Of a stretch of 64,000 nucleotides of DNA, positions 1 to 64,000 are shown one piece after another. Position 1 is the first letter of the stretch; every line of letters begins with the position of its first letter. A program made the translations under genes and the position numbers. The notes under the pieces are model-generated. The model ran no database searches. It saw nothing but the letters and a program-made list of their open reading frames with translations, and was not told where the DNA came from. Location: contig CM000151.3 in NCBI GenBank assembly GCA_000004695.1, forward strand, positions 2,816,001 to 2,880,000, written 5' to 3'. The stretch is from Dictyostelium discoideum. Taxonomy: Eukaryota.

Positions 1-272
1 TACAATATGATAACGATGATGATGAAGATGAAGAAGAGGATGATGAAGAACAAAATGAAGAGGATAATGATGAAGAAGGAACTAATATCCCTACATCAGA
101 ATATGAAGATTTAGATACAAGTTCAGCTAGTGTCATTTCAAATATCAATAGGAGAGACAGGTTTAAAAATAATAATATTAATAATAATAACCAATTTGTA
201 AATAGTAACAATAATAACAATAAATATAATACTACTAATAGTAATAATAGTATAGTTGGTAGTAGTAGATAT

Positions 273-355
<83 letters not shown>

Positions 356-1260
356 TAATAACTATATTTTAAATAGAAGTTATTCAACAAATAAGATTTA
401 TAATTTCTATCAAGATGAAGAGGAAGAGGAAGAGGATGATGATAGTAATATTGATGATCAAGATGAAGATGAAGAAGAAGAAGATAGTGAAGAAGAATCA
501 TCGTTATCCTCTTCGGATTTACAAGATTTGGATTCAAGTGGGGATCAGTCATCATTAGAATTTTCATTTTCAAAATATACAAATAATTATTATAGTAACA
601 ACAATAATAATTACAATAGTGGTGGTGGTGGTGGTGTTGGTGGTGCTGGTGATAATAATAAAATTGAATGTATTAGAAGGGATTTTAATAATTTATTAAA
701 GAGAATCAATTTTACAAATAGTCAATTAACAAATTTAAAACCTGGTGTACCAAAAGATGGTGATTTATTAAATGATGATGAAAATGATAAAAAATGTAAT
801 ATTCCATTAAATGAAGATGAAGAGGAAGATGAAGATGAGGAAGATGATGTTAATAAAAATAAAACAACTTCAACTACAACTACAACCACTACCGCCACTA
901 CAACAAATGAGGTTGTCACAATAAATCCAAATACCATTTCAAATAATAGCCAAGATGAAGAGGAGGTAAAGAGTGATATCGTTAAGTTATTAGAAAATGG
1001 TATTGCAAATATGTTAAATAATAGTAATAGTAGTAATAGAAGTTCAAACAATCTAAAACAACAACAACAACAACAACAACAACTACAGAAAGATGATCAA
1101 AAACAAAAAGATGAACAACAAAATAAATCAAATACTGGTTGTGATATTGATCAATTAAACATCTTATCAAAATTATCAATCAAAGAAAGCTGTGATAGTA
1201 TTAAAAATAATGATAATGATAGTTTAGGAAATAGTACTAATAATAACAATAATAATAATC

Positions 1261-1329
<69 letters not shown>

Positions 1330-2467
1330 GTAATAATAATAATCTTCAATCATTTTTACAATCAAATGAAAATACAGAAAATGAAACCGATTTCAATGAT
1401 AATAATACAAATCCAGAAACAAACACAGAGACTGAAAATGAATATTTAACAAGTTCAAATATGAACTTGGATGGCGGTGAAAGCGAATTCGATAGTAATA
1501 AAAGCTACGAAGGTAGTAGTACCGATGAAAATTTTAATTCAGATGAAGATTACCAGGATGAAGATAATTTCAACCAAGATGCAACTGGTAGCGAGAGTGC
1601 TAATAATGATGATTATTTGGATGATAATGAAAGAGAAGGCTCAGATTCAATTGAAAATTATGATGAGGATATTGAAAAAGTATTAACCTCTCATAATATC
1701 ATAACTACTCCTTCTATACCACCATCTCAACAACCACAACCTCAACTTCAAACTCAACCTCAAACACAACCACAATCTCAACCTCAATCTCAACCTCAAC
1801 TTCAACCTCAATCTCAACCCCAACCCCAAACTCAACCTCAACTTCAACCTCAACTTCAACCTCAACTTCAACCTCAACTTCAACCTCAACTTCAACCTCA
1901 ACTTCAACCTCAACTTCAACCTCAAACTCAACCACAACAACAAAAGAAATATGATGACTTAAGTGAAAATCAAATTCAAACCGAAAATAGAAACAAAAAG
2001 ATAAAAGAAGAAATAAATAATAAAACCAATAACGACAATAATAATGAATTGGGTAAAAGTAGTAAGAGTAATACGAGTAGCAGCAGCAGTAGCAGTAGTA
2101 GTAGTAGCAGTAGTTATAGCGAAAGTGAAAGTAGTGAAAGTGATTCAAATAATGAATATGATAATGAAGATGAAGATGATATTGTTAATCAAGTTTCAAA
2201 TTTTAATTTCAATTTCAATGATGCATCCAACTTTAAGAACTTTTCATTTAGACCAAAATTCCCTTCAGATGAAAATGATAATGATGACAATGATGATGAC
2301 TATGAAATTAATATAGATTTAAAAAATATACAAAAGATTTCTCCAATTTTAAGAGCAATAGAGAATGGTGAAAGCAATATCAATCACTATCAATCTCCAG
2401 TTTCATTATCTTCTTCTTCCTCTGTTAGTAGTTTTAGTGGTAGTGGTAATAGTGTTCCAATAACAGC

Positions 2468-2502
<35 letters not shown>

Positions 2503-2645
2503 CCACTACAACTACTGATGACGATAGTGGGATTAATATGCCTATATCACCTTTATCAGCTTCACCACCATCACCACCACCTCAAAATGAACCTCAAATA
2601 AATAATGAAACAAATGACAACGATGTAAAACTACCCCAAATATAA
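1..2645 (+). CDS. 5'-truncated gene (reading frame open from base 3 to the stop at 2643-2645) encoding a low-complexity Asn/Gln/Thr/Ser-rich hypothetical protein with (PQ[LTS]Q)n repeats
   Basis: Frame 3 is open from the window edge. The track ORF 528..2645 merely starts at an in-frame TTG. Translation runs QYDNDDDEDEEEDDEEQNEE...NNNN... with no stop before 2645. Dictyostelium-type codon usage (AAT/CAA/GAT rich). No recognisable domain. Confidence 0.55.
279..353 (+). repeat. (AAT)25 microsatellite encoding poly-Asn
   Basis: Perfect AAT trinucleotide run inside the 5' gene. The reverse-strand 'poly-Tyr' track ORF 274..582 is its shadow. Confidence 0.95.
1794..1935 (+). repeat. Tandem 12-nt (CAACCTCAACTT)n coding repeat giving (PQLQ)n
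   Basis: About 11 near-identical units 'caacctcaacttcaacctcaactt'. Confidence 0.9.
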
Positions 2646-2822
2646 TCAAAACAAAATCAAAACCACACACATACATATATATATTTATTTCTTTTTTTTT
2701 CTTGTTTCTTTTTTTTTTTTTTATTCATTTAAAAAAACAAATAAAAAAAAAATAATAATTGTAAAAAATAAAACTTTGTCTTCTACTATAATAATACATT
2801 TTTTTTTTTATTTAAATTTATT

Positions 2823-5201
2823 TTAATTTATCTTTTTTCTTATTTGTTCATTATTAACAGTTATTGTTGTTACAGTAGATTTTACATATTTTGTAATATC
2901 AGAAATAGCTTTTTCATTTAAAGTTGTTATACCAAATGATAGATTTGTTACTGATGATGGAAGATTTGATAAACTTTCAATATTAGTAAAATTTGAACCA
3001 AGTGTTAACGATGTTACATTTGATGAAATACCATTTTTTAATAATTCAATATTAAAATTATAAAGATTTAAATTTGTTAACGATTGAGAATATGGAATGG
3101 GGTCTGTAACTCTAAATTTTAATCCACTTCTAAATGATAGAACTGAATGTAACAAATGACCTGGATAAACATAATATTCATCACCCAAATCCAAATATTT
3201 AACTGATGAAGGTATTGATTCAATAACTGAAAAAAGTTTATTGAAAACTAGGTGAATTACAGATGGTGGAATAGATTCACCCCTAATTGGATGATTAAAT
3301 GATGGTAATATTAAAAATTTAATTCCGCTTGGTAATAATTTTGGTGTTAATGGCTGGTTATACATTGGTAACTTTAAGTATTCAACAGTTTCAGGAATTG
3401 GTAAAGTTTCAAATGATTGATTAAATGTTGAAAGTTCTAAATATTTTAAACCAAAAAATAATGATTCTCTAGTAATCTTTGAATTTAAAATTAAAGTTAA
3501 TTTTGAATCAAATTCATTTTGAGAACAGGACATATAGTTTTGATTATTTTCATTATTAATTTTAATTGGTTTGTTAATTTGTTGTATTTCACCTTGTTGA
3601 ATTAATTTTGAAACACCACTTGGAATGGAACCTTCGCTAAATGGTGCAGAAGCCAATGGTAACTCTAATGTTGAAATATAATATGGTATCACTCCCCATT
3701 GAAGTGGTTGTTTATATGAGGCTAATGATAATTCAACTAAACTACATGGTAAAGCACCCCATTCTATTGGCTGATTAAAAGATTGTAATTTTAAAATTGT
3801 TACAGTTTTTGGAATAATGTCTGTTGTTAATGGTTGGTTAAATGATGATAATAATAATGTTCTAACCCCTTTAGGAATTGAACCTTGAGTAAGTGTTTTG
3901 TTATAAGATGGTAACTTTAAAGTACGAACACTAGTTGGAATTACACCTGGTAAAATGGTTTGATTAAATGAAGCCAATTCCAATGTATGAATACTTTCAG
4001 GAATTACACCAACATTTAATTGTCTATGAAATGAAGATAAAGATAAATAATAAACACCATATGTAAATGTTTTTTTACAAATTGGTTGATTAAATAATGG
4101 TAAAATTAAACCATCAGAATTGTTTTGAATTCCAATATAAATTAAACCATCATTTGGTTCACCAATTAAAGTTGAATATTTTGGTAAACTTGTTGTAATC
4201 TTAAAATAATAATAATATTGAAATAATTTAAATTAGAATAATATTTTAGAAAAAAAAAAAATAAACTTTAAAAAAAAATTAAAAATTTACCTTATTGGAA
4301 ATTATATCAGTTAGAATTTGATTATTAATATTTTTAGAAAGTAATTGTGAAATTACTTTTTTAAATTTTTCAACTAAATGATTTGGAATTTTTGAAAATA
4401 AAAAATCAATATTTTCATCTTTTGTACAGTCACAACCCAACATTTGAATTAAAACACAACCCAAATTAAACATATCCAAATGGATTGAATCTTCGTAACC
4501 AATGTTTAAGGAGAAATTAATAAATTTAACACTAAATCCATATTCACTTTCATCATTAACCAATAATATATTTTCACCTTTTATATTACCATGAACGATT
4601 TTATTATCTTTGTGAATACAATTTAATGATTCTACCAATTTACATGTTACCAATTCAATAATTGTATTTGAAACATTATTAAAATTATCTATTGAACTAT
4701 CATTTGGAATTAATTTAACTTTTGAAATTGGTATTGAATATTCTATAAATTCCAAATAAATATAAACATCTTGATTATTATCTTTACCACACCCATAATA
4801 TTTTAAAACATATTTATTATCTCTTAATTTAATATGATTTAAAATTTCATTTTCATTCTTTTTTTTTATTTTTATTAAAAAAATAATTAGTAAATTATAT
4901 TTGATATAAAAAAAAAAAAAGAAAAAAAAAAAAATTATTTGTTAAATTATAATTGAAATAAAAAAATACTTACAAAATATTGAGATTTAATTTTTTTAAC
5001 AGTACATAAACCAAAACGATTATTTGTAAAATTTGGACCTTTTAATTTTTTTGACATATAGACAGTGAATTGTTCGTTAGATTCTAATTGGGTTATAATC
5101 TCCCATTCTTTTTCAATATGATTTTGAAATTCAATTTTTTTTTGGTTTGTAAATTTTATATGAGTATTTATTTGATCAAAAGTTGTAGATATAATATCCA
5201 T
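2823..5201 (-). CDS. FNIP-repeat protein with N-terminal degenerate protein-kinase domain (fnk-family-like pseudokinase); 3 exons: 4974..5201, 4291..4857, 2823..4199
   Basis: Exon 1 (MDIISTTFDQ...GLCTVKKIKSQYF) ends at a GTAAGT donor. Exon 2 carries a kinase-like core: VAIK-like TVKK, 'HKDNKIVHGNIKGENILL' in place of HRDLKPENIL, no DFG, and 'DMFNLGCVL'. Exon 3 is about 20 FNIP repeats ('SFNQPL...GxIP'). Introns 4858..4973 and 4200..4290 are AT-rich GT..AG, and the reading frame is maintained across them. Total about 723 aa. Confidence 0.75.
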
Positions 5202-5433
5202 TGTTGTTTTATTATTATAATTATGAATATTTTTAATTATAAATTATTAAATTTTTTTTTTTTTTTTTTGATTTTATTTTATTTAAATACTTAAAAATAG
5301 AATCAAAATCAAAAATAAAAATAAAAATAAATAATTAATAATAAAAATAAAAATAACAAACAAGCCCCACAATTTTGTAAATCGAACCACTCATTTCAAA
5401 ATTGTAAATTGGATTTTATTTTATTTTATTTTA

Positions 5434-5466
<33 letters not shown>

Positions 5467-5758
5467 CTAAAAATATCGCATCGTGTTAAGATTAACCTCC
5501 TAAACACAAAATAAATGAAATTTTTAATTAAAAAAAAAAAAAATAAAAAAAATAAAAAATAAAAATAAAAATAAAAACCCATTGATTACAAAACCATCAA
5601 ACAATTCTTTCTAATAATTAAAAGGGTATTTTTTTTTTTTTTTTTTTATATTTTTTATTTTCATTTTTTTTATCAAAATCCCAAACTACAATCACTTCTT
5701 ATAAAAATACAGCATATGTACCCCAATAATACAATCGGTAGAATTGTGTTCATTTCCA

Positions 5759-5790
<32 letters not shown>

Positions 5791-5905
5791 TTATTTATTA
5801 TTTTATTATATTTTATTTTTTTATTTTTTTTATTTTTATTTATTATTTGTAAACTAAACATACAAAACAAAACAAAACAAAACAAAAAAATTGGTTTAGG
5901 TTGAA

Positions 5906-5937
<32 letters not shown>

Positions 5938-5994
5938 TGGTATTTGGATAAATCTTGTTTGTCTTTTTTTTTGACAATTTTTAAAAAACTTTAT

Positions 5995-7882
5995 TTATTT
6001 TTTACTACCTTGTGGAGAATTACCTGGCCAATTATAACCTAAGGATCTAATGAAACCAAATTTCTTTGATAATTCATCAGCAGATTTTGGACCACGTGAA
6101 CCAAAGGAATATGGTTCAGGTTTAATCTTTTCTTTTTCAATTTGATCGAGTAATGGTGTAAATATTTGCCATGCAACATCTAATTCATCATCTCTGACGA
6201 AAAGGTTATGATCACCTTTAATTGAATCAAGAATTAAACGTTCATATGCATCTGGTAAATCAAGATTTTCAAATCTATGACGATATGATAAATCTAATTC
6301 AGTTTGTTCAATTTTCTATTATAATAATAATAAAAAAAAAAAATATATTAATATTAAATTTTTGGTGATAATTAATAATAATAATAATGAATTAATTAAA
6401 ATACAAACATTTTCTAAACCTGGTTTCTTTGATAATAATTTTAAGTAAACAGCTTCACCTGGTTGAATTCTCATAACTAATTCATTTCTTGAGATATCAT
6501 CATCAGAGAATAAAAAGTTATCTGGACGTTTGAATTGAATTCTAACTTCAGTTTTTCTTTCATCTAAAGCTTTACCACATTTTAAGATGAATGGCATACC
6601 TCTCCATCTTGGATTATTGATATGGAAAACAGCGGCAGCATAGGTTGGAGTGGTTGAATCCTTTGGAACACCTTCATCATCTAAATAGGCTGGAATTTTA
6701 CCTTCAGGATCGGAAGTATATTGACCGAGTACAACTTCACTCATTTTAATTGGTTGAATACAACGAAGTAATTTAACCTTTTCATTGGTGATATCATCGG
6801 CATTCAATGACACTGGTGGCTCCATTGCAACCAAAGAGAGTACTTGAAGCAAATGATTTTGCATTACATCTCTAATGATACCAAATTGATCGAAATAACC
6901 ACCTCTACCCTCGGTACCAATGTCTTCTTTGAATGTGATGGTGATTGAAGAGATATGTGATTTTGACCATAATGGCTCGAATACTGCATTGGCGAATCTT
7001 AATACCATTAAATTTTGTACCATCTCTTTACCCAAATAATGATCGATACGGAATAAATCTTTCTCTTTGAAAAGTTTACCCAATTCACTAACCAACTCTC
7101 TTGAGGATGCTAAATCACGTCCAAATGGTTTCTCAACGATAACTCTTGACCAACCATTCTTTGAGATCAATGAACCATGAATACCAATACTAACTTCAAT
7201 GAAAATTGATGGTGGAATTGCCATATAGAATAAACGATTGAATTTATCAACACCTTGTTGTTTCTTTTCTTCTGCTAAAATTAATTTTTCAAATTCATCA
7301 TAGGATGCTTTTTCATCATATTTACCTGAATGATAATGTAATAAATTTAAAAATTGTTTTTTCTTTTCTTCATCACCTTTTAATCTATAAATTTATATTT
7401 TTTTTTTTAATAAATTTAAAACAAAGAAATGTTAATAAATGTTATTTTGAAAAAAAAAAAAAAAATTGTTCCGAAGGTCAAAAAAAAAAAAAAAACTCCG
7501 AAAACTAAAAATAATAATTTTCAGCGTAAAGTCAAAAGTGAAAATCTCGTGTATGGCTTGTCCCAAAAAAAAAAAAAAATAAAAAATATTTTGAAACAAA
7601 CACGCTTGAATAATAATAATGATAGTGGTTGTCATTATTAATTTAATGAGGTGATTTGAAAATATAATTATTAAATATGGTTTACCCTTTTGAGATTCTA
7701 GCTTTGAAATCACCAATTTCAATATGTGATCTAGCATAACCATAAATGATTGTGTTGCTTGGTAACAAATCTCTAAGATATAAACCAAAGAGTGCTGGAT
7801 AGGTCTTTTTCTTTGCAAGATCACCTGATGCACCTAAAATAATTACTGTTAAAACTGAACGAGAGTCTGGTGTTGATGTCAT
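5995..7882 (-). CDS. g6pd: Glucose-6-phosphate 1-dehydrogenase (G6PD); 3 exons: 7686..7882, 6409..7384, 5995..6315
   Basis: N-terminal NADP-binding motif [13 protein letters not shown] and active-site signature [10 protein letters not shown]-terminus ...DAYERLILD...[15 protein letters not shown] aligns with human G6PD. Introns 7385..7685 and 6316..6408 have GT/AG borders with frame continuity (split Gly codon GG|A; ...LEN|KIEQ...). About 497 aa. Confidence 0.9.
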
Positions 7883-7985
7883 TTTATTATTATTGTTGAG
7901 GTTGTTGTTTTCTTTATTTATATTATTATTAAAATTTAAATAGTAATTATTTATAAAAAAGTTCCTAAGGAATAGTAATAAAAGG

Positions 7986-8027
<42 letters not shown>

Positions 8028-8369
8028 GAAAAAAGTGAAAAAAAAAAAGAGAAAGAGAAAGAAAAAGAAACAAATGAATATTAGTAATATTCAATATATT
8101 AGGTTTTTTTTTTTTTTTTTGTTTTTTTAAAAAAAAATAAATAAATAATAAATTTAATTGAATAATAAAAAAAATAAAATAAAAATAATTTATTACAATA
8201 TTAATACGGTAATTATTAATTTTCCAATGCTTTGCATGCAAAATAATACATACAAATATTAATAGATGTTTTTATGTTTTATTTGGGGGTGTGAGTATTG
8301 TTGTAATACTTAATAAATATGAAAAAATAAATAAATAAAAAAATAAAAAATAAAAAATAAAATATGAAT

Positions 8370-8407
<38 letters not shown>

Positions 8408-8668
8408 CAGTGTTCACTCCTTAATTAAAAAAATATTAATTCAAAAAAAATAAAATTTTTTATTTTTTTTTTAATTTTTTTTTTTTATAAAAACACATCC
8501 GAAACAGATTCTTTTTTGTGAAGGCTTTTATAATTCCCGAATTGATTGGTTGGAATCTATTTATCTGCAACTCTCAAATTATTTTCATTGACTTTCAAAA
8601 TTAAATTAATTAAGTCCTTGATTTTTTTATTTTTTTTATTTATTGTTAGAAAAATAAAAAAAAAGTAG

Positions 8669-8703
<35 letters not shown>

Positions 8704-10710
8704 TAAAAAAAAAAATAAACCATTACATAAAAACATTAAATTTAATCAATCAATTATCAAATCCTTTTTTTAATCAGGAAACCAAAAAAAAAAAAAAAAA
8801 AAAATAATAATAAAAAAAAAATCAAAAAAAAAAAAAAAAAAGTGGCAGAATTAAAAAAAGTAAAAAAAAAAAAGAAATTAAGTTTTTTTTTAACTATTTT
8901 CAGATATTTTTTTTTTTTTTTTAAGATAATGTTTAATTCGGTTCCGAAACACTTTTTTTTTTCATATGAGAATATTTTCAAAACTAAATGCATAATTTAT
9001 TATCAATTTTGACCAAATTTTTTCAAATTTTGTTTTTTATTTTTTTTGACACACTTTTTTTTTTTAATTTCTTTGAATTCTTAATTATTTAGGCAAAATT
9101 GAGATTTTTAATTGCAATTAAATGAATTCTATGATAAATTATTTAAAAAAAAACCCATAAAAAAAAAAAAAAAAAGAGTGACACCAATTTTTAATTGTAT
9201 AAAAACTCTTTGCCAAAAAAAAAAAAAATAATAAATCAAACCATCCAAAAGCAACATTAAAAAAGTATTTTAGTTTTTTTGAGCATTGGATGGGTGAAAA
9301 TTAAATAAAAAAAAAAAAAAAAACAATAATAAATCATCACAAACAGTTTTAGGAATTAATAGTATATATCTATTTATATATTAATTGGGAAGTTTAAAAA
9401 CCCCATATATTTTCAATTTCCTCACACACATAAGGTGTATATTTATGATGTAATATATAAATATATAATAAATTTTTATTACATATATATAATATAATTT
9501 TTAAATATTAATTTTATTTTTTTTATTTTATAGATTCAAATAAAACTATAAAGAAAGGAAAGAAGAACATTGATTCACTATTCATAAAATTTCAATTAAT
9601 ATCAAAGTTGGTATTGATTATGTTCTATGTAACACAAAATAAAAAATGATGCATTTACAATAGTAAAAGAACTAATTATTAACCTTATAGGTCAGGATAT
9701 TAACTTTATCATACCATAAGTGTGTGGTTATATAACAAAAACAAATTCAAAACAAAAATAAATAATAAAAAAAATAAAAAAAACAAAACTCTAACCAAAT
9801 TGTTTTTTTTTTCTCACTCTTGAAATATTTTGTTTTAACATTTAATATTTTTATTTTTTTTTATTTTTTTTATAATTATTTTTTTATTTTTTTTTTTATT
9901 TTTTTATTACTTTATATTATTTTTTTTATTTAAAGGGTATTTCAATTCATTAAAATCTTTTTTTTTTTTTTTTATGATAGCTTGAGATCTCTATATGAAA
10001 GATCTTTTAAACTAGTTAAAGATCTCGCTGCATGTTCAATTAAACAAAAATCAAAACCATGGTTTCGTGGTTGTGTGGTGATAACCGCTTTTACATAGTT
10101 AATATGGAACTTTCTAACGAGGATCATAACAATATTTTCCAAATGGCAATAGAAAAAATAATATTTATTGGAAAATTAAATTCTGACTGATTGGCTCTGT
10201 GTAAAAAAAAATAATTAAAAAAAAAAGGGTACAAAACATTTTAAAAATTAAATAAAATACTGTTTTTAATTTAAATAATAATAACTTTTTGTGGAAAACA
10301 AAAATCAAAACATTTTTTTTTTGACATTTTTTTTTTTACAAAAAATTTTTTAATAAAAAAAAAGATTTTGGTTGAAAGTTGCTTCAATTACTTTGTGGAA
10401 CTCACCCCCCAAGTATACTATTAAAAAAGAAAAAAAATCAACTCTAAAGAATAATTAAGTTATTTTTATTTGACTTTTTTTCTTTGACTTTTTTTTTTTT
10501 TTTTTTATTTTTATTTTTTATTTTTTATTTTTTAATTTTTTATTAATTTTTTTAATTGTATCTGAAAGGCCTTTTAATATTTAAGTTGAAATAAGAAAAA
10601 ATCAATAAAGTTTTTTAACGGTTTTTTTAAAAAACTACAAATAAAAATAATAATTAGATTGTTTGGTAATTAAAATGAATATTTATTTATATATATTAAT
10701 TTTTTTTTTA

Positions 10711-11124
10711 TTAATTTTTTTCATTATTTTTTCTTTGAAAAATCAGAAAAAAAGTGGAAAAAATTGAAAAAGTTGAACTTGGAGCGTACTTTCTAAGGGT
10801 TTGGTGACCATTCAAATCTTCCAAAATAGTTTTACGAAATTCTCTATAGGATAGGCTATATTTGTTATAATTTTTGTGAACCACAAAGCTATTTATGATA
10901 TAACATTCTATGATATACCAAAACAGTGTTAAATACCACTTTTTATTATGACCCGAATAAAATTCTTTTTTATTCTTTGGCGGTCGCAAGCACCCATGTT
11001 CATACGATAAACGATAACTCACCAACACAATAGAAAGTTTAATAGGTTTTGAATTCATTCTTTCCATTGAATTTGATTTATAATCCTCATCTGTTGTTGG
11101 ATCTTTAATTGTTTGAACCACCAC
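10711..11124 (-). CDS. Hypothetical 137-aa ORF, no recognisable domain. It sits in a locally GC-richer patch and may be a gene fragment or a remnant
   Basis: Longest non-low-complexity ORF between G6PD and the paralog cluster. The ATG is MVVQTIKD... No convincing upstream exon was found. Confidence 0.25.
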   Translation of the reverse strand: MVVQTIKDPTTDEDYKSNSMERMNSKPIKLSIVLVSYRLSYEHGCLRPPKNKKEFYSGHNKKWYLTLFWYIIECYIINSFVVHKNYNKYSLSYREFRKTILEDLNGHQTLRKYAPSSTFSIFSTFFLIFQRKNNEKN

Positions 11125-11652
11125 ATTCTATAATAATAGTAAAACATCCTATTTCTTTCATTAATTAAACCATCTTCTTCTTCTTCTTCTTGAATTGAAT
11201 GAGATAATAAATCAAAGTGACCTTCATCGTCTTCATCCTATCAGAATTCATATTGTCAAAATTTGTTGAAATTTGTTGTTCAACTTTTTGTTTTTTTTTT
11301 TCCATTTCAAAATTTTTTTTATTAAATATATTGTTATTGAGGTGTAGGATAAGATATTACATTAAACTATACCGCAAAAAAAAAAAAAAAAATAATAAAA
11401 AAAAAAAAAAAAATTCTGCACATGTCCATATAATTTGTTTTTATTTATTTTTATTTTTAAAAAAAAAAAACCTTTTTATTGATTTTTTGAATTGAGCTTT
11501 TGAGGGTTAAAATAATCTTTTTTTTTTTTTTCTTAAAATTTTAAGCTCATCCTTTTTTAATTATTATTATTTTATTCTAAAAATAGATTTTTATTTTTTT
11601 TTTATTTTATTTTATTTTATTTTATTTTATTTTATTTTTTTAAAATATTTTT

Positions 11653-11683
<31 letters not shown>

Positions 11684-12003
11684 CTATTTTTATTCCATTT
11701 CCTATTTTAAAATTTCCGCTAATAATTCCTCCAATTGTAGGTAAATTGTTTGTAAATTGTATAAATGTTTTTTTTGAAGTAAGAACGTTTTTCATTTTTA
11801 AATTATATTGAAATAATTGTGTGAATAAAAAAAATTTTAAAAAAAAATTAACAAAAGAAATCAAAAAAAATAAAATAAAAAAAAAAAAAATTTAAAATAT
11901 TGTTAACAATATCAAAGCAATTTATCAATTTACATTTATGTTACACATCAACTTTATATTGACACGCCAAAAAAAAATCACCCCATTTTTTAACACACAC
12001 ACA

Positions 12004-12207
12004 AACACTAACACGCTGTATAACGAATATTATTATTATTATACACACAAAGTGAGCTCAGATGGGTATTTTATTTAATAAAATTTTTATGTTGACATAA
12101 TTTTTTATTATTTGAAAAATATATTTACTTATAACTTAGAATAAATTAATAATTTTCAATTGAAAATAAAGAATATTATAATATTCTTTTTACAGCGTGT
12201 TAGTGTT
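12004..12207 (+). repeat. Perfect 17-bp inverted repeat (aacactaacacgctgta / tacagcgtgttagtgtt) flanking an about 170-bp AT-rich segment that itself contains a 20-bp palindrome (12169..12188)
   Basis: 12004..12020 is the exact reverse complement of 12191..12207. MITE-like or a hairpin-forming promoter element about 220 bp upstream of gene 12429. Confidence 0.7.
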
Positions 12208-12391
12208 GTGCTATGATTGTGCATAAAAATAAAGTTTATATATATAATTTTTATTCCCCTGCAATTTTTTTTTTATTTATTTTTTTATTTAATATTATTT
12301 TTTTTAATTACTATTATTTTTTTTCTAATTACTATTATTTTTTTTTAAATAAACATCCTATTAAAATTAATTATTTAACACATATAATAAA

Positions 12392-12422
<31 letters not shown>

Positions 12423-12428
12423 TAAACA

Positions 12429-12557
12429 ATGGATGGATTTCCAGAAAACTTTCTTAATATAGTACTAGAAGATGTCTTACTAGACCTTTATCAAAACAAT
12501 CATCTATTTACTGATTGTATATATTATTTTAATTAATAAACTTTTATTATTATTATA

Positions 12558-12642
<85 letters not shown>

Positions 12643-13225
12643 TTATTAATAGTAAAATTTGAAAAAAATAGGTAATGAATTGTGGGATAATATTTTTAAT
12701 TTTACAATAACATTAGAAAATGAAATTAATAATAATAATAATATTAATAATAATGGAAATTACTCCCGAGAACTTATTATAACTTTAAAAACTTATACAT
12801 ATAATACACGTTACCATTTTCATAAATTTGTAAGAAGTAATAAGTGGTTTATTAAACGATTTAAAGAAATTAATGGGGTTTTTATAACATTAAATCACCA
12901 AGTAAATAATAATCAAATGTTACAAAATTTCGATCAGGTATTAAATGATATAAAAATCTTAAGAATATTACTAATAACCAAGCATTACGATCAATTATTA
13001 CTCAATACAAGTAGGTCAATAGAAACAGATGTAATTTTTACATTTGGTGAAATTCCATTCACATTTTTTGATGATGATCAAATCCATAATTGGAGGAATC
13101 AAAATTTAATTCGAATTTACAATAAATTCAAAGGATATGAAGAAATTGGCCTACGTTTAATGGAAATGGTGGATACTATTGCATACAAAATAATCAATTG
13201 TGAAGAACCAAATTTTCAGATTTAA
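12429..13225 (+). CDS. Small hypothetical protein, member 1 of a 3-gene lineage-specific paralog family; 2 exons: 12429..12516, 12672..13225
   Basis: Exon 1 is MDGFPENFLNIVLEDVLLDLYQNNHLFTD plus 1 nt, with a GTATAT donor. The intron ends ...aaaaaatag. Exon 2 completes a Cys codon (T|GT) and continues NELWDNIF...HNWRNQNLIRIYNKFKGYEEIGLRLMEMVDTIAYKII. Same architecture and C-terminal '(F/H)xWR(N/Q/D)Q' block as the genes at 13694 and 29293. Confidence 0.6.
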
Positions 13226-13693
13226 TTTTCCCAATTTTTTTTTTTTTTTTTTTTTTTTAAATATTTTTTTTTTTTTATTATTTTGTTTAAATAATATTTT
13301 ATTATATTCGGCACTATTCCTTTCAACGGATATATTTTTTTTTCATTTTTTTTTTTTATTTTTTAAGTTTTTTTTTTTTTTTTCCTTTTTTATATTAATA
13401 ATATTAATCATAAAATAGGGATGATGGCAAAAACAATGTTATGTGTGTGTTTTTTGTTTTTTATTTTTATTTTGTTCTTTGAAACAAAATCAAAAAAGGA
13501 AATGTGTGGGGGTGTGTGTTTTGATGTTTTTTTTTTATTTTTTTTATTTTTTTTTGTTTTTTTATTTTAATTATTATTTCGCAACCACACCACCCTTTTT
13601 AATAAATAAATTTTAATTTTTTTTTCCATTTTTTTTTTTTTTTTTTCACACCAACATAAATTTTTTTATACCATTTGTTTAATTTTTATCTCA

Positions 13694-14426
13694 ATGGAAG
13701 CTAATAAAACACAAGTAGACCCAAACCAGATTTGTAAGTATAGAATATTAAAAATAAAACACCAATAAAAATAAAAAACCAATAAAAATAAAAAACTATT
13801 AAAAAAAATAAAAACATATAGGTATATCAAATTTTGATGAAATCAGTTTGGATATTGTAACTATTTACGATGGGTTACATACAATAAAATTTAACGATGA
13901 AAAAGCATTTCAACAGTATAAAGAAGTTATCAGCTTTTTAAATAATTGGAGACATACACATACCGATAGGTATCATAATTTTTTCAATTCTGTGAATTGG
14001 TATGAAAGTAGATTAAAAGAAATTGATCAATTATGTTCAACACTAGTGGGTTATAAAATTAATGCTATGCTTTCAAAGAATGATAAAGAATTATTTTCAA
14101 AAGATTTAAATCAAATTTATGAATCAGTTTCAAAACAAAGATTACTTTTGTTAACTAATTTCTACAATTCATCACTCAATAATCAATATGAATCAATTTC
14201 GCAATCAATAAAAACTATAAATTTATCCTTCATTCCACAAATTCCTTTGGATTTAAATCTCGATATTAAAAATCAAAAAAATCAAATTTTCGAATGGAGG
14301 CAGTCAACAATTTCAGAATTAAATCAATCATTGGATGGTTTTGAAGTTAGTTTATTGGAGTTAATAGAATATATAGAATTATATTCATATACCCTCATTA
14401 ATTTGGGTAATATTACATTAGGTTAG
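13694..14426 (+). CDS. Small hypothetical protein, member 2 of the same paralog family; 2 exons: 13694..13733, 13822..14426
   Basis: Exon 1 is MEANKTQVDPNQI plus T, with a GTAAGT donor. The acceptor is ...catatag. The split codon T|GT gives Cys, then ISNFDEISLDIVTIYDGLHTIKF...QIFEWRQSTISELNQSLDGFEVSLLELIEYIELYSYTLINLGNITLG. Confidence 0.6.
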
Positions 14427-14446
14427 TTTTTTTCTTTTGTAATTAA

Positions 14447-14498
<52 letters not shown>

Positions 14499-14640
14499 TA
14501 GAAATAATAGTAAATAGTTTGTATATATTTTTGTAAATAACTTTGTAAAAAATTTTTGTAAATAATATATGTGCATAAATAAATAACCTCACTCAGTATT
14601 AATTGTACATAAAAAATAGTAATAATAATAAAAAAAAAAA

Positions 14641-14762
14641 AAATTATCGATTTCCAAAAACATAACAGTAAATAATTAAAAATCAAATAGAAATCAATTT
14701 AATAAAATTTATTCATTTCAGTATTGCGACCCCCAAAAATAATATAATAGTAATAAATAATA

Positions 14763-14836
<74 letters not shown>

Positions 14837-15330
14837 TATTTCCAAAAATTTTTCATTTCAGTATTGTGACCCAAAAATAGTAATAATTAAAAAAAAAAAA
14901 ATAAAAAAAAAAAAAAAAAAAAAAAAAATATCGAATTTCCAAAAACATAACAGGAAAGAATTAAAATTCAAATAGAAATCAATTTAATAAAATTCATTCA
15001 TTTCAGTATTGCGACCACCCAAAAATAAAATAGTAATAATAAAAAAAAAATCGAATTTCCAAAAACATAGTTCAACCGATAACAGTAAAGAATTAAAAAT
15101 CGAATTTCCAAAAACACAGTTTAATCGATAACAGTAAAGAATTAAAAATCAAATAGAAATCAACTTAGTTATTCTATTGGCCTACTATGAGCAAACAGCC
15201 GCCTGCCAACAGCTGGCGACCGCTGGGCTAAAAAAACACAGTTTAATCGATAACAGTAAAGAATTAAAAATCAAATAGAAATCAACTTAGTTATTCATTT
15301 CAGTATTGCGACTACCCAACACCTAGTTTT
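14641..15330 (+). mobile_element. Tandem array of at least 5 truncated non-LTR retrotransposon 3'-end units (TRE/DRE-like 'C-module'-type), each ending in an oligo/poly(A) tail; contains a GC-rich 62-bp insertion (15170..15231)
   Basis: Repeated unit core '(t)cgaatttccaaaaaca(t/c)a...ataacagtaaagaattaaaaatcaaatagaaatcaa(t/c)tt...attcatttcagtattgcgac(c)cccaaaaata', each followed by A-runs (up to about 66 A at 14767..14832). The units are truncated at different 5' positions, as expected for 5'-truncated LINE-like insertions. Confidence 0.4.
14767..14832 (+). repeat. Poly(A) homopolymer about 66 nt (retroelement A-tail)
   Basis: Uninterrupted A-run following a TRE-like 3'-end unit. Confidence 0.9.
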
Positions 15331-15843
15331 TATTTTACAAATAAAAAAATTTAATTTTTAATTTTTTATTTTTAATTTAAATGAAAAATTTTTTTCATTT
15401 AAATTAAAAATAAAAAATTAAAAAAAAAAAAATTTTAAAAAAAAAAAAAAAAAAAAAAAACTTTTTTTTTTTTCCCATTTTTTTTTTTTTTTTTTTTTTT
15501 TTTCATCACTATGGTTTCTATTTTTATATCTTCAAAATTTAGTCCAATTTTAGCACAAAAATTTTTTTTTTTTTTTTAATTCTATTTAAATCATTTCACC
15601 ACTTGGTGTGTGTGTGTTTTTTTTTTTGAAAAAAACAAAAAAAAAAAAAAAAGGTTTTATTTATTTTCATTGAAAAAAAAAAAAAAAAAAAAAAAAATAA
15701 TTTATCACAAAATGATGATGTACCACATTTTTTCTTTTTTATAATTTTTTTTTTTTTTTTTGTTTTATTATTTTACAAATATAATGTGGGTTGAAAAGTG
15801 AAAAAATAAGAAATAAAAAAAAAAAAAAGCAAAAATAAAAAAT

Positions 15844-20595
<4,752 letters not shown>

Positions 20596-20913
20596 ATAAT
20601 TTAAAAAATAAAAATAAAAATAATAATAATAAAAATGATAAAAATGATAATAATAATAATACTATTTTTGGATTTTTTTATTAAAAATGATAACAAATTT
20701 TATTTTTTATTTTTAGTGGTCCCCCATTCCCACCCACCCCAATTGATTCCCCAATCAATTTTACCCAAAATTAAAAAATGAATTTATTTTTAATTTAATT
20801 TTTAATTTTTAATTTTTAATTTTTTAATTTTTTTTTTTCCTTATATTTTTTTTTTTTTTTTTTTCTACTCTTATTTTTTTCTTTATTATAAGATAATTCA
20901 ATAAAATAAAAAA

Positions 20914-21842
20914 ATGAATATAGAAGGTGACGCAAGCCAATTAGAGAATAATAAAAACAGTGATATTAAAAATAATGTTTTGGTAATTTTTTTTTTTTTT
21001 TTTTTTTTCTTTTCTTTTCTTTCAAATACTTATACTCTTTTTTTAATTTTAAATATTAAAGGAACACATATCAAAAATTATAAAAAAAATTTGTTATATC
21101 ATTGTTTGGAATGTAAATGATATGAATGCAATAAGCAATAAATTAAAATTAAAAGAAACTTTAACTCCATTTGGATTTGAAGTCATTTGTTTCGATAATA
21201 TAAATGATGATTTAAGAAATGTATTTAAAACAATTGTAAAAGATCTAAAGTCTGATAATACAAAAGCAATGTTTTTATTTTATATTTATGGGCCATACCA
21301 ATTAGAAGATAATAAAATTAAACTTTCATCATTAGTTGAAATATATCAAGGTTCTAAAATAACCCGTGAAATAAAATTTTTTTTAAATAGTTTGATAGGT
21401 TTATTAAAAACAAAAGAAGATGAATTCAGTATGTATATTTTTTTTAATTTTCTCAACAATTTATATATAAAATAATTACCAAAATATTTTTTTTTTTTTT
21501 TTCAAACTAAATAATTTTAAGAAAATTTACATTTCAAAAAAGGAGTAATGCTATCATGGGAAAAGATATTTATTTTAGATTTATTTTATAATAATAACAA
21601 TAACAATAATAATAATAACCCATTAGAAAAATTATTTCAACTTTATAATTCTCCCAATGAAATATTAAACCTACCAACAATGGATAGTAAGTATTTTTAA
21701 ATAATTATCATTTGTAAATTTTAAATAATAATAATAATAATAATAATAATTTTAAGATACTAATTTATTTATTTTTAAGATATTTCATTTATACATTCAC
21801 ATTTATTATTTGATTATTTGAATAATAATAATAATTATATTA

Positions 21843-21878
<36 letters not shown>

Positions 21879-22720
21879 CAAATAATAATATTAATAATAA
21901 TAATTCAACTACTACTACAACAACATCTTCATCATATAGAATTAATGATAATACAACAACTACTACAACTACAATTGTAACAACTACAACAATTAATGGT
22001 GAAGCTTCACCATTTTTAGAATTACTATGTGATACATTAGAATCAAATGATAAAGAAGTATTATCAAATAAGATTGTTAAAATGAAGGGTATTATTTTAG
22101 ATAATTACATTACAAAGTATTTTGGTAATTTAAATAATTTAGAAACTCTTTTGAAGAAAAATTACCAAATGATTCCATATAACTTAAAAAATCAATTATT
22201 TGACAATTTTAATATATTTTTTGGTTCACAATCAAGTGGATCAATAATCTTTAATTCAAATAGCCAAGTTAATACTAATAGTAATAATAAAATTGAAACT
22301 TATAAAGAAAAACCTGGAAATAGAAAAGTGATATGTTTAATTTTCAATGAAAATGAAAATGAATTAAAAAATCAAAATATAATAGAAATTAAAAAATCAT
22401 TTTTAAAAAAAGGCACTGAATGTTTTACCTTTAGTAATATATATTCATTTCATCGAAAAGTTTATTCAATTCTTCCTCTATATCCAGAATTAGATATTAT
22501 ACTTTATTATCATTCAACCAACGAAGATGACAGAAATGAAAAATTTTTTAATTCAATAAATGAATTTAAAAATGATAATATATATAAATCAGAACCTTCA
22601 AAAATACTTGTCCCAACCTTTAATAATAACAATAAATCACCTATTAACTCATTTAATGTTGAAAAAGAATTTGATAATCTAAAAATCAAAATTGAAAGTA
22701 TTAATAACAATAACGATAAC

Positions 22721-22818
<98 letters not shown>

Positions 22819-22885
22819 GAATATTAAAGTTATAAAATCAATGATCGAAATATTAAAATTTCACCAGAAAAAAACAAGTATGTAA
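20914..22885 (+). CDS. Asn-rich hypothetical protein with two copies of a '(K/E)VIC(F/L)xFNxNxxxLxN' module; 4 exons: 20914..20982, 21062..21428, 21522..21686, 21780..22885
   Basis: Exon phases are consistent across three AT-rich GT..AG introns (donors GTAATT, GTATGT, GTAAGT; acceptors attaaag, ttttaag, tttttaag). Spliced protein: MNIEGDASQLENNKNSDIKNNVL|EHISKIIKK...KTKEDEF|K|NLHFKKGVMLSW...PTMD|N|ISFIHSHLLFDYLNNNNNYINS... The track ORFs 20914..21120, 21122..21475 and 21818..22885 are pieces of it. Confidence 0.5.
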
Positions 22886-23047
22886 TAATCAATTGATTAT
22901 TAAATTATAATAGGTTTAAAATATAATTAATATTAAAATATATATATGTTTTTTTTTATTTCCAAAAAAAAAAAAAAAGAAAATGATAATTTTAAAAAAG
23001 GTAAATTCACTTCATTTAAAAATTTATTTATTTTAGATGTTTATGAT

Positions 23048-23604
23048 ATGGAAAAAGAAGCAAAATGTTTTTTCAATGAACTTTATAAAGGAGAATTTAA
23101 TAATGATATAATAAAAGAAATTTCAAAGGATACAGATTTTGGTAAATAATATATATTTAATTTTATTTTTAGAAGAAAAAAAAAAAAAAAAAAAAAATCA
23201 AAATCAAAAACAAAAGTTTGTTCTAATTAAAATAATTATTAGGTAATATTTATTTAGTTTCTCCAATTTTAAGGTTAAATAGAGATCTAGGTTGTGAGTC
23301 TAATGAATGTTTGACAGTTCTAACTTCATCAATATGTGATAGAATTAATTCAAATGATTCACCAGGAAGAACTCTGTCAGAAATTAGAGAAACTATTAGA
23401 TTTGACATATTGGACTCATATATTAATCATTTTATTGGTGATGTTATAAAATATATTTTAGAAGAAGAGAATATCGACATAGGTGCCTCTAGTATTGATG
23501 GAAATCTTAAGCACTCAAATAGTTTTGAAATCCTTTTTGGTGATCCAAGTAGTAGTGATTTAAAAATTGTACCTTTTAATAATAATAATAATAATAGTCA
23601 ATAA
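23048..23604 (+). CDS. Small hypothetical protein (about 147 aa); 2 exons: 23048..23141, 23258..23604
   Basis: ATG in the aaaATGG context. Exon 1 is MEKEAKCFFNELYKGEFNNDIIKEISKDTDF plus G, with a GTAAAT donor. The acceptor is tatttag. The G|TT split codon (Val) continues SPILRLNRDLGCESNECLTVLTSSICDRINSNDSPGRTLSEIRETIRFDILDSYINHFIGDVIKYILEEENIDIG... Non-low-complexity coding composition. Confidence 0.4.
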
Positions 23605-23697
23605 TAAAATAAATAATAATAATAGTCAATAAAATTTTAACAAATCTCCTGTCTCTTTTCTACAATTTTGTTTTTTTTTTTTAAAAAATTAAATAAT

Positions 23698-24585
23698 TTA
23701 TTTTATATATTTTGATAAGAATTTTTTAGCAAAATCACTTCTAGTTGTATCATTAATAAATCTCTTCTTTACAACGGGTTCATCTCTAGCTTGATTTTTA
23801 AAAACACCATCGTCAAACCAACTATTTCAATAGAAAAAAAAAAGAAAAATGTTAATAATAATACTAAACCAAACATGAAATAATAAATTAAATATTACAT
23901 ACTTTTTCTTTATAGAATAATCACCACTACTATTATTATTGTTATTATTACTATTGTTATTATTTAATAAAGGATTACCATGAGCGACTCTTTCTAAACG
24001 CTCTTTTTCTAATTCTTGTTGTCTCTCTAATTCTTTTTTCTTTTGTTGTTCTGCTTTTTCTTTTTTAATTTTTTCAAGTTCTTTCATTAATTCTTCTTCA
24101 TCATCTGAATCATCTGAATCATCAGAGTCATCTGAATCATTATTTTCACTATTATCTGAATGATCTTTATCAACTTTTTTAAATTTATTCTTTGAACCAT
24201 TGTTATCATCATCATCATCATCATCATCATCACTATCACTATCACTATCATCGCTATCTGTATCATCATCGTCTATACCTTTTCTCTTCTTTATATTTGA
24301 TGTTGTAGTTGTAGTTGTAGTTGATGTTTTATTATTTTCCTCTTCTTCTTCATTTATTAATCTATTCTTTAATTTTAATAATTCTTTATCATTTTCAATT
24401 GAGGTATCTTCAAATTTAATACCAGATTTCTTTTCTAATGATTTTAATTCTCTTTGTCTTAATTCTTCTTTTTGTCTATCTTTATCATTCTTGTCAGTGT
24501 CATCTTTTCTTGTTTTTAGGTATGTGCTTCCCATACCAACACGAAGTGATGATACTAGAACTGATGGTACTCTTTTATCTGCCAT
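23698..24585 (-). CDS. cwc15: Spliceosome-associated protein Cwc15/Cwf15 (AD-002 homolog); 2 exons: 23903..24585, 23698..23821
   Basis: '[40 protein letters not shown]' aligns with human CWC15 '[40 protein letters not shown]'. After splicing the C-terminus is '...[40 protein letters not shown]', matching '[35 protein letters not shown]'. Intron 23822..23902 has a GTATGT donor and gaaatag acceptor, phase 2. Confidence 0.85.
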
Positions 24586-24908
24586 TTTTTTTTTATTTGT
24601 TTGTTTTTTATTTATTATTTATTTATTTTTTTATTATTATCCCTTTTGTATACAATTTATTTTTAAAAAACCAAAAAAAAAAAAAAAAATAAAAAAAAAA
24701 AAAATTAATTAATGGTAACGATAAATCTCTTGTTGAATTTTATTTTATTTTTTTTTTTTTTTTTTTTTGAAATTTTTATTTTTTTATTTTTTTTTATTAT
24801 TTTTTTTATTTTTTTATTTTTTTTTTTTTATCAAAAAATCCACTCTTTAGTTATTCTATTTTTAGTTTGTTATTTAAATTTTTTTTTTTATTTTTTTTTG
24901 AACATTAA

Positions 24909-25820
24909 TTACATATAGGCATACTCTTTAGCTTGCTTTAATCCTCCAATAATGCCATGTAGTAGTTCGGCTAATGAATTTCTGTTGATTAAATAATCAT
25001 GTTCGCTATAATTTTCAACCTGGTCTTTAAAATTTTGATAGTACTCTTGTACATATGAACTAAAATGTGTAAAATAATTATTTAAAATTGTGAATGATAA
25101 TTTTGTAATTTCAATTTTACCCAATTGTAATGATACTAGACAAAATTCTGATATTTTAGTTGGCCTGTAATAGTTAAAAAAAAAATCCTCATTTAAAGAC
25201 TTTTCACTCTTGATTACTTTAAATATATAATTTATTGATGTTAATTCTAAATTAAGACAGCACCATTTAATTATAAATTTTGGAAAATTCAATTCTTCTT
25301 TACCACCTGAACCAATTAATTCCAACTCTTTTAAAAATAAATCTTTTCTTTTTAGTAAAATGAATAGTTGTAAATTACGTTGAATAACTCCCTGACATTT
25401 TGAGTAACCAAATATTTCTACTTCTTCTTTATATGGACGATATATAACCGAATCAATTAAATCATCAAATGGTGATTGTTGAATGAATTCTAAAGATATT
25501 GTTTTAATAGTTTTTTTAATTGTTTTATGAATATCTCCTTTATCTTTTAAATATTCATACAATATTGGTGATCTTTTAAATATTAAGAATAGTTTTAATT
25601 GTTTATTTTCAATTTGAAATTCATATTGATTTTCAATTAAAACATCATACATTTGGTTAATTATTTCAAAATCCTCTCCTTTTTCATAATTTCTAAAATT
25701 ACAATAAAATAAAACTTCTAATAATCTTAAATAAATTTTTAAATTTGCTTGCTGTGTTTTAAAAGAGTCTTCAATACTATTATTATTATTATAATTATTA
25801 TTATTATTATTATTATTATA

Positions 25821-25901
<81 letters not shown>

Positions 25902-27739
25902 TATTTTAATTATTTCTCTACATTTATTTATTTGAATAATTATTAAATTAATAAATAATGGGTCATATTTATTTGATTTTATATTGAAATCCAACTCTTT
26001 ATTTGTAAAGATTAAATTCTCGACAACCAATCTTGATAAATTATAATTTAATGTTTTTGATGATAAATTATAATTTAATGTTTTTGATAATAAATCTTTA
26101 ATTAATTCTTTATTTAAATTGATTTTAATTTTTGAGAGATTAAACTTTATATGTTCATTTGAATTGGTTCTATTATTATATTGATCATCTTTATAATAAC
26201 CATTGTTAGCTATATATTCAACTAATTTGTAAAGATCATTAGAAGGATCACCCATTTGACTATCTAATATAAAATTGAACATTGTATTATATTCTTGGTA
26301 TATTAATTCATCATCTTCATTTAATAATCTTTTATTTAAAGAAAATAGTACTTTATGTAAATAATTTCCAATTTTAAGACCCAAAGAGTCAAAATATTTA
26401 AAATCATTGATATTACTTTCAGCAAATGCCTTTAAAAATGGTACAAAATAAAAGCCATTTGAATTTTTTGTTATTGAATGTAATTTTATAAAATAATTTG
26501 ATAATTCAACCGAATCATAATAAAAATCAATTGTATTAATTTTATATAATTTATAGTCCATATCTTCTATCCAATTACTAAGCAAATTTATTGTTTCAAT
26601 ATCTTTAGCAATTGAAAGTACATTACAATTACCAATACTTGATAAAATTGGATTCCAGTGCAATGGTAAATTATTTTTATATTTATTTGGTATGAAACTA
26701 TATAATTCTTCATATGTTGATTTATCAGTTTGTAACATTATATTTAAAATTGTATCTTTAATATATAGATTTCCTTCTTCTTCTTCTTCTTCTTCTTCTT
26801 CTTCTTCTTCTTCTTCTTCTTCTTCTTCTTCTTCTTCTTCTTCTTCTTCTTCTTCTTCTTCTTCTTTTTCTTCTTCTTCTTCTTCATCATAATCATTATC
26901 ATCATCACCATCTTCTTCTTCTTTTTCTTCTTCTTCTTCTTCATTCAAACAATGGTTATAATTTATTTTTGATATAAGGAGTCTTAAGAATTCGATTGAT
27001 CTTTTTAAATTTGATATTATTTTATTTGCTTTATTGTTATTGCCATGGTAAACTTTTAAATGATATATGGTGAAGTCAATTTGTTTAAATATTGATGGTA
27101 TGTAATTGTAAAGGCAATAATCGATTGCAATTTCTTTAAAATTATCAATTGAAATTAATTCATCACCTATATTATCATGATATTTTGATAAATATAATTC
27201 AAATAATGTTTTTGATTTTGATAAAATGATTAATTGTTTTAATAATTCTTGAATAGTTTCATCATCATTTTGTTTTAATAATGATTCTAATGGTGGATGT
27301 TCTCCCCTATATAATTTAATACATTCAAATAATATTTCTAATTTATCTTTATTATTATTATTGTTATTATTAAAATTTTCAATTTCTTTATCAAATATGA
27401 TTTTGATATAATCTAATAATTTATAATTTGTTTTGAAATTTGTTGAAACTTCTAATTTTTCTAAATCTATTGCTAATTTTGCACCAATCCTTTTTTTACA
27501 ATTCCTATTATTTATGAAAAATGAAACATATTCATTAAATTGATTTGGTTGTTGTTCTTGTTGTTGACCTATTAATATAAGATGGTCTAACATAATATTC
27601 TCTAATGTAATACCATGAACTCTGTTTCCAGTCATACTCATTTTGTTGAAACCATAAAAACCATCTCCATTCCATGATTCCATAGTATATGATTCAAAAG
27701 TTTTATCTTTATTTATTTTAGTATTATCATCATCACCAC

Positions 27740-27827
<88 letters not shown>

Positions 27828-28367
27828 ATTTTTATTATTATTATTTTTATTATTAATATAATTTAAGGATTCAAATAATATTTTAATAACTTCATAACTA
27901 CCATGGTATAACGCTAATTGGATTATTTTATCATCATCTAATGATTTATAATCTCTTTTTTCAAGTATTAATTGTAATATTTCTTTAAATAATTCAATTT
28001 TAATAGAGATATTATATATATTATAATTAGAATAATATTCTTCCTTTCTTAATAATTGAATATTATTATTACCATTATATTCACTTTCATTAATTAAATA
28101 GAGTTCGATTAAATGCCTGATACTAGAGTAGGTAATAAAAACATATTCATCATTTATTAATTTTGATTTTAATAATTGAAATTGGTTATTTTTAATCATC
28201 CATTTTAAACTATAAATATATTTAAATTTAATTCTTTTATCTTTATCAAATAAAAAATTGATTTCATTGTTGTTGAATAATTCACTGTTTTCCATGATTT
28301 CAAATATTAAATTAAATAAATATTTGTTGTGAAACACTTTCCAAAATAGAATTTCATTATTATTCAT
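24909..28367 (-). CDS. Large (1152 aa) hypothetical protein with poly-Asn and long poly-Glu tracts; no recognisable domain
   Basis: Single uninterrupted ORF. The ATG (MNNNEILFWKVFHNKYLF...) is preceded by an in-frame stop. The (GAA)n run at 26775..26935 encodes about 50 consecutive Glu. The non-repeat parts have good coding composition. Confidence 0.7.
26775..26935 (-). repeat. (GAA)n on the coding strand, about 160 nt, encoding a poly-Glu tract within the 1152-aa protein
   Basis: Plus strand (CTT)n. In-frame EEEE... in ORF 24909..28367. Confidence 0.9.
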
Positions 28368-28383
28368 TATTATTCATTATTAT

Positions 28384-28478
<95 letters not shown>

Positions 28479-28718
28479 TTTATTATTGTTTAATATGTGT
28501 AAAAAAAAAATAAAAAAGAAATACCGCCAACAATAAAACCATAAATTAATTTGAAAAAAAAAAAAATTGGAAAAAATACAAATTTCTTGTGAAAATATCA
28601 AAAAAAAAATAAAAAATTATTTTAACTTGGTTAATATTAAAAAACATTAAAATAAAATTAATTTTTTTGATGGTATGAAGCAATACCAATGATGGGAATA
28701 TATTAAAAAAAAAAAAAT

Positions 28719-28776
28719 TGGGGGGGTGGAAGTACATCGTAATAAAAAAAATCTGTTTTACACAGGTGGGTGTGTT
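28719..28776 (-). promoter_or_regulatory. G-rich boxes (ttgggggggtgg; aggtgggtgtgtt) in the AT-rich promoter region of the 1152-aa gene. Candidate G-box (GBF-type) elements
   Basis: Isolated G/T-rich islands about 350-400 bp upstream of the ATG at 28367. Similar boxes at 8284..8295 (upstream of G6PD) and 13503..13520 (upstream of gene 13694). Confidence 0.25.
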
Positions 28777-28960
28777 ACTGTGTGAATTAAATAAGAAATT
28801 ATATTTCATAAAAAGTGGATAGGCATATTAAAAAAAAAAAATTTTTAATACTATTAAAAAAGATTTTTTTTTGTTATTGCCATAAATGCCAAATTTTTTT
28901 TCTTGCCATAATTGGTAGTAAAAAAAAAAAAAAAGTTGTTTTTTGATAATTATTTTTCAA

Positions 28961-28995
<35 letters not shown>

Positions 28996-29217
28996 ACAAT
29001 TAGGGGTATTTATTTTGTCTACACAAAATAATATAACACACCCCAAACCTCATAATGTTGTACATACCTCAATAAATCTTTTCCAAGATTGAAGAGGCAA
29101 TTTATTTTTTTTTTTTTTTCTCTTTACTAGAACAATAATTTTTTTTCCAATATTGCTCTATCGGTATTTTAATATGAGAATGATGCGATGTATGAGAATT
29201 AAATTTGTATTTACAAA

Positions 29218-29253
<36 letters not shown>

Positions 29254-29292
29254 AGATTGTTATTAATACAGTTTTAAAATGAGTTTTATAAT

Positions 29293-29956
29293 TTATTGTA
29301 AATAGAAAAAATTAATATCCAAATTATTAATGTTTAAAAGATTATATATGATTTTGTTAATTAAATTATTTATATATTGAAATATCTCTTTAAAGTCAAC
29401 TAGCAATTCTGATAATCGTTTTATAGTTTGGTCTCTCCATTCAAACAAATGATCGGATGAAATTGGAATTTGATTTATATTAAATGAAAATTCATTATTA
29501 TGATTATTATTAATAATTTGTAAATTATTATTTAAAATGAAATTATAATGATTTATAATTAAATGTTTAGTTAATTGTGAAATTCCAATTTTAATTATTT
29601 GAAGAAAACTAGAAAAAGTATTTTTATAATTGTTTTCTAATTCTTTATAAATTTGAAGATTTTCATCTTGTATAATAACTTTATAGATTGGAAATATTTC
29701 TTCAAACCTATCCATAAACCAATCTTTTTTTTCATTTTTAAAAAAACAATAATTAATATCATAATAAATTTTTGAATGAAAACCCCAATCATATAAACTT
29801 TTCATTATTTCTTTTAAATATGAAAAAATAATTTTTGGTAAATACCCCAATGTATTTGATTCATCAGTTTTTTTTGAAATATTAATTTGAATTTTATCCC
29901 ATATATCTATACCTAAAATTTTTAATATACATAATTAATAAAATTTTAATATACAT

Positions 29957-29991
<35 letters not shown>

Positions 29992-30049
29992 ATACATTTT
30001 TCATAATGACAAGAAATATTATTTTCTAAATTTATAAATATATTCATTT
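29293..30049 (-). CDS. Small hypothetical protein, member 3 of the paralog family (see 12429 and 13694); 2 exons: 29996..30049, 29293..29912
   Basis: Exon 1 is MNIFINLENNISCHYEK plus T, with a GTATGG donor. Intron 29913..29995 has acceptor ttttag. The split codon T|GT gives Cys, then IDIWDKIQINISKKTDESNTLGYLPKIIF...HLFEWRDQTIKRLSELLVDFKEIFQYINNLINKII... It has the same 'Cys-codon-split' exon architecture as the two plus-strand paralogs. Confidence 0.55.
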
Positions 30050-30670
30050 AATTTTTAACTTTATTATTAATCCTTTTTATTATTTGTTTATTTTTTTTTT
30101 TAATTTTTTTTTTTTTTTTTTTTTTTTGTTTATTTTTTTTTATATTCTTTTTTTTTTTATTTTTTTTTTTTTTATTTTTTTTTTTTCATAGCAATTAATT
30201 TATCCACACAATAAACAAATAAATAATGTTGTCTTTTGGTAAACCAAAATAATATTGAAAAAAAAAAAAAAAAATTATTAATAGCATTTTTCTTAATTAT
30301 ATGATACCCACATAGATAAAGTGTGATTTCATATTTTCAAGATAAAAATTTTGTAAATAGAAAATTAAAAAAAAAAAAACAAAAGAGCAATGAAATTTGT
30401 GTTTAAAAAAAATAAAATATTTCGATTTACCAAAAGACAAAAAAAAAAAAACTTACTTTGTGTTCATACTAAAAGGGTGACTCACCATTGTGTTTTTTTT
30501 TTTTTTTTTTTTTTTATTGGGAATGATAGTAAACTAAAAACTGACAAAAAACTTAATAACTGGAATTAAGTAAAATAAAAAAATAAAAAAAATAAAAAAA
30601 AAAAATGATCAGTATTTTTTATTTTATTTTTTTTTTTTTTTTTGAAAAACGAGAAAACTGTAAAAAAAAA

Positions 30671-31693
30671 ATGATTAAAAGGTTAATAAACAATAAAAAT
30701 GTAAACAATTATTTTATAAATAAAAAAATTACAATAAAGTATAATAATTTTTGTTCAACAATTATACCAATTAAAGATAAGATAATAAATGATGATGATA
30801 ATATTTTAAAAAATCATAATAATAATAATATTGAAATTAATAATGAATTTAATAACAATTTTCAAAAAAAAATAGAAAAAATAAAAGATGAAGAAGAAGA
30901 AGTTGATGAAAATCAAGATATGGAATGTACAAGTGAAAAATGTGGATTAATATTTAAAATACCAAATAAACTTAGAGGTAAAGAAGGATATTGTCCAAAA
31001 TGTTCAAATGTAATGATTTTTAAAAAACATGCATCAAAATATAAGAAAATATTAAAAAAGAGAAGAGAACTTTATTCAAATACATTGCATCAAGAAATTA
31101 AAACCATTAAATCATTTGATCCAATAAAGAATAAACCATTTGGTTTAAGTGTTTTATTAGAGGATTGTAGAAGTTTACATAATGTTGGTAGTGTATTTAG
31201 AACATCTGATGGTGCAGGTTTCAATCATATCTATCTATGTGGTCTCACAGGTCATCCACCAAATGATCAAATTTCAAAATTATCTTTAGGTTCAGAGGAT
31301 ATGGTTAATTGGTCAGTCTCAAATGATTCAATTGGTGTAATAAAGAAATTAAAAGAATTAAATGTAAAAATTATTGGTATTGAACAAACTCCAAATTCAG
31401 TTTCATTATTAAATTCAATTGATAAAATTAAAAATTTAGCATTAATATCATCATCATTAGAAAATAACAATAATACTAATAATAATAATGAGGAAGAATA
31501 TCATCCAATAGCAATTATTATGGGTAATGAAATTGCTGGTATGTCTGATGAAGCAATTGAATTATGTGATTTAGTTTGTGAATTACCAATGATGGGTAAT
31601 AAAAAATCTTTAAATGTCAGCATAACTTATGGAATTGTTTCTTATTTCCTTTCACATCATTTTAAATCATTAGTGGAAAATAAAGAATTAAAA

Positions 31694-31731
<38 letters not shown>

Positions 31732-31735
31732 ATTT

Positions 31736-31824
<89 letters not shown>

Positions 31825-31846
31825 TATTTTTATTAATATATTTTAG
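30671..31846 (+). CDS. SpoU/TrmH-family (SPOUT) RNA 2'-O-methyltransferase with N-terminal Cys4 zinc-ribbon-like motif
   Basis: SPOUT motifs: 'FGLSVLLEDCRSLHNVGSVFRTSDGAGFNHIYLCG', 'IAIIMGNEIAGMSDEAIELCDLVCELPMMGNKKSLNVSITYGIVSY'. Upstream 'CTSEKCGLIFKIPNKLRGKEGYCPKCSNVM' resembles a CxxxxC...CxxC ribbon. The start ATG at 30671 (aaaaATGA) was chosen over the TTG/ATG at 30605. The 3' end reads through a poly-Lys run and a (TTTA)n microsatellite before the stop, so the true C-terminus is uncertain. Confidence 0.75.
31737..31826 (+). repeat. (TTTA)n tetranucleotide microsatellite, about 22 units, at the 3' end of the SpoU-methyltransferase ORF
   Basis: 'ttatttatttattt...' translates to (LFIY)n in the ORF tail. 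Confidence 0.9.
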
Positions 31847-32240
31847 TCATTTATCTATTGATTTATTTATTTTTATTATTTTTAATAATTTTTTCTCATT
31901 TTTATTCTTTTTTATTCTTTTTAAGATTTTTTATTTTTTTTTTAATGTTAATCATAAAAATCAAGATATTTTTGGATAATTTCATATTTTTTTTTGATCA
32001 ATGATTTTTTTTTTTTTTTTAATAATTAATTAATTTTTTAATTTTTTTAATTTTTTAATAATACACTCATAAAAAAAAAAATTATCACTCAATAATAATT
32101 AAAGTATAATTACATAAAAAAGATGGGATTTCGTTTTCATTTTTGGTGGCATCATAAAGGATCAAATAATAACTGTCCAGGTGGTGGTAATTATATTTAC
32201 AATTATTTTAAAATTTCTTTTCTTAAACCCAAATTATTAA

Positions 32241-32295
<55 letters not shown>

Positions 32296-32729
32296 TTTAT
32301 TTACTAATTTCTAGGAACTTCACACCCACCAAAATTCCCTCAATAAAAGTAATAATTTAAAAATTACATGCAAACAAAATATCCAATTTTAAATAATAAA
32401 TTTTTATAAGTTACTCCAAATAATTTAAAATATTTTATTTTCTTTTTTAACAATAATACGCTATTCTTATTAGTATTGTTAGGACTTTTTTTTTTTTTTT
32501 TTGTAAAGTTATTAAAAGTTGTTATAATTTATAGTTTAAGTTTGCAAAGTTTCAAATAAAAGAATATTCTTGTTTTAAAAAAATGATGAATTAGAAAATA
32601 AAAAATATGTTTTTATGAATAAAAAAAAAAACAAAGAAAATAATTTAAAACACAATCTTTTTTTTTAGGGAACGCTTTTAATTTTTTTTATATTATATTT
32701 TTTTATTATAGAACAAGAATTTAAATAAT

Positions 32730-34628
32730 TTAATCTAAATCTTCTTCAGTGGTTTTGGCACCAGAGAAGTTACCTGGGTTTTCACCACCTTGTTGACCGT
32801 AAACTTTAGAGATGATTGGTGAACAAACAGCTTCTAAATCTTTCATGGCTTTTTCGTATTCTTCTTTAGTGGCAGAGTCGTTGGCATGTAACCAGTTGAT
32901 GGCTTCATCGGATTTCTCTTCGACGGTCTTACGATCTTCTTTTGATAATTTGGCGGCGATCTTATCGTCTTTAATGGTGCTACGAACGGTGTAAGCGTAG
33001 TTTTCTAATTTGTTCTTTGATTCAACAACTTCACGTTGGGCTTCATCTTGAGCTTTGAACATTTCAGCATCTTTGACCATCTTTTCGATTTGTTCAGCAG
33101 TGAGTCTACCTTTATCGTTGGTGATGGTGATTTTGTGTTTGTTACCAGTGCTCTTATCTTCAGCAGAGACATTTAAGATACCGTTGGCATCGATATCGAA
33201 AGTAACTTCAATTTGTGGGACACCACGTGGAGCTGGTGGGATGTTGGTTAATTCGAATTTACCTAATAAGTTGTTATCACGAGTCATAGCACGTTCACCT
33301 TCGTAGACTTGAACTAAGACACCAGTTTGGTTATCAGAGTAGGTGGAGAAAGTTTGGTTCTTTTTGCATGGAATGGTAGTATTTCTTGGGATGAGGGTAG
33401 TCATGACACCACCGGCGGTTTCGAGACCCATTGATAATGGAGCAACATCTAATAATAAGATATCGGCAACTTTAGCACCACCTTCGTTGGAGAGAATGGC
33501 AGCTTGGACGGCAGCACCATAGGCAACGGCTTCATCTGGATTGATGGATTTGTTGAGTTCTTTACCGTTGAAATGATCTTGTAATAATTGTTGAACCTTT
33601 GGAATACGAGTTGAACCACCGACTAAGACGATTTCGTGAATGGTCTTCTTGTCTAATTTGGAGTCTTTTAAGACTTTGTCGACTGGGTCTAAACAACCAC
33701 GGAAGAGATCAGCGCATAATTCTTCGAAACGAGCTCTGGTGATTGAGGTGTAGAAATCAATACCTTCAAAGAGGGAATCAATTTCAATTGAAGCTTGAGC
33801 AGATGAAGATAAAGTTCTCTTGGCACGTTCACAAGCAGTTCTTAAACGACGGAGGGCACGTTGGTTGGTCATTAAGTCTTTCTTGTGTTTACGTTTGAAT
33901 TCATCGACAAAGTGGTTGACGAGACGGTTATCAAAATCTTCACCACCTAAATGGGTATCACCAGCGGTAGCTTTGACTTCAAAGACACCATCTTCAATGG
34001 TGAGGAGAGAAACATCGAATGTACCACCACCTAAATCGAAAATTAAGATGTTACGTTCACCTTGTGATTTCTTTTCGAGACCATAGGCAATAGCGGCGGC
34101 AGTTGGTTCATTGATAATACGTTGGACGTTTAATTTAGCGATGGCACCTGCATCTTTGGTGGCTTGACGTTGGCTATCGTTGAAATAAGCTGGAACGGTG
34201 ATAACGGCGTTGTTGATGGTTTTACCGAGGTAAGCTTCAGCGGTTTCTTTCATCTTTAAGAGAACCATTGAAGAGACTTCTTCTGGTGAGAAAGTTTTAA
34301 CTTCACCTTTGAATTCAACTTGGAGATGTGGTTTGTCACCTTCTTTGGCGATAACTTTGAATGGCCAATGTTTCATATCGGATTGGATAACTGGATCAGA
34401 GAATTTACGACCAATTAAACGTTTGGCATCAAAGATGGTGTTGGTTGGATTCATGGCAACTTGATTCTTAGCAGCATCACCAATTAAACGTTCAGTTTCG
34501 TTGAAAGCAACGTATGATGGGGTGGTTCTGTTACCTTGATCATTAGCAATGATTTCAACACGATCATTTTGCCAGACACCAACACATGAGTAAGTTGTAC
34601 CTAAATCAATACCAATAGAGGAAGACAT
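32730..34628 (-). CDS. Cytosolic Hsp70/Hsc70 family chaperone (632 aa, intronless)
   Basis: Full-length match to the Hsp70 family: '[14 protein letters not shown]', '[12 protein letters not shown]', '[13 protein letters not shown]' and the substrate-binding domain. The C-terminus is ...[19 protein letters not shown]. Confidence 0.95.
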
Positions 34629-34776
34629 TTTATATTACTTTAAATTTGTATAAAAAAAAGAATTAATATTTTGAGAAAAAAGATATTATATGATTTTTAA
34701 TTTGATTTAATTGATTTTTTTATTATATAAAAAAAAAAAAATTATTTTATAACTTTGTGATATATTTTAAAAATTA

Positions 34777-34811
<35 letters not shown>

Positions 34812-35107
34812 AACAATTGTGTTTAATTATTATATTATTTATTTAATAAGTGTTTTTTATTATTTTTTTGAATTGATAATATTTTTTTTTTTTTTTTTGT
34901 TTCTTATTTATATCCAAAATCAAAACTAAATTTTTTTTTTTTTTTTTTATTTATTTTTTTTTTTAAAAAAATATAGAGATAACATACTCTGTAAAATACT
35001 TTCGATGATTACACAAAATGAAAAAATAAAAAAAAATTACTTAAAAACTCCAAGACTCTCAGCATATTTTTTTTTAAAAAATTGAAAAAAATTAAATAAA
35101 ATTCAAT

Positions 35108-35128
35108 AAAGACGAAAACGAACTTTCA
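35108..35128 (-). promoter_or_regulatory. Candidate heat-shock element (GAAaacGAActTTC) about 490 bp upstream of the Hsp70 start
   Basis: It contains one perfect nGAAnnTTCn dyad plus a third GAA unit with 3-nt spacing. This is weak on its own. Confidence 0.2.
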
Positions 35129-35915
35129 AATTAAATATCATCAAATTTTCCCTCACTATTCCCCCAAATCTATTTATAAAATCGTTTTTTTTTAAATTTT
35201 ATTTTTTTTAATTTTTATTTTTTATTTTCAATTTTTTTTTTTTTTTCTCAAAAACTAAATATCCGAAAAAAAAAAAAAAAACGAAAGTGTTGTTTTGAAG
35301 TACCATTATTACGATTTTACTTTTTTTTAATAAAAAAAAAAAAAAACCGAACGAATTTCAAATGTGTAGAAAATTATTTAATAAAATAAATAAAAAGAAA
35401 AAAAAAATAAAAAATTAACTGATCACTTTTTTTTTTTTTAAAATTTATGATTTACTTTTTTAAATAAATAAAAAAAAAAAAAAAAATTAAATTTTTATCA
35501 TTCCAAAAATATATTTATAGGATAACTAAATAAAATTATCTTTTTTAAATGAGTTATTAACAAATAAAATTAATTATAATAAATAATTATCTTAATTAAA
35601 TATTTAGAGAAAAAAAAAAAAAAATAATAAAATAAAAGAATACAAAATAAAAAATATATCCTAATTTATCACTACCTCTCGGTGATTCTATTAAATTCTA
35701 AGGCTATCACCTTTTTTACTTTATTAAAATTATTTTTGTTTAATAAAAAAAAAAATATAAAAAAAAATAAAAAAATAAAAAAAAATAAAAAAAAAAATTC
35801 CTTCCAATATCATTTTTTTTTTTTTTTTTTTTAATTTTTTTTTTATTTAATTATTTTTTTTTTTTTTTTTCATTTATATATTTACAAAAAAATAAAAATA
35901 AAATAAAAAAATACA

Positions 35916-37363
<1,448 letters not shown>

Positions 37364-37820
37364 AATAAAAAAGATATAAAAAAAGAATAAAATTATTAAA
37401 AAACATGGAAATTTTTTTTTTTTTTTAAACATAGTTTAATTTAATTATTTTTTATTCATATTTTCTTTAACTTCTTAGAGTATTTTTAAGGAAAATAAGT
37501 ATCCTAATTTAAGGGAAAAAAAAAAAATTTTTGTATTTCTCTTTTTAAGACTAAGAATTCCGACAAAAATTTGAAACGAGTGGTTCCAATAATTTAGTGA
37601 GCTATATGGTCTTGTTTCGAGAAAATTTTGAAATGTGGATAGGTTAGGCTGCCATCCATGATCTGTAAATATTATCTCTGGATATTATATTCTTTACCTA
37701 CAATTTAATAATAATAATATAAAAAAAAAAAAGTTAGTCTTTTTTTTTATTTTTTTTATTTATTCTCGTAACAAAAACAAGTTTTTTTTTTTTTTTTTAG
37801 TCAGGTTAAAATTGTAAAAG

Positions 37821-38166
37821 TCATCTATCATAAGTTTCAGCTAATGTAGATAATTTGGATCATCATTTCAAAAAAAAAAAAAAAAAAATAATTATAAAAA
37901 ATAAAACAAACAATAGCTAAACTTACATAGTTAAGATATAAATAAATCCTATTTACATTGTAAATTAAATAAAATGCTACACAAAAAAAAAATAAAAAAA
38001 AATAAAAAAAAAATAAAAAAAGTTAGTTTTTGTGATTTTTTTTTTTTTTTTTTTTTTTTGTATTTCGTTTGATATTTTAAATGATTGATTGATTGAATCA
38101 GTTGTAATTTTTAAGAATCGTCTATCATAAGTTTCAGCTAATGTAGATATTTGGGTCATCATTTTA
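37821..38166 (+). repeat. Two copies of an about 50-bp direct repeat (37821..37870 and 38118..38166), each followed by an A/T run
   Basis: 'tcatctatcataagtttcagctaatgtagataatttggatcatcatttca' versus 'tcgtctatcataagtttcagctaatgtagatatttgggtcatcatttta', about 90% identical. Confidence 0.7.
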
Positions 38167-38352
38167 TAACCAATCTTTTTTTTTTTTTTTTTTTTTTGAA
38201 CGAAATAATTATAAATATAAATACTTACAAGCAACGGTTTATTTTGGAAGTAAACTAAAATGCAAAATGAATTTTTTTTTTTTTTTTTATGGCAACAAAA
38301 CTTTTTAAAAAAAAAAAAAAAAAGTAAAAAATAAAAACACAGGCAAAAATTT

Positions 38353-38386
<34 letters not shown>

Positions 38387-38786
38387 AATTAAAACAAAAT
38401 ATTTTTTTTGTCACATTGTTTATATTATCTTATTTATTTATTTATTTTTTCCCCTTCATTTCCTTTTTTATTTGGATTTTTCTATTTGCTTTGGTTTAAA
38501 AAAGTTTCCTTTTTTTTTATTTGGATTTTTTTTATTTTTATTTATTTTTTTTTTTTTAAAAATTTATTTTATTTTTTTCTTTGGTGTTTGTTAATGTAAT
38601 CACCAAAAAGAGAACTCGAATTAATTCCTTATCAATTTTATTATTATTTTTTTTTTTTCTTTTTTTATTTTTTATTTTTTTATTTTTTCATTTTAATTTT
38701 TTTTTTTTTAATTTTTTTTTATTTATTTGGACGGAGAGAGATAAAGATAGAGAGAGAGATAGAGGGATAGAGATATATATGTTTAA

Positions 38787-38814
38787 ATGACTGATCACAG
38801 TAATAATTCAACAG

Positions 38815-38884
<70 letters not shown>

Positions 38885-39242
38885 TAATAATAGTAATAAT
38901 AATAATAGTAACAACAACAATAATAATAATAGTACTAATAATAGTAATACCAATACAAATGTTTTATCACAAGAATTATTAGATATATTAAATTCATTAG
39001 CCGATACATTTATAAATGAGTCAAATTATTCTTCTTTTGAAGATTTGTTTATGTCAATAGAGGAAGCGTATTGGTATTACATCGATATACATTTGATTCA
39101 AAATACTAGGTTACCAAAACCTGATTTACAAAATTTTGCGGAAATGAGTAAGTTCTTCATTTTCATTTTCATTTTAATTTTTTTTTATTTTTTTTTTTTA
39201 TTACTGTGTAATATATTTTTATTTTATAATTCCAATCAATTG

Positions 39243-39296
<54 letters not shown>

Positions 39297-40263
39297 AAAA
39301 TAAATTAAATAAAAGTATTACAAAATAATGAAAGATTATTACCATTTCATACAGCATTATTAAATACATCAACTTATAGTGGTATGGTTAAAAAATTTGA
39401 AGTATTCAAAAGATTAATACCGAAATATGGTGCAATTATATTAAATAAAGATATGAGTAAAGTTGTATTGGTTAAAGAACAATGGTGGGGATGGGGTTTT
39501 CCAAAAGGTAAAGGTAAAGAGGGTGAAACTGAAACTCAAAGTGCATCAAGAGAAGTATTTGAAGAGATTGGTTTCGACATTTCATCTTATATAAAAAAAG
39601 ATGCATTCATTCAAAAAGAAAGTCATGGTGTAATTAAAAAATTTTTCATTTGTGTTGGTGTTGATGAATTAACTGATTTTGAAACTCATACAAGATATGA
39701 AATTAGTGTAATGTATTAAATAATTAAATATAATAATATTAATAAATAAAATATTAATATATGTATATTTATTTAAATATAGAGAATTAAATGGCATTTA
39801 ATTGATGATTTACCATTATTTCATAGTAGACAATCACACCAATTTGCAGCTATTATATCATATGTTAAACCATTAATAGCATGGATCGATAATAAAAGAA
39901 TGGAGAATGGTTTAGAACCAATTCATAGAACCAATTCCAATAATAATGAAGGTGGTAATATAGGTGATTTCTCATTTAAATACAAATGGACACCACAAAA
40001 AAACAAAATTAAAAATACTCAACAACATCATCAACAACAAATTCCAGAGGATGATAACGAAATCATTTTAAGTAATGAAGTTGAAAGTATTCAATTATCA
40101 CAGTATATCGATGAGTTTAAATCATTTCTAAATGAGAAACAATCATTATCAACTAGTGGTAATAATACTCCTAAATTAAATTCAAATTTATCTAAGAAAA
40201 TTGAACAACAACAACAGCAACAACAACAACAACATCCACAACAACAAAATCAAAATCAATATC

Positions 40264-40351
<88 letters not shown>

Positions 40352-40847
40352 GCAACAACATCAACAACAAAATCAATATCAGCAACATCAGCATCCACAA
40401 CACAGCAACAACAATAACAACAATAACAATCAACAATTATATCTTCCAAGCTATCAACAACAACAAAATATTCAAAATCAACAAAATTTTCAAAATCAAT
40501 TATTAAACTTTAATAATCAACAACAAAACTTTCAAAATCAATTACGACAACAAAACTTTCAGAACCAACAACAAAACTATCACCAAAATCAGCCAAACTT
40601 TCAAAACCAACAACAACAACCAAACTTTCAAAACCAACAACAACTAAACTTTCAAAACCAACAACAGCAACAAAACTTTCAGAATCAAATGCAAAACTTT
40701 CAAAACCAACAACAAAACTTCCAAAACCAACAACAAAACTTTCAAAACCAAAATCAACAACAACAACAAAACTTCCAAAATCAACAACAAAATTTTCAAA
40801 ACCAACAAAGATTTATGCACCAACAACAATATCAACAATATAAATAA
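38787..40847 (+). CDS. dcp2: mRNA-decapping enzyme subunit 2 (Dcp2; Box A + Nudix hydrolase domain) with long Gln-rich C-terminal extension containing (NFQNQQQ)n repeats; 3 exons: 38787..39147, 39316..39707, 39783..40847
   Basis: Box A: 'ELLDILNSLADTFINESNYSSFEDLFMSIEEAYWYYIDIHLIQN'. Nudix box: 'WGFPKGKGKEGETETQSASREVFEEIGFD' (compare Dcp2 'WGFPKGKINKDE...CAIREVYEETGFD'). After exon 3 splices in: '...HTRYEIS|RIKWHLIDDLPLF', matching the Dcp2 'KIEWH.L.DLP' block. Introns have GTAAGT/aaaag and GTAATG/aaatatag borders with consistent phases. Confidence 0.85.
40268..40362 (+). repeat. (CAA)n about 95 nt encoding poly-Gln in the Dcp2 C-terminal extension
   Basis: Perfect CAA run. Flanked by degenerate 'AACTTTCAAAACCAACAACAA' 21-nt repeats (NFQNQQQ). 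Confidence 0.9.
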
Positions 40848-40938
40848 AATTAAAAACTTTTGTAAATAAAATTAAAAGTAAAATAATATATATGTTTATA
40901 TATTCATTTATTTTATATATTATTAAGTAAAATTATAC

Positions 40939-40970
<32 letters not shown>

Positions 40971-41064
40971 TTGTAAAAATATTATTATCATAAACTATTT
41001 TTATTATTAGGAAAAGTATACATCTAAAACAATTTTACATTGCTTTTTTTTTTTTTTATTATTA

Positions 41065-41134
<70 letters not shown>

Positions 41135-41156
41135 AAGTTAAATACTAAAGATTAAT

Positions 41157-41799
41157 TTAGTTTCCACCTTTATCTTCACACCATTCATTTTCTTTTCTAA
41201 TTTGTTCTTCTTCTTCTGGGGTAAAATCATTTTTAATATTGAAAATCTTTCTAATTTCTTCTGGGGTTTTGCCTCTAATCATGTTGGCAACTGTTTTACA
41301 GGTAACATCTAATAATGGTTTAATATCCAAATAGTTGGCAGCCAAGATTAATTCGAATAAGGTTGGTTGATCGACTTTACAGAAATCTCTATCATATGGT
41401 GGGATATCATCTAATCTCTTTTCATCCTTTTTATCGTCACCTTGTGGTGATGGATGTTGGTGGTGGTGTCTGCAATAGTCAAGAACTTTTTCTAAAATAG
41501 TGGAAGTAACATTTGGTAATGGAATTGGGGCGTCTGATTCACCGATATCTAAAATAAATAAATAAAAAAAAAGAATATTAATATTTTTCCGAATTATTTT
41601 TTATTTTTGTGTGTGTGTGTTTATTTGATTTTTTATTTTTATTTTTATTTTTATTTTTTTATTTTTATTTTATTTATTTATTTTTTTTGTTTAATTACAT
41701 ACCTTCAATCATATTCTTGATTGTAACAGACATACAAGCGATTTCTTTTTCAATCTCAAAGACTTTTTCATCTGATGATTCTAATTTTACTAATGACAT
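41157..41799 (-). CDS. fpaB: SCF ubiquitin-ligase subunit Skp1 (162 aa); 2 exons: 41703..41799, 41157..41548
   Basis: The spliced product is [32 protein letters not shown]|D|[129 protein letters not shown], identical to my recollection of D. discoideum Skp1. Residue 39 is Ala. If my memory of the Ser39/Ala39 difference between Skp1A and Skp1B is right this is fpaB, otherwise fpaA. Intron 41549..41702 has GTATGT...ttttag borders, phase 1. Confidence 0.9.
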
Positions 41800-43895
41800 T
41801 ATATTTTAAAAAGTGTGTATTGCTTTATTGGGACACTGGAATTTATATGAAAGATTTTTTTCAAATTGAAATTATTTTTAAAAAATAAAAAAAAAACTTT
41901 TTTTTAAAAAAAAATTAATTTATTTTTAAAAAAAAAAAAAAAAAATTAAAAAATAGAAAAAAAATAGAAAAAAAAAAAAAAAAAAAAGTTAGGCATCATC
42001 GTCATAAAATATCTTTAAAAAAATTTCAACGAAATTTTTTCTTCATTTCCTCTAGTTTATTTTCTTTTAATTTTCTTTTTAACATTAGTAATTAAAAATC
42101 CAATGACATTTTATTTCTTTGTTTTAAAAAAAAACAATTAAAAAAAAAAAATAACTAAATGAGATAAAAAAAAAAAAAAAAAAGTATAAAAAATAATTAA
42201 ATCAACAGATAAAGATTTAAAAATAAAAAAATTTGAAAATAGAAAAAAAAATAGAAATGTAAAAAAAAGGAAAAAAACCAAAAAAAAAAATAAAGTAAAT
42301 ATTTATCTTCACAAATATCTTAAAATTTTATTTGTTCCTAAATTAGAAAAAAAAATAAAAAAATAAAAAATATAATAAAATAAAATAAAACAAAATAAAA
42401 AATTTTAAAAAAAAATTATAAATTGACCACATCAAAATAATAAAAATGCAAAAAAGAAATTACAAAAAAAAAAAAAGAAAAAGTAAAAAAATAAAAAAAG
42501 AAACCCTAATTATTTGTAATATTATAAAAAATTGCTAAATGGGGAAATGTTTGGAATGTGATCTCAATTTTCACATTATTTTTTTATTTTTTTTTTCTAA
42601 TCATTTTTTAATTATAAATATGTTATGACCTCAATAATTTTCATTCAATAACATTTCTACAATTTTAAGAATAATCTTAAATCTCAGAATTAATTTTATT
42701 ATGGCAGTTCATAATTCAAGCCATATCATTAATAGCAATTAGTTATTACCAAAATCTCAAAAAATGATGTTTTTTTTTTTTATTTAATTAAATGATCATC
42801 AAAAATAATTAAAAAATAAAAGATTAGTATTTAAAATAGTATTTTATTTTAAAGAATTCTAAAACCATCATTATTTGTATTTAGATCTAATAATTTTATT
42901 TTTCCAAACGAAGGGTCATTTTATTTATTTCAAAAAAAAAAAAAAAAAAAGTGGACAAATAAAATAATCATCAAAAAAAAAAAATAAAAAAAAAATAAAA
43001 AAAAAATAAAAATGGACAAATAAAACAAAGATATAAAAAAATAAAATAAAAAATAAAACAAAAAACAAAAAAAAAAAGTAAAAAATATAAAAAGACACCC
43101 CCCAATCATATCCAATATATTATTATTTTTACTAAATATATTTTTTTTTTTTTTTTTTAAAAAAATACTAAAATGGACGAAAGTGTGGAATGTGTGTGAT
43201 GCTCAGTTTTCACACAATTTTTTATTATTATTTTTTTTTATTGTTTTTTTTTTTTTTTTTATTATTTTTTATTTTTTTTTTTTTTATTATTTTTTTTTAA
43301 TTTTTATTATTTTTTTTTAATTTTATTTTTTTTTTATTTTTTTTATATTTTTTTTTAAATTTATTTTTTTAATTTTTATTTTTGTTTTTTTTTTATTATT
43401 AAATAATTTTTTTTTTTTCATTTTGGTTATTATTTTGGGTAAACTCATTCAAATTTATAACTCTTAATTTTATTATTTAATAATTATTTTTATAACAATA
43501 TTGTTCATTCAGAAGATAATGTAAGGATAAAAATAGAAAATTAGTATTTTTTTTATTTTTTTTTATTTTTTTTATTTATTTTTGGTGTTTCCATTTTGGG
43601 TTCGAACGAAAAAGGTTTTTTTTGAATTAAAATTTTTTTTAATTTTTTTTTTTTTTTTTAATTTTGGAATGGATAACAATCGCACGAGTGGCTATTTTTA
43701 ACCCATTTTTTTAAAATTTTTATAAAATATCCTATTAGAAAAAAAAAAAAAAAAAAAAATTCAAAAAAAAAAAATTTATCTTCTCATTTTTTTTTTTTTT
43801 AAAATTTTTCTTTTTTATTTTTATAGCTATTAATTATATATTATTTTTTTTTTTATATAAAAAAAACTTTATTAAAAAAAAAAAAAAAAACTAAA

Positions 43896-44140
43896 ATGTC
43901 ACCAAGACCAGAGAGTATCAAGAAAGTAATGGATGTATTAGGTGATTTTAATCCATCAGAAGATAAAATTAAGAAAACATTGGGTATAGACGAAGATGAA
44001 ATGAGGATGATTAACGAAGAGAAAAACACCGTAATTTCACCAGCAAAAGATAGAATCCCAATAAATAGAAAATTAACTAAAAAAGCTCAAGATACATTAG
44101 GAATTAATTTATCAAAAGAAAAAGTAAATTATAAATTTTT

Positions 44141-44198
<58 letters not shown>

Positions 44199-44720
44199 AA
44201 AAAAAAGAGTAATAAAGATTTTTTAACAATTTTAATATTTTTTATTATTATTATTATTTTTTTTTTTTTTAATAATATTTAAAAGTTAATGGATGTTTTA
44301 GGAGTTGATGAAAATACAATAAATTGTGCAGCATCAGAAGAGAGTGAACATAAAGAGAATAAAATCAAATTAAAAAGAGAGAATTCAATTACAACAAATA
44401 AAAGATCATTACAAAAAGCACTTTCAAAAATGGGTATAGATGCATCATCTGTAAAATTAACAAGAACCTTGGGTGTCCCTAAAAATGAGCTACCAAATCC
44501 ATCAAACAAAGATACTACCTTCAAATCTTCATCATTACAATTTTTATTTTTTATAGCAGTTGGTATACTTTTAATTGCATTGGCTTTTATTTTAAAACAA
44601 AGAGGAAATATAATGAATTTTAAAAATATTATGCAACAACAACTACAACAACAACAACCATCTCATACTCAATTTAATACAAATCAACATCATCACCACC
44701 ATCATCATTTTGATAATTAA
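43896..44720 (+). CDS. Tail-anchored hypothetical membrane protein (about 220 aa) with repeated 'LG(I/V)' motifs and a single C-terminal TM helix, ending in a poly-His run; 2 exons: 43896..44123, 44286..44720
   Basis: Exon 1 is MSPRPESIKKVMDVLGDFNPSEDKIKKTLGIDEDEMRMINEEKNTVISPAKDRIPINRKLTKKAQDTLGINLSKEK|GTAAAT. The acceptor aaaag at 44285 is phase 0, continuing LMDVLGVDENT...ALSKMGIDASSVKLTRTLGVPKNELPNPSNKDTTFKSSSLQFLFFIAVGILLIALAFILKQRG... HHHHHHHFDN*. Confidence 0.5.
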
Positions 44721-45363
44721 AATTTTAATTTAATCCTTTTCCTTCTCCCTCCCTTCCTTTTTTTTTTTTTCTAGTTCCTTTTTATTAAAATTATTGATTT
44801 TATATAATAATATTAATTAATAATTAATAATATAATTAATAACAATAACAACAAAACAATAGTAATAATAATAATAACCAAACAACACATTTTAACAATC
44901 AATGGTTTCAAACCAATTGTATCATTTTCAGACCTAATTGTATATATTTTTTATAGAAGACCTAATTGTATAATTTTCTTTTTTTTTTTTTTTTCTTTTT
45001 TTTTTTTTGATTTAAAAAATAAAATAAATAAAACACTAAATATTTCCATAACGATAAGAATTTTTTTTTTTTTTTTTTTTTTTTAATTTATTAATAATAA
45101 GATTTAATTTATTTTATTCTAAATAATTTTTTTAAATTGTTTGAAATATCTAAAATAAAATAGATTTGTAATTGGAAAGTTTTAGAATTAATGTTGGAAT
45201 TAATCTTCCAAATAAACTAAAATTATAACTTTTTTTTTCTTTTTTCTTAATTCATTTAAATTTAAAGATTCACATACACAACAGAATAGGTTTAGGAGAC
45301 ATATATACAAAATTTTATTTTATTATTATTTATTATATTTTTTTTTCTAAAAGTTATTAAATT

Positions 45364-45442
45364 TTATTGTTCTTTATAATCGGAGATACCATCACTGTAA
45401 ATACCAAAAGGCTAAATAATAAAATAAAAAGTTAGTGAATTG

Positions 45443-45482
<40 letters not shown>

Positions 45483-46597
45483 ATTATTATTATTTTAAAA
45501 AAATTATTTACCTTTTCACTTTCAGGAAGTGATGGAGAATCATAAATTTTACAAATTCTCATTTCACCTTTACCTTTACGTAAAGATAAACGAGTTGTTG
45601 AAGAGTGGGCCATAATATGACCACCAATTGGCTTCTTTGGATCGGGATTAAACATACCACCAGCACCATCAACAGATGCAACGACTTGATTTGTAATAAC
45701 GACGGCAACACCAAACTCATCGGCTAATCTTTGAAGAGTACGTAGGAAACGTGCTAAATGTTTTTGTCTATCTGCCAACTCACCTCTACCGGCGTAATCT
45801 GTTCTATATAATGCGGTTGCGGAATCAACAATCAATAAAGCATAACGTGATTCACTCATCATTGCAGATGCTTGAACTAATAACTCTAATTGATGATCAC
45901 TATTGTATGCACGAGCATATGAAACATTATCCAAAACATGTTCACCATTTAAATTATATCTCTCTGCAATTGCTAACAATCTCTCTGGACGGAATGTTCC
46001 TTCTGTATCAATATATAAAGCACGACCTTCACCACCACCTTGACTATAACCAAGTTGACATGTTACACATAATGTATGACAAATTTGAGTTTTGCCAGTT
46101 CTAAACTATAAAAAAAAAAAAAGAGTTATTATTATTATTAATTATTTTTTGAGTTATTATTATTATTATTAAAAAAAACATACTTCACCAAAAATTTCAG
46201 TAATTGAACCAGATTCAATACCACCATCTAATAAAGAATCAAATTCTTTTGAACCAGTTGTAATTTGAATAATTTCAGCTCTTGCTTTATTAATATCGGT
46301 TGCAGTACGAAAGCCCATAAAAACTAATTTCTTTGCTTCTGCTAAAAGTTTATCAGCTTTTTGCTCAGAGATACCTTTGATACCTGTTAATGTTTTCTTT
46401 GTTGTAAAAGCAACTGCTTGTACTGTATTTAAACCTTGTTCTTGAAGTTTCTTTAAATCTGCTGCATTAATACCATTACCTTCTAATTTATTAATTGATA
46501 AATATGACTCTTCCTCCTCTTCTTCTTCTTCCTCTTCTTGTTGTTGTTCATTTTCAATATCAACTTCTTCTTCTTCTTGTCTTTGTCTTGATGCCAT
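45364..46597 (-). CDS. rad51: DNA repair/recombination protein Rad51 (RecA-family ATPase); 3 exons: 46184..46597, 45512..46105, 45364..45411
   Basis: '[27 protein letters not shown]|[18 protein letters not shown]...[22 protein letters not shown]...[64 protein letters not shown]...[13 protein letters not shown]|[15 protein letters not shown]'. Walker A (GEFRTGKTQ) is split by intron 1 (GTATGT...atag). Intron 2 is GTAAAT...tatttag. Closer to Rad51 than Dmc1 across the L1/L2 region. About 351 aa. Confidence 0.9.
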
Positions 46598-46844
46598 TTT
46601 AATTTATATATTTATTTAATTTATTTAATTTATTTTTTTAATTTACAAACTATTATTATTATTATTAGATTATGATATATTACTGCTTTAAATGTTGAAT
46701 GAAAATAAAAAAAAAATTTAAATGTAAAAAAAAAAATTTAAATGTAAAAAAAAAAATTTTAAAAAAAAAAAATAAAAATAAAAAATTTCATTTTTTCTTA
46801 GAAATTTTGGAATATCTTTAAAAACTGTGTTTTTAATAAAAAAA

Positions 46845-46889
<45 letters not shown>

Positions 46890-47137
46890 ATTTTTAGTAA
46901 GGGTGGTTGGATTTGTCGCCTTTTTTTTTTTTACTTTTATTTTTTTATTTTTTGTGCTGCTCCCCTTAATTTTTAGATAAATTCTAAGTATGCCAATTGA
47001 TAAAAATAAAATAAAATGAGAAATACAATAAAATGAAATAAATAAAATGAGACAAAATTAAATTAATTAAATAAAATAAAAATAAAATAATATAATAATT
47101 TATGTACACATTTATATAATTATATACTAAAATTTAT

Positions 47138-47343
47138 TTAGGATTTAAATATGTTAATGACTCTTGTTATTCTACTTCTACAAATTGGGCACTTTTTTAA
47201 TTTTACTGAACATAATGAACAACAACTTAAATGACCACATTCTAAAAAAACAGTATTAATTTCGTTATCCATACAAACTGTACAAAGATCTTTTGATTCA
47301 TCAGACCCATTATTATTATTATTCCTTTTAGTTGTGCTACTAC

Positions 47344-47408
<65 letters not shown>

Positions 47409-47469
47409 CTACTACCATTTGATGTAGTTTGATGTGTTTCTTTAATGTTACAATTATTATTATTACTAC

Positions 47470-47550
<81 letters not shown>

Positions 47551-49002
47551 CATTTTCATCTTCAGAATTTAAAAATGTTGGTAAATTATCAAAATTTTCA
47601 TCTGAAACTCTTTCTTTTTCTTTTTCTTTATCTTTACCTTTTTCTTTTTCTTTTTCTTTTTTATCTTTATCATTTTTAAAAGATGATTTTCTAGATTTGG
47701 TTGGTGATTTATTTGTATCACTACTATTACTCGAATCAATAGTGAAAAATGAACTTGGTGATGTTGAAAATGTATTTATATTATTATTATTATTATTTTG
47801 ATTATTATTTTGATTATTATTATTTTCATCAGGTAAAATTAAAATTGGATTATTATTAATTATTGATAATGGTGGTAATAAATCATTATCTAAAGGACCA
47901 ATTGGATATTTTAATTTTGAAGAAAAAGATAAAATAAAAGATAAAATACTTTTAAAAATATCGGGTGGTTTTTGAAGTGTTAAACCACCATTGATTGAAG
48001 AAGTCACTGGATAGAGTAAACAATGTCTAATATGATTTGTAGAATCAACAAAAGTGATAGCGAATGCACCAACAATAGTTTTACTACAACGTAATAAATA
48101 ATAACCAACTTGTTGTCTCGATAACAATTGTGTTGCCTCTATACCAGATATGAAACCACTGAATATCTTTGAGTTTATAACATCTTGAAATATACCAAGT
48201 GATACAGGTAATGCTCCAAACCATTTTATAAATACTGATAGCTTGAATGGTGTAACATAACCATCCCGGGTGAAATCTAATGTATATCTTAAACTTGATT
48301 CATAAGCTAATATCTCCTTATTGAAAAACTTTTGAAATCCTTTAAAAAATATTGACCATGGCACAAATGTTATTTTATTTCCACCAAATTGATTCCACAA
48401 TACTTTTGCTTCATTACTTAATAATTCATATGGATTATAATTATTATTATTATTATTATTATTTTCATTATTCAATGATGACGATGATGGTGGAAATAAT
48501 GCTAATAATTGGTCAATTGATTGTTTTAAAATTGAATCAACTTTTAAAAGATTATTTATAATTAAATTTGAAGTAAAAGAATTTGTTGAATTGATTGTTG
48601 TGTTAAAGGTGATTGTGGTTGGAGGTGATGAAAGTTTTAATAAAAGTTGTTGAAATTGAATTAAATCTTGATAAAGTTTACATATTGAAAATATAAATGA
48701 TTCAATACCATATTCAATGATTTTAATTTCACTACAAATTATTTTTGAATCTGATAGATTGAAATTGATTTTATTTTCATTTTCATAATGAATATAATTA
48801 ACTAATGATGTTTTTGTAAATTGTATTGTATTATTTAATTCTGAAAATTCTTGATCATTTAAAACCGTTTTTGATTTAAAATTATTTAAATCTTTAATAA
48901 TTTTATCAATAATTGTAATTAATTCACTTATATTATTTTTATATGATATTGTTGTTATTGTAGTTGTTGTAGTTGTTGTGGTTGTACCATTATTGTTACT
49001 AT

Positions 49003-49033
<31 letters not shown>

Positions 49034-49135
49034 GTTATTATTATTATTATTAATGTTGTTATTGTGAGCTAGTAAAGGAATACTTAAAAATGAAGGAGCA
49101 TTTGATTTATTACTTGTTATTGTGGCTCTATTCAT
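47138..49135 (-). CDS. cblA: Cbl-like E3 ubiquitin ligase: TKB-type region (4-helix/EF-hand-like/variant SH2) followed by a long low-complexity linker and a C-terminal C3HC4 RING finger (candidate cblA)
   Basis: Aligns to human c-Cbl TKB: 'AKVLWNQFGGNKITFVPW' ~ 'KALWFKNSGEKTLISWKEF'; 'TLDFTRDGYVTPFKLSVFIKWFGALPVSL' ~ '[29 protein letters not shown]'; 'GYYLLRCSKTIVGAFAITFV' ~ '[20 protein letters not shown]'. C-terminal RING 'CTVCMDNEINTVFLECGHLSCCSLCSVKLKKCPICRSRI'. The start was chosen at MNRATITSNK (49135). The upstream Lys-rich extension of the track ORF is a translated poly(T) 5' region. Confidence 0.7.
47343..47553 (-). repeat. Two (AAT)n blocks on the coding strand (plus-strand ATT) encoding poly-Asn within the Cbl-like linker
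   Basis: Plus strand 'attattatt...' 47343..47400 and 47463..47553. Confidence 0.9.
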
Positions 49136-49484
49136 TTTTTTTTTTTCTTTTTTTGTTTTTTTTTTGTTTTTTTTTTGTTTTTTTTTTTTTTGTTTTTTTT
49201 TTTTTGTTTTTTTTTTTGTTTTTTTTTTTGTTTTTTTTGATTTAAAAATTAATTCATGGTACAAAAATAAATGAACAAATAAATAAATAATAAATAATAA
49301 CTACAACCCAACACAAAGAAGAAGAAAAAAAAAAAAAAAAAGAAAAAAATTTTCTGTGTAATTTGATAATAAAAAAAAAAACTTTTTTTTAGAATTGGTC
49401 AATTTGGTGTTACGCACACTTTTTTTGATTTGAAAATTAATCAGCTAAAAAAAATTCAAAAAAATTTCTGATTGTTTGCTTAAT

Positions 49485-49521
<37 letters not shown>

Positions 49522-50317
49522 TTTTAATTTTTTTTTTTTTTTTTAACATTTTAAATTTTTTTTTTTTTTTTTTTTTTTGGACTGGTATAAAAAAATTTTC
49601 ACTTTTTAACCAAAATAATAAAAGTTGGCAAAGCTAATTAAATAAAATACCAGCAAACAAAACCCTTCCAATCCATTTTATTTCTCTTTCTTAAAAAATT
49701 TCATTTTCTAAACAGATATTTTTCAAAAATGACAAACCCCAAAAAATATCTTTATTTATTTTTTTTTTTGTTTAAAAAAAAACATTTTAAGTGAAAAATA
49801 AACCAGGGTTATGTTTTTTACACAAATAATATATTTTCATTTTTCTATTTTTATTTTTATTTTTTTTTATTTTAAACTTTAATAATCTCATGTTGAAGAA
49901 TCAATTGATTCAAGGAAATAAATTAACAAAAACCACCAATATTTTTTATTCTATGTTTTTTTTTTTTTTTTTAAAAGTACAATTTGTTTATTATATTATT
50001 TATTTATTTTGAGGTTACATATAATCTCATGATAAAAGAATCAGTGCCATCTGGAAATTCAATTGAAGAAGCATTAACAAAACCTAAAGGGTAAGCTTTC
50101 TTTACACAATCAATAGTTAAATACTTTGTCCAATTAATTGCTTTAACTATTTTAGTTTGATCAGCTGTATTTGGTGATAATGAAATAACTAATGAATCTT
50201 CATTTGAACCTGGAATTGATTGTGCAATAGTTTGTTTTAATTGTTTAATTGTTAATGATTCTTGAAAAAATACTTTTACAATACCACCATTTGGTAATTT
50301 TATCTAAACAATTTTTA

Positions 50318-50388
50318 TTTTATTTTATTTTATTTTATTTTATTTTATTTTATTTTATTTTATTTTATTTTATTTTATTTTATCAAAA

Positions 50389-50389
<1 letters not shown>
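50318..50389 (+). repeat. (ATTTT)n pentanucleotide microsatellite, about 14 units
   Basis: 'attttattttatttt...' then a poly(A) run. Intergenic, downstream of the Psi-like gene. Confidence 0.9.
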
Positions 50390-50422
<33 letters not shown>

Positions 50423-50566
50423 AATTATAATTATAATAAAAAAATTAGAAAACAATTATTTTTTTTAAATAGTTATTTATATTATGTAATAAAATTACAC
50501 ATACAATACAATTGTAATCGGCCATTTATTTGTTTATTTATTTTTGAGAAACTGTATTTTGTTTTT

Positions 50567-50601
<35 letters not shown>

Positions 50602-50811
50602 ATTTTTTTTTTTTTTTTGATTTTTTTTTTTTTTTTTATGACTTTTTATTTTTAAACCCATTTCTTTCAAAGAAAAAAAAACTCAGCAAGGGCTTTTTAT
50701 AATAAATTAAAAAATAACAAAACTTTTTATTTCAATATTTTTAGATAGTTTTATTTTTATTTAAATTAAAATTTAATTGTTTTTTTTTTTTTTTTATTTT
50801 TTTTTTTTTTT

Positions 50812-52857
50812 TTAAGAATTTGGTTGATACATTGGATTATCACCATTTCCAGTTGGATTTTCATATAAAGGATTTGAAGTTAAAGATGCAAGAGAATTAT
50901 TATTTGAAGCAGCCCATGCATCATAACCTTTTTTAGAAGCAACTACAATAGCAATGGCAACTACAGCAGCAGCGACTGAAACACCAACAATAACAGAGGT
51001 TGATATGATTGCAGCGGGTTTACAAACAAAAGGTTTTGGATCAAAATCAACCGATTCACATCTTCCTGGTTCAGTTGAAGTAGCATTTATACAAACACCA
51101 GTTTCACATTTTGGATTTGAAGGTATACAAACTTTATCGAAAACAATACAACCAGTCACATCGGAACATTGAGAAATTTGACAAAATGAAGGTGAGTCAC
51201 AAATACGATCTTTTAATTTACATTCACCAGCATCACAATAACCAATTAGACAATTACCTTTGTTTGGACAAATTTTTGGTACACCAACACAGCCAATATC
51301 AGCATTACAAGTATAATCCATACATGGATTGGTGATATTACATGATAGAGGTGTGTGAATACAACTACCATTGTTCATACATTGATCAATGGTACATAAA
51401 TTACCATCATCACAATTGGATTCAATTGGAATACATTTTCCATTATTACATTTGGTACAACCAGAACATTCCATTGGAGTATGTTTAACACTACCAGTTA
51501 TTTTATCACAAATATCGATTGTACATGGATTACCATCATCAATGGTATCAATTGGTAGTGGGGAGCAAACTGGTGGATTTACACTTTGATCACAGTTATT
51601 CTTTTGACATGGGTTTAATTTACAATTACAATTACATTCTGTACTATTTTGAGTGTATGTACCACAAACACCTTTATCAGCGGAGCAAGTTGGAATAACA
51701 CATGGATTGGAGGAGGAAGGGGAAGTACATTTTGGAGTTGCCATACAACCACCATTCTTTGCATTACAACTATAAATTTTACATGGATCTTCACCCAATT
51801 CATTGGAACAATAATCAGCATCCATGCTGGTACATTTACCATTATTACATTCACCAGTTAAACATGGACCAATACAATTTGATTTATATTGACAACCAAG
51901 TTTTGGATCACAACCAGTTAGCGTCATACAATATTTAGATTTATCGGCACATTCTAAATTACCAATTACTTCACATTTACCATTGGTATCTTTTGAACAA
52001 CCAGTGATTACACATTTATTATTTGATGGTTGTGTACAAGTGATATTGGTATGTCTACAATATTTTGAAATTTTATCACCACCTGGAATTGGTAAATTTG
52101 GTAATGGACAACTATCAATGGTGCATGGATCATCGTCATCACAATCAAGGTCTTTATTACAACATGTTGAACCATCACCTTGACAAACACCACAATAATC
52201 AGACCATGCACAAAATGCTTGAATATCAGTTTGAATTTTCATTTTACTATAGGGTGTATGTCTTTCACAATAAAAGAAATCAAAGGAATAGGTTTTGTTA
52301 ACTTGTAAACCCAACTTTGTCAAATCAACAGTACCTCTTCTAGCAGGATGTAAACCACCTAAATCCAAGACCAACTTCTTATCAATAAATACCCAAACAT
52401 CATCATCACCTTCAAATTTAAAAGTTTCAGTACCTTGATAAAAGAATACTGAATTAATCTTTAAACAATAATGAAAGTTATGATAGGCTGTAAAAATTCT
52501 ACCACCATAATAGATTCTATTACTCTCATCAACATCCCAACCTTGATAATCAATTGGAAAGAAATCATCCTTTACAAATGAATAAATATTTGATGATTTA
52601 TCCAATGTTAAATTTAATTTCTTTAATAACATTACATTTTGTGTATGGTTTTTATTAAACCATGTTGGAAATAAATTTAAATTTTTTAATTTACCATTTA
52701 CAAATGGTTTAAAATTTGGATCATTTGATGCTAATGTTGGACTATCACCTTCCAATACATTTTTTATCATTCCAACTGAAATATCACCATAATCTGGTTC
52801 AAAATCACTATTTAATTTTGGTAATTGATCAAAAATTGAACAACTTAATAATAAAAA

Positions 52858-52897
<40 letters not shown>

Positions 52898-52911
52898 TTT
52901 ATTTGTTAATT

Positions 52912-52960
<49 letters not shown>

Positions 52961-53066
52961 ATTATTTAAAAATAATATACATACGACTTTTTGTTACTTC
53001 TGAACTAACAAAATTTAAATTTTTATTTAATGAAAATAATATTATTAATAATGTTAATATTATTTT

Positions 53067-53069
<3 letters not shown>
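50812..53069 (-). CDS. Secreted/type-I membrane protein with PA14-like N-terminal domain followed by many Cys-rich (Dicty_CTDC/EGF-like) repeats and a C-terminal TM segment (Psi-family-like); 2 exons: 52985..53069 (signal peptide), 50812..52859
   Basis: Exon 1 is MKIILTLLIILFSLNKNLNFVSSEVTKS plus C, with a GTATGT donor. The acceptor (a)nag is at 52860/61, phase 1. Exon 2 is ...FFPIDYQGWDVDESNRIYYGGRIFTAYHNFHYCLKINSVFFYQGTETFKFEGDDDVWVFIDKKLVLDLGGLHPARRGTVDLTKL (PA14-like), then about 400 aa of C-x-C repeats, a TM 'IISTSVIVGVSVAAAVVAIAIVVA' and a short cytoplasmic tail. The signal-exon assignment is the least certain part. Confidence 0.65.
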
Positions 53070-53100
<31 letters not shown>

Positions 53101-54212
53101 TTGTTAGTTTTATCCGTTTGTTTTATTTTTTTATTATTATAAATTAAAGTTGTAAAAAAAAAAAAAAAATAATTAAAAATGTTGCTTTTTTAAAAAAAAA
53201 AAAAAATTAAATTGGTTTAAAAAAATAGTTCGGTAATAATTTAATAAAAATAATTAAAATTACAATGAAATAATAATTTATTAATTTAAAAAACCAAAAA
53301 AAATAAAAAAAAATATTATCATTATTTATAAAAGTTTAATATTTTCATTTTTTTTTTTTATTTTTTTTTAAACCAATCCAATTCCTTTAATTTTTTGATA
53401 AATCAAATTTTATAAATAGTTTTAGATTGATTCCATTGGTTATCTCATTTTTTTTTTTTTTTTTTTTTTGCAACGAACATTTTATTGTAAAAAAATAATT
53501 ATTTTTAAAAATAAGTTGGATAAAAAAAAAAAAAAAAAAAAAATTAAAATCTGAAAAAATTAAATTTACCAAATTGAGTTATAAAAAAAAAAAAAATAAA
53601 AAATCTCCCACTTTAACTTTGAAAAGTTTTTTATTAATAAAACAATAAAATCAATGAATATTTTATAAAAATAGTTTGTGAAAAACATAAACTAATATGA
53701 TTTCATTTATTTTATTATTTTATTTTTTTTTATTTTATTATTTTTTTTTTATCCAGTATGACTCATGGTTTAGGTCGGTTGGGTCTTGTTTTTTTTTTTT
53801 TTTTTTTTTTTTGGGATTTTAAAATTATTTTTTTTTTTTTTTTGGTATCAACCAAAAAAACTTCATTACATATTAACCAAGATAAACAATGGTATAAAAT
53901 TAATTTTATATAAAAATATGAATAATTAATAAAATATTTTAAAATAATATGAAATATTTTCAAATAAATAAAAAAAAAAATAAAATAAAAGATAAAAATT
54001 AAAACAAAAAGAATGAGATATATATAAATAAGGAAATTTTTAGTGAAACAAGAAATTATGTGATTTTATTAATATTTTTAGAATATGAAAAACAGAACCC
54101 ATACCAAGAGGATTATTATTTTTTTTTTTTTCCTTTTTTGGATAAAAAAAAAATGAAAAGAGATTTTAATTAGGGAAAATCTCAGCATTTTAATTGGTTC
54201 AGTGTAATATTT

Positions 54213-54485
54213 TTATTTTTCTTTTTGGAGTATTGTTGGTGGAATTGATTGCTGTTGTTTAATTGAGTTTGAAGTTTCAATTATATTTGGATTAATAACA
54301 CGATTACCTTTTTCTAATAACTTTTCATGTTCTTCCATTTTTTTAATTAAATCTTTATGGCTACTATCAATTTCTAAGTGCCATGGATATAATACAGTAA
54401 TTTGAAAACCTAATGCACTAGTTGCAATCACCAAATTAACCAATGGTAAGTTTCTTGAGAAAATTGGGAACTTTGATAAAACCAT
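54213..54485 (-). CDS. Small (90 aa) hypothetical single-pass membrane protein
   Basis: ATG-initiated ORF MVLSKFPIFSRNLPLVNLVIATSALGFQITVLYPWHLEIDSSHKDLIKKMEEHEKLLEKGNRVINP... with one hydrophobic helix and a non-repetitive composition. No homology recognised. Confidence 0.3.
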   Translation of the reverse strand: MVLSKFPIFSRNLPLVNLVIATSALGFQITVLYPWHLEIDSSHKDLIKKMEEHEKLLEKGNRVINPNIIETSNSIKQQQSIPPTILQKEK

Positions 54486-54798
54486 TCTTTTAAATTAATA
54501 TTATAATATTTAGTTTTTTTTTTTTTTTTTTTTGGGGAGGGGGAGGGAAAAGAGAAGGGGATATAAACAAATAAATAAATTTCTTTTTAAATAATTTTTA
54601 ATATAAAAATTTTTTAAAATAATAAAAATAATAATTAAATAATAAATTTGTGAAAATTGATTAAAAAAAAAAAGGATTTTATAATTTACGTCTTTTTCTA
54701 TTCATATTATAAATAAATTTATTAAAATATTATATTTATTAAATTTATTTATTTATATATTTAATTGGTTTTATAGTGATTGCACTTTTTTTTAAATG

Positions 54799-54829
<31 letters not shown>

Positions 54830-55172
54830 AATATGTGATGATAATGATGTGGTTAAAAAAAAAAAAAAAAAAAAATAAAATAAAAAAATTATTATTAGGA
54901 ACCCACTTATCTTCTTTTACTGTTCTTTATGAAAAAAAAAAAAAAAAAAAAAAGAAATCCAATTTTATTTTTTTTTTATTTTTTTTTTAATTTTAATTTT
55001 TGATATTGATTGGATTGGAAAATTAAATGAAATTTTTATAACTTTCTGACCATTTTACAATGGTGGGAAAGTATTTATTGTATATTAAAAGAATATTTTT
55101 TTTTTTTTTTTATTTTTTTTTTATTTTTTATTTTTTATTTTTTTTTTAAAGTTAATATTAAATTAAATTAAA

Positions 55173-56411
55173 TTATTGTGGAATTTGACATAATGGGATA
55201 CCATTTAACCATTCAACATTACCATCACAATGAGTACAATCTAAACCACTGAAATTATTAACACATCCACAAGTACCATTACAAGTGAAATATGGAGTTG
55301 GACCACAATCAACACTTGTGAAACATTGAGCAGGGATACCACCTTCACCTAATGGAGTACAAGTTGGAATACCATTATACCATAAGGTTTTACCTTTACA
55401 AACACCATCAATTGATTGGAAACCAACAGCAGCTTGACATTGATGATTGGAAGTTGGTGTATAAATAGTTTTACCATTTTTACCATCAATACCAATTGAT
55501 TTAACAATACCATCTTTAGTTGTATAATAAATGACACCACCCTTTGAAACCATTGAAATTACATTTTCACCAGTGATTAATTTAATGGCTTGATTAGAGT
55601 TAGCAGATTTTGAATAAGCAGTTATACCATTTGAATGAGAGAATACAATTAAATCACCCTCGACTAAGAAATCAGTTAAATGACTTGCATCAGTATCACT
55701 ACCAATTTCAATCAATTGATCTTTTGTACAATTTGAACAATCAGCTTTACCTTTTAAGAATTTACCATCATAAGTTGACATATATAAATCATTACCATCT
55801 TTTGCTAAACCATTAACAATTTGTGATTGATAAATTAATGTTGCATCTTGAGCATCACTTCTTTGTGTTGGTAATTTATTTAATTTATAAATACCATAAG
55901 CACCATAGATCATTGATTTTTCAATATCATCAAAAATTGGAACGAATGGTGTATTGAAAATATTGAAAACATATTTAACTTTATCACCACCATTATTTGC
56001 ATCTATAAGTGAGAAAATTGGTGCTGATCCACCTTGATTCATTAATACATAATAATAATTTGATTGGGGTAAATAATCATAGAATGAATAAAGTTTGAAT
56101 GATCCTGCACCACTTTCAATTTCACCATTGATATTAATTCTTTGAGAAATTTCATTACTTCCATTACCTGAAGTTGGAATATTAAACATTTTTGGTGTAC
56201 CAAATGGACCACCTTGTGAACTATTAAATTTACCTGCAATAATTAAATTATCATTCCCATCCATACTAATACCTGGATAAACATTTAAACCACCATTACA
56301 TGCTGCATATGGATATCCAACACCACATTCATAATCTTCATTACATTGATTACTTGATAATACTGCACCAACAATTGAAAATGCAATAATTAATGATTTT
56401 AAAATTTTCAT
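55173..56411 (-). CDS. Secreted protein with signal peptide and C-terminal EGF-like Cys-rich module; hypothetical
   Basis: Signal peptide MKILKSLIIAFSIVGAVLSS. Intronless 412-aa ORF. C-terminal 'CFTSVDCGPTPYFTCNGTCGCVNNFSGLDCTHCDG' has EGF-like spacing. Confidence 0.65.
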   Translation of the reverse strand: MKILKSLIIAFSIVGAVLSSNQCNEDYECGVGYPYAACNGGLNVYPGISMDGNDNLIIAGKFNSSQGGPFGTPKMFNIPTSGNGSNEISQRININGEIESGAGSFKLYSFYDYLPQSNYYYVLMNQGGSAPIFSLIDANNGGDKVKYVFNIFNTPFVPIFDDIEKSMIYGAYGIYKLNKLPTQRSDAQDATLIYQSQIVNGLAKDGNDLYMSTYDGKFLKGKADCSNCTKDQLIEIGSDTDASHLTDFLVEGDLIVFSHSNGITAYSKSANSNQAIKLITGENVISMVSKGGVIYYTTKDGIVKSIGIDGKNGKTIYTPTSNHQCQAAVGFQSIDGVCKGKTLWYNGIPTCTPLGEGGIPAQCFTSVDCGPTPYFTCNGTCGCVNNFSGLDCTHCDGNVEWLNGIPLCQIPQ

Positions 56412-56566
56412 TTTTTTTTTTTTTTTTTTTTTTAAACAATTTTTTTTTTTTTTTATTCTTATTATAATAAATGAATATATAATTAATGAATAAATAAATA
56501 AATAAATAAATAAATTAAATAGTATAATTTTTTAAAAAAAAAAAAATATTTACAATTTAAATACTA

Positions 56567-56597
<31 letters not shown>

Positions 56598-56859
56598 TTA
56601 AAATAAATTAATATTCATGGTTGGCAATAGTATAATAATCTTGTGTATATAATTTCAACTATAAAAAGTGACATTAATTAACCCCACTCTAAAAATAGAA
56701 AAATAAATATTAAAAAAAAAAAATAAAATAAAATTAAAAATAAAAAAAAAAAAAAAAAATTAAAACTAATATACTATCGTACTTTAATATTTTAATTAAA
56801 AAAATTATTTTCTTTTATTTTTAATTTATTAATTTGTATCAATTTGATTTTACATAAAT

Positions 56860-56888
<29 letters not shown>

Positions 56889-56893
<5 letters not shown>

Positions 56894-57953
56894 GAGTATT
56901 TGGATTATTTTGGTCATTAACACGATATAAGAAATCAGTTAATAAACCAGTACCAATTTTCTTTATTGAAGTTGCAGAATATTCTTGAAATTTTGAAGGT
57001 ATTTTATTAATTGATTGGCAAGGTTTACCCAACCTATCTACACCAGCCCAAGCAATAAAAGATTTAACTTGACAACCATTAATTGGTATTCCATCTCTAA
57101 TTAAAATCGGAGTAGAAGATGGTGTAGTTGTTGATGTGCCAGTAGTAGTTGTTGTTGTTGTTGTTGTACCATTAATTATTGTTGAATTTGATAATTTATC
57201 ATTATCTCTTAATTCATTACATTTCATATCCTTAACTTTTACACCACATTGAGAATCAATACATTGATCACACTGTTTTTCACACATACCAGGAATTCTA
57301 TCACCATCCCAAACAGCATCAACAATTTTACCATTCTCTAATTGAACAATAATTGTAAAATAATTTACAAATGATTGAGTTAAATTTGAAAATATATGTT
57401 TTGGTGGTAAAATTATTGGATACAATTTAAAAGTTTCAGTATTCACTATAACTTCTTTTGTATAATTTCCACTTGTATTATTTTTACAATCTGTATAATT
57501 TGTTAGAGTTTCCATTACACCAATACTATTATTAAATGTGCATGGAAATGTTTGATTCTCTCTAACACTTGTAAATGTTGAAATATTTTTTAAACCTGGG
57601 AATTCTGCCCAAACTGTATAATGCTCATTTTGAACCATGAAATTAGTATTTGGTATTTTTATTGTAGTGAATTCGTCAACTCTTGGATGATAATCTGTAG
57701 ACATTAATAATTTGCTTTTATTATTATGTATGAAAAATCTCATAAATGACCAATCATATCTTTGATACATTTTATTTGAATCATTAGTAATATTATTAAC
57801 TGTGAAATTTATACCTTGATTTAACATAAATGTTGTATCTATAATTTGTTTTGACCAAATTTTTGGTCCTTTAACAATTTGACTTTGATTTTTATTAATT
57901 ATTAAAAATATTAATAAAATTATTAAAAAATAAAAATTATAATTTAATTTCAT
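56889..57953 (-). CDS. Secreted, heavily N-glycosylation-site-rich hypothetical protein (354 aa) with poly-Thr linker
   Basis: Signal peptide MKLNYNFYFLIILLIFLIINKNQS. More than 15 NxS/T sequons. Cys cluster 'CEKQCDQCIDSQCGVKVKDMKC'. A Thr run precedes the C-terminal domain. Confidence 0.6.
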
Positions 57954-58425
57954 TATTTTTAAAAATAAATTTAAATATTATTATAAATAAAAAAAAAAAA
58001 AAAAAAGAAAAAAAAAAAGAAAGAAACTATTATTTTATCAATGTGTGTTGTATATGTAGAGTGAAAAAGAAATATGTGTTATTATTTTTTATTTTTATTT
58101 TTTTATTTTTTTTTTTAAATGATTAATTATTTTATTTTTTATTTATTTAATTTTTTTTTTTATTTTTAATTGTTTTGAATTTATTTATTTTTTTTTTTTT
58201 TTATTTGTAAGTGTGTGAAATTATTGTGTGTTTAAAAAAAAACATTACAAATTTGGGTGTGTTTGTTTTAATGTTAGATTTAAAAATTAGCCATCTATTT
58301 TTAACCGTTGATCAGAATAAAAAAAAAAAAAATAAAAAAATAAAAAAACCATAAAAATAAAAAGGTTTATTTTTTTTTTTTTTTTTTTAATTAACTATTA
58401 TTTATATTAATATCTATATTTTTTT

Positions 58426-59405
58426 TTATTTTTTATTTTTATCCTCCAATAAAGATTTAGTTAATTTTTTTAAAGTTTCAACTTCATTTGGAGTTGATAA
58501 ACCAGATGATTTCCAACGAATTTTACCATCAACAACTAAAAATATATATGATGAATATGGATTTGTAACACCAAAATCTTCAAAAATTGTATTTGATTCT
58601 GAAAAAAAAAAAAAAAAAAAAAAAGATTAGTATTATATAAATTTAAAATAATAATAATAATAATTAATAAAAATAATAATAATTTACTTTTAATTGCCAT
58701 TGGTAAATTATACCAAGATTCTGTAAGATCATTATTCTTTCCTTTACGAGTACTTTTTAAAAGGGGTGATAAAATTTGATAACCTAATTGTGAAACCAAA
58801 AATATACTATGAATATCCAATTGTGGGAATTCCTTTTTAAATGGTTCAGACCAACTTTTTATAAATTTATCAGCATGAAATGGTTTAACTGAAACGATTA
58901 ATAATGATGGATCATTATTATCTTTATTTAAACAATTTGGAAATTCCAATTTATTACCATCCAAATCTTTTGTTTTAATTTGTGGTACAACTTCTGCTTG
59001 TGATTCATTAATTAAATTTGGTGATCCAACAAAAACTTTCATTGTTGGATTTTTCATAAATTCTTTAACATCCCATAAAACACCATCTTCTAATTCTTTT
59101 TTACTTTTTTTTTTTTAAATTTATTTTTTTTTTTTTTTTTTAAAAAAAAACTAACTATTAATATTAATTCAAAAATAATAATTAATAATAATAATTAATT
59201 ATAATAATTACACTCTTCTTTTTTGTTGAGTATCTGCATTTTCTTTATAATATTTAAATGGATTTAAAAAATTTTTCCAAGACGACATATTCCTAATTTG
59301 TTGTTGTTGTTGAAAAATAACATTTTTAGTAGTATTATTTAGTAAACTTTTAGAAACAATTCCATTTAAGGATTTACATGAATTAATTAATCTATTAGTA
59401 ATCAT
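58426..59405 (-). CDS. Putative mitochondrial ATP10-family protein (F1Fo-ATP synthase assembly factor-like); 3 exons: 59212..59405, 58688..59103, 58426..58598
   Basis: Exon 1 is MITNRLINSCKSLNGIVSKSLLNNTTKNVIFQQQQQIRNMSSWKNFLNPFKYYKENADTQQKRR, presequence-like. Exon 2 is ...KKELEDGVLWDVKEFMKNPTMKVFVGSPNLINESQAEVVPQIKTKDLDGNKLEFPN...SLLIVSVKPFHADKFIKSWSEPF...SIFLVSQLGYQILSPLL...NLPMAIK. Exon 3 is SNTIFEDFGVTNPYSSYIFLVVDGKIRWKSSGLSTPNEVETLKKLTKSLLEDKNKK*. Intron borders are GTGTAA/aaaaag and GTAAAT/ttttcag with consistent phases. The ATP10 family call is from memory of the family's C-terminal 'V(Y/F)LVD..GKIRW...G' block and is tentative. Confidence 0.5.
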
Positions 59406-59743
59406 TTTAGTTTTGATCAAAAGAATAAAATAAAAAAAAAAATAAAAATTAAAAAAAAAATAAAAAAAATAAAAATTAAGAAAAAATGAAAAAAAGTGAA
59501 AAAACGAATTTTGAAAATAATTATTTTAAAATTAGATGTTTTTTTTTTTTTTTTATTATTATTCATTTAAAAATCAACTTAATAATTTTGAAAGATGATA
59601 TTAGTTATTTTGTTTTGTTTTTTTTTTTTGTTTTGTTTTGTTTTGTTTGTTTTGTTTTTTTAATCTATACAAATATTGATTGTACAATTTTAATTTACTA
59701 GTTGAAATATTAATTTACTAGTAATTTTAAAATTGATGACATG

Positions 59744-59777
<34 letters not shown>

Positions 59778-59788
59778 TTAATTATTAT

Positions 59789-61262
59789 TTAAATATTAAT
59801 TGAATTACTATTATAATTTGAACTAAATTCATATTGACCATTTTGATTTATATTTGGTTCAGAATTTTCAGAATCAGAATAATCTGAACTTTCAAAGAAT
59901 TCAATAAGTTCGAAAGCTTTCTTGTAAACATCTTTTGATTGATGCTCTTGAAGATCATAAATGATGGATTCACCTTGCATTTCAGAGATCAAGTTAACGT
60001 ATGGATTAACACCAGTTTTAGTTTTAGTTTTTTCACCTTCTTTAATGATATTGATTAAACCTTCCAAGACGATTTTAAGGATAACTAAATCTTGAGAGTT
60101 TAATAAATCGATAAAATGTTTCAAGATATTGTGACGAACCAAGGTTTGAATTGATTTAGTTGATGAATTATTGGTAGAGTTTGATAAAGCCCAACATGCT
60201 TCACGTTTAATGTCATGTTCACTGTGGGAGAGAAGACTGATCAAGGTTGTCACTGTCTTTGGATTTGATACGACAACATCGATTTGTGATGGTTCACCAG
60301 CGGTGATATTTGATAATGCCCAACATGATTCTTTACGAATGGATTTCTTTTGAACGGCCAAGAGACGAGTGATCAATTCAACACCATTATTATCGATGAC
60401 TATTTGAGTTTGGCTAGATTCACCAGTGACAATATTACCAACGGCACGTAATGCTGGTGTGAAAACGATACTATCTGGATATTCCAATAGTTTGACCAAT
60501 CTTGGTACGACACCACTATCGATGACGGCTTGAATCTTTGTATTTGGACCATCACAGAGGTAAGATAATGCCCAACATAAATCACCATAGATTTCACTTG
60601 GAAGATTTTCAATTCTGATCAACTCGTTGATTGCTGGTAAACATTGACTAACCACAGAGAAATCTGGTTGTGGTTTACCACGACACAAATTTGAAATTGT
60701 CCAGACAACATTTTGAATTAGACCAATTTTACGCTCGGAATTGGCTGAGGTGGTGGTGGCACCATTATCTTCACCATAGTGTAGCAATGGAATTAAAGCA
60801 TTCATTGCACCATATTTCAAGAGATAGTTTCTTGAATCAACTGTATCACCTGCAATATTACCCAATGCCCAAGCACATTGTTCCTTAACTTCATCGGTAG
60901 TTTCTGCACATAATAACTGAATAAAGATTGGTACGGAACCACTTTCCATCACAGTTTGAGTTTGTCTATTATTACCAGATGCAATATTGGTCAATGCCCA
61001 TGCTGATTCAAATTGTACCTTTGGATTATTACATTGTAAGAGTTGATTCAATTTTGGTATAATACCACATTCAATAACTTGATCAATTGGTGGATAAGCA
61101 TGAATTGATAATAACTTTCTAAATTGTACTAATGATGAATAAACATATGCTTGATCGTTTGAATTTAATGCTGTAACTAATCCTGGTAAATTTTTAATCT
61201 ATTAAAAAAAAAAAAAAATAAAAAATAAAAAATAAAAAAAAAAATCGAGAAATTAATATGTG

Positions 61263-61344
<82 letters not shown>

Positions 61345-61605
61345 GATTCTATTATGATTTACCTTATTTTCCATAGTTTCATTTTCATATTTTTGGAATT
61401 GTTCTTGAACTTCTGGTGGAACGATAATTTGATAAGAAGTTGAAGGATTTGGTTGAACGATACCACGTCTCTTTAACATTAACTCTTCTCTAGCATTTTT
61501 TCTAATACCAATTGAGTTTTCTTCTCTCTTTCTTCTTGCTGTTTCACTATCGAGTGATTTTTTAAATTCTTTCTTTCTACTATCTTGTTTATCTCTTGAT
61601 GACAT
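59789..61605 (-). CDS. Importin subunit alpha (karyopherin alpha): IBB domain + ARM repeats; 2 exons: 61363..61605, 59789..61198
   Basis: Exon 1 IBB: 'RKKEFKKSLDSETARRKREENSIGIRKNAREELMLKRR', ending MENK|GTAAAT. The acceptor taatag at 61199 is phase 0, continuing IKNLPGLVTALNSNDQAYVYSSLVQFRKLLSIHAYPPIDQVIECGIIPKLNQLLQCNNPKVQFESAWALTNIASG... (ARM repeats, 'WALSNI' repeated). About 550 aa. Confidence 0.9.
61267..61340 (+). repeat. Poly(T) homopolymer about 74 nt in the importin-alpha 5' flank
   Basis: Uninterrupted T-run immediately upstream (on the minus strand) of the importin-alpha start region. Confidence 0.9.
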
Positions 61606-61817
61606 TTTTTTTATTTTTTTTTTTTTTTATTAATTTATATATCTATTGTTTATAAGTAATGTGCAATTGGAATAAAGGAAAATTAGGTATGAAGTGTAAA
61701 TAAAATAAAAAAAAATAAATAAAAAATAAAAAATAAAAAATAAAAAATAAAAAATAAAGTAAAGTTATGGTAAGACTAATTAGTTTATTGAAATGTTTAT
61801 TTAAATTTGGTAGTGTT

Positions 61818-61851
<34 letters not shown>

Positions 61852-62321
61852 TAGACCATATTCCAAAACTAAACTATATAGATTATCACTTACTGTTTAA
61901 ATTATTTGTGTTTTTATTTATTTATTTTTTTTTGTTATGTTTGTTTGTGAACTATGAAAAAAAAAAAAATTTTGAAATAAAAAGAAAAAACTTTTTTTTT
62001 TTTTTTTGGCCCATTTAAATAAAAAAAATTTTAAAATCAATTCCGTTATTTAGCGCACTTTTTTGTTGTTGGAGGTGGTTTAAATTCAAATTTCAAAAAA
62101 AAATTTCTAATAATTATTTTTTTTCACTGTTTAACAGCAAATTTATTTTATTTTTTAATTTATTTTAATTTTTTTAAATTGTGCATATTAAAAAAAAAAA
62201 AAAACAATACCAAACATTTATTTGATATTTTGATACTGTTTTATTTGCTATTGTTTTTTTTTTTTTTTTGTCTTAAATAAATATTATTATTGAAATTATT
62301 TGATATTGTTTTTATAAACAA

Positions 62322-62322
62322 A

Positions 62323-62365
<43 letters not shown>

Positions 62366-62520
62366 ATATATAGATAAACAAACAACAAATAGATAAAAAA
62401 ATAAAATATAATAAAATAAAAAAAATAAATAAATAAATAAAATAAAATAAAATAAAATAAAATAAAATAAAATAAAATAAAATAAAATAAAATAAAATAA
62501 AATAAAATAAAATAAAATAA
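62322..62520 (+). repeat. Compound microsatellite: (TAAA)n about 10 units then (AAAAT)n about 16 units
   Basis: 'aaataaataaataaat...' 62322..62362 and 'aaaataaaataaaat...' 62440..62520. Confidence 0.9.
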
Positions 62521-62744
62521 AGCAATAACTAATATTTTTTTATAATTTTAGAATCATCAAAAATATTTACAGTTGATTTGATGGAAGGGAAAATATTGGA
62601 GTTCAGCAACCAACCAAACGGAACAATTAGTAAAACGTGCAGTATCAAGAATGTTTTTGGGTTGAGGAGAATAAACTACAACAAATTTTTTTTTTAAAGA
62701 AAATATACTTACATGAAAAAATGAATATTTGAATTATTTAATTG

Positions 62745-62803
<59 letters not shown>

Positions 62804-63173
62804 AGTATAAATTAAAATTAATTAATTACATTTATAAAAAAAATAAATAAACATTTTCTTTGTTTGTTTGATTTAAAATTTAACCTAAAATTTTAGGATG
62901 ATCCAGAGGAATTAAAGGTGTATTTGATGGATGGAAAATGTTGGAATTCAGCAACCGATCAAATGTTACAATTAGCATACCAATTAAAGAATGTTTTGGT
63001 TTGAATAGAATAAATTACAACTTTTTTTTTTTTAAAAAAAATGTATATATATAAACATATAAAAAAAATATCTAAATAATTAAAAAAAAAAAAACTGATT
63101 ATATTAAAATTATAAAAAAAAAAAAAGGAAAAAAATAAACATTTTCTTTATTTGTTTTAATTTAAATTTTGCA

Positions 63174-63244
63174 CTAAAATTTTCTTTTTTTAAATGGACC
63201 AGTATCTTCACGAGGATCATCATTTTTATTTCTATTTGTTTCTA

Positions 63245-63278
<34 letters not shown>

Positions 63279-64000
63279 ATTATTATTAAAATTATTATCT
63301 TCATCATCTCCATCAAAAATTAATTCACCATCGTCATATTCAGAGGTATCATATGATTCATCTTCATACTCTTCATCATCAAATGAATGATTTTGAAATG
63401 TAGTTGAAGTTGAGGTGGTTGTAGATGAAGATATGTTATTATTATTATTATTATTGATGTTGTTTTTATTAATAATATTATTAATATTATATTTACTGTT
63501 ATCACTATTATTATTTCCATCACTATTTCCATTATTATTATTATTATTACTATTATTATTGCTATTATTATTATTATTGCTATTATTATTATTGCTATTA
63601 TTATTGTTATTATTATTATTGATATTAATATTAATATTATTTTTATTATTATTATTATTATTATTATTAATATCATGATTTCTATTTGATTGTCTTCTTT
63701 GTTGTGGACTTGTTACTTTTTTATCTTTTTTTCTACTTTTTGTAATTCTTTTATCAGATTCAAATAAATTCTTTTTAAATTGATAAAAAAAAGTTAAATC
63801 GTCATTATCTAAATCTTTCTTTTGAATATGAACATTTGTTAACCATTGTAAATTTTTAAAATCGATTTCAATGAAACGTTGATCCAACCGATAATTACCA
63901 GTAATTCCCCATAACCCATATAATCTACCAAAATATTTATCAATTGTCATCCTATGTGATTCAAATTCTTTTAAATTATCATTTATATTTATTATTCTCA
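63174..64000 (-). CDS. Asn-rich hypothetical protein, 3' part; reading frame is still open at the window edge, so the true 5' end may lie beyond position 64000
   Basis: ORF 63174..63950 (MTIDKYFGRLYGLWGITGNYRLDQRFIEIDFKNLQWLTNVHIQKK...poly-N...FDDEEYEDESYDTSEYDDGELIFDGDDED...DDPREDTGPFKKRKF*). The same frame has no stop between 63951 and 64000. Confidence 0.5.

Follow-up and report, generated by a model that had tools for sequence, protein, structure and literature searches.

A decayed, A-tailed repeat array with a candidate TRE5-A-like retro-insertion upstream of a Roco kinase gene in Dictyostelium discoideum

Introduction

The TREs of Dictyostelium serve as a model for "safe-haven" integration beside tRNA genes in a compact haploid genome. 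What, then, is to be made of a D. discoideum locus at which short, AT-rich units, several of them ending in long A-runs, follow one another in a single orientation, are interrupted by a GC-rich piece of some 60 bp, and have no tRNA gene in their vicinity? A preliminary description of this locus read the units as repeated, independent non-LTR insertions into a hotspot and the GC-rich piece as foreign-looking. Two questions follow, namely, whether the units were inserted one by one or multiplied in place, and which molecule the GC-rich piece was copied from; the analysis presented here addresses both, starting from the surroundings of the array, proceeding through its anatomy and ending with the alternatives that have to be weighed.

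Results

The stretch of D. discoideum DNA that was analyzed (hereafter, the window) is 64 kb long, has a G+C content of about 20%, and encodes FNIP and Dicty_CTDC repeats, a Roco kinase, an Hsp70 and an importin-alpha. The array is housed in a 1.4-kb spacer, to the left of which lies an unnamed gene on the + strand (its last exon falls within the ORF 13848-14426 (+), with the stop codon at 14426), and to the right of which lies a qkgA-type Roco kinase gene with its ATG at 15844, for which by-eye splicing (15844-16578 joined to 16669-20595) results in a product of 1553 aa, which we take to be the length of D. discoideum QkgA.

No tRNA genes were found by either ARAGORN or Rfam across the 64 kb, which upholds, and extends to the whole window, the earlier statement that none is present within 200 bp of the array. 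Rfam families scoring at or above their gathering score numbered zero across the same 64 kb, and the region 13500-16500 gave no relevant Rfam match even at E <=10. The B-box consensus GGTTCGAATCC has no site with three or fewer mismatches in 14400-15500, and the sole B-box-core-like site, GTTCAACCG at 15070, is on the + strand, which is the wrong one for TRE5, as the 5' end of such an element faces the 5' end of its target gene. Reverse transcriptase or endonuclease remnants were likewise absent from the window, as judged by Pfam (20 ORFs) and by a phmmer comparison of human L1 ORF2 with the six-frame translation.

The array itself occupies 14585-15324 and consists of six to seven + strand copies or pieces of one AT-rich unit of 105-112 nt, meaning that the repeat reported previously (at least five copies of a unit of about 120 bp) is a real one. 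The seven pieces, designated U0 to U6, yielded a consensus of approximately 112 nt upon alignment with MAFFT. The core 17-mer CATTTCAGTATTGCGAC, when up to three mismatches were allowed, was found at four sites of the window (14714, 14854, 14999 and 15296), with 0.06 expected, and TCGAATTTCCAAAAACA occurs exactly at 14931, 15051 and 15100.

The leftmost piece, U0 (14585..14643, +; delimited by direct reading and MAFFT), is a degenerate, 3'-only one, which runs from CTCAGTATT to AAAATAGTAATAATAATA and then into A14; it is 57-67% identical to the remaining units and has the tail motif AAAATAGTAATAATAA in common with U2 and U3. It is followed by U1 (14644..14833, +), a complete short form with an A-rich tail closing in a pure A69 (14765-14833), and by U2 (14834..14928, +), in which an internal deletion has joined the first 12 nt to the last ~35 nt, the middle having been lost between two A5-like stretches; U2 matches the core 17-mer with one mismatch and continues into an A-run of about 40 nt (94% pure). 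U3 (14929..15050, +) is again a complete short form, and its tail closes in A10. The pieces further to the right are of a long form: U4 (15051..15099, +) represents its first 49 nt and has neither a 3' end nor a tail, U5 (15100..15174, +) represents its first 75 nt and is the left half of a unit split by an insertion, and U6 (15237..15324, +) is the remainder of this split unit, with the first 15 nt absent and no A tail of its own.

Pairwise identity of the units ranges from 77 to 95%, with U5 and U6 being 100% identical, and it is the neighbours that are most alike (U3/U4, 94.6%; U4/U5, 93.9%), with U1/U3 at 87.6%. Two subtypes can be told apart by a 12-nt segment, which is present in U4, U5 and U6 and absent from U1 and U3, as well as by a 6-nt indel difference. 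The claim that the units are truncated at different 5' points does not withstand the alignment, as U1, U3, U4 and U5 all begin on one and the same base, and U0 alone is a 3'-only piece. Indels and changes in A-run length have made the periods of the array irregular (49, 95, 122 and 190 bp). The shortest of these corresponds to a 49-bp tandem duplication formed by U4 and the start of U5 (Tandem Repeats Finder: 15046-15154, period of 49, 2.2 copies, 93% matches), at the junction of which the internal motif AAAAATCAAAT is similar to the start of the unit, AAAAATCGAAT, a likeness that suggests misaligned exchange.

Outside the array, neither the rest of the window nor about 105 kb of D. discoideum DNA from elsewhere, transposon clusters included, contained a match to the unit. 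A 19-mer of the unit had three exact-pattern matches in metagenomes and GTDB genomes, which equals the chance expectation, and the one that was checked (on a metagenome contig) has unrelated flanks. The unit does not contain an A/B-box promoter, reading of the sequence reveals no target-site duplication around any single unit, and the 3' region of the unit is nearly unstructured (-3 to -4.5 kcal/mol at 22 C).

As for the tails, the complete units share the terminal A-rich motif AAAATAGTAATAAT, which leads into a pure A-run, always on a single strand, and between an A-run and the next unit start there are either 1-3 variable bases (TTA, TTG, TA) or none. The preliminary description had every unit ending in an A-run, with one of these being about 66 nt long; this is true of U0 to U3, where the longest run is 69 nt, and untrue of U4 and U6, which are tailless. 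As the window contains 58 A/T runs of at least 20 nt, with the longest reaching 76 nt, A-runs constitute weak evidence for poly(A) tails here, and the "tails" of the units may not be poly(A) tails.

The GC-rich piece that separates U5 from U6 (INS; 15175..15236, +) comprises a 55-nt three-stem hairpin and A7, and is read here as a retro-copied RNA 3' end. It occurs a single time in the window, and its G+C content over the 55 non-tail bases is 60%, versus 18% for the rest of the array. The earlier report of a GC-rich 62-bp insert was thus sound as to the existence of the piece, and it is the position that needs correcting, from 15170..15231 to 15175-15236. The A7 tail lies on the same strand as the unit tails and can alternatively be regarded as A2 plus five target A residues.

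A direct repeat flanking INS had been overlooked previously. Its left copy, revealed by a repeat search, spans 15110..15174 (+) and is 65 nt long when the leading AAAAA is included, or 60 nt when counted from 15115, and its right copy (15232..15296, +) reproduces 15110-15174 perfectly; the two are identical at 65 of 65 positions, with no extension on either side, and the repeat shortens to 60 nt if AAAAA is assigned to the tail.

U5 and U6 jointly rebuild one unit that is collinear with the intact U1 and U3, from which it follows that INS and one copy of the 60-65-bp repeat represent an insertion with a target duplication. Moreover, as the flanks show no differences at all, versus differences of 5-23% in the other unit pairs, the duplication must have arisen in the course of the insertion, at a time when the array already existed. 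The A7 tail and the perfect 60-65-bp flanking repeat are the footprint of target-primed reverse transcription, the mechanism that we infer for this event.

Several other identities of INS were tried and rejected. A piece of a tRNA, snRNA, SRP RNA, rRNA or class I RNA found no backing in either Rfam (no match at E <=10) or ARAGORN (no call), and the A-box-like TAGCCCAGCGG on its minus strand is not followed by any tRNA-like fold. A 46-aa reading frame across INS had, library-wide, a sole HMMER match, to an internally repetitive protein of 1325 aa, with the 36% identity summed over 17 weak stretches, and was judged to be a repeat artefact. In the full text of the literature, 12-15-mers of INS and of the unit match unrelated papers only.

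Just to the right of the array lies a palindrome (15355..15424, no strand assigned) with perfect 34-nt arms (15355-15388 and 15391-15424) and a 2-nt spacer. The long AT palindrome noted near 15385 is therefore present, and is stronger than it had been described to be: it is the sole perfect inverted repeat with an arm of at least 14 nt in the 64 kb, and the maximum arm in 30 block shuffles was 14 nt. The right arm runs on into A13 and A24 (up to ~15460), resembling the unit tails, and one might speculate, from this adjacency alone, that snap-back synthesis or hairpin repair copied the tail of the rightmost unit in inverted form and so gave rise to the left arm.

A second assembly (GCA_054883475.1) offered an independent view of the locus. 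The counterpart of the window in its contig JBTAPE010000001.1 (locus L008) was found via a 1152-aa ORF at 24909-28367 (minus strand) and is 99.78% identical to window positions 14893-38375 over 23.5 kb, with 26 mismatches and 10 gaps. The comparison covers the region from 14893 rightward, the left half of the array (14585-14892, with the A69) lying outside L008. Over 14893-15420, which encompasses U3 to U6, INS, both copies of the duplication and most of the palindrome, the two assemblies are 100% identical, and SNPs, indels and homopolymer lengths set them apart a few hundred bases further to the right. The right half of the array and INS, being identical in an independent locus that differs nearby, are thus not an assembly artefact, which, for this half, speaks against the collapse that the preliminary description had wished to see checked.

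Discussion

The account that we prefer for the locus as a whole, and which we hold with about as much confidence as doubt, is that of an amplified and decayed A-tailed array into which a TRE5-A-like retro-insertion was nested later. Its first step would be the landing of one or two AT-rich, 105-112-nt copies ending in an A tail, and the founder would probably have been the 3' end of a poly(A)-type TRE-like retroelement; a retroelement origin of the founder unit is plausible but unproven. In a second step, the array would have expanded and degenerated as DNA, with the A-runs and the internal AAAAATC motif serving as the places where unequal exchange or replication slippage occurred, which would explain the common 5' boundary, the 49-bp duplication of U4/U5, the internal deletion of U2 and A-runs of up to 69 nt. 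This step is in part visible in the anatomy of the array. The third step would be a later, separate insertion, in the same orientation, of the 55-nt RNA 3' end (the GC-rich three-stem hairpin) with a short oligo(A): the bottom strand would be nicked at the T5 opposite 15110-15114, this T5 would prime on the A tail, the top strand would be nicked 60 nt downstream, after 15174, and fill-in would then produce the perfect 60-65-bp duplication. The insertion event can be read directly from the anatomy of the split unit, and target-primed reverse transcription is the mechanism that would account for it.

What speaks for multiplication in place is, above all, the shape of the units. The common 5' start of U1, U3, U4 and U5 means that these are not variably 5'-truncated. 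Target-primed reverse transcription always begins at the RNA 3' end, and, as U4 is devoid of a 3' end, it is no primary product of this process. Taken together with the ubiquity of A-runs in the window, these two features make amplification at the DNA level a better explanation than five insertions. The reading of the units as repeated independent non-LTR insertions consequently falls on the shared 5' boundary, on U4 and on the greater likeness of neighbours, whereas the broader notion of retroelement debris survives in part: the hallmarks are there, with one orientation, a tail-to-head order and one insertion of the reverse-transcription type, and it is the five separate insertions that have to be given up.

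If amplification in place is granted, a retroelement founder might not be required at all, and the array could be an ordinary intergenic minisatellite with a period of ~120-145 bp that arose by slippage or unequal crossing-over, its A-runs being incidental and only INS being retro-inserted, a reading which we deem possible, albeit not probable. The units do follow one another head to tail in a constant phase (four of them share one 5' phase), with partial copies, U0 and U6, at the edges of the array and with the greatest similarity between adjacent ones; in this, as well as in the 49-bp, 2.2-copy duplication and the variation of homopolymer lengths, the array is like AT-rich minisatellites. 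The missing 3' end of U4, the abundance of A/T runs of at least 20 nt (58 in 64 kb), the lack of visible target-site duplications around single units, a window without a tRNA gene or a reverse transcriptase or endonuclease ORF remnant, and a unit 3' region that, at -3 to -4.5 kcal/mol (22 C), is unlike the ends of TRE5-A and TRE5-C are all in line with such an origin. The array differs from an AT-rich minisatellite, however, in that its A tails are strand-specific, with the complete units ending in AAAATAGTAATAAT and a pure A-run on one strand as in a poly(A)-type element, and in that it hosts an insertion of the reverse-transcription type, so that a retroelement did integrate here once, and in the same orientation. 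The variable 0-3 junction bases, moreover, bring to mind the non-templated bases that have been described at the 5' junctions of such elements.

At least five independent TRE/DRE-type or SINE-like insertions at one hotspot, be it by priming on the T-run opposite the previous poly(A) tail or by targeting a tRNA gene lost since, appear improbable to us. The pattern documented for D. discoideum tRNA genes is that of non-disrupting TRE-TRE tandems (PMC5391098), and the array is like these TRE5 and TRE3 tandems in that its A-tailed copies are arranged head to tail, in the same orientation and without disrupting one another; the tail-to-head order with A-runs of unequal length and the two subtypes with their 12-nt and 6-nt indels would also suit separate arrivals, and the common 5' end would suit full-length copies of a short non-autonomous element. 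The array differs from the tandems, though, in having no tRNA gene, units of only ~110 nt, a single 5' boundary and no ORF remnants. Randomly 5'-truncated LINE copies are not expected to share their 5' ends, and the combination of variable 5' truncation with an intact 3' end is not what the units display, given their common 5' start, a U4 without a 3' end, which is hence not a primary reverse-transcription product, and a tailless U6. Neither do the units lie where TREs do (~50 bp upstream or 40-150 bp downstream of a tRNA gene), there being no tRNA or other Pol III gene in the 64 kb and no B box in 14400-15500. A SINE-like nature is countered by the absence of A/B boxes, and thereby of such a promoter, from the unit and by the lack of further copies in the window or in the ~105 kb of other D. 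discoideum loci.

The notion that INS is a foreign fragment, be it of bacterial, organellar or rDNA origin, or a chimera of the assembly, as its 60% G+C within an 18% G+C background could suggest and as the preliminary description had wished to see checked for rDNA, mitochondrial and bacterial sources, can be set aside as highly improbable, as INS is identical in an independent assembly with SNPs nearby, has zero matches in the collections covered, namely, 5,426 E. coli genomes, PLSDB plasmids and, by exact-pattern scans, GTDB genomes and JGI metagenomes, has only chance 27-nt matches among phages (E = 0.4) and no rRNA or other RNA match in Rfam at E <=10, and bears an A tail and a perfect flanking duplication that point to insertion by reverse transcription.

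Under the preferred account, which thus retains both the amplified array and the nested insertion, the question of the RNA that was copied into INS remains to be addressed, and the terminal hairpin of the TRE5-A C-module seems to be the best candidate for it, the likeness being one to its published description. The last 54 nt of the TRE5-A C-module form stems I-III with a dG of -20.08 kcal/mol at 22 C, and retrotransposition cannot proceed without this terminal hairpin (Siol et al. 2011, PMC3159450). For the terminal 54 nt of INS, ViennaRNA likewise predicts three stems, at -20.56 kcal/mol and 22 C; at 37 C, the three-stem fold of INS has -17.8 kcal/mol, which is not better than in composition-matched shuffles (z = -1.0). 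Residues C38, A35, C26 and T15 of the TRE5-A hairpin, which are located in stems, have been mutated (PMC3159450). When INS is counted from its last base, C38 and A35 match at offset 0, and C26 and T15 match with a 1-nt shift, that is, two of the four published residues agree at offset 0, three at +1, and agreement at all four requires a 1-nt indel; the T15C mutation would break no pair in the INS fold. Processed pseudogenes are reported to be absent from D. discoideum (PMC3159450), so that the RNA of a retroelement itself is the likelier template. The copied RNA might accordingly be represented here by an extremely 5'-truncated, off-target TRE5-A copy.

Apart from a 3' end of ~54 nt that is predicted to form three stems and a nearly equal fold energy, INS is like TRE5-A in the oligo(A) that follows the hairpin and in the presence of a target-site duplication, and 5' truncation is nothing unusual in elements of this class. 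The differences are, however, just as evident. TRE5-A has always been reported 44-54 bp upstream of a tRNA gene or an A/B-box site, and neither is found at such a distance from the 5' end of INS; its target-site duplications are 10-16 bp long, whereas that of INS, at 60-65 bp, is 4-6 times the usual length. The C-module, 134-137 bp in length, also contains two CbfA sites, each with an oligo(dT) run of 14-22 T (PMC2661138), and INS keeps the hairpin only, without those sites. The possibility that U5 and INS, which together span 137 bp and thereby equal a published C-module length, constitute a whole C-module was considered and rejected, since U5 lacks the T14-22 runs of the CbfA sites and, together with U6, is collinear with intact units.

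A non-LTR reverse transcriptase, the unit and INS are all absent from five transposon loci of D. discoideum, D. citrinum and D. dimigraforme, which instead contain DIRS, Skipper and DGLT-A sequences and three tRNA genes; the paralogous Roco-kinase loci that were fetched had no transposons, and INS was not seen in the ~105 kb of other D. discoideum DNA. A more distant parallel is provided by severely 5'-truncated mammalian L1 copies with unusually long target-site duplications, which INS resembles in combining a short 3' end, an A tail and a flanking direct repeat. In L1, the direct repeat is made by staggered nicks, the first of which is placed at a T-run. The host and the family are different ones, however, and in Dictyostelium the elements are, as a rule, tethered to Pol III genes.

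Conclusions

The region is real, stable, non-coding repeat debris, which we take to be inert, and a cellular function is not anticipated for it. What is surprising about it is limited to the missing Pol III target and the 60-65-bp duplication, the locus being otherwise ordinary decayed repeat DNA, and its practical value lies in an annotation note and a marker locus, as A69 and the number of repeats are likely to vary between strains. Something of a long shot is the stronger proposition that INS is a genuine TRE copy (TRE5-A or another one) that integrated without a nearby Pol III gene, with the T-run opposite the A-rich sequence of an older element as the site of nicking and priming and with a 60-65-bp duplication as the result, and/or that the ~110-nt unit is an undescribed SINE-like retroelement of D. 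discoideum. If true, INS would be the record of a tRNA-independent, tail-targeted route of integration in elements for which strict targeting of tRNA genes has been described. A TRE 3' end located 520 bp upstream of a kinase gene would, if confirmed, be a natural off-target event, and INS would then show how the integration machinery behaves when it is untethered from TFIIIB.

Pol III box-like sites in the array and a tRNA gene at another locus

Within U4, one of the same-strand pieces of the AT-rich repeat unit, a weak match to the B-box core (GTTCAACCG, 15070-15078, plus strand) is seen, and the target sequence duplicated around the GC-rich insert lies 37-97 bp downstream of this site; such a position would fit integration of the TRE3 type (downstream, same-orientation), not of the TRE5 type. 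The minus strand of the insert itself holds an A-box-like site (TAGCCCAGCGG, 15220-15230), and chance expectation covers both this and the B-box-core-like site. At another D. discoideum locus, L004 (GCA_054859355.1, contig JBTAPG010000003.1, 11790-12500), a tRNA-Pro(UGG) gene is found at 12130-12205, with a DGLT-A-like pol gene ending ~340 bp before it.

The reading frame across the insert and other ORFs in the window

A library search with the frame running across the insert returned P0283 (E = 2e-20, summed over 17 weak stretches), a predicted protein of 1325 aa consisting of ~40 repeats of LIVSYLRSCSEIASSGLKLH..., which is probably translated satellite DNA; the match is probably a repeat-driven false positive. 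Elsewhere in the window, a 137-aa ORF (10711-11124, minus strand) has, on visual inspection, a sequence similar to the C-terminal portion of piggyBac-type transposases (...KKWYLTLFWYIIECYIINSFVV...SYREFRKTILEDL...), and a Pfam search with it gave no match at E values up to 0.01. A two-exon gene on the plus strand (15844-16578 and 16669-20595) encodes a 1553-aa Roco kinase with LRR, Roc, COR-A, COR-B and kinase domains, whose best relative among the database matches returned, from a protein set that appears to lack the true orthologues, is from D. citrinum (only 63% identical, not syntenic). An intact 632-aa Hsp70 ORF (32730-34628, minus strand) lies within a 41% G+C island, at ~2x the local G+C.

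The AT palindrome and the homopolymer baseline

Beside the array lies a perfect 70-bp AT palindrome (15355-15424; 34-nt arms, 2-nt spacer), conserved in a second assembly, and no other perfect inverted repeat in the 64 kb has arms of at least 14 nt; from the palindrome's right arm continue A13 and A24 runs, resembling the repeat tails. A/T homopolymer runs of at least 20 nt number 58 in the window, or ~1 per 1.1 kb (e.g., 61265-61340, 62745-62802 and 41072-41127; the longest is T76), and A-runs alone are therefore no evidence of poly(A) tails in the D. discoideum genome, for which such a window-wide count is a useful baseline when A-runs are to be judged.

What the first reader, a model, noticed from the sequence alone, without database searches (positions are those of the whole stretch)
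47138..49135. Cbl-like TKB domain separated from its RING finger by about 200 aa of low-complexity linker
The TKB-like region aligns block-for-block with human c-Cbl (EF-hand-like and variant SH2 segments, including the [16 protein letters not shown]-like strand). In metazoan Cbl the RING abuts the SH2 through a short conserved linker helix that is essential for E2 positioning. Here the only RING (CTVCMDNEINTVFLECGHLSCCSLCSVKLKKCPICR, IAP/MGRN-like spacing) is at the extreme C-terminus, after poly-Asn/Lys/Glu-rich sequence. This is either a lineage-specific rearranged Cbl (cblA candidate) or a different SH2+RING design.
Basis: partly seen in the sequence, partly recalled or inferred. Interest (0 to 1): 0.5.

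Follow-up and report, generated by a model that had tools for sequence, protein, structure and literature searches.

The report
Dictyostelium cblA: known Cbl-like ligase

Summary
Window 47138..49135 (minus strand) is one uninterrupted 665-codon ORF. It encodes a complete Cbl-type tyrosine-kinase-binding (TKB) module at aa 68-415: a four-helix bundle, an EF-hand and a variant SH2. A disordered linker of about 200 aa follows (41% Asn), and a RING sits at the extreme C-terminus. Neighbouring ORFs are exact matches to D. discoideum AX4 chromosome 2 proteins, and each carries two accessions, as expected for the duplicated segment of that strain. D. discoideum has a single Cbl orthologue, CblA (Langenick et al. 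2008), which promotes STATc tyrosine phosphorylation by down-regulating the phosphatase PTP3. The gene is therefore already known. Three points add to the published picture. TKB plus a C-terminal RING is the general amoebozoan design: 66 relatives carry a RING, always followed by a 12-15 aa tail ending in Phe or Tyr. The spacer ranges from about 26 to 180 aa, so the long spacer is mainly a dictyostelid low-complexity expansion. At profile level the RING and tail match IAP, MUL1 and MYLIP RINGs far better than the Cbl RING, and no linker helix with a regulatory tyrosine is detectable. I infer tail-mediated activation, probably through a RING dimer, instead of the metazoan phosphotyrosine switch. 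Interest is low.

The parts
47138..49135 (-). Complete single-exon cblA coding sequence, 665 codons plus the TAA stop at 47138-47140
   Evidence: one ORF with no intron donor-like motif. The first in-frame ATG after the upstream stop is at 49135.
48950..49135 (-). N-terminal low-complexity segment, aa 1-62 (39% Asn, 21% Thr), containing the small motif (A/I)PSF(L/I) shared with the four dictyostelid orthologues retrieved
   Evidence: Composition. pLDDT below 50. Alignment.
48497..48934 (-). Four-helix bundle of the TKB, aa 68-213 (helices 69-88, 94-112, 144-169, 184-213)
   Evidence: AF2 pLDDT mostly above 85. Foldseek aligns the whole TKB with Cbl structures. The A4 profile aligns colinearly with the Cbl-b four-helix bundle. 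Pfam Cbl_N gives no hit.
48173..48430 (-). Cbl-type EF-hand domain, aa 236-321. The loop is D287-T289-D291-Y293...K298 (nt 48242-48277). Lys replaces the Glu found at loop position 12 in Cbl.
   Evidence: Pfam Cbl_N2 44.4 bits. Alignments to Cbl-b. Family alignment.
47891..48163 (-). Variant SH2 domain, aa 325-415. R349, S351 and T353 are invariant and align with the R-x-S-x-T of Cbl's phosphotyrosine pocket.
   Evidence: Pfam SH2 28.1 bits. Invariant columns. Alignments. AF2 secondary structure.
47294..47890 (-). Disordered low-complexity linker, aa 416-614 (41% Asn; Lys/Glu/Asp-rich block 478-505; poly-Asn 530-555 and 578-597)
   Evidence: composition. (pLDDT below 50 for 421-620); the linker is not conserved and its length varies from 26 to 179 aa among relatives.
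47141..47293 (-). C-terminal RING, aa 615-652 (Cys618 to Cys652), plus a 13-aa tail RSRITRVINIFKS. V620, L646 and R653 align with the E2-contact and linchpin positions.
   Evidence: Pfam zf-C3HC4_3 53.5 bits. cIAP2, cIAP1, MYLIP, XIAP and MUL1 RINGs at E 1e-11 to 1e-8. Invariant columns. Tail statistics.

Best explanation
The ORF is the D. discoideum cblA gene, one of the two identical copies in the AX4 chromosome-2 duplication. It encodes the published Cbl-family RING E3 ubiquitin ligase CblA. The N-terminal TKB module (four-helix bundle, EF-hand, variant SH2) is the substrate-recognition unit and most likely binds a phosphotyrosine ligand through the conserved R349/S351/T353 pocket. The C-terminal RING recruits an E2~ubiquitin through V620 and L646 and activates it with the linchpin R653. 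The intervening segment of about 200 aa, rich in Asn, Lys and Glu, is a disordered tether. The RING therefore reaches TKB-bound targets by flexible tethering, not through a fixed linker helix. Published genetics places the protein upstream of the phosphatase PTP3: CblA lowers PTP3 and so raises DIF-1- and stress-induced STATc tyrosine phosphorylation. Shown here: gene identity and structure, domain content, disorder of the linker, and conservation of the pocket and RING residues. Inferred: phosphotyrosine binding, E2 activation and the flexible-tether geometry. Also inferred is that the IAP-like C-terminal tail, with its aromatic residue third from the end, primes E2~Ub in place of the metazoan phospho-Tyr371 linker helix, probably through RING dimerisation.
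For: Species and locus: three window ORFs are exact matches to D. discoideum AX4 proteins on the 8.48-Mb chromosome 2 contig, each with two accessions, e.g. DDB_G0273145/DDB_G0273599. The TKB profile matches Cbl-b and c-Cbl at E 4e-18 to 6e-21, with the four-helix bundle colinear. The AF2 model has TKB pLDDT of 85-96, and all top-50 Foldseek PDB hits are Cbl-family TKBs, with TM up to 0.74 normalised on TKB-only chains. The linker has pLDDT below 50. The three full-length dictyostelid orthologues (Polysphondylium, Acytostelium, Heterostelium) and other amoebozoans (Cavostelium, Clastostelium, Pellita, Endostelium) share the TKB plus C-terminal RING design; the Synstelium gene model has the TKB only, with a glycosidase-like tail that looks chimeric. 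R349, S351 and T353 are invariant in 37 sequences. V620, L646 and R653 are invariant in the 7-sequence alignment. [quoted passage not shown] 2008, J Cell Sci 121:3524). For the tail mechanism: 66 of 66 RING-bearing relatives end 12-15 aa after the last Cys with [IV][FY]xx. The CblA RING and tail align with cIAP2 to within 2 residues of both C-termini. The family profile scores IAP RINGs at 50-60 bits and the Cbl-b RING at 4.7 bits.
Against: The exact 665-aa sequence is not in the 15-billion-protein collection, and no Dictyostelium-genus orthologue was returned. I therefore could not compare it residue by residue with the deposited CblA entry, and the primary paper is not held. Identity rests on the locus, the species and the one-orthologue statements. 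Pfam Cbl_N and Cbl_N3 do not hit this protein. The EF-hand position-12 Glu is Lys in dictyostelids, so calcium binding is doubtful. Direct phosphotyrosine binding, E3 activity, direct ubiquitination of PTP3 and RING dimerisation were not tested here.
Confidence: 0.92

Rival explanations
1. It is not a true Cbl orthologue. On this view a mobile EF-hand plus SH2 cassette fused independently in Amoebozoa to an IAP-type C-terminal RING, converging on the Cbl logic of phosphotyrosine reader plus RING. The gene would still be cblA, but 'Cbl homologue' would hold only for the TKB half.
For: The family profile scores IAP, MUL1, XIAP and MYLIP RINGs at 47-60 bits and the Cbl-b RING at only 4.7 bits. 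RING spacing and tail length equal those of cIAP2. No linker helix is found. The Cbl_N2+SH2 cassette occurs with other partners in protist proteins, including RhoGAP, C2-copine-kinase and tandem SH2, and in STATs, so it is demonstrably shuffled.
Against: The whole TKB including the four-helix bundle is colinear with Cbl, not just the EF-hand and SH2. Domain order is the same, and in short forms the SH2-to-RING spacing (about 37 aa) is close to my from-memory count of about 39 aa in c-Cbl. The CblA and c-Cbl RINGs are 39% identical over 44 aa, share the CGHL motif, and both hit PF13920. RINGs are short and diverge quickly.
Confidence: 0.2
2. Two genes or transcripts: a TKB-only adaptor and a separate small RING protein, joined only by a chance open frame through AAT-repeat DNA.
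For: The linker is low-complexity AAT-rich DNA in which open frames are easier to keep. Some database relatives lack a RING (P0017, P0033, P0037).
Against: There is no stop in 665 codons (P about 6e-29) and no intron or donor-like signal. No ATG-initiated RING ORF appears separately in the ORF list. Homologues with unrelated linkers of 26-179 aa still have TKB and RING in one protein, many on cDNA-like contigs or transcriptome assemblies. The RING-less relatives are truncated, frame-shifted or chimeric models.
Confidence: 0.02
3. The linker is not a passive tether. It would carry functional short motifs or act as a prion-like or condensate-forming poly-Asn region that controls CblA localisation or activity.
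For: Weakly conserved motifs lie inside the linker. PILILPDE (aa 435-442) is shared with Polysphondylium and Heterostelium. (D)xLPTF (aa 511-516) is aligned by MAFFT with the conserved KLPGF(A)YDGK of the short forms. In the short-form model the first 20 linker residues are confident, with pLDDT 78-90.
Against: Poly-Asn tracts are common in D. discoideum proteins in general (own knowledge, Eichinger et al. 2005). Linker length and sequence are not conserved even among dictyostelids. The D. discoideum motif regions have pLDDT of 36-41.
Confidence: 0.15

Closest known systems
Dictyostelium discoideum CblA (Langenick, Araki, Yamada & Williams 2008, J Cell Sci 121:3524)
   Same: Same species, and the only protein of this domain type reported there, with EF-hand, SH2 and RING. 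By all available evidence this is that gene (PMC3085826, PMC3934975).
   Different: No difference is expected. I could not retrieve the deposited sequence or the paper for a residue-level check.
Metazoan and choanoflagellate Cbl family (c-Cbl, Cbl-b, Cbl-c; PDB 2cbl, 1fbv, 2y1m, 3zni, 6bk5)
   Same: It has a complete TKB fold (four-helix bundle, EF-hand, variant SH2) with the conserved phosphotyrosine Arg/Ser/Thr. The RING lies C-terminal to the TKB. The RING carries the E2-contact hydrophobic residues and the linchpin Arg.
   Different: There is no linker-helix region and no Tyr371-type switch. The spacer is about 200 aa and disordered, against about 39 aa in c-Cbl. RING loop 2 is shorter (6 residues, against 11 in c-Cbl). 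The protein ends 13 aa after the RING, with no Pro-rich or UBA tail. The EF-hand position-12 Glu is Lys. Pfam Cbl_N and Cbl_N3 are not matched.
IAP-type C-terminal RINGs (cIAP1/2, XIAP, BIRC7, MUL1, MYLIP; PDB 3eb5, 6hpr, 4ic2, 4auq, 6k2k, 2yhn)
   Same: It shows the best sequence and profile similarity to this group, with identical Cys/His spacing. The tail length is the same as in the cIAPs and XIAP, with an aromatic residue third from the C-terminus. In IAPs this tail builds the RING dimer and contacts donor ubiquitin (own knowledge: Mace et al. 2008; Dou et al. 2012).
   Different: There are no BIR, CARD or UBA domains, and substrate recognition is by a Cbl TKB. Dimerisation has not been tested.
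Short amoebozoan CblA-like proteins (e.g. Cavostelium apophysatum P0020, Pellita catalonica P0071, Endostelium zonatum P0098)
   Same: They have the same TKB, the same RING and the same 13-14 aa tail, with 30-37% identity to the window protein.
   Different: Their linker is only 26-60 aa and begins with a conserved, confidently modelled NxWTLKKKLPGFxYDGK segment. They keep the EF-hand position-12 Glu and lack the poly-Asn tracts.

Membership tests
Cbl family E3 ligases | N-terminal four-helix bundle (Pfam Cbl_N) | tested here: met
   The Pfam Cbl_N HMM gives no hit in this protein or in 6 relatives. AF2 predicts four long helices (69-88, 94-112, 144-169, 184-213) at high pLDDT. Foldseek aligns about 355 columns with whole Cbl TKBs, TM up to 0.74. 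The A4 profile aligns colinearly with Cbl-b residues 47-148. The feature is met at fold and profile level but not at Pfam level.
Cbl family E3 ligases | Cbl-type EF-hand domain (Pfam Cbl_N2) | tested here: met
   44.4 bits against a cut-off of 22. All 7 aligned relatives hit, with best E 8e-26. Caveat: Ca-loop position 12 is Lys298, not Glu.
Cbl family E3 ligases | Variant SH2 with a phosphotyrosine-binding Arg (c-Cbl R294 equivalent) | tested here: met
   The generic SH2 model scores 28.1 bits against a cut-off of 21. Cbl_N3 is only weak (E 0.011) in 5 of 7 family members and is absent here. R349, S351 and T353 are invariant and align with Cbl's FRLSCT. Binding itself was not tested.
Cbl family E3 ligases | Conserved linker-helix region with a regulatory Tyr (c-Cbl Y371) directly joining SH2 and RING | tested here: not met
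   Residues 421-620 have pLDDT below 50 and no helix. The short-form relative has only a 5-residue helix followed by disorder, and its RING superposes on Cbl at rmsd 14-23 A. No sequence match to the linker helix appears. The aromatic residue in the short-form linker motif varies between Tyr and Phe.
Cbl family E3 ligases | C3HC4 RING C-terminal to the TKB with E2-binding residues | tested here: met
   zf-C3HC4_3 scores 53.5 bits. The RING is 39% identical to the c-Cbl RING. V620, L646 and R653 are invariant. However, the family profile scores the Cbl-b RING at only 4.7 bits.
Cbl family E3 ligases | Negative regulation of phosphotyrosine signalling by ubiquitination of pTyr-marked targets | not testable with these tools
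   Literature only: cblA-null cells have reduced STATc phosphorylation through raised PTP3 (PMC3934975, citing Langenick 2008).
IAP-like C-terminal (tail-dimerising) RING E3s | PF13920-type RING with C-x2-C-x11-C-x-H-x3-C-x2-C-x6-C-x2-C spacing | tested here: met
   In one search, IAP, MUL1, XIAP and MYLIP score 47-60 bits.
IAP-like C-terminal (tail-dimerising) RING E3s | RING at the extreme C-terminus with a tail of about 13 aa carrying a penultimate-region aromatic residue | tested here: met
   The tail is RSRITRVINIFKS. In 66 of 66 RING-bearing relatives the tail is 12-15 aa with [IV][FY] near the end. The alignment with cIAP2 runs to 2 residues from both termini.
IAP-like C-terminal (tail-dimerising) RING E3s | RING homodimerisation needed for E2~Ub activation | not testable with these tools
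   No multimer prediction or experiment was available.

The most novel reading that the evidence does not exclude
Amoebozoan CblA-type ligases may be a distinct way of building a Cbl. A full TKB would be tethered by a freely variable, often disordered spacer to an IAP-like RING. That RING's invariant C-terminal aromatic tail, acting through RING dimerisation, would take over the donor-ubiquitin-priming role that the phospho-Tyr371 linker helix plays in animal Cbl. The phosphotyrosine switch would then be a holozoan innovation linked to the rise of true tyrosine kinases. The ancestral or parallel form would be constitutively active and regulated only by substrate phosphorylation.
Probability: 0.35. 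Interest if true: 0.4.

Novelty: already known. Interest (0 to 1): 0.15.

Why it matters
CblA is the reference example showing that Cbl-type phosphotyrosine-directed ubiquitin ligases predate animals. Recognising the locus adds nothing new to annotation. The comparative by-product has modest value for people working on how the Cbl activation switch evolved. That by-product is a pan-amoebozoan family with a constant IAP-like RING tail, a spacer that varies about seven-fold in length, and no linker-helix tyrosine. It suggests simple experiments in a tractable organism: tail deletion or F663A, and linker swaps.

Tried and rejected
1. Exact look-up of the 665-aa protein found nothing in the collection, so a direct match to the deposited CblA was impossible. 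Identity was established through neighbouring ORFs instead.
2. A full-length homology search was swamped by poly-Asn words: 8000 candidates gave 4 hits, one of them a spurious GPCR. Searches with the TKB alone and with a TKB profile worked.
3. The primary paper (PMID 18840649) is not held. Four further literature searches found only secondary citations and no discussion of the linker or RING type.
4. It was replaced by structure prediction with Foldseek and by profile alignment.
The indirect test shows no Cbl-like docking, and RING placement is low-confidence in any case (Foldseek rmsd 14-23 A for the short form).
6. The 83-nt 'inverted repeats' flanking the gene are poly-A and poly-T tracts with many equally good shifted alignments, so they were rejected as low complexity.
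7. No tRNA genes lie near the locus.
8. The two-gene or intron hypothesis was rejected.
Full report
**Observation.** The stretch 47138..49135 on the minus strand is one uninterrupted ORF of 665 codons, with ATG at 49133-49135 and TAA at 47138-47140. The window has 21% GC, so a stop is expected about once in 11 codons. The chance of 666 stop-free codons is about 6e-29. The other five frames of the same stretch hold 25-176 stops, and no intron-donor-like motif is present. Pfam gives three hits above their curated cut-offs: Cbl_N2 (EF-hand, aa 236-309, 44.4 bits), SH2 (aa 325-374, 28.1 bits) and zf-C3HC4_3 (aa 615-659, 53.5 bits). A phmmer search of PDB sequences matches aa 236-371 to the TKB domains of Cbl-b, c-Cbl and Cbl-c. 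It matches aa 615-663 best to the RINGs of cIAP2, cIAP1, MYLIP, XIAP and MUL1. The SH2 ends near aa 415 and the first RING cysteine is aa 618. The 197 residues from 418 to 614 are 41% Asn, with poly-Asn runs of 26 and 20 and a Lys/Glu/Asp block.

**Whose gene it is.** Three other ORFs of the window are exact matches to D. discoideum AX4 proteins on the 8.48-Mb chromosome 2 contig: Hsc70-2, an EGF-like protein, and DDB_G0273145/DDB_G0273599. Each carries two accession numbers, as expected for the duplicated segment of that strain. Rad51 exons lie directly downstream. The literature held here states that D. discoideum has 13 SH2-domain proteins, of which exactly one, CblA, is an orthologue of Cbl. 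It also states that CblA is a positive regulator of STATc tyrosine phosphorylation and acts by down-regulating the phosphatase PTP3 (PMC3085826, PMC2906285, PMC3934975, PMC5015263, all citing Langenick et al. 2008, J Cell Sci 121:3524). The primary paper is not held. The exact protein and all Dictyostelium-genus orthologues are absent from the protein collection. Identification therefore rests on species, locus and uniqueness, not on a residue-by-residue match. I regard it as secure.

**Anatomy.**
- An AlphaFold2 model built with a 37-sequence alignment is confident (pLDDT about 85-96) for aa 68-415.
- That region shows four long helices, the EF-hand helices and an SH2.
- All 50 best Foldseek matches in the PDB are Cbl-family TKB domains, including the choanoflagellate one. 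TM reaches 0.74 when normalised on TKB-only chains.
- A family profile aligns colinearly with Cbl-b from the second helix of the four-helix bundle through the SH2 (E 6e-21). The TKB is therefore complete, although the Pfam Cbl_N and Cbl_N3 models do not fire.
- R349, S351 and T353 are invariant in 37 sequences and align with the FRLSCT phosphotyrosine pocket of Cbl.
- The EF-hand loop keeps D287, T289, D291 and Y293. It has Lys298 where Cbl and the short amoebozoan relatives have the bidentate Glu, a dictyostelid-specific change that puts calcium binding in doubt.
- Residues 421-620 are predicted disordered, with pLDDT below 50.
- The RING has the cIAP2 spacing, and its aligned E2-contact positions (V620, L646) and linchpin Arg (R653) are invariant.
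- The protein ends 13 residues after the last Cys, with RSRITRVINIFKS.

**Relatives.** The three full-length dictyostelid orthologues (Polysphondylium, Acytostelium, Heterostelium) have the same layout with unrelated linkers; the Synstelium gene model has the TKB followed by a glycosidase-like tail and no RING, and looks chimeric. A profile search and an exhaustive HMMER scan of 1.84 billion cluster representatives found 1480 relatives of the TKB, 84 of them at E of 1e-30 or better. In all 66 the RING is at the extreme C-terminus, followed by a tail of 12-15 residues (13-14 in 62) ending in [IV][FY]xx. The distance from the end of the TKB profile to the RING ranges from 26 to 179 residues. D. 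discoideum, at 163, is second longest. All named sources are Amoebozoa from both major branches: Cavostelium, Clastostelium, Pellita, Endostelium and the dictyostelids. In the short forms about 37 residues separate the conserved LKHPLG motif from the first RING Cys. That is close to my own from-memory count for c-Cbl, about 39. So the design is not a rearrangement. It is the general amoebozoan version of Cbl, and the long spacer is mainly a dictyostelid low-complexity expansion. Such expansions are very common in D. discoideum proteins (own knowledge).

**How it most likely works.** The TKB recognises a phosphotyrosine-marked partner. The C-terminal RING recruits and activates E2~ubiquitin. 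The disordered spacer lets the RING sweep a large volume around the bound target. Published genetics makes PTP3 the relevant downstream target, directly or indirectly. Animal Cbl differs in the element between SH2 and RING. Its linker helix clamps the RING in an autoinhibited state. Once Tyr371 is phosphorylated, the same helix contacts donor ubiquitin (own knowledge: Dou et al. 2012 and 2013; see also PMC5015263).

No such element is detectable here. The D. discoideum linker is disordered. The short-form model shows only a five-residue helix before a disordered stretch, and its RING does not superpose on the Cbl RING (rmsd 14-23 A). The aromatic residue in the short-form linker motif is Tyr or Phe interchangeably.

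The RING and tail resemble IAP-type RINGs much more than the Cbl RING at profile level, 50-60 bits against 4.7 bits. They share the exact tail length and an aromatic residue third from the end. In IAPs that tail forms the RING dimer and primes donor ubiquitin. I therefore infer, without having tested it, that CblA uses a tail-dependent, probably dimeric, RING mechanism and lacks a phosphotyrosine switch on the ligase itself. This would fit an organism without conventional tyrosine kinases.

**Rivals.**
- The two-transcript reading is excluded by the continuous ORF and by the many homologues that keep both halves in one protein.
- An independent-fusion reading has some support. On it, a TKB-like cassette was joined separately to an IAP-type RING. 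The Cbl_N2+SH2 cassette also occurs with RhoGAP, C2-copine-kinase and tandem-SH2 partners and in STATs.
- Against the independent-fusion reading: the whole TKB including the four-helix bundle, the domain order and the ancestral spacing all match Cbl. A RING phylogeny would settle the matter.

**Verdict.** Novelty is 'already known' and interest is low. The only part that may be new is the comparative picture: a pan-amoebozoan family with a constant IAP-like tail, a variable spacer and no linker-helix tyrosine. The mechanism it suggests remains an inference.

Noticed in passing
P0207, P0160, P0094, P0116, P0125, P0130, P0162, P0129 (hits): The Cbl-type EF-hand (Cbl_N2) plus SH2 cassette occurs in long RING-less proteins from unnamed sources (metagenome or protist assemblies) with other partners. 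Examples are RhoGAP+Cbl_N2+SH2, C2+copine+Cbl_N2+2xSH2+tyrosine-kinase-like kinase, and Cbl_N2 with tandem SH2. This suggests a shuffled phosphotyrosine-reader module outside animals.
   Followed up: partly
window 48242-48277 (aa 287-298): The five dictyostelid CblA proteins examined (the window protein and the orthologues from Polysphondylium, Acytostelium, Heterostelium and Synstelium) have Lys at EF-hand loop position 12. Cbl and most of the short amoebozoan relatives have the calcium-coordinating Glu there, although a few have Ala or Trp. The EF-hand may no longer bind calcium in this lineage.
   Followed up: partly
TKB profiles A2/A4 against PDB 1uur (Dictyostelium STATa): The CblA TKB profile hits the EF-hand-like linker plus SH2 of Dictyostelium STATa at E 6.6e-10, better than any other non-Cbl SH2 protein. 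This is consistent with the idea, recalled from memory and not checked here, that STAT and Cbl phosphotyrosine modules are related.
   Followed up: no
window 45392-46597 (-): A Rad51 gene in at least two exons (HHH_5 plus the Rad51 N-terminus at 46169-46597; the Rad51 core at 45392-45979) lies directly downstream of cblA on the same strand. A 540-bp A/T-rich spacer separates them.
   Followed up: partly
window 32733-34628, 55176-56411, 56892-57953 (-): These are exact matches to D. discoideum AX4 Hsc70-2, an EGF-like protein, and DDB_G0273145/DDB_G0273599. Each carries two accession numbers, which places the window in the AX3/AX4 chromosome-2 duplication. A PA14 plus Dicty_CTDC repeat protein lies at 50815-52770.
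   Followed up: yes
window 46702-46784 and 49487-49569; 49136-49250: Apparent 83-nt inverted repeats flank cblA, and an (A)nC repeat lies in the 5' leader. Both are homopolymer A/T tracts with many equally good shifted alignments, so they are low complexity and not a structured repeat.
   Followed up: yes
P0037 (Synstelium polycarpum, 625 aa): The gene model has the CblA TKB followed by a glycosidase-like C-terminus (precomputed PF22612) in place of the linker and RING. It looks like a chimeric or mis-joined gene model and not a real architecture.
   Followed up: no
P0006-P0036 linker; window aa 511-516: Short amoebozoan CblA-like proteins share a conserved, confidently modelled segment NxWTLKKKLPGFxYDGK just after the SH2 (pLDDT 78-90). 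MAFFT aligns its LPGF with LPTF in the D. discoideum linker. This may be a remnant docking motif; its function is unknown.
   Followed up: partly
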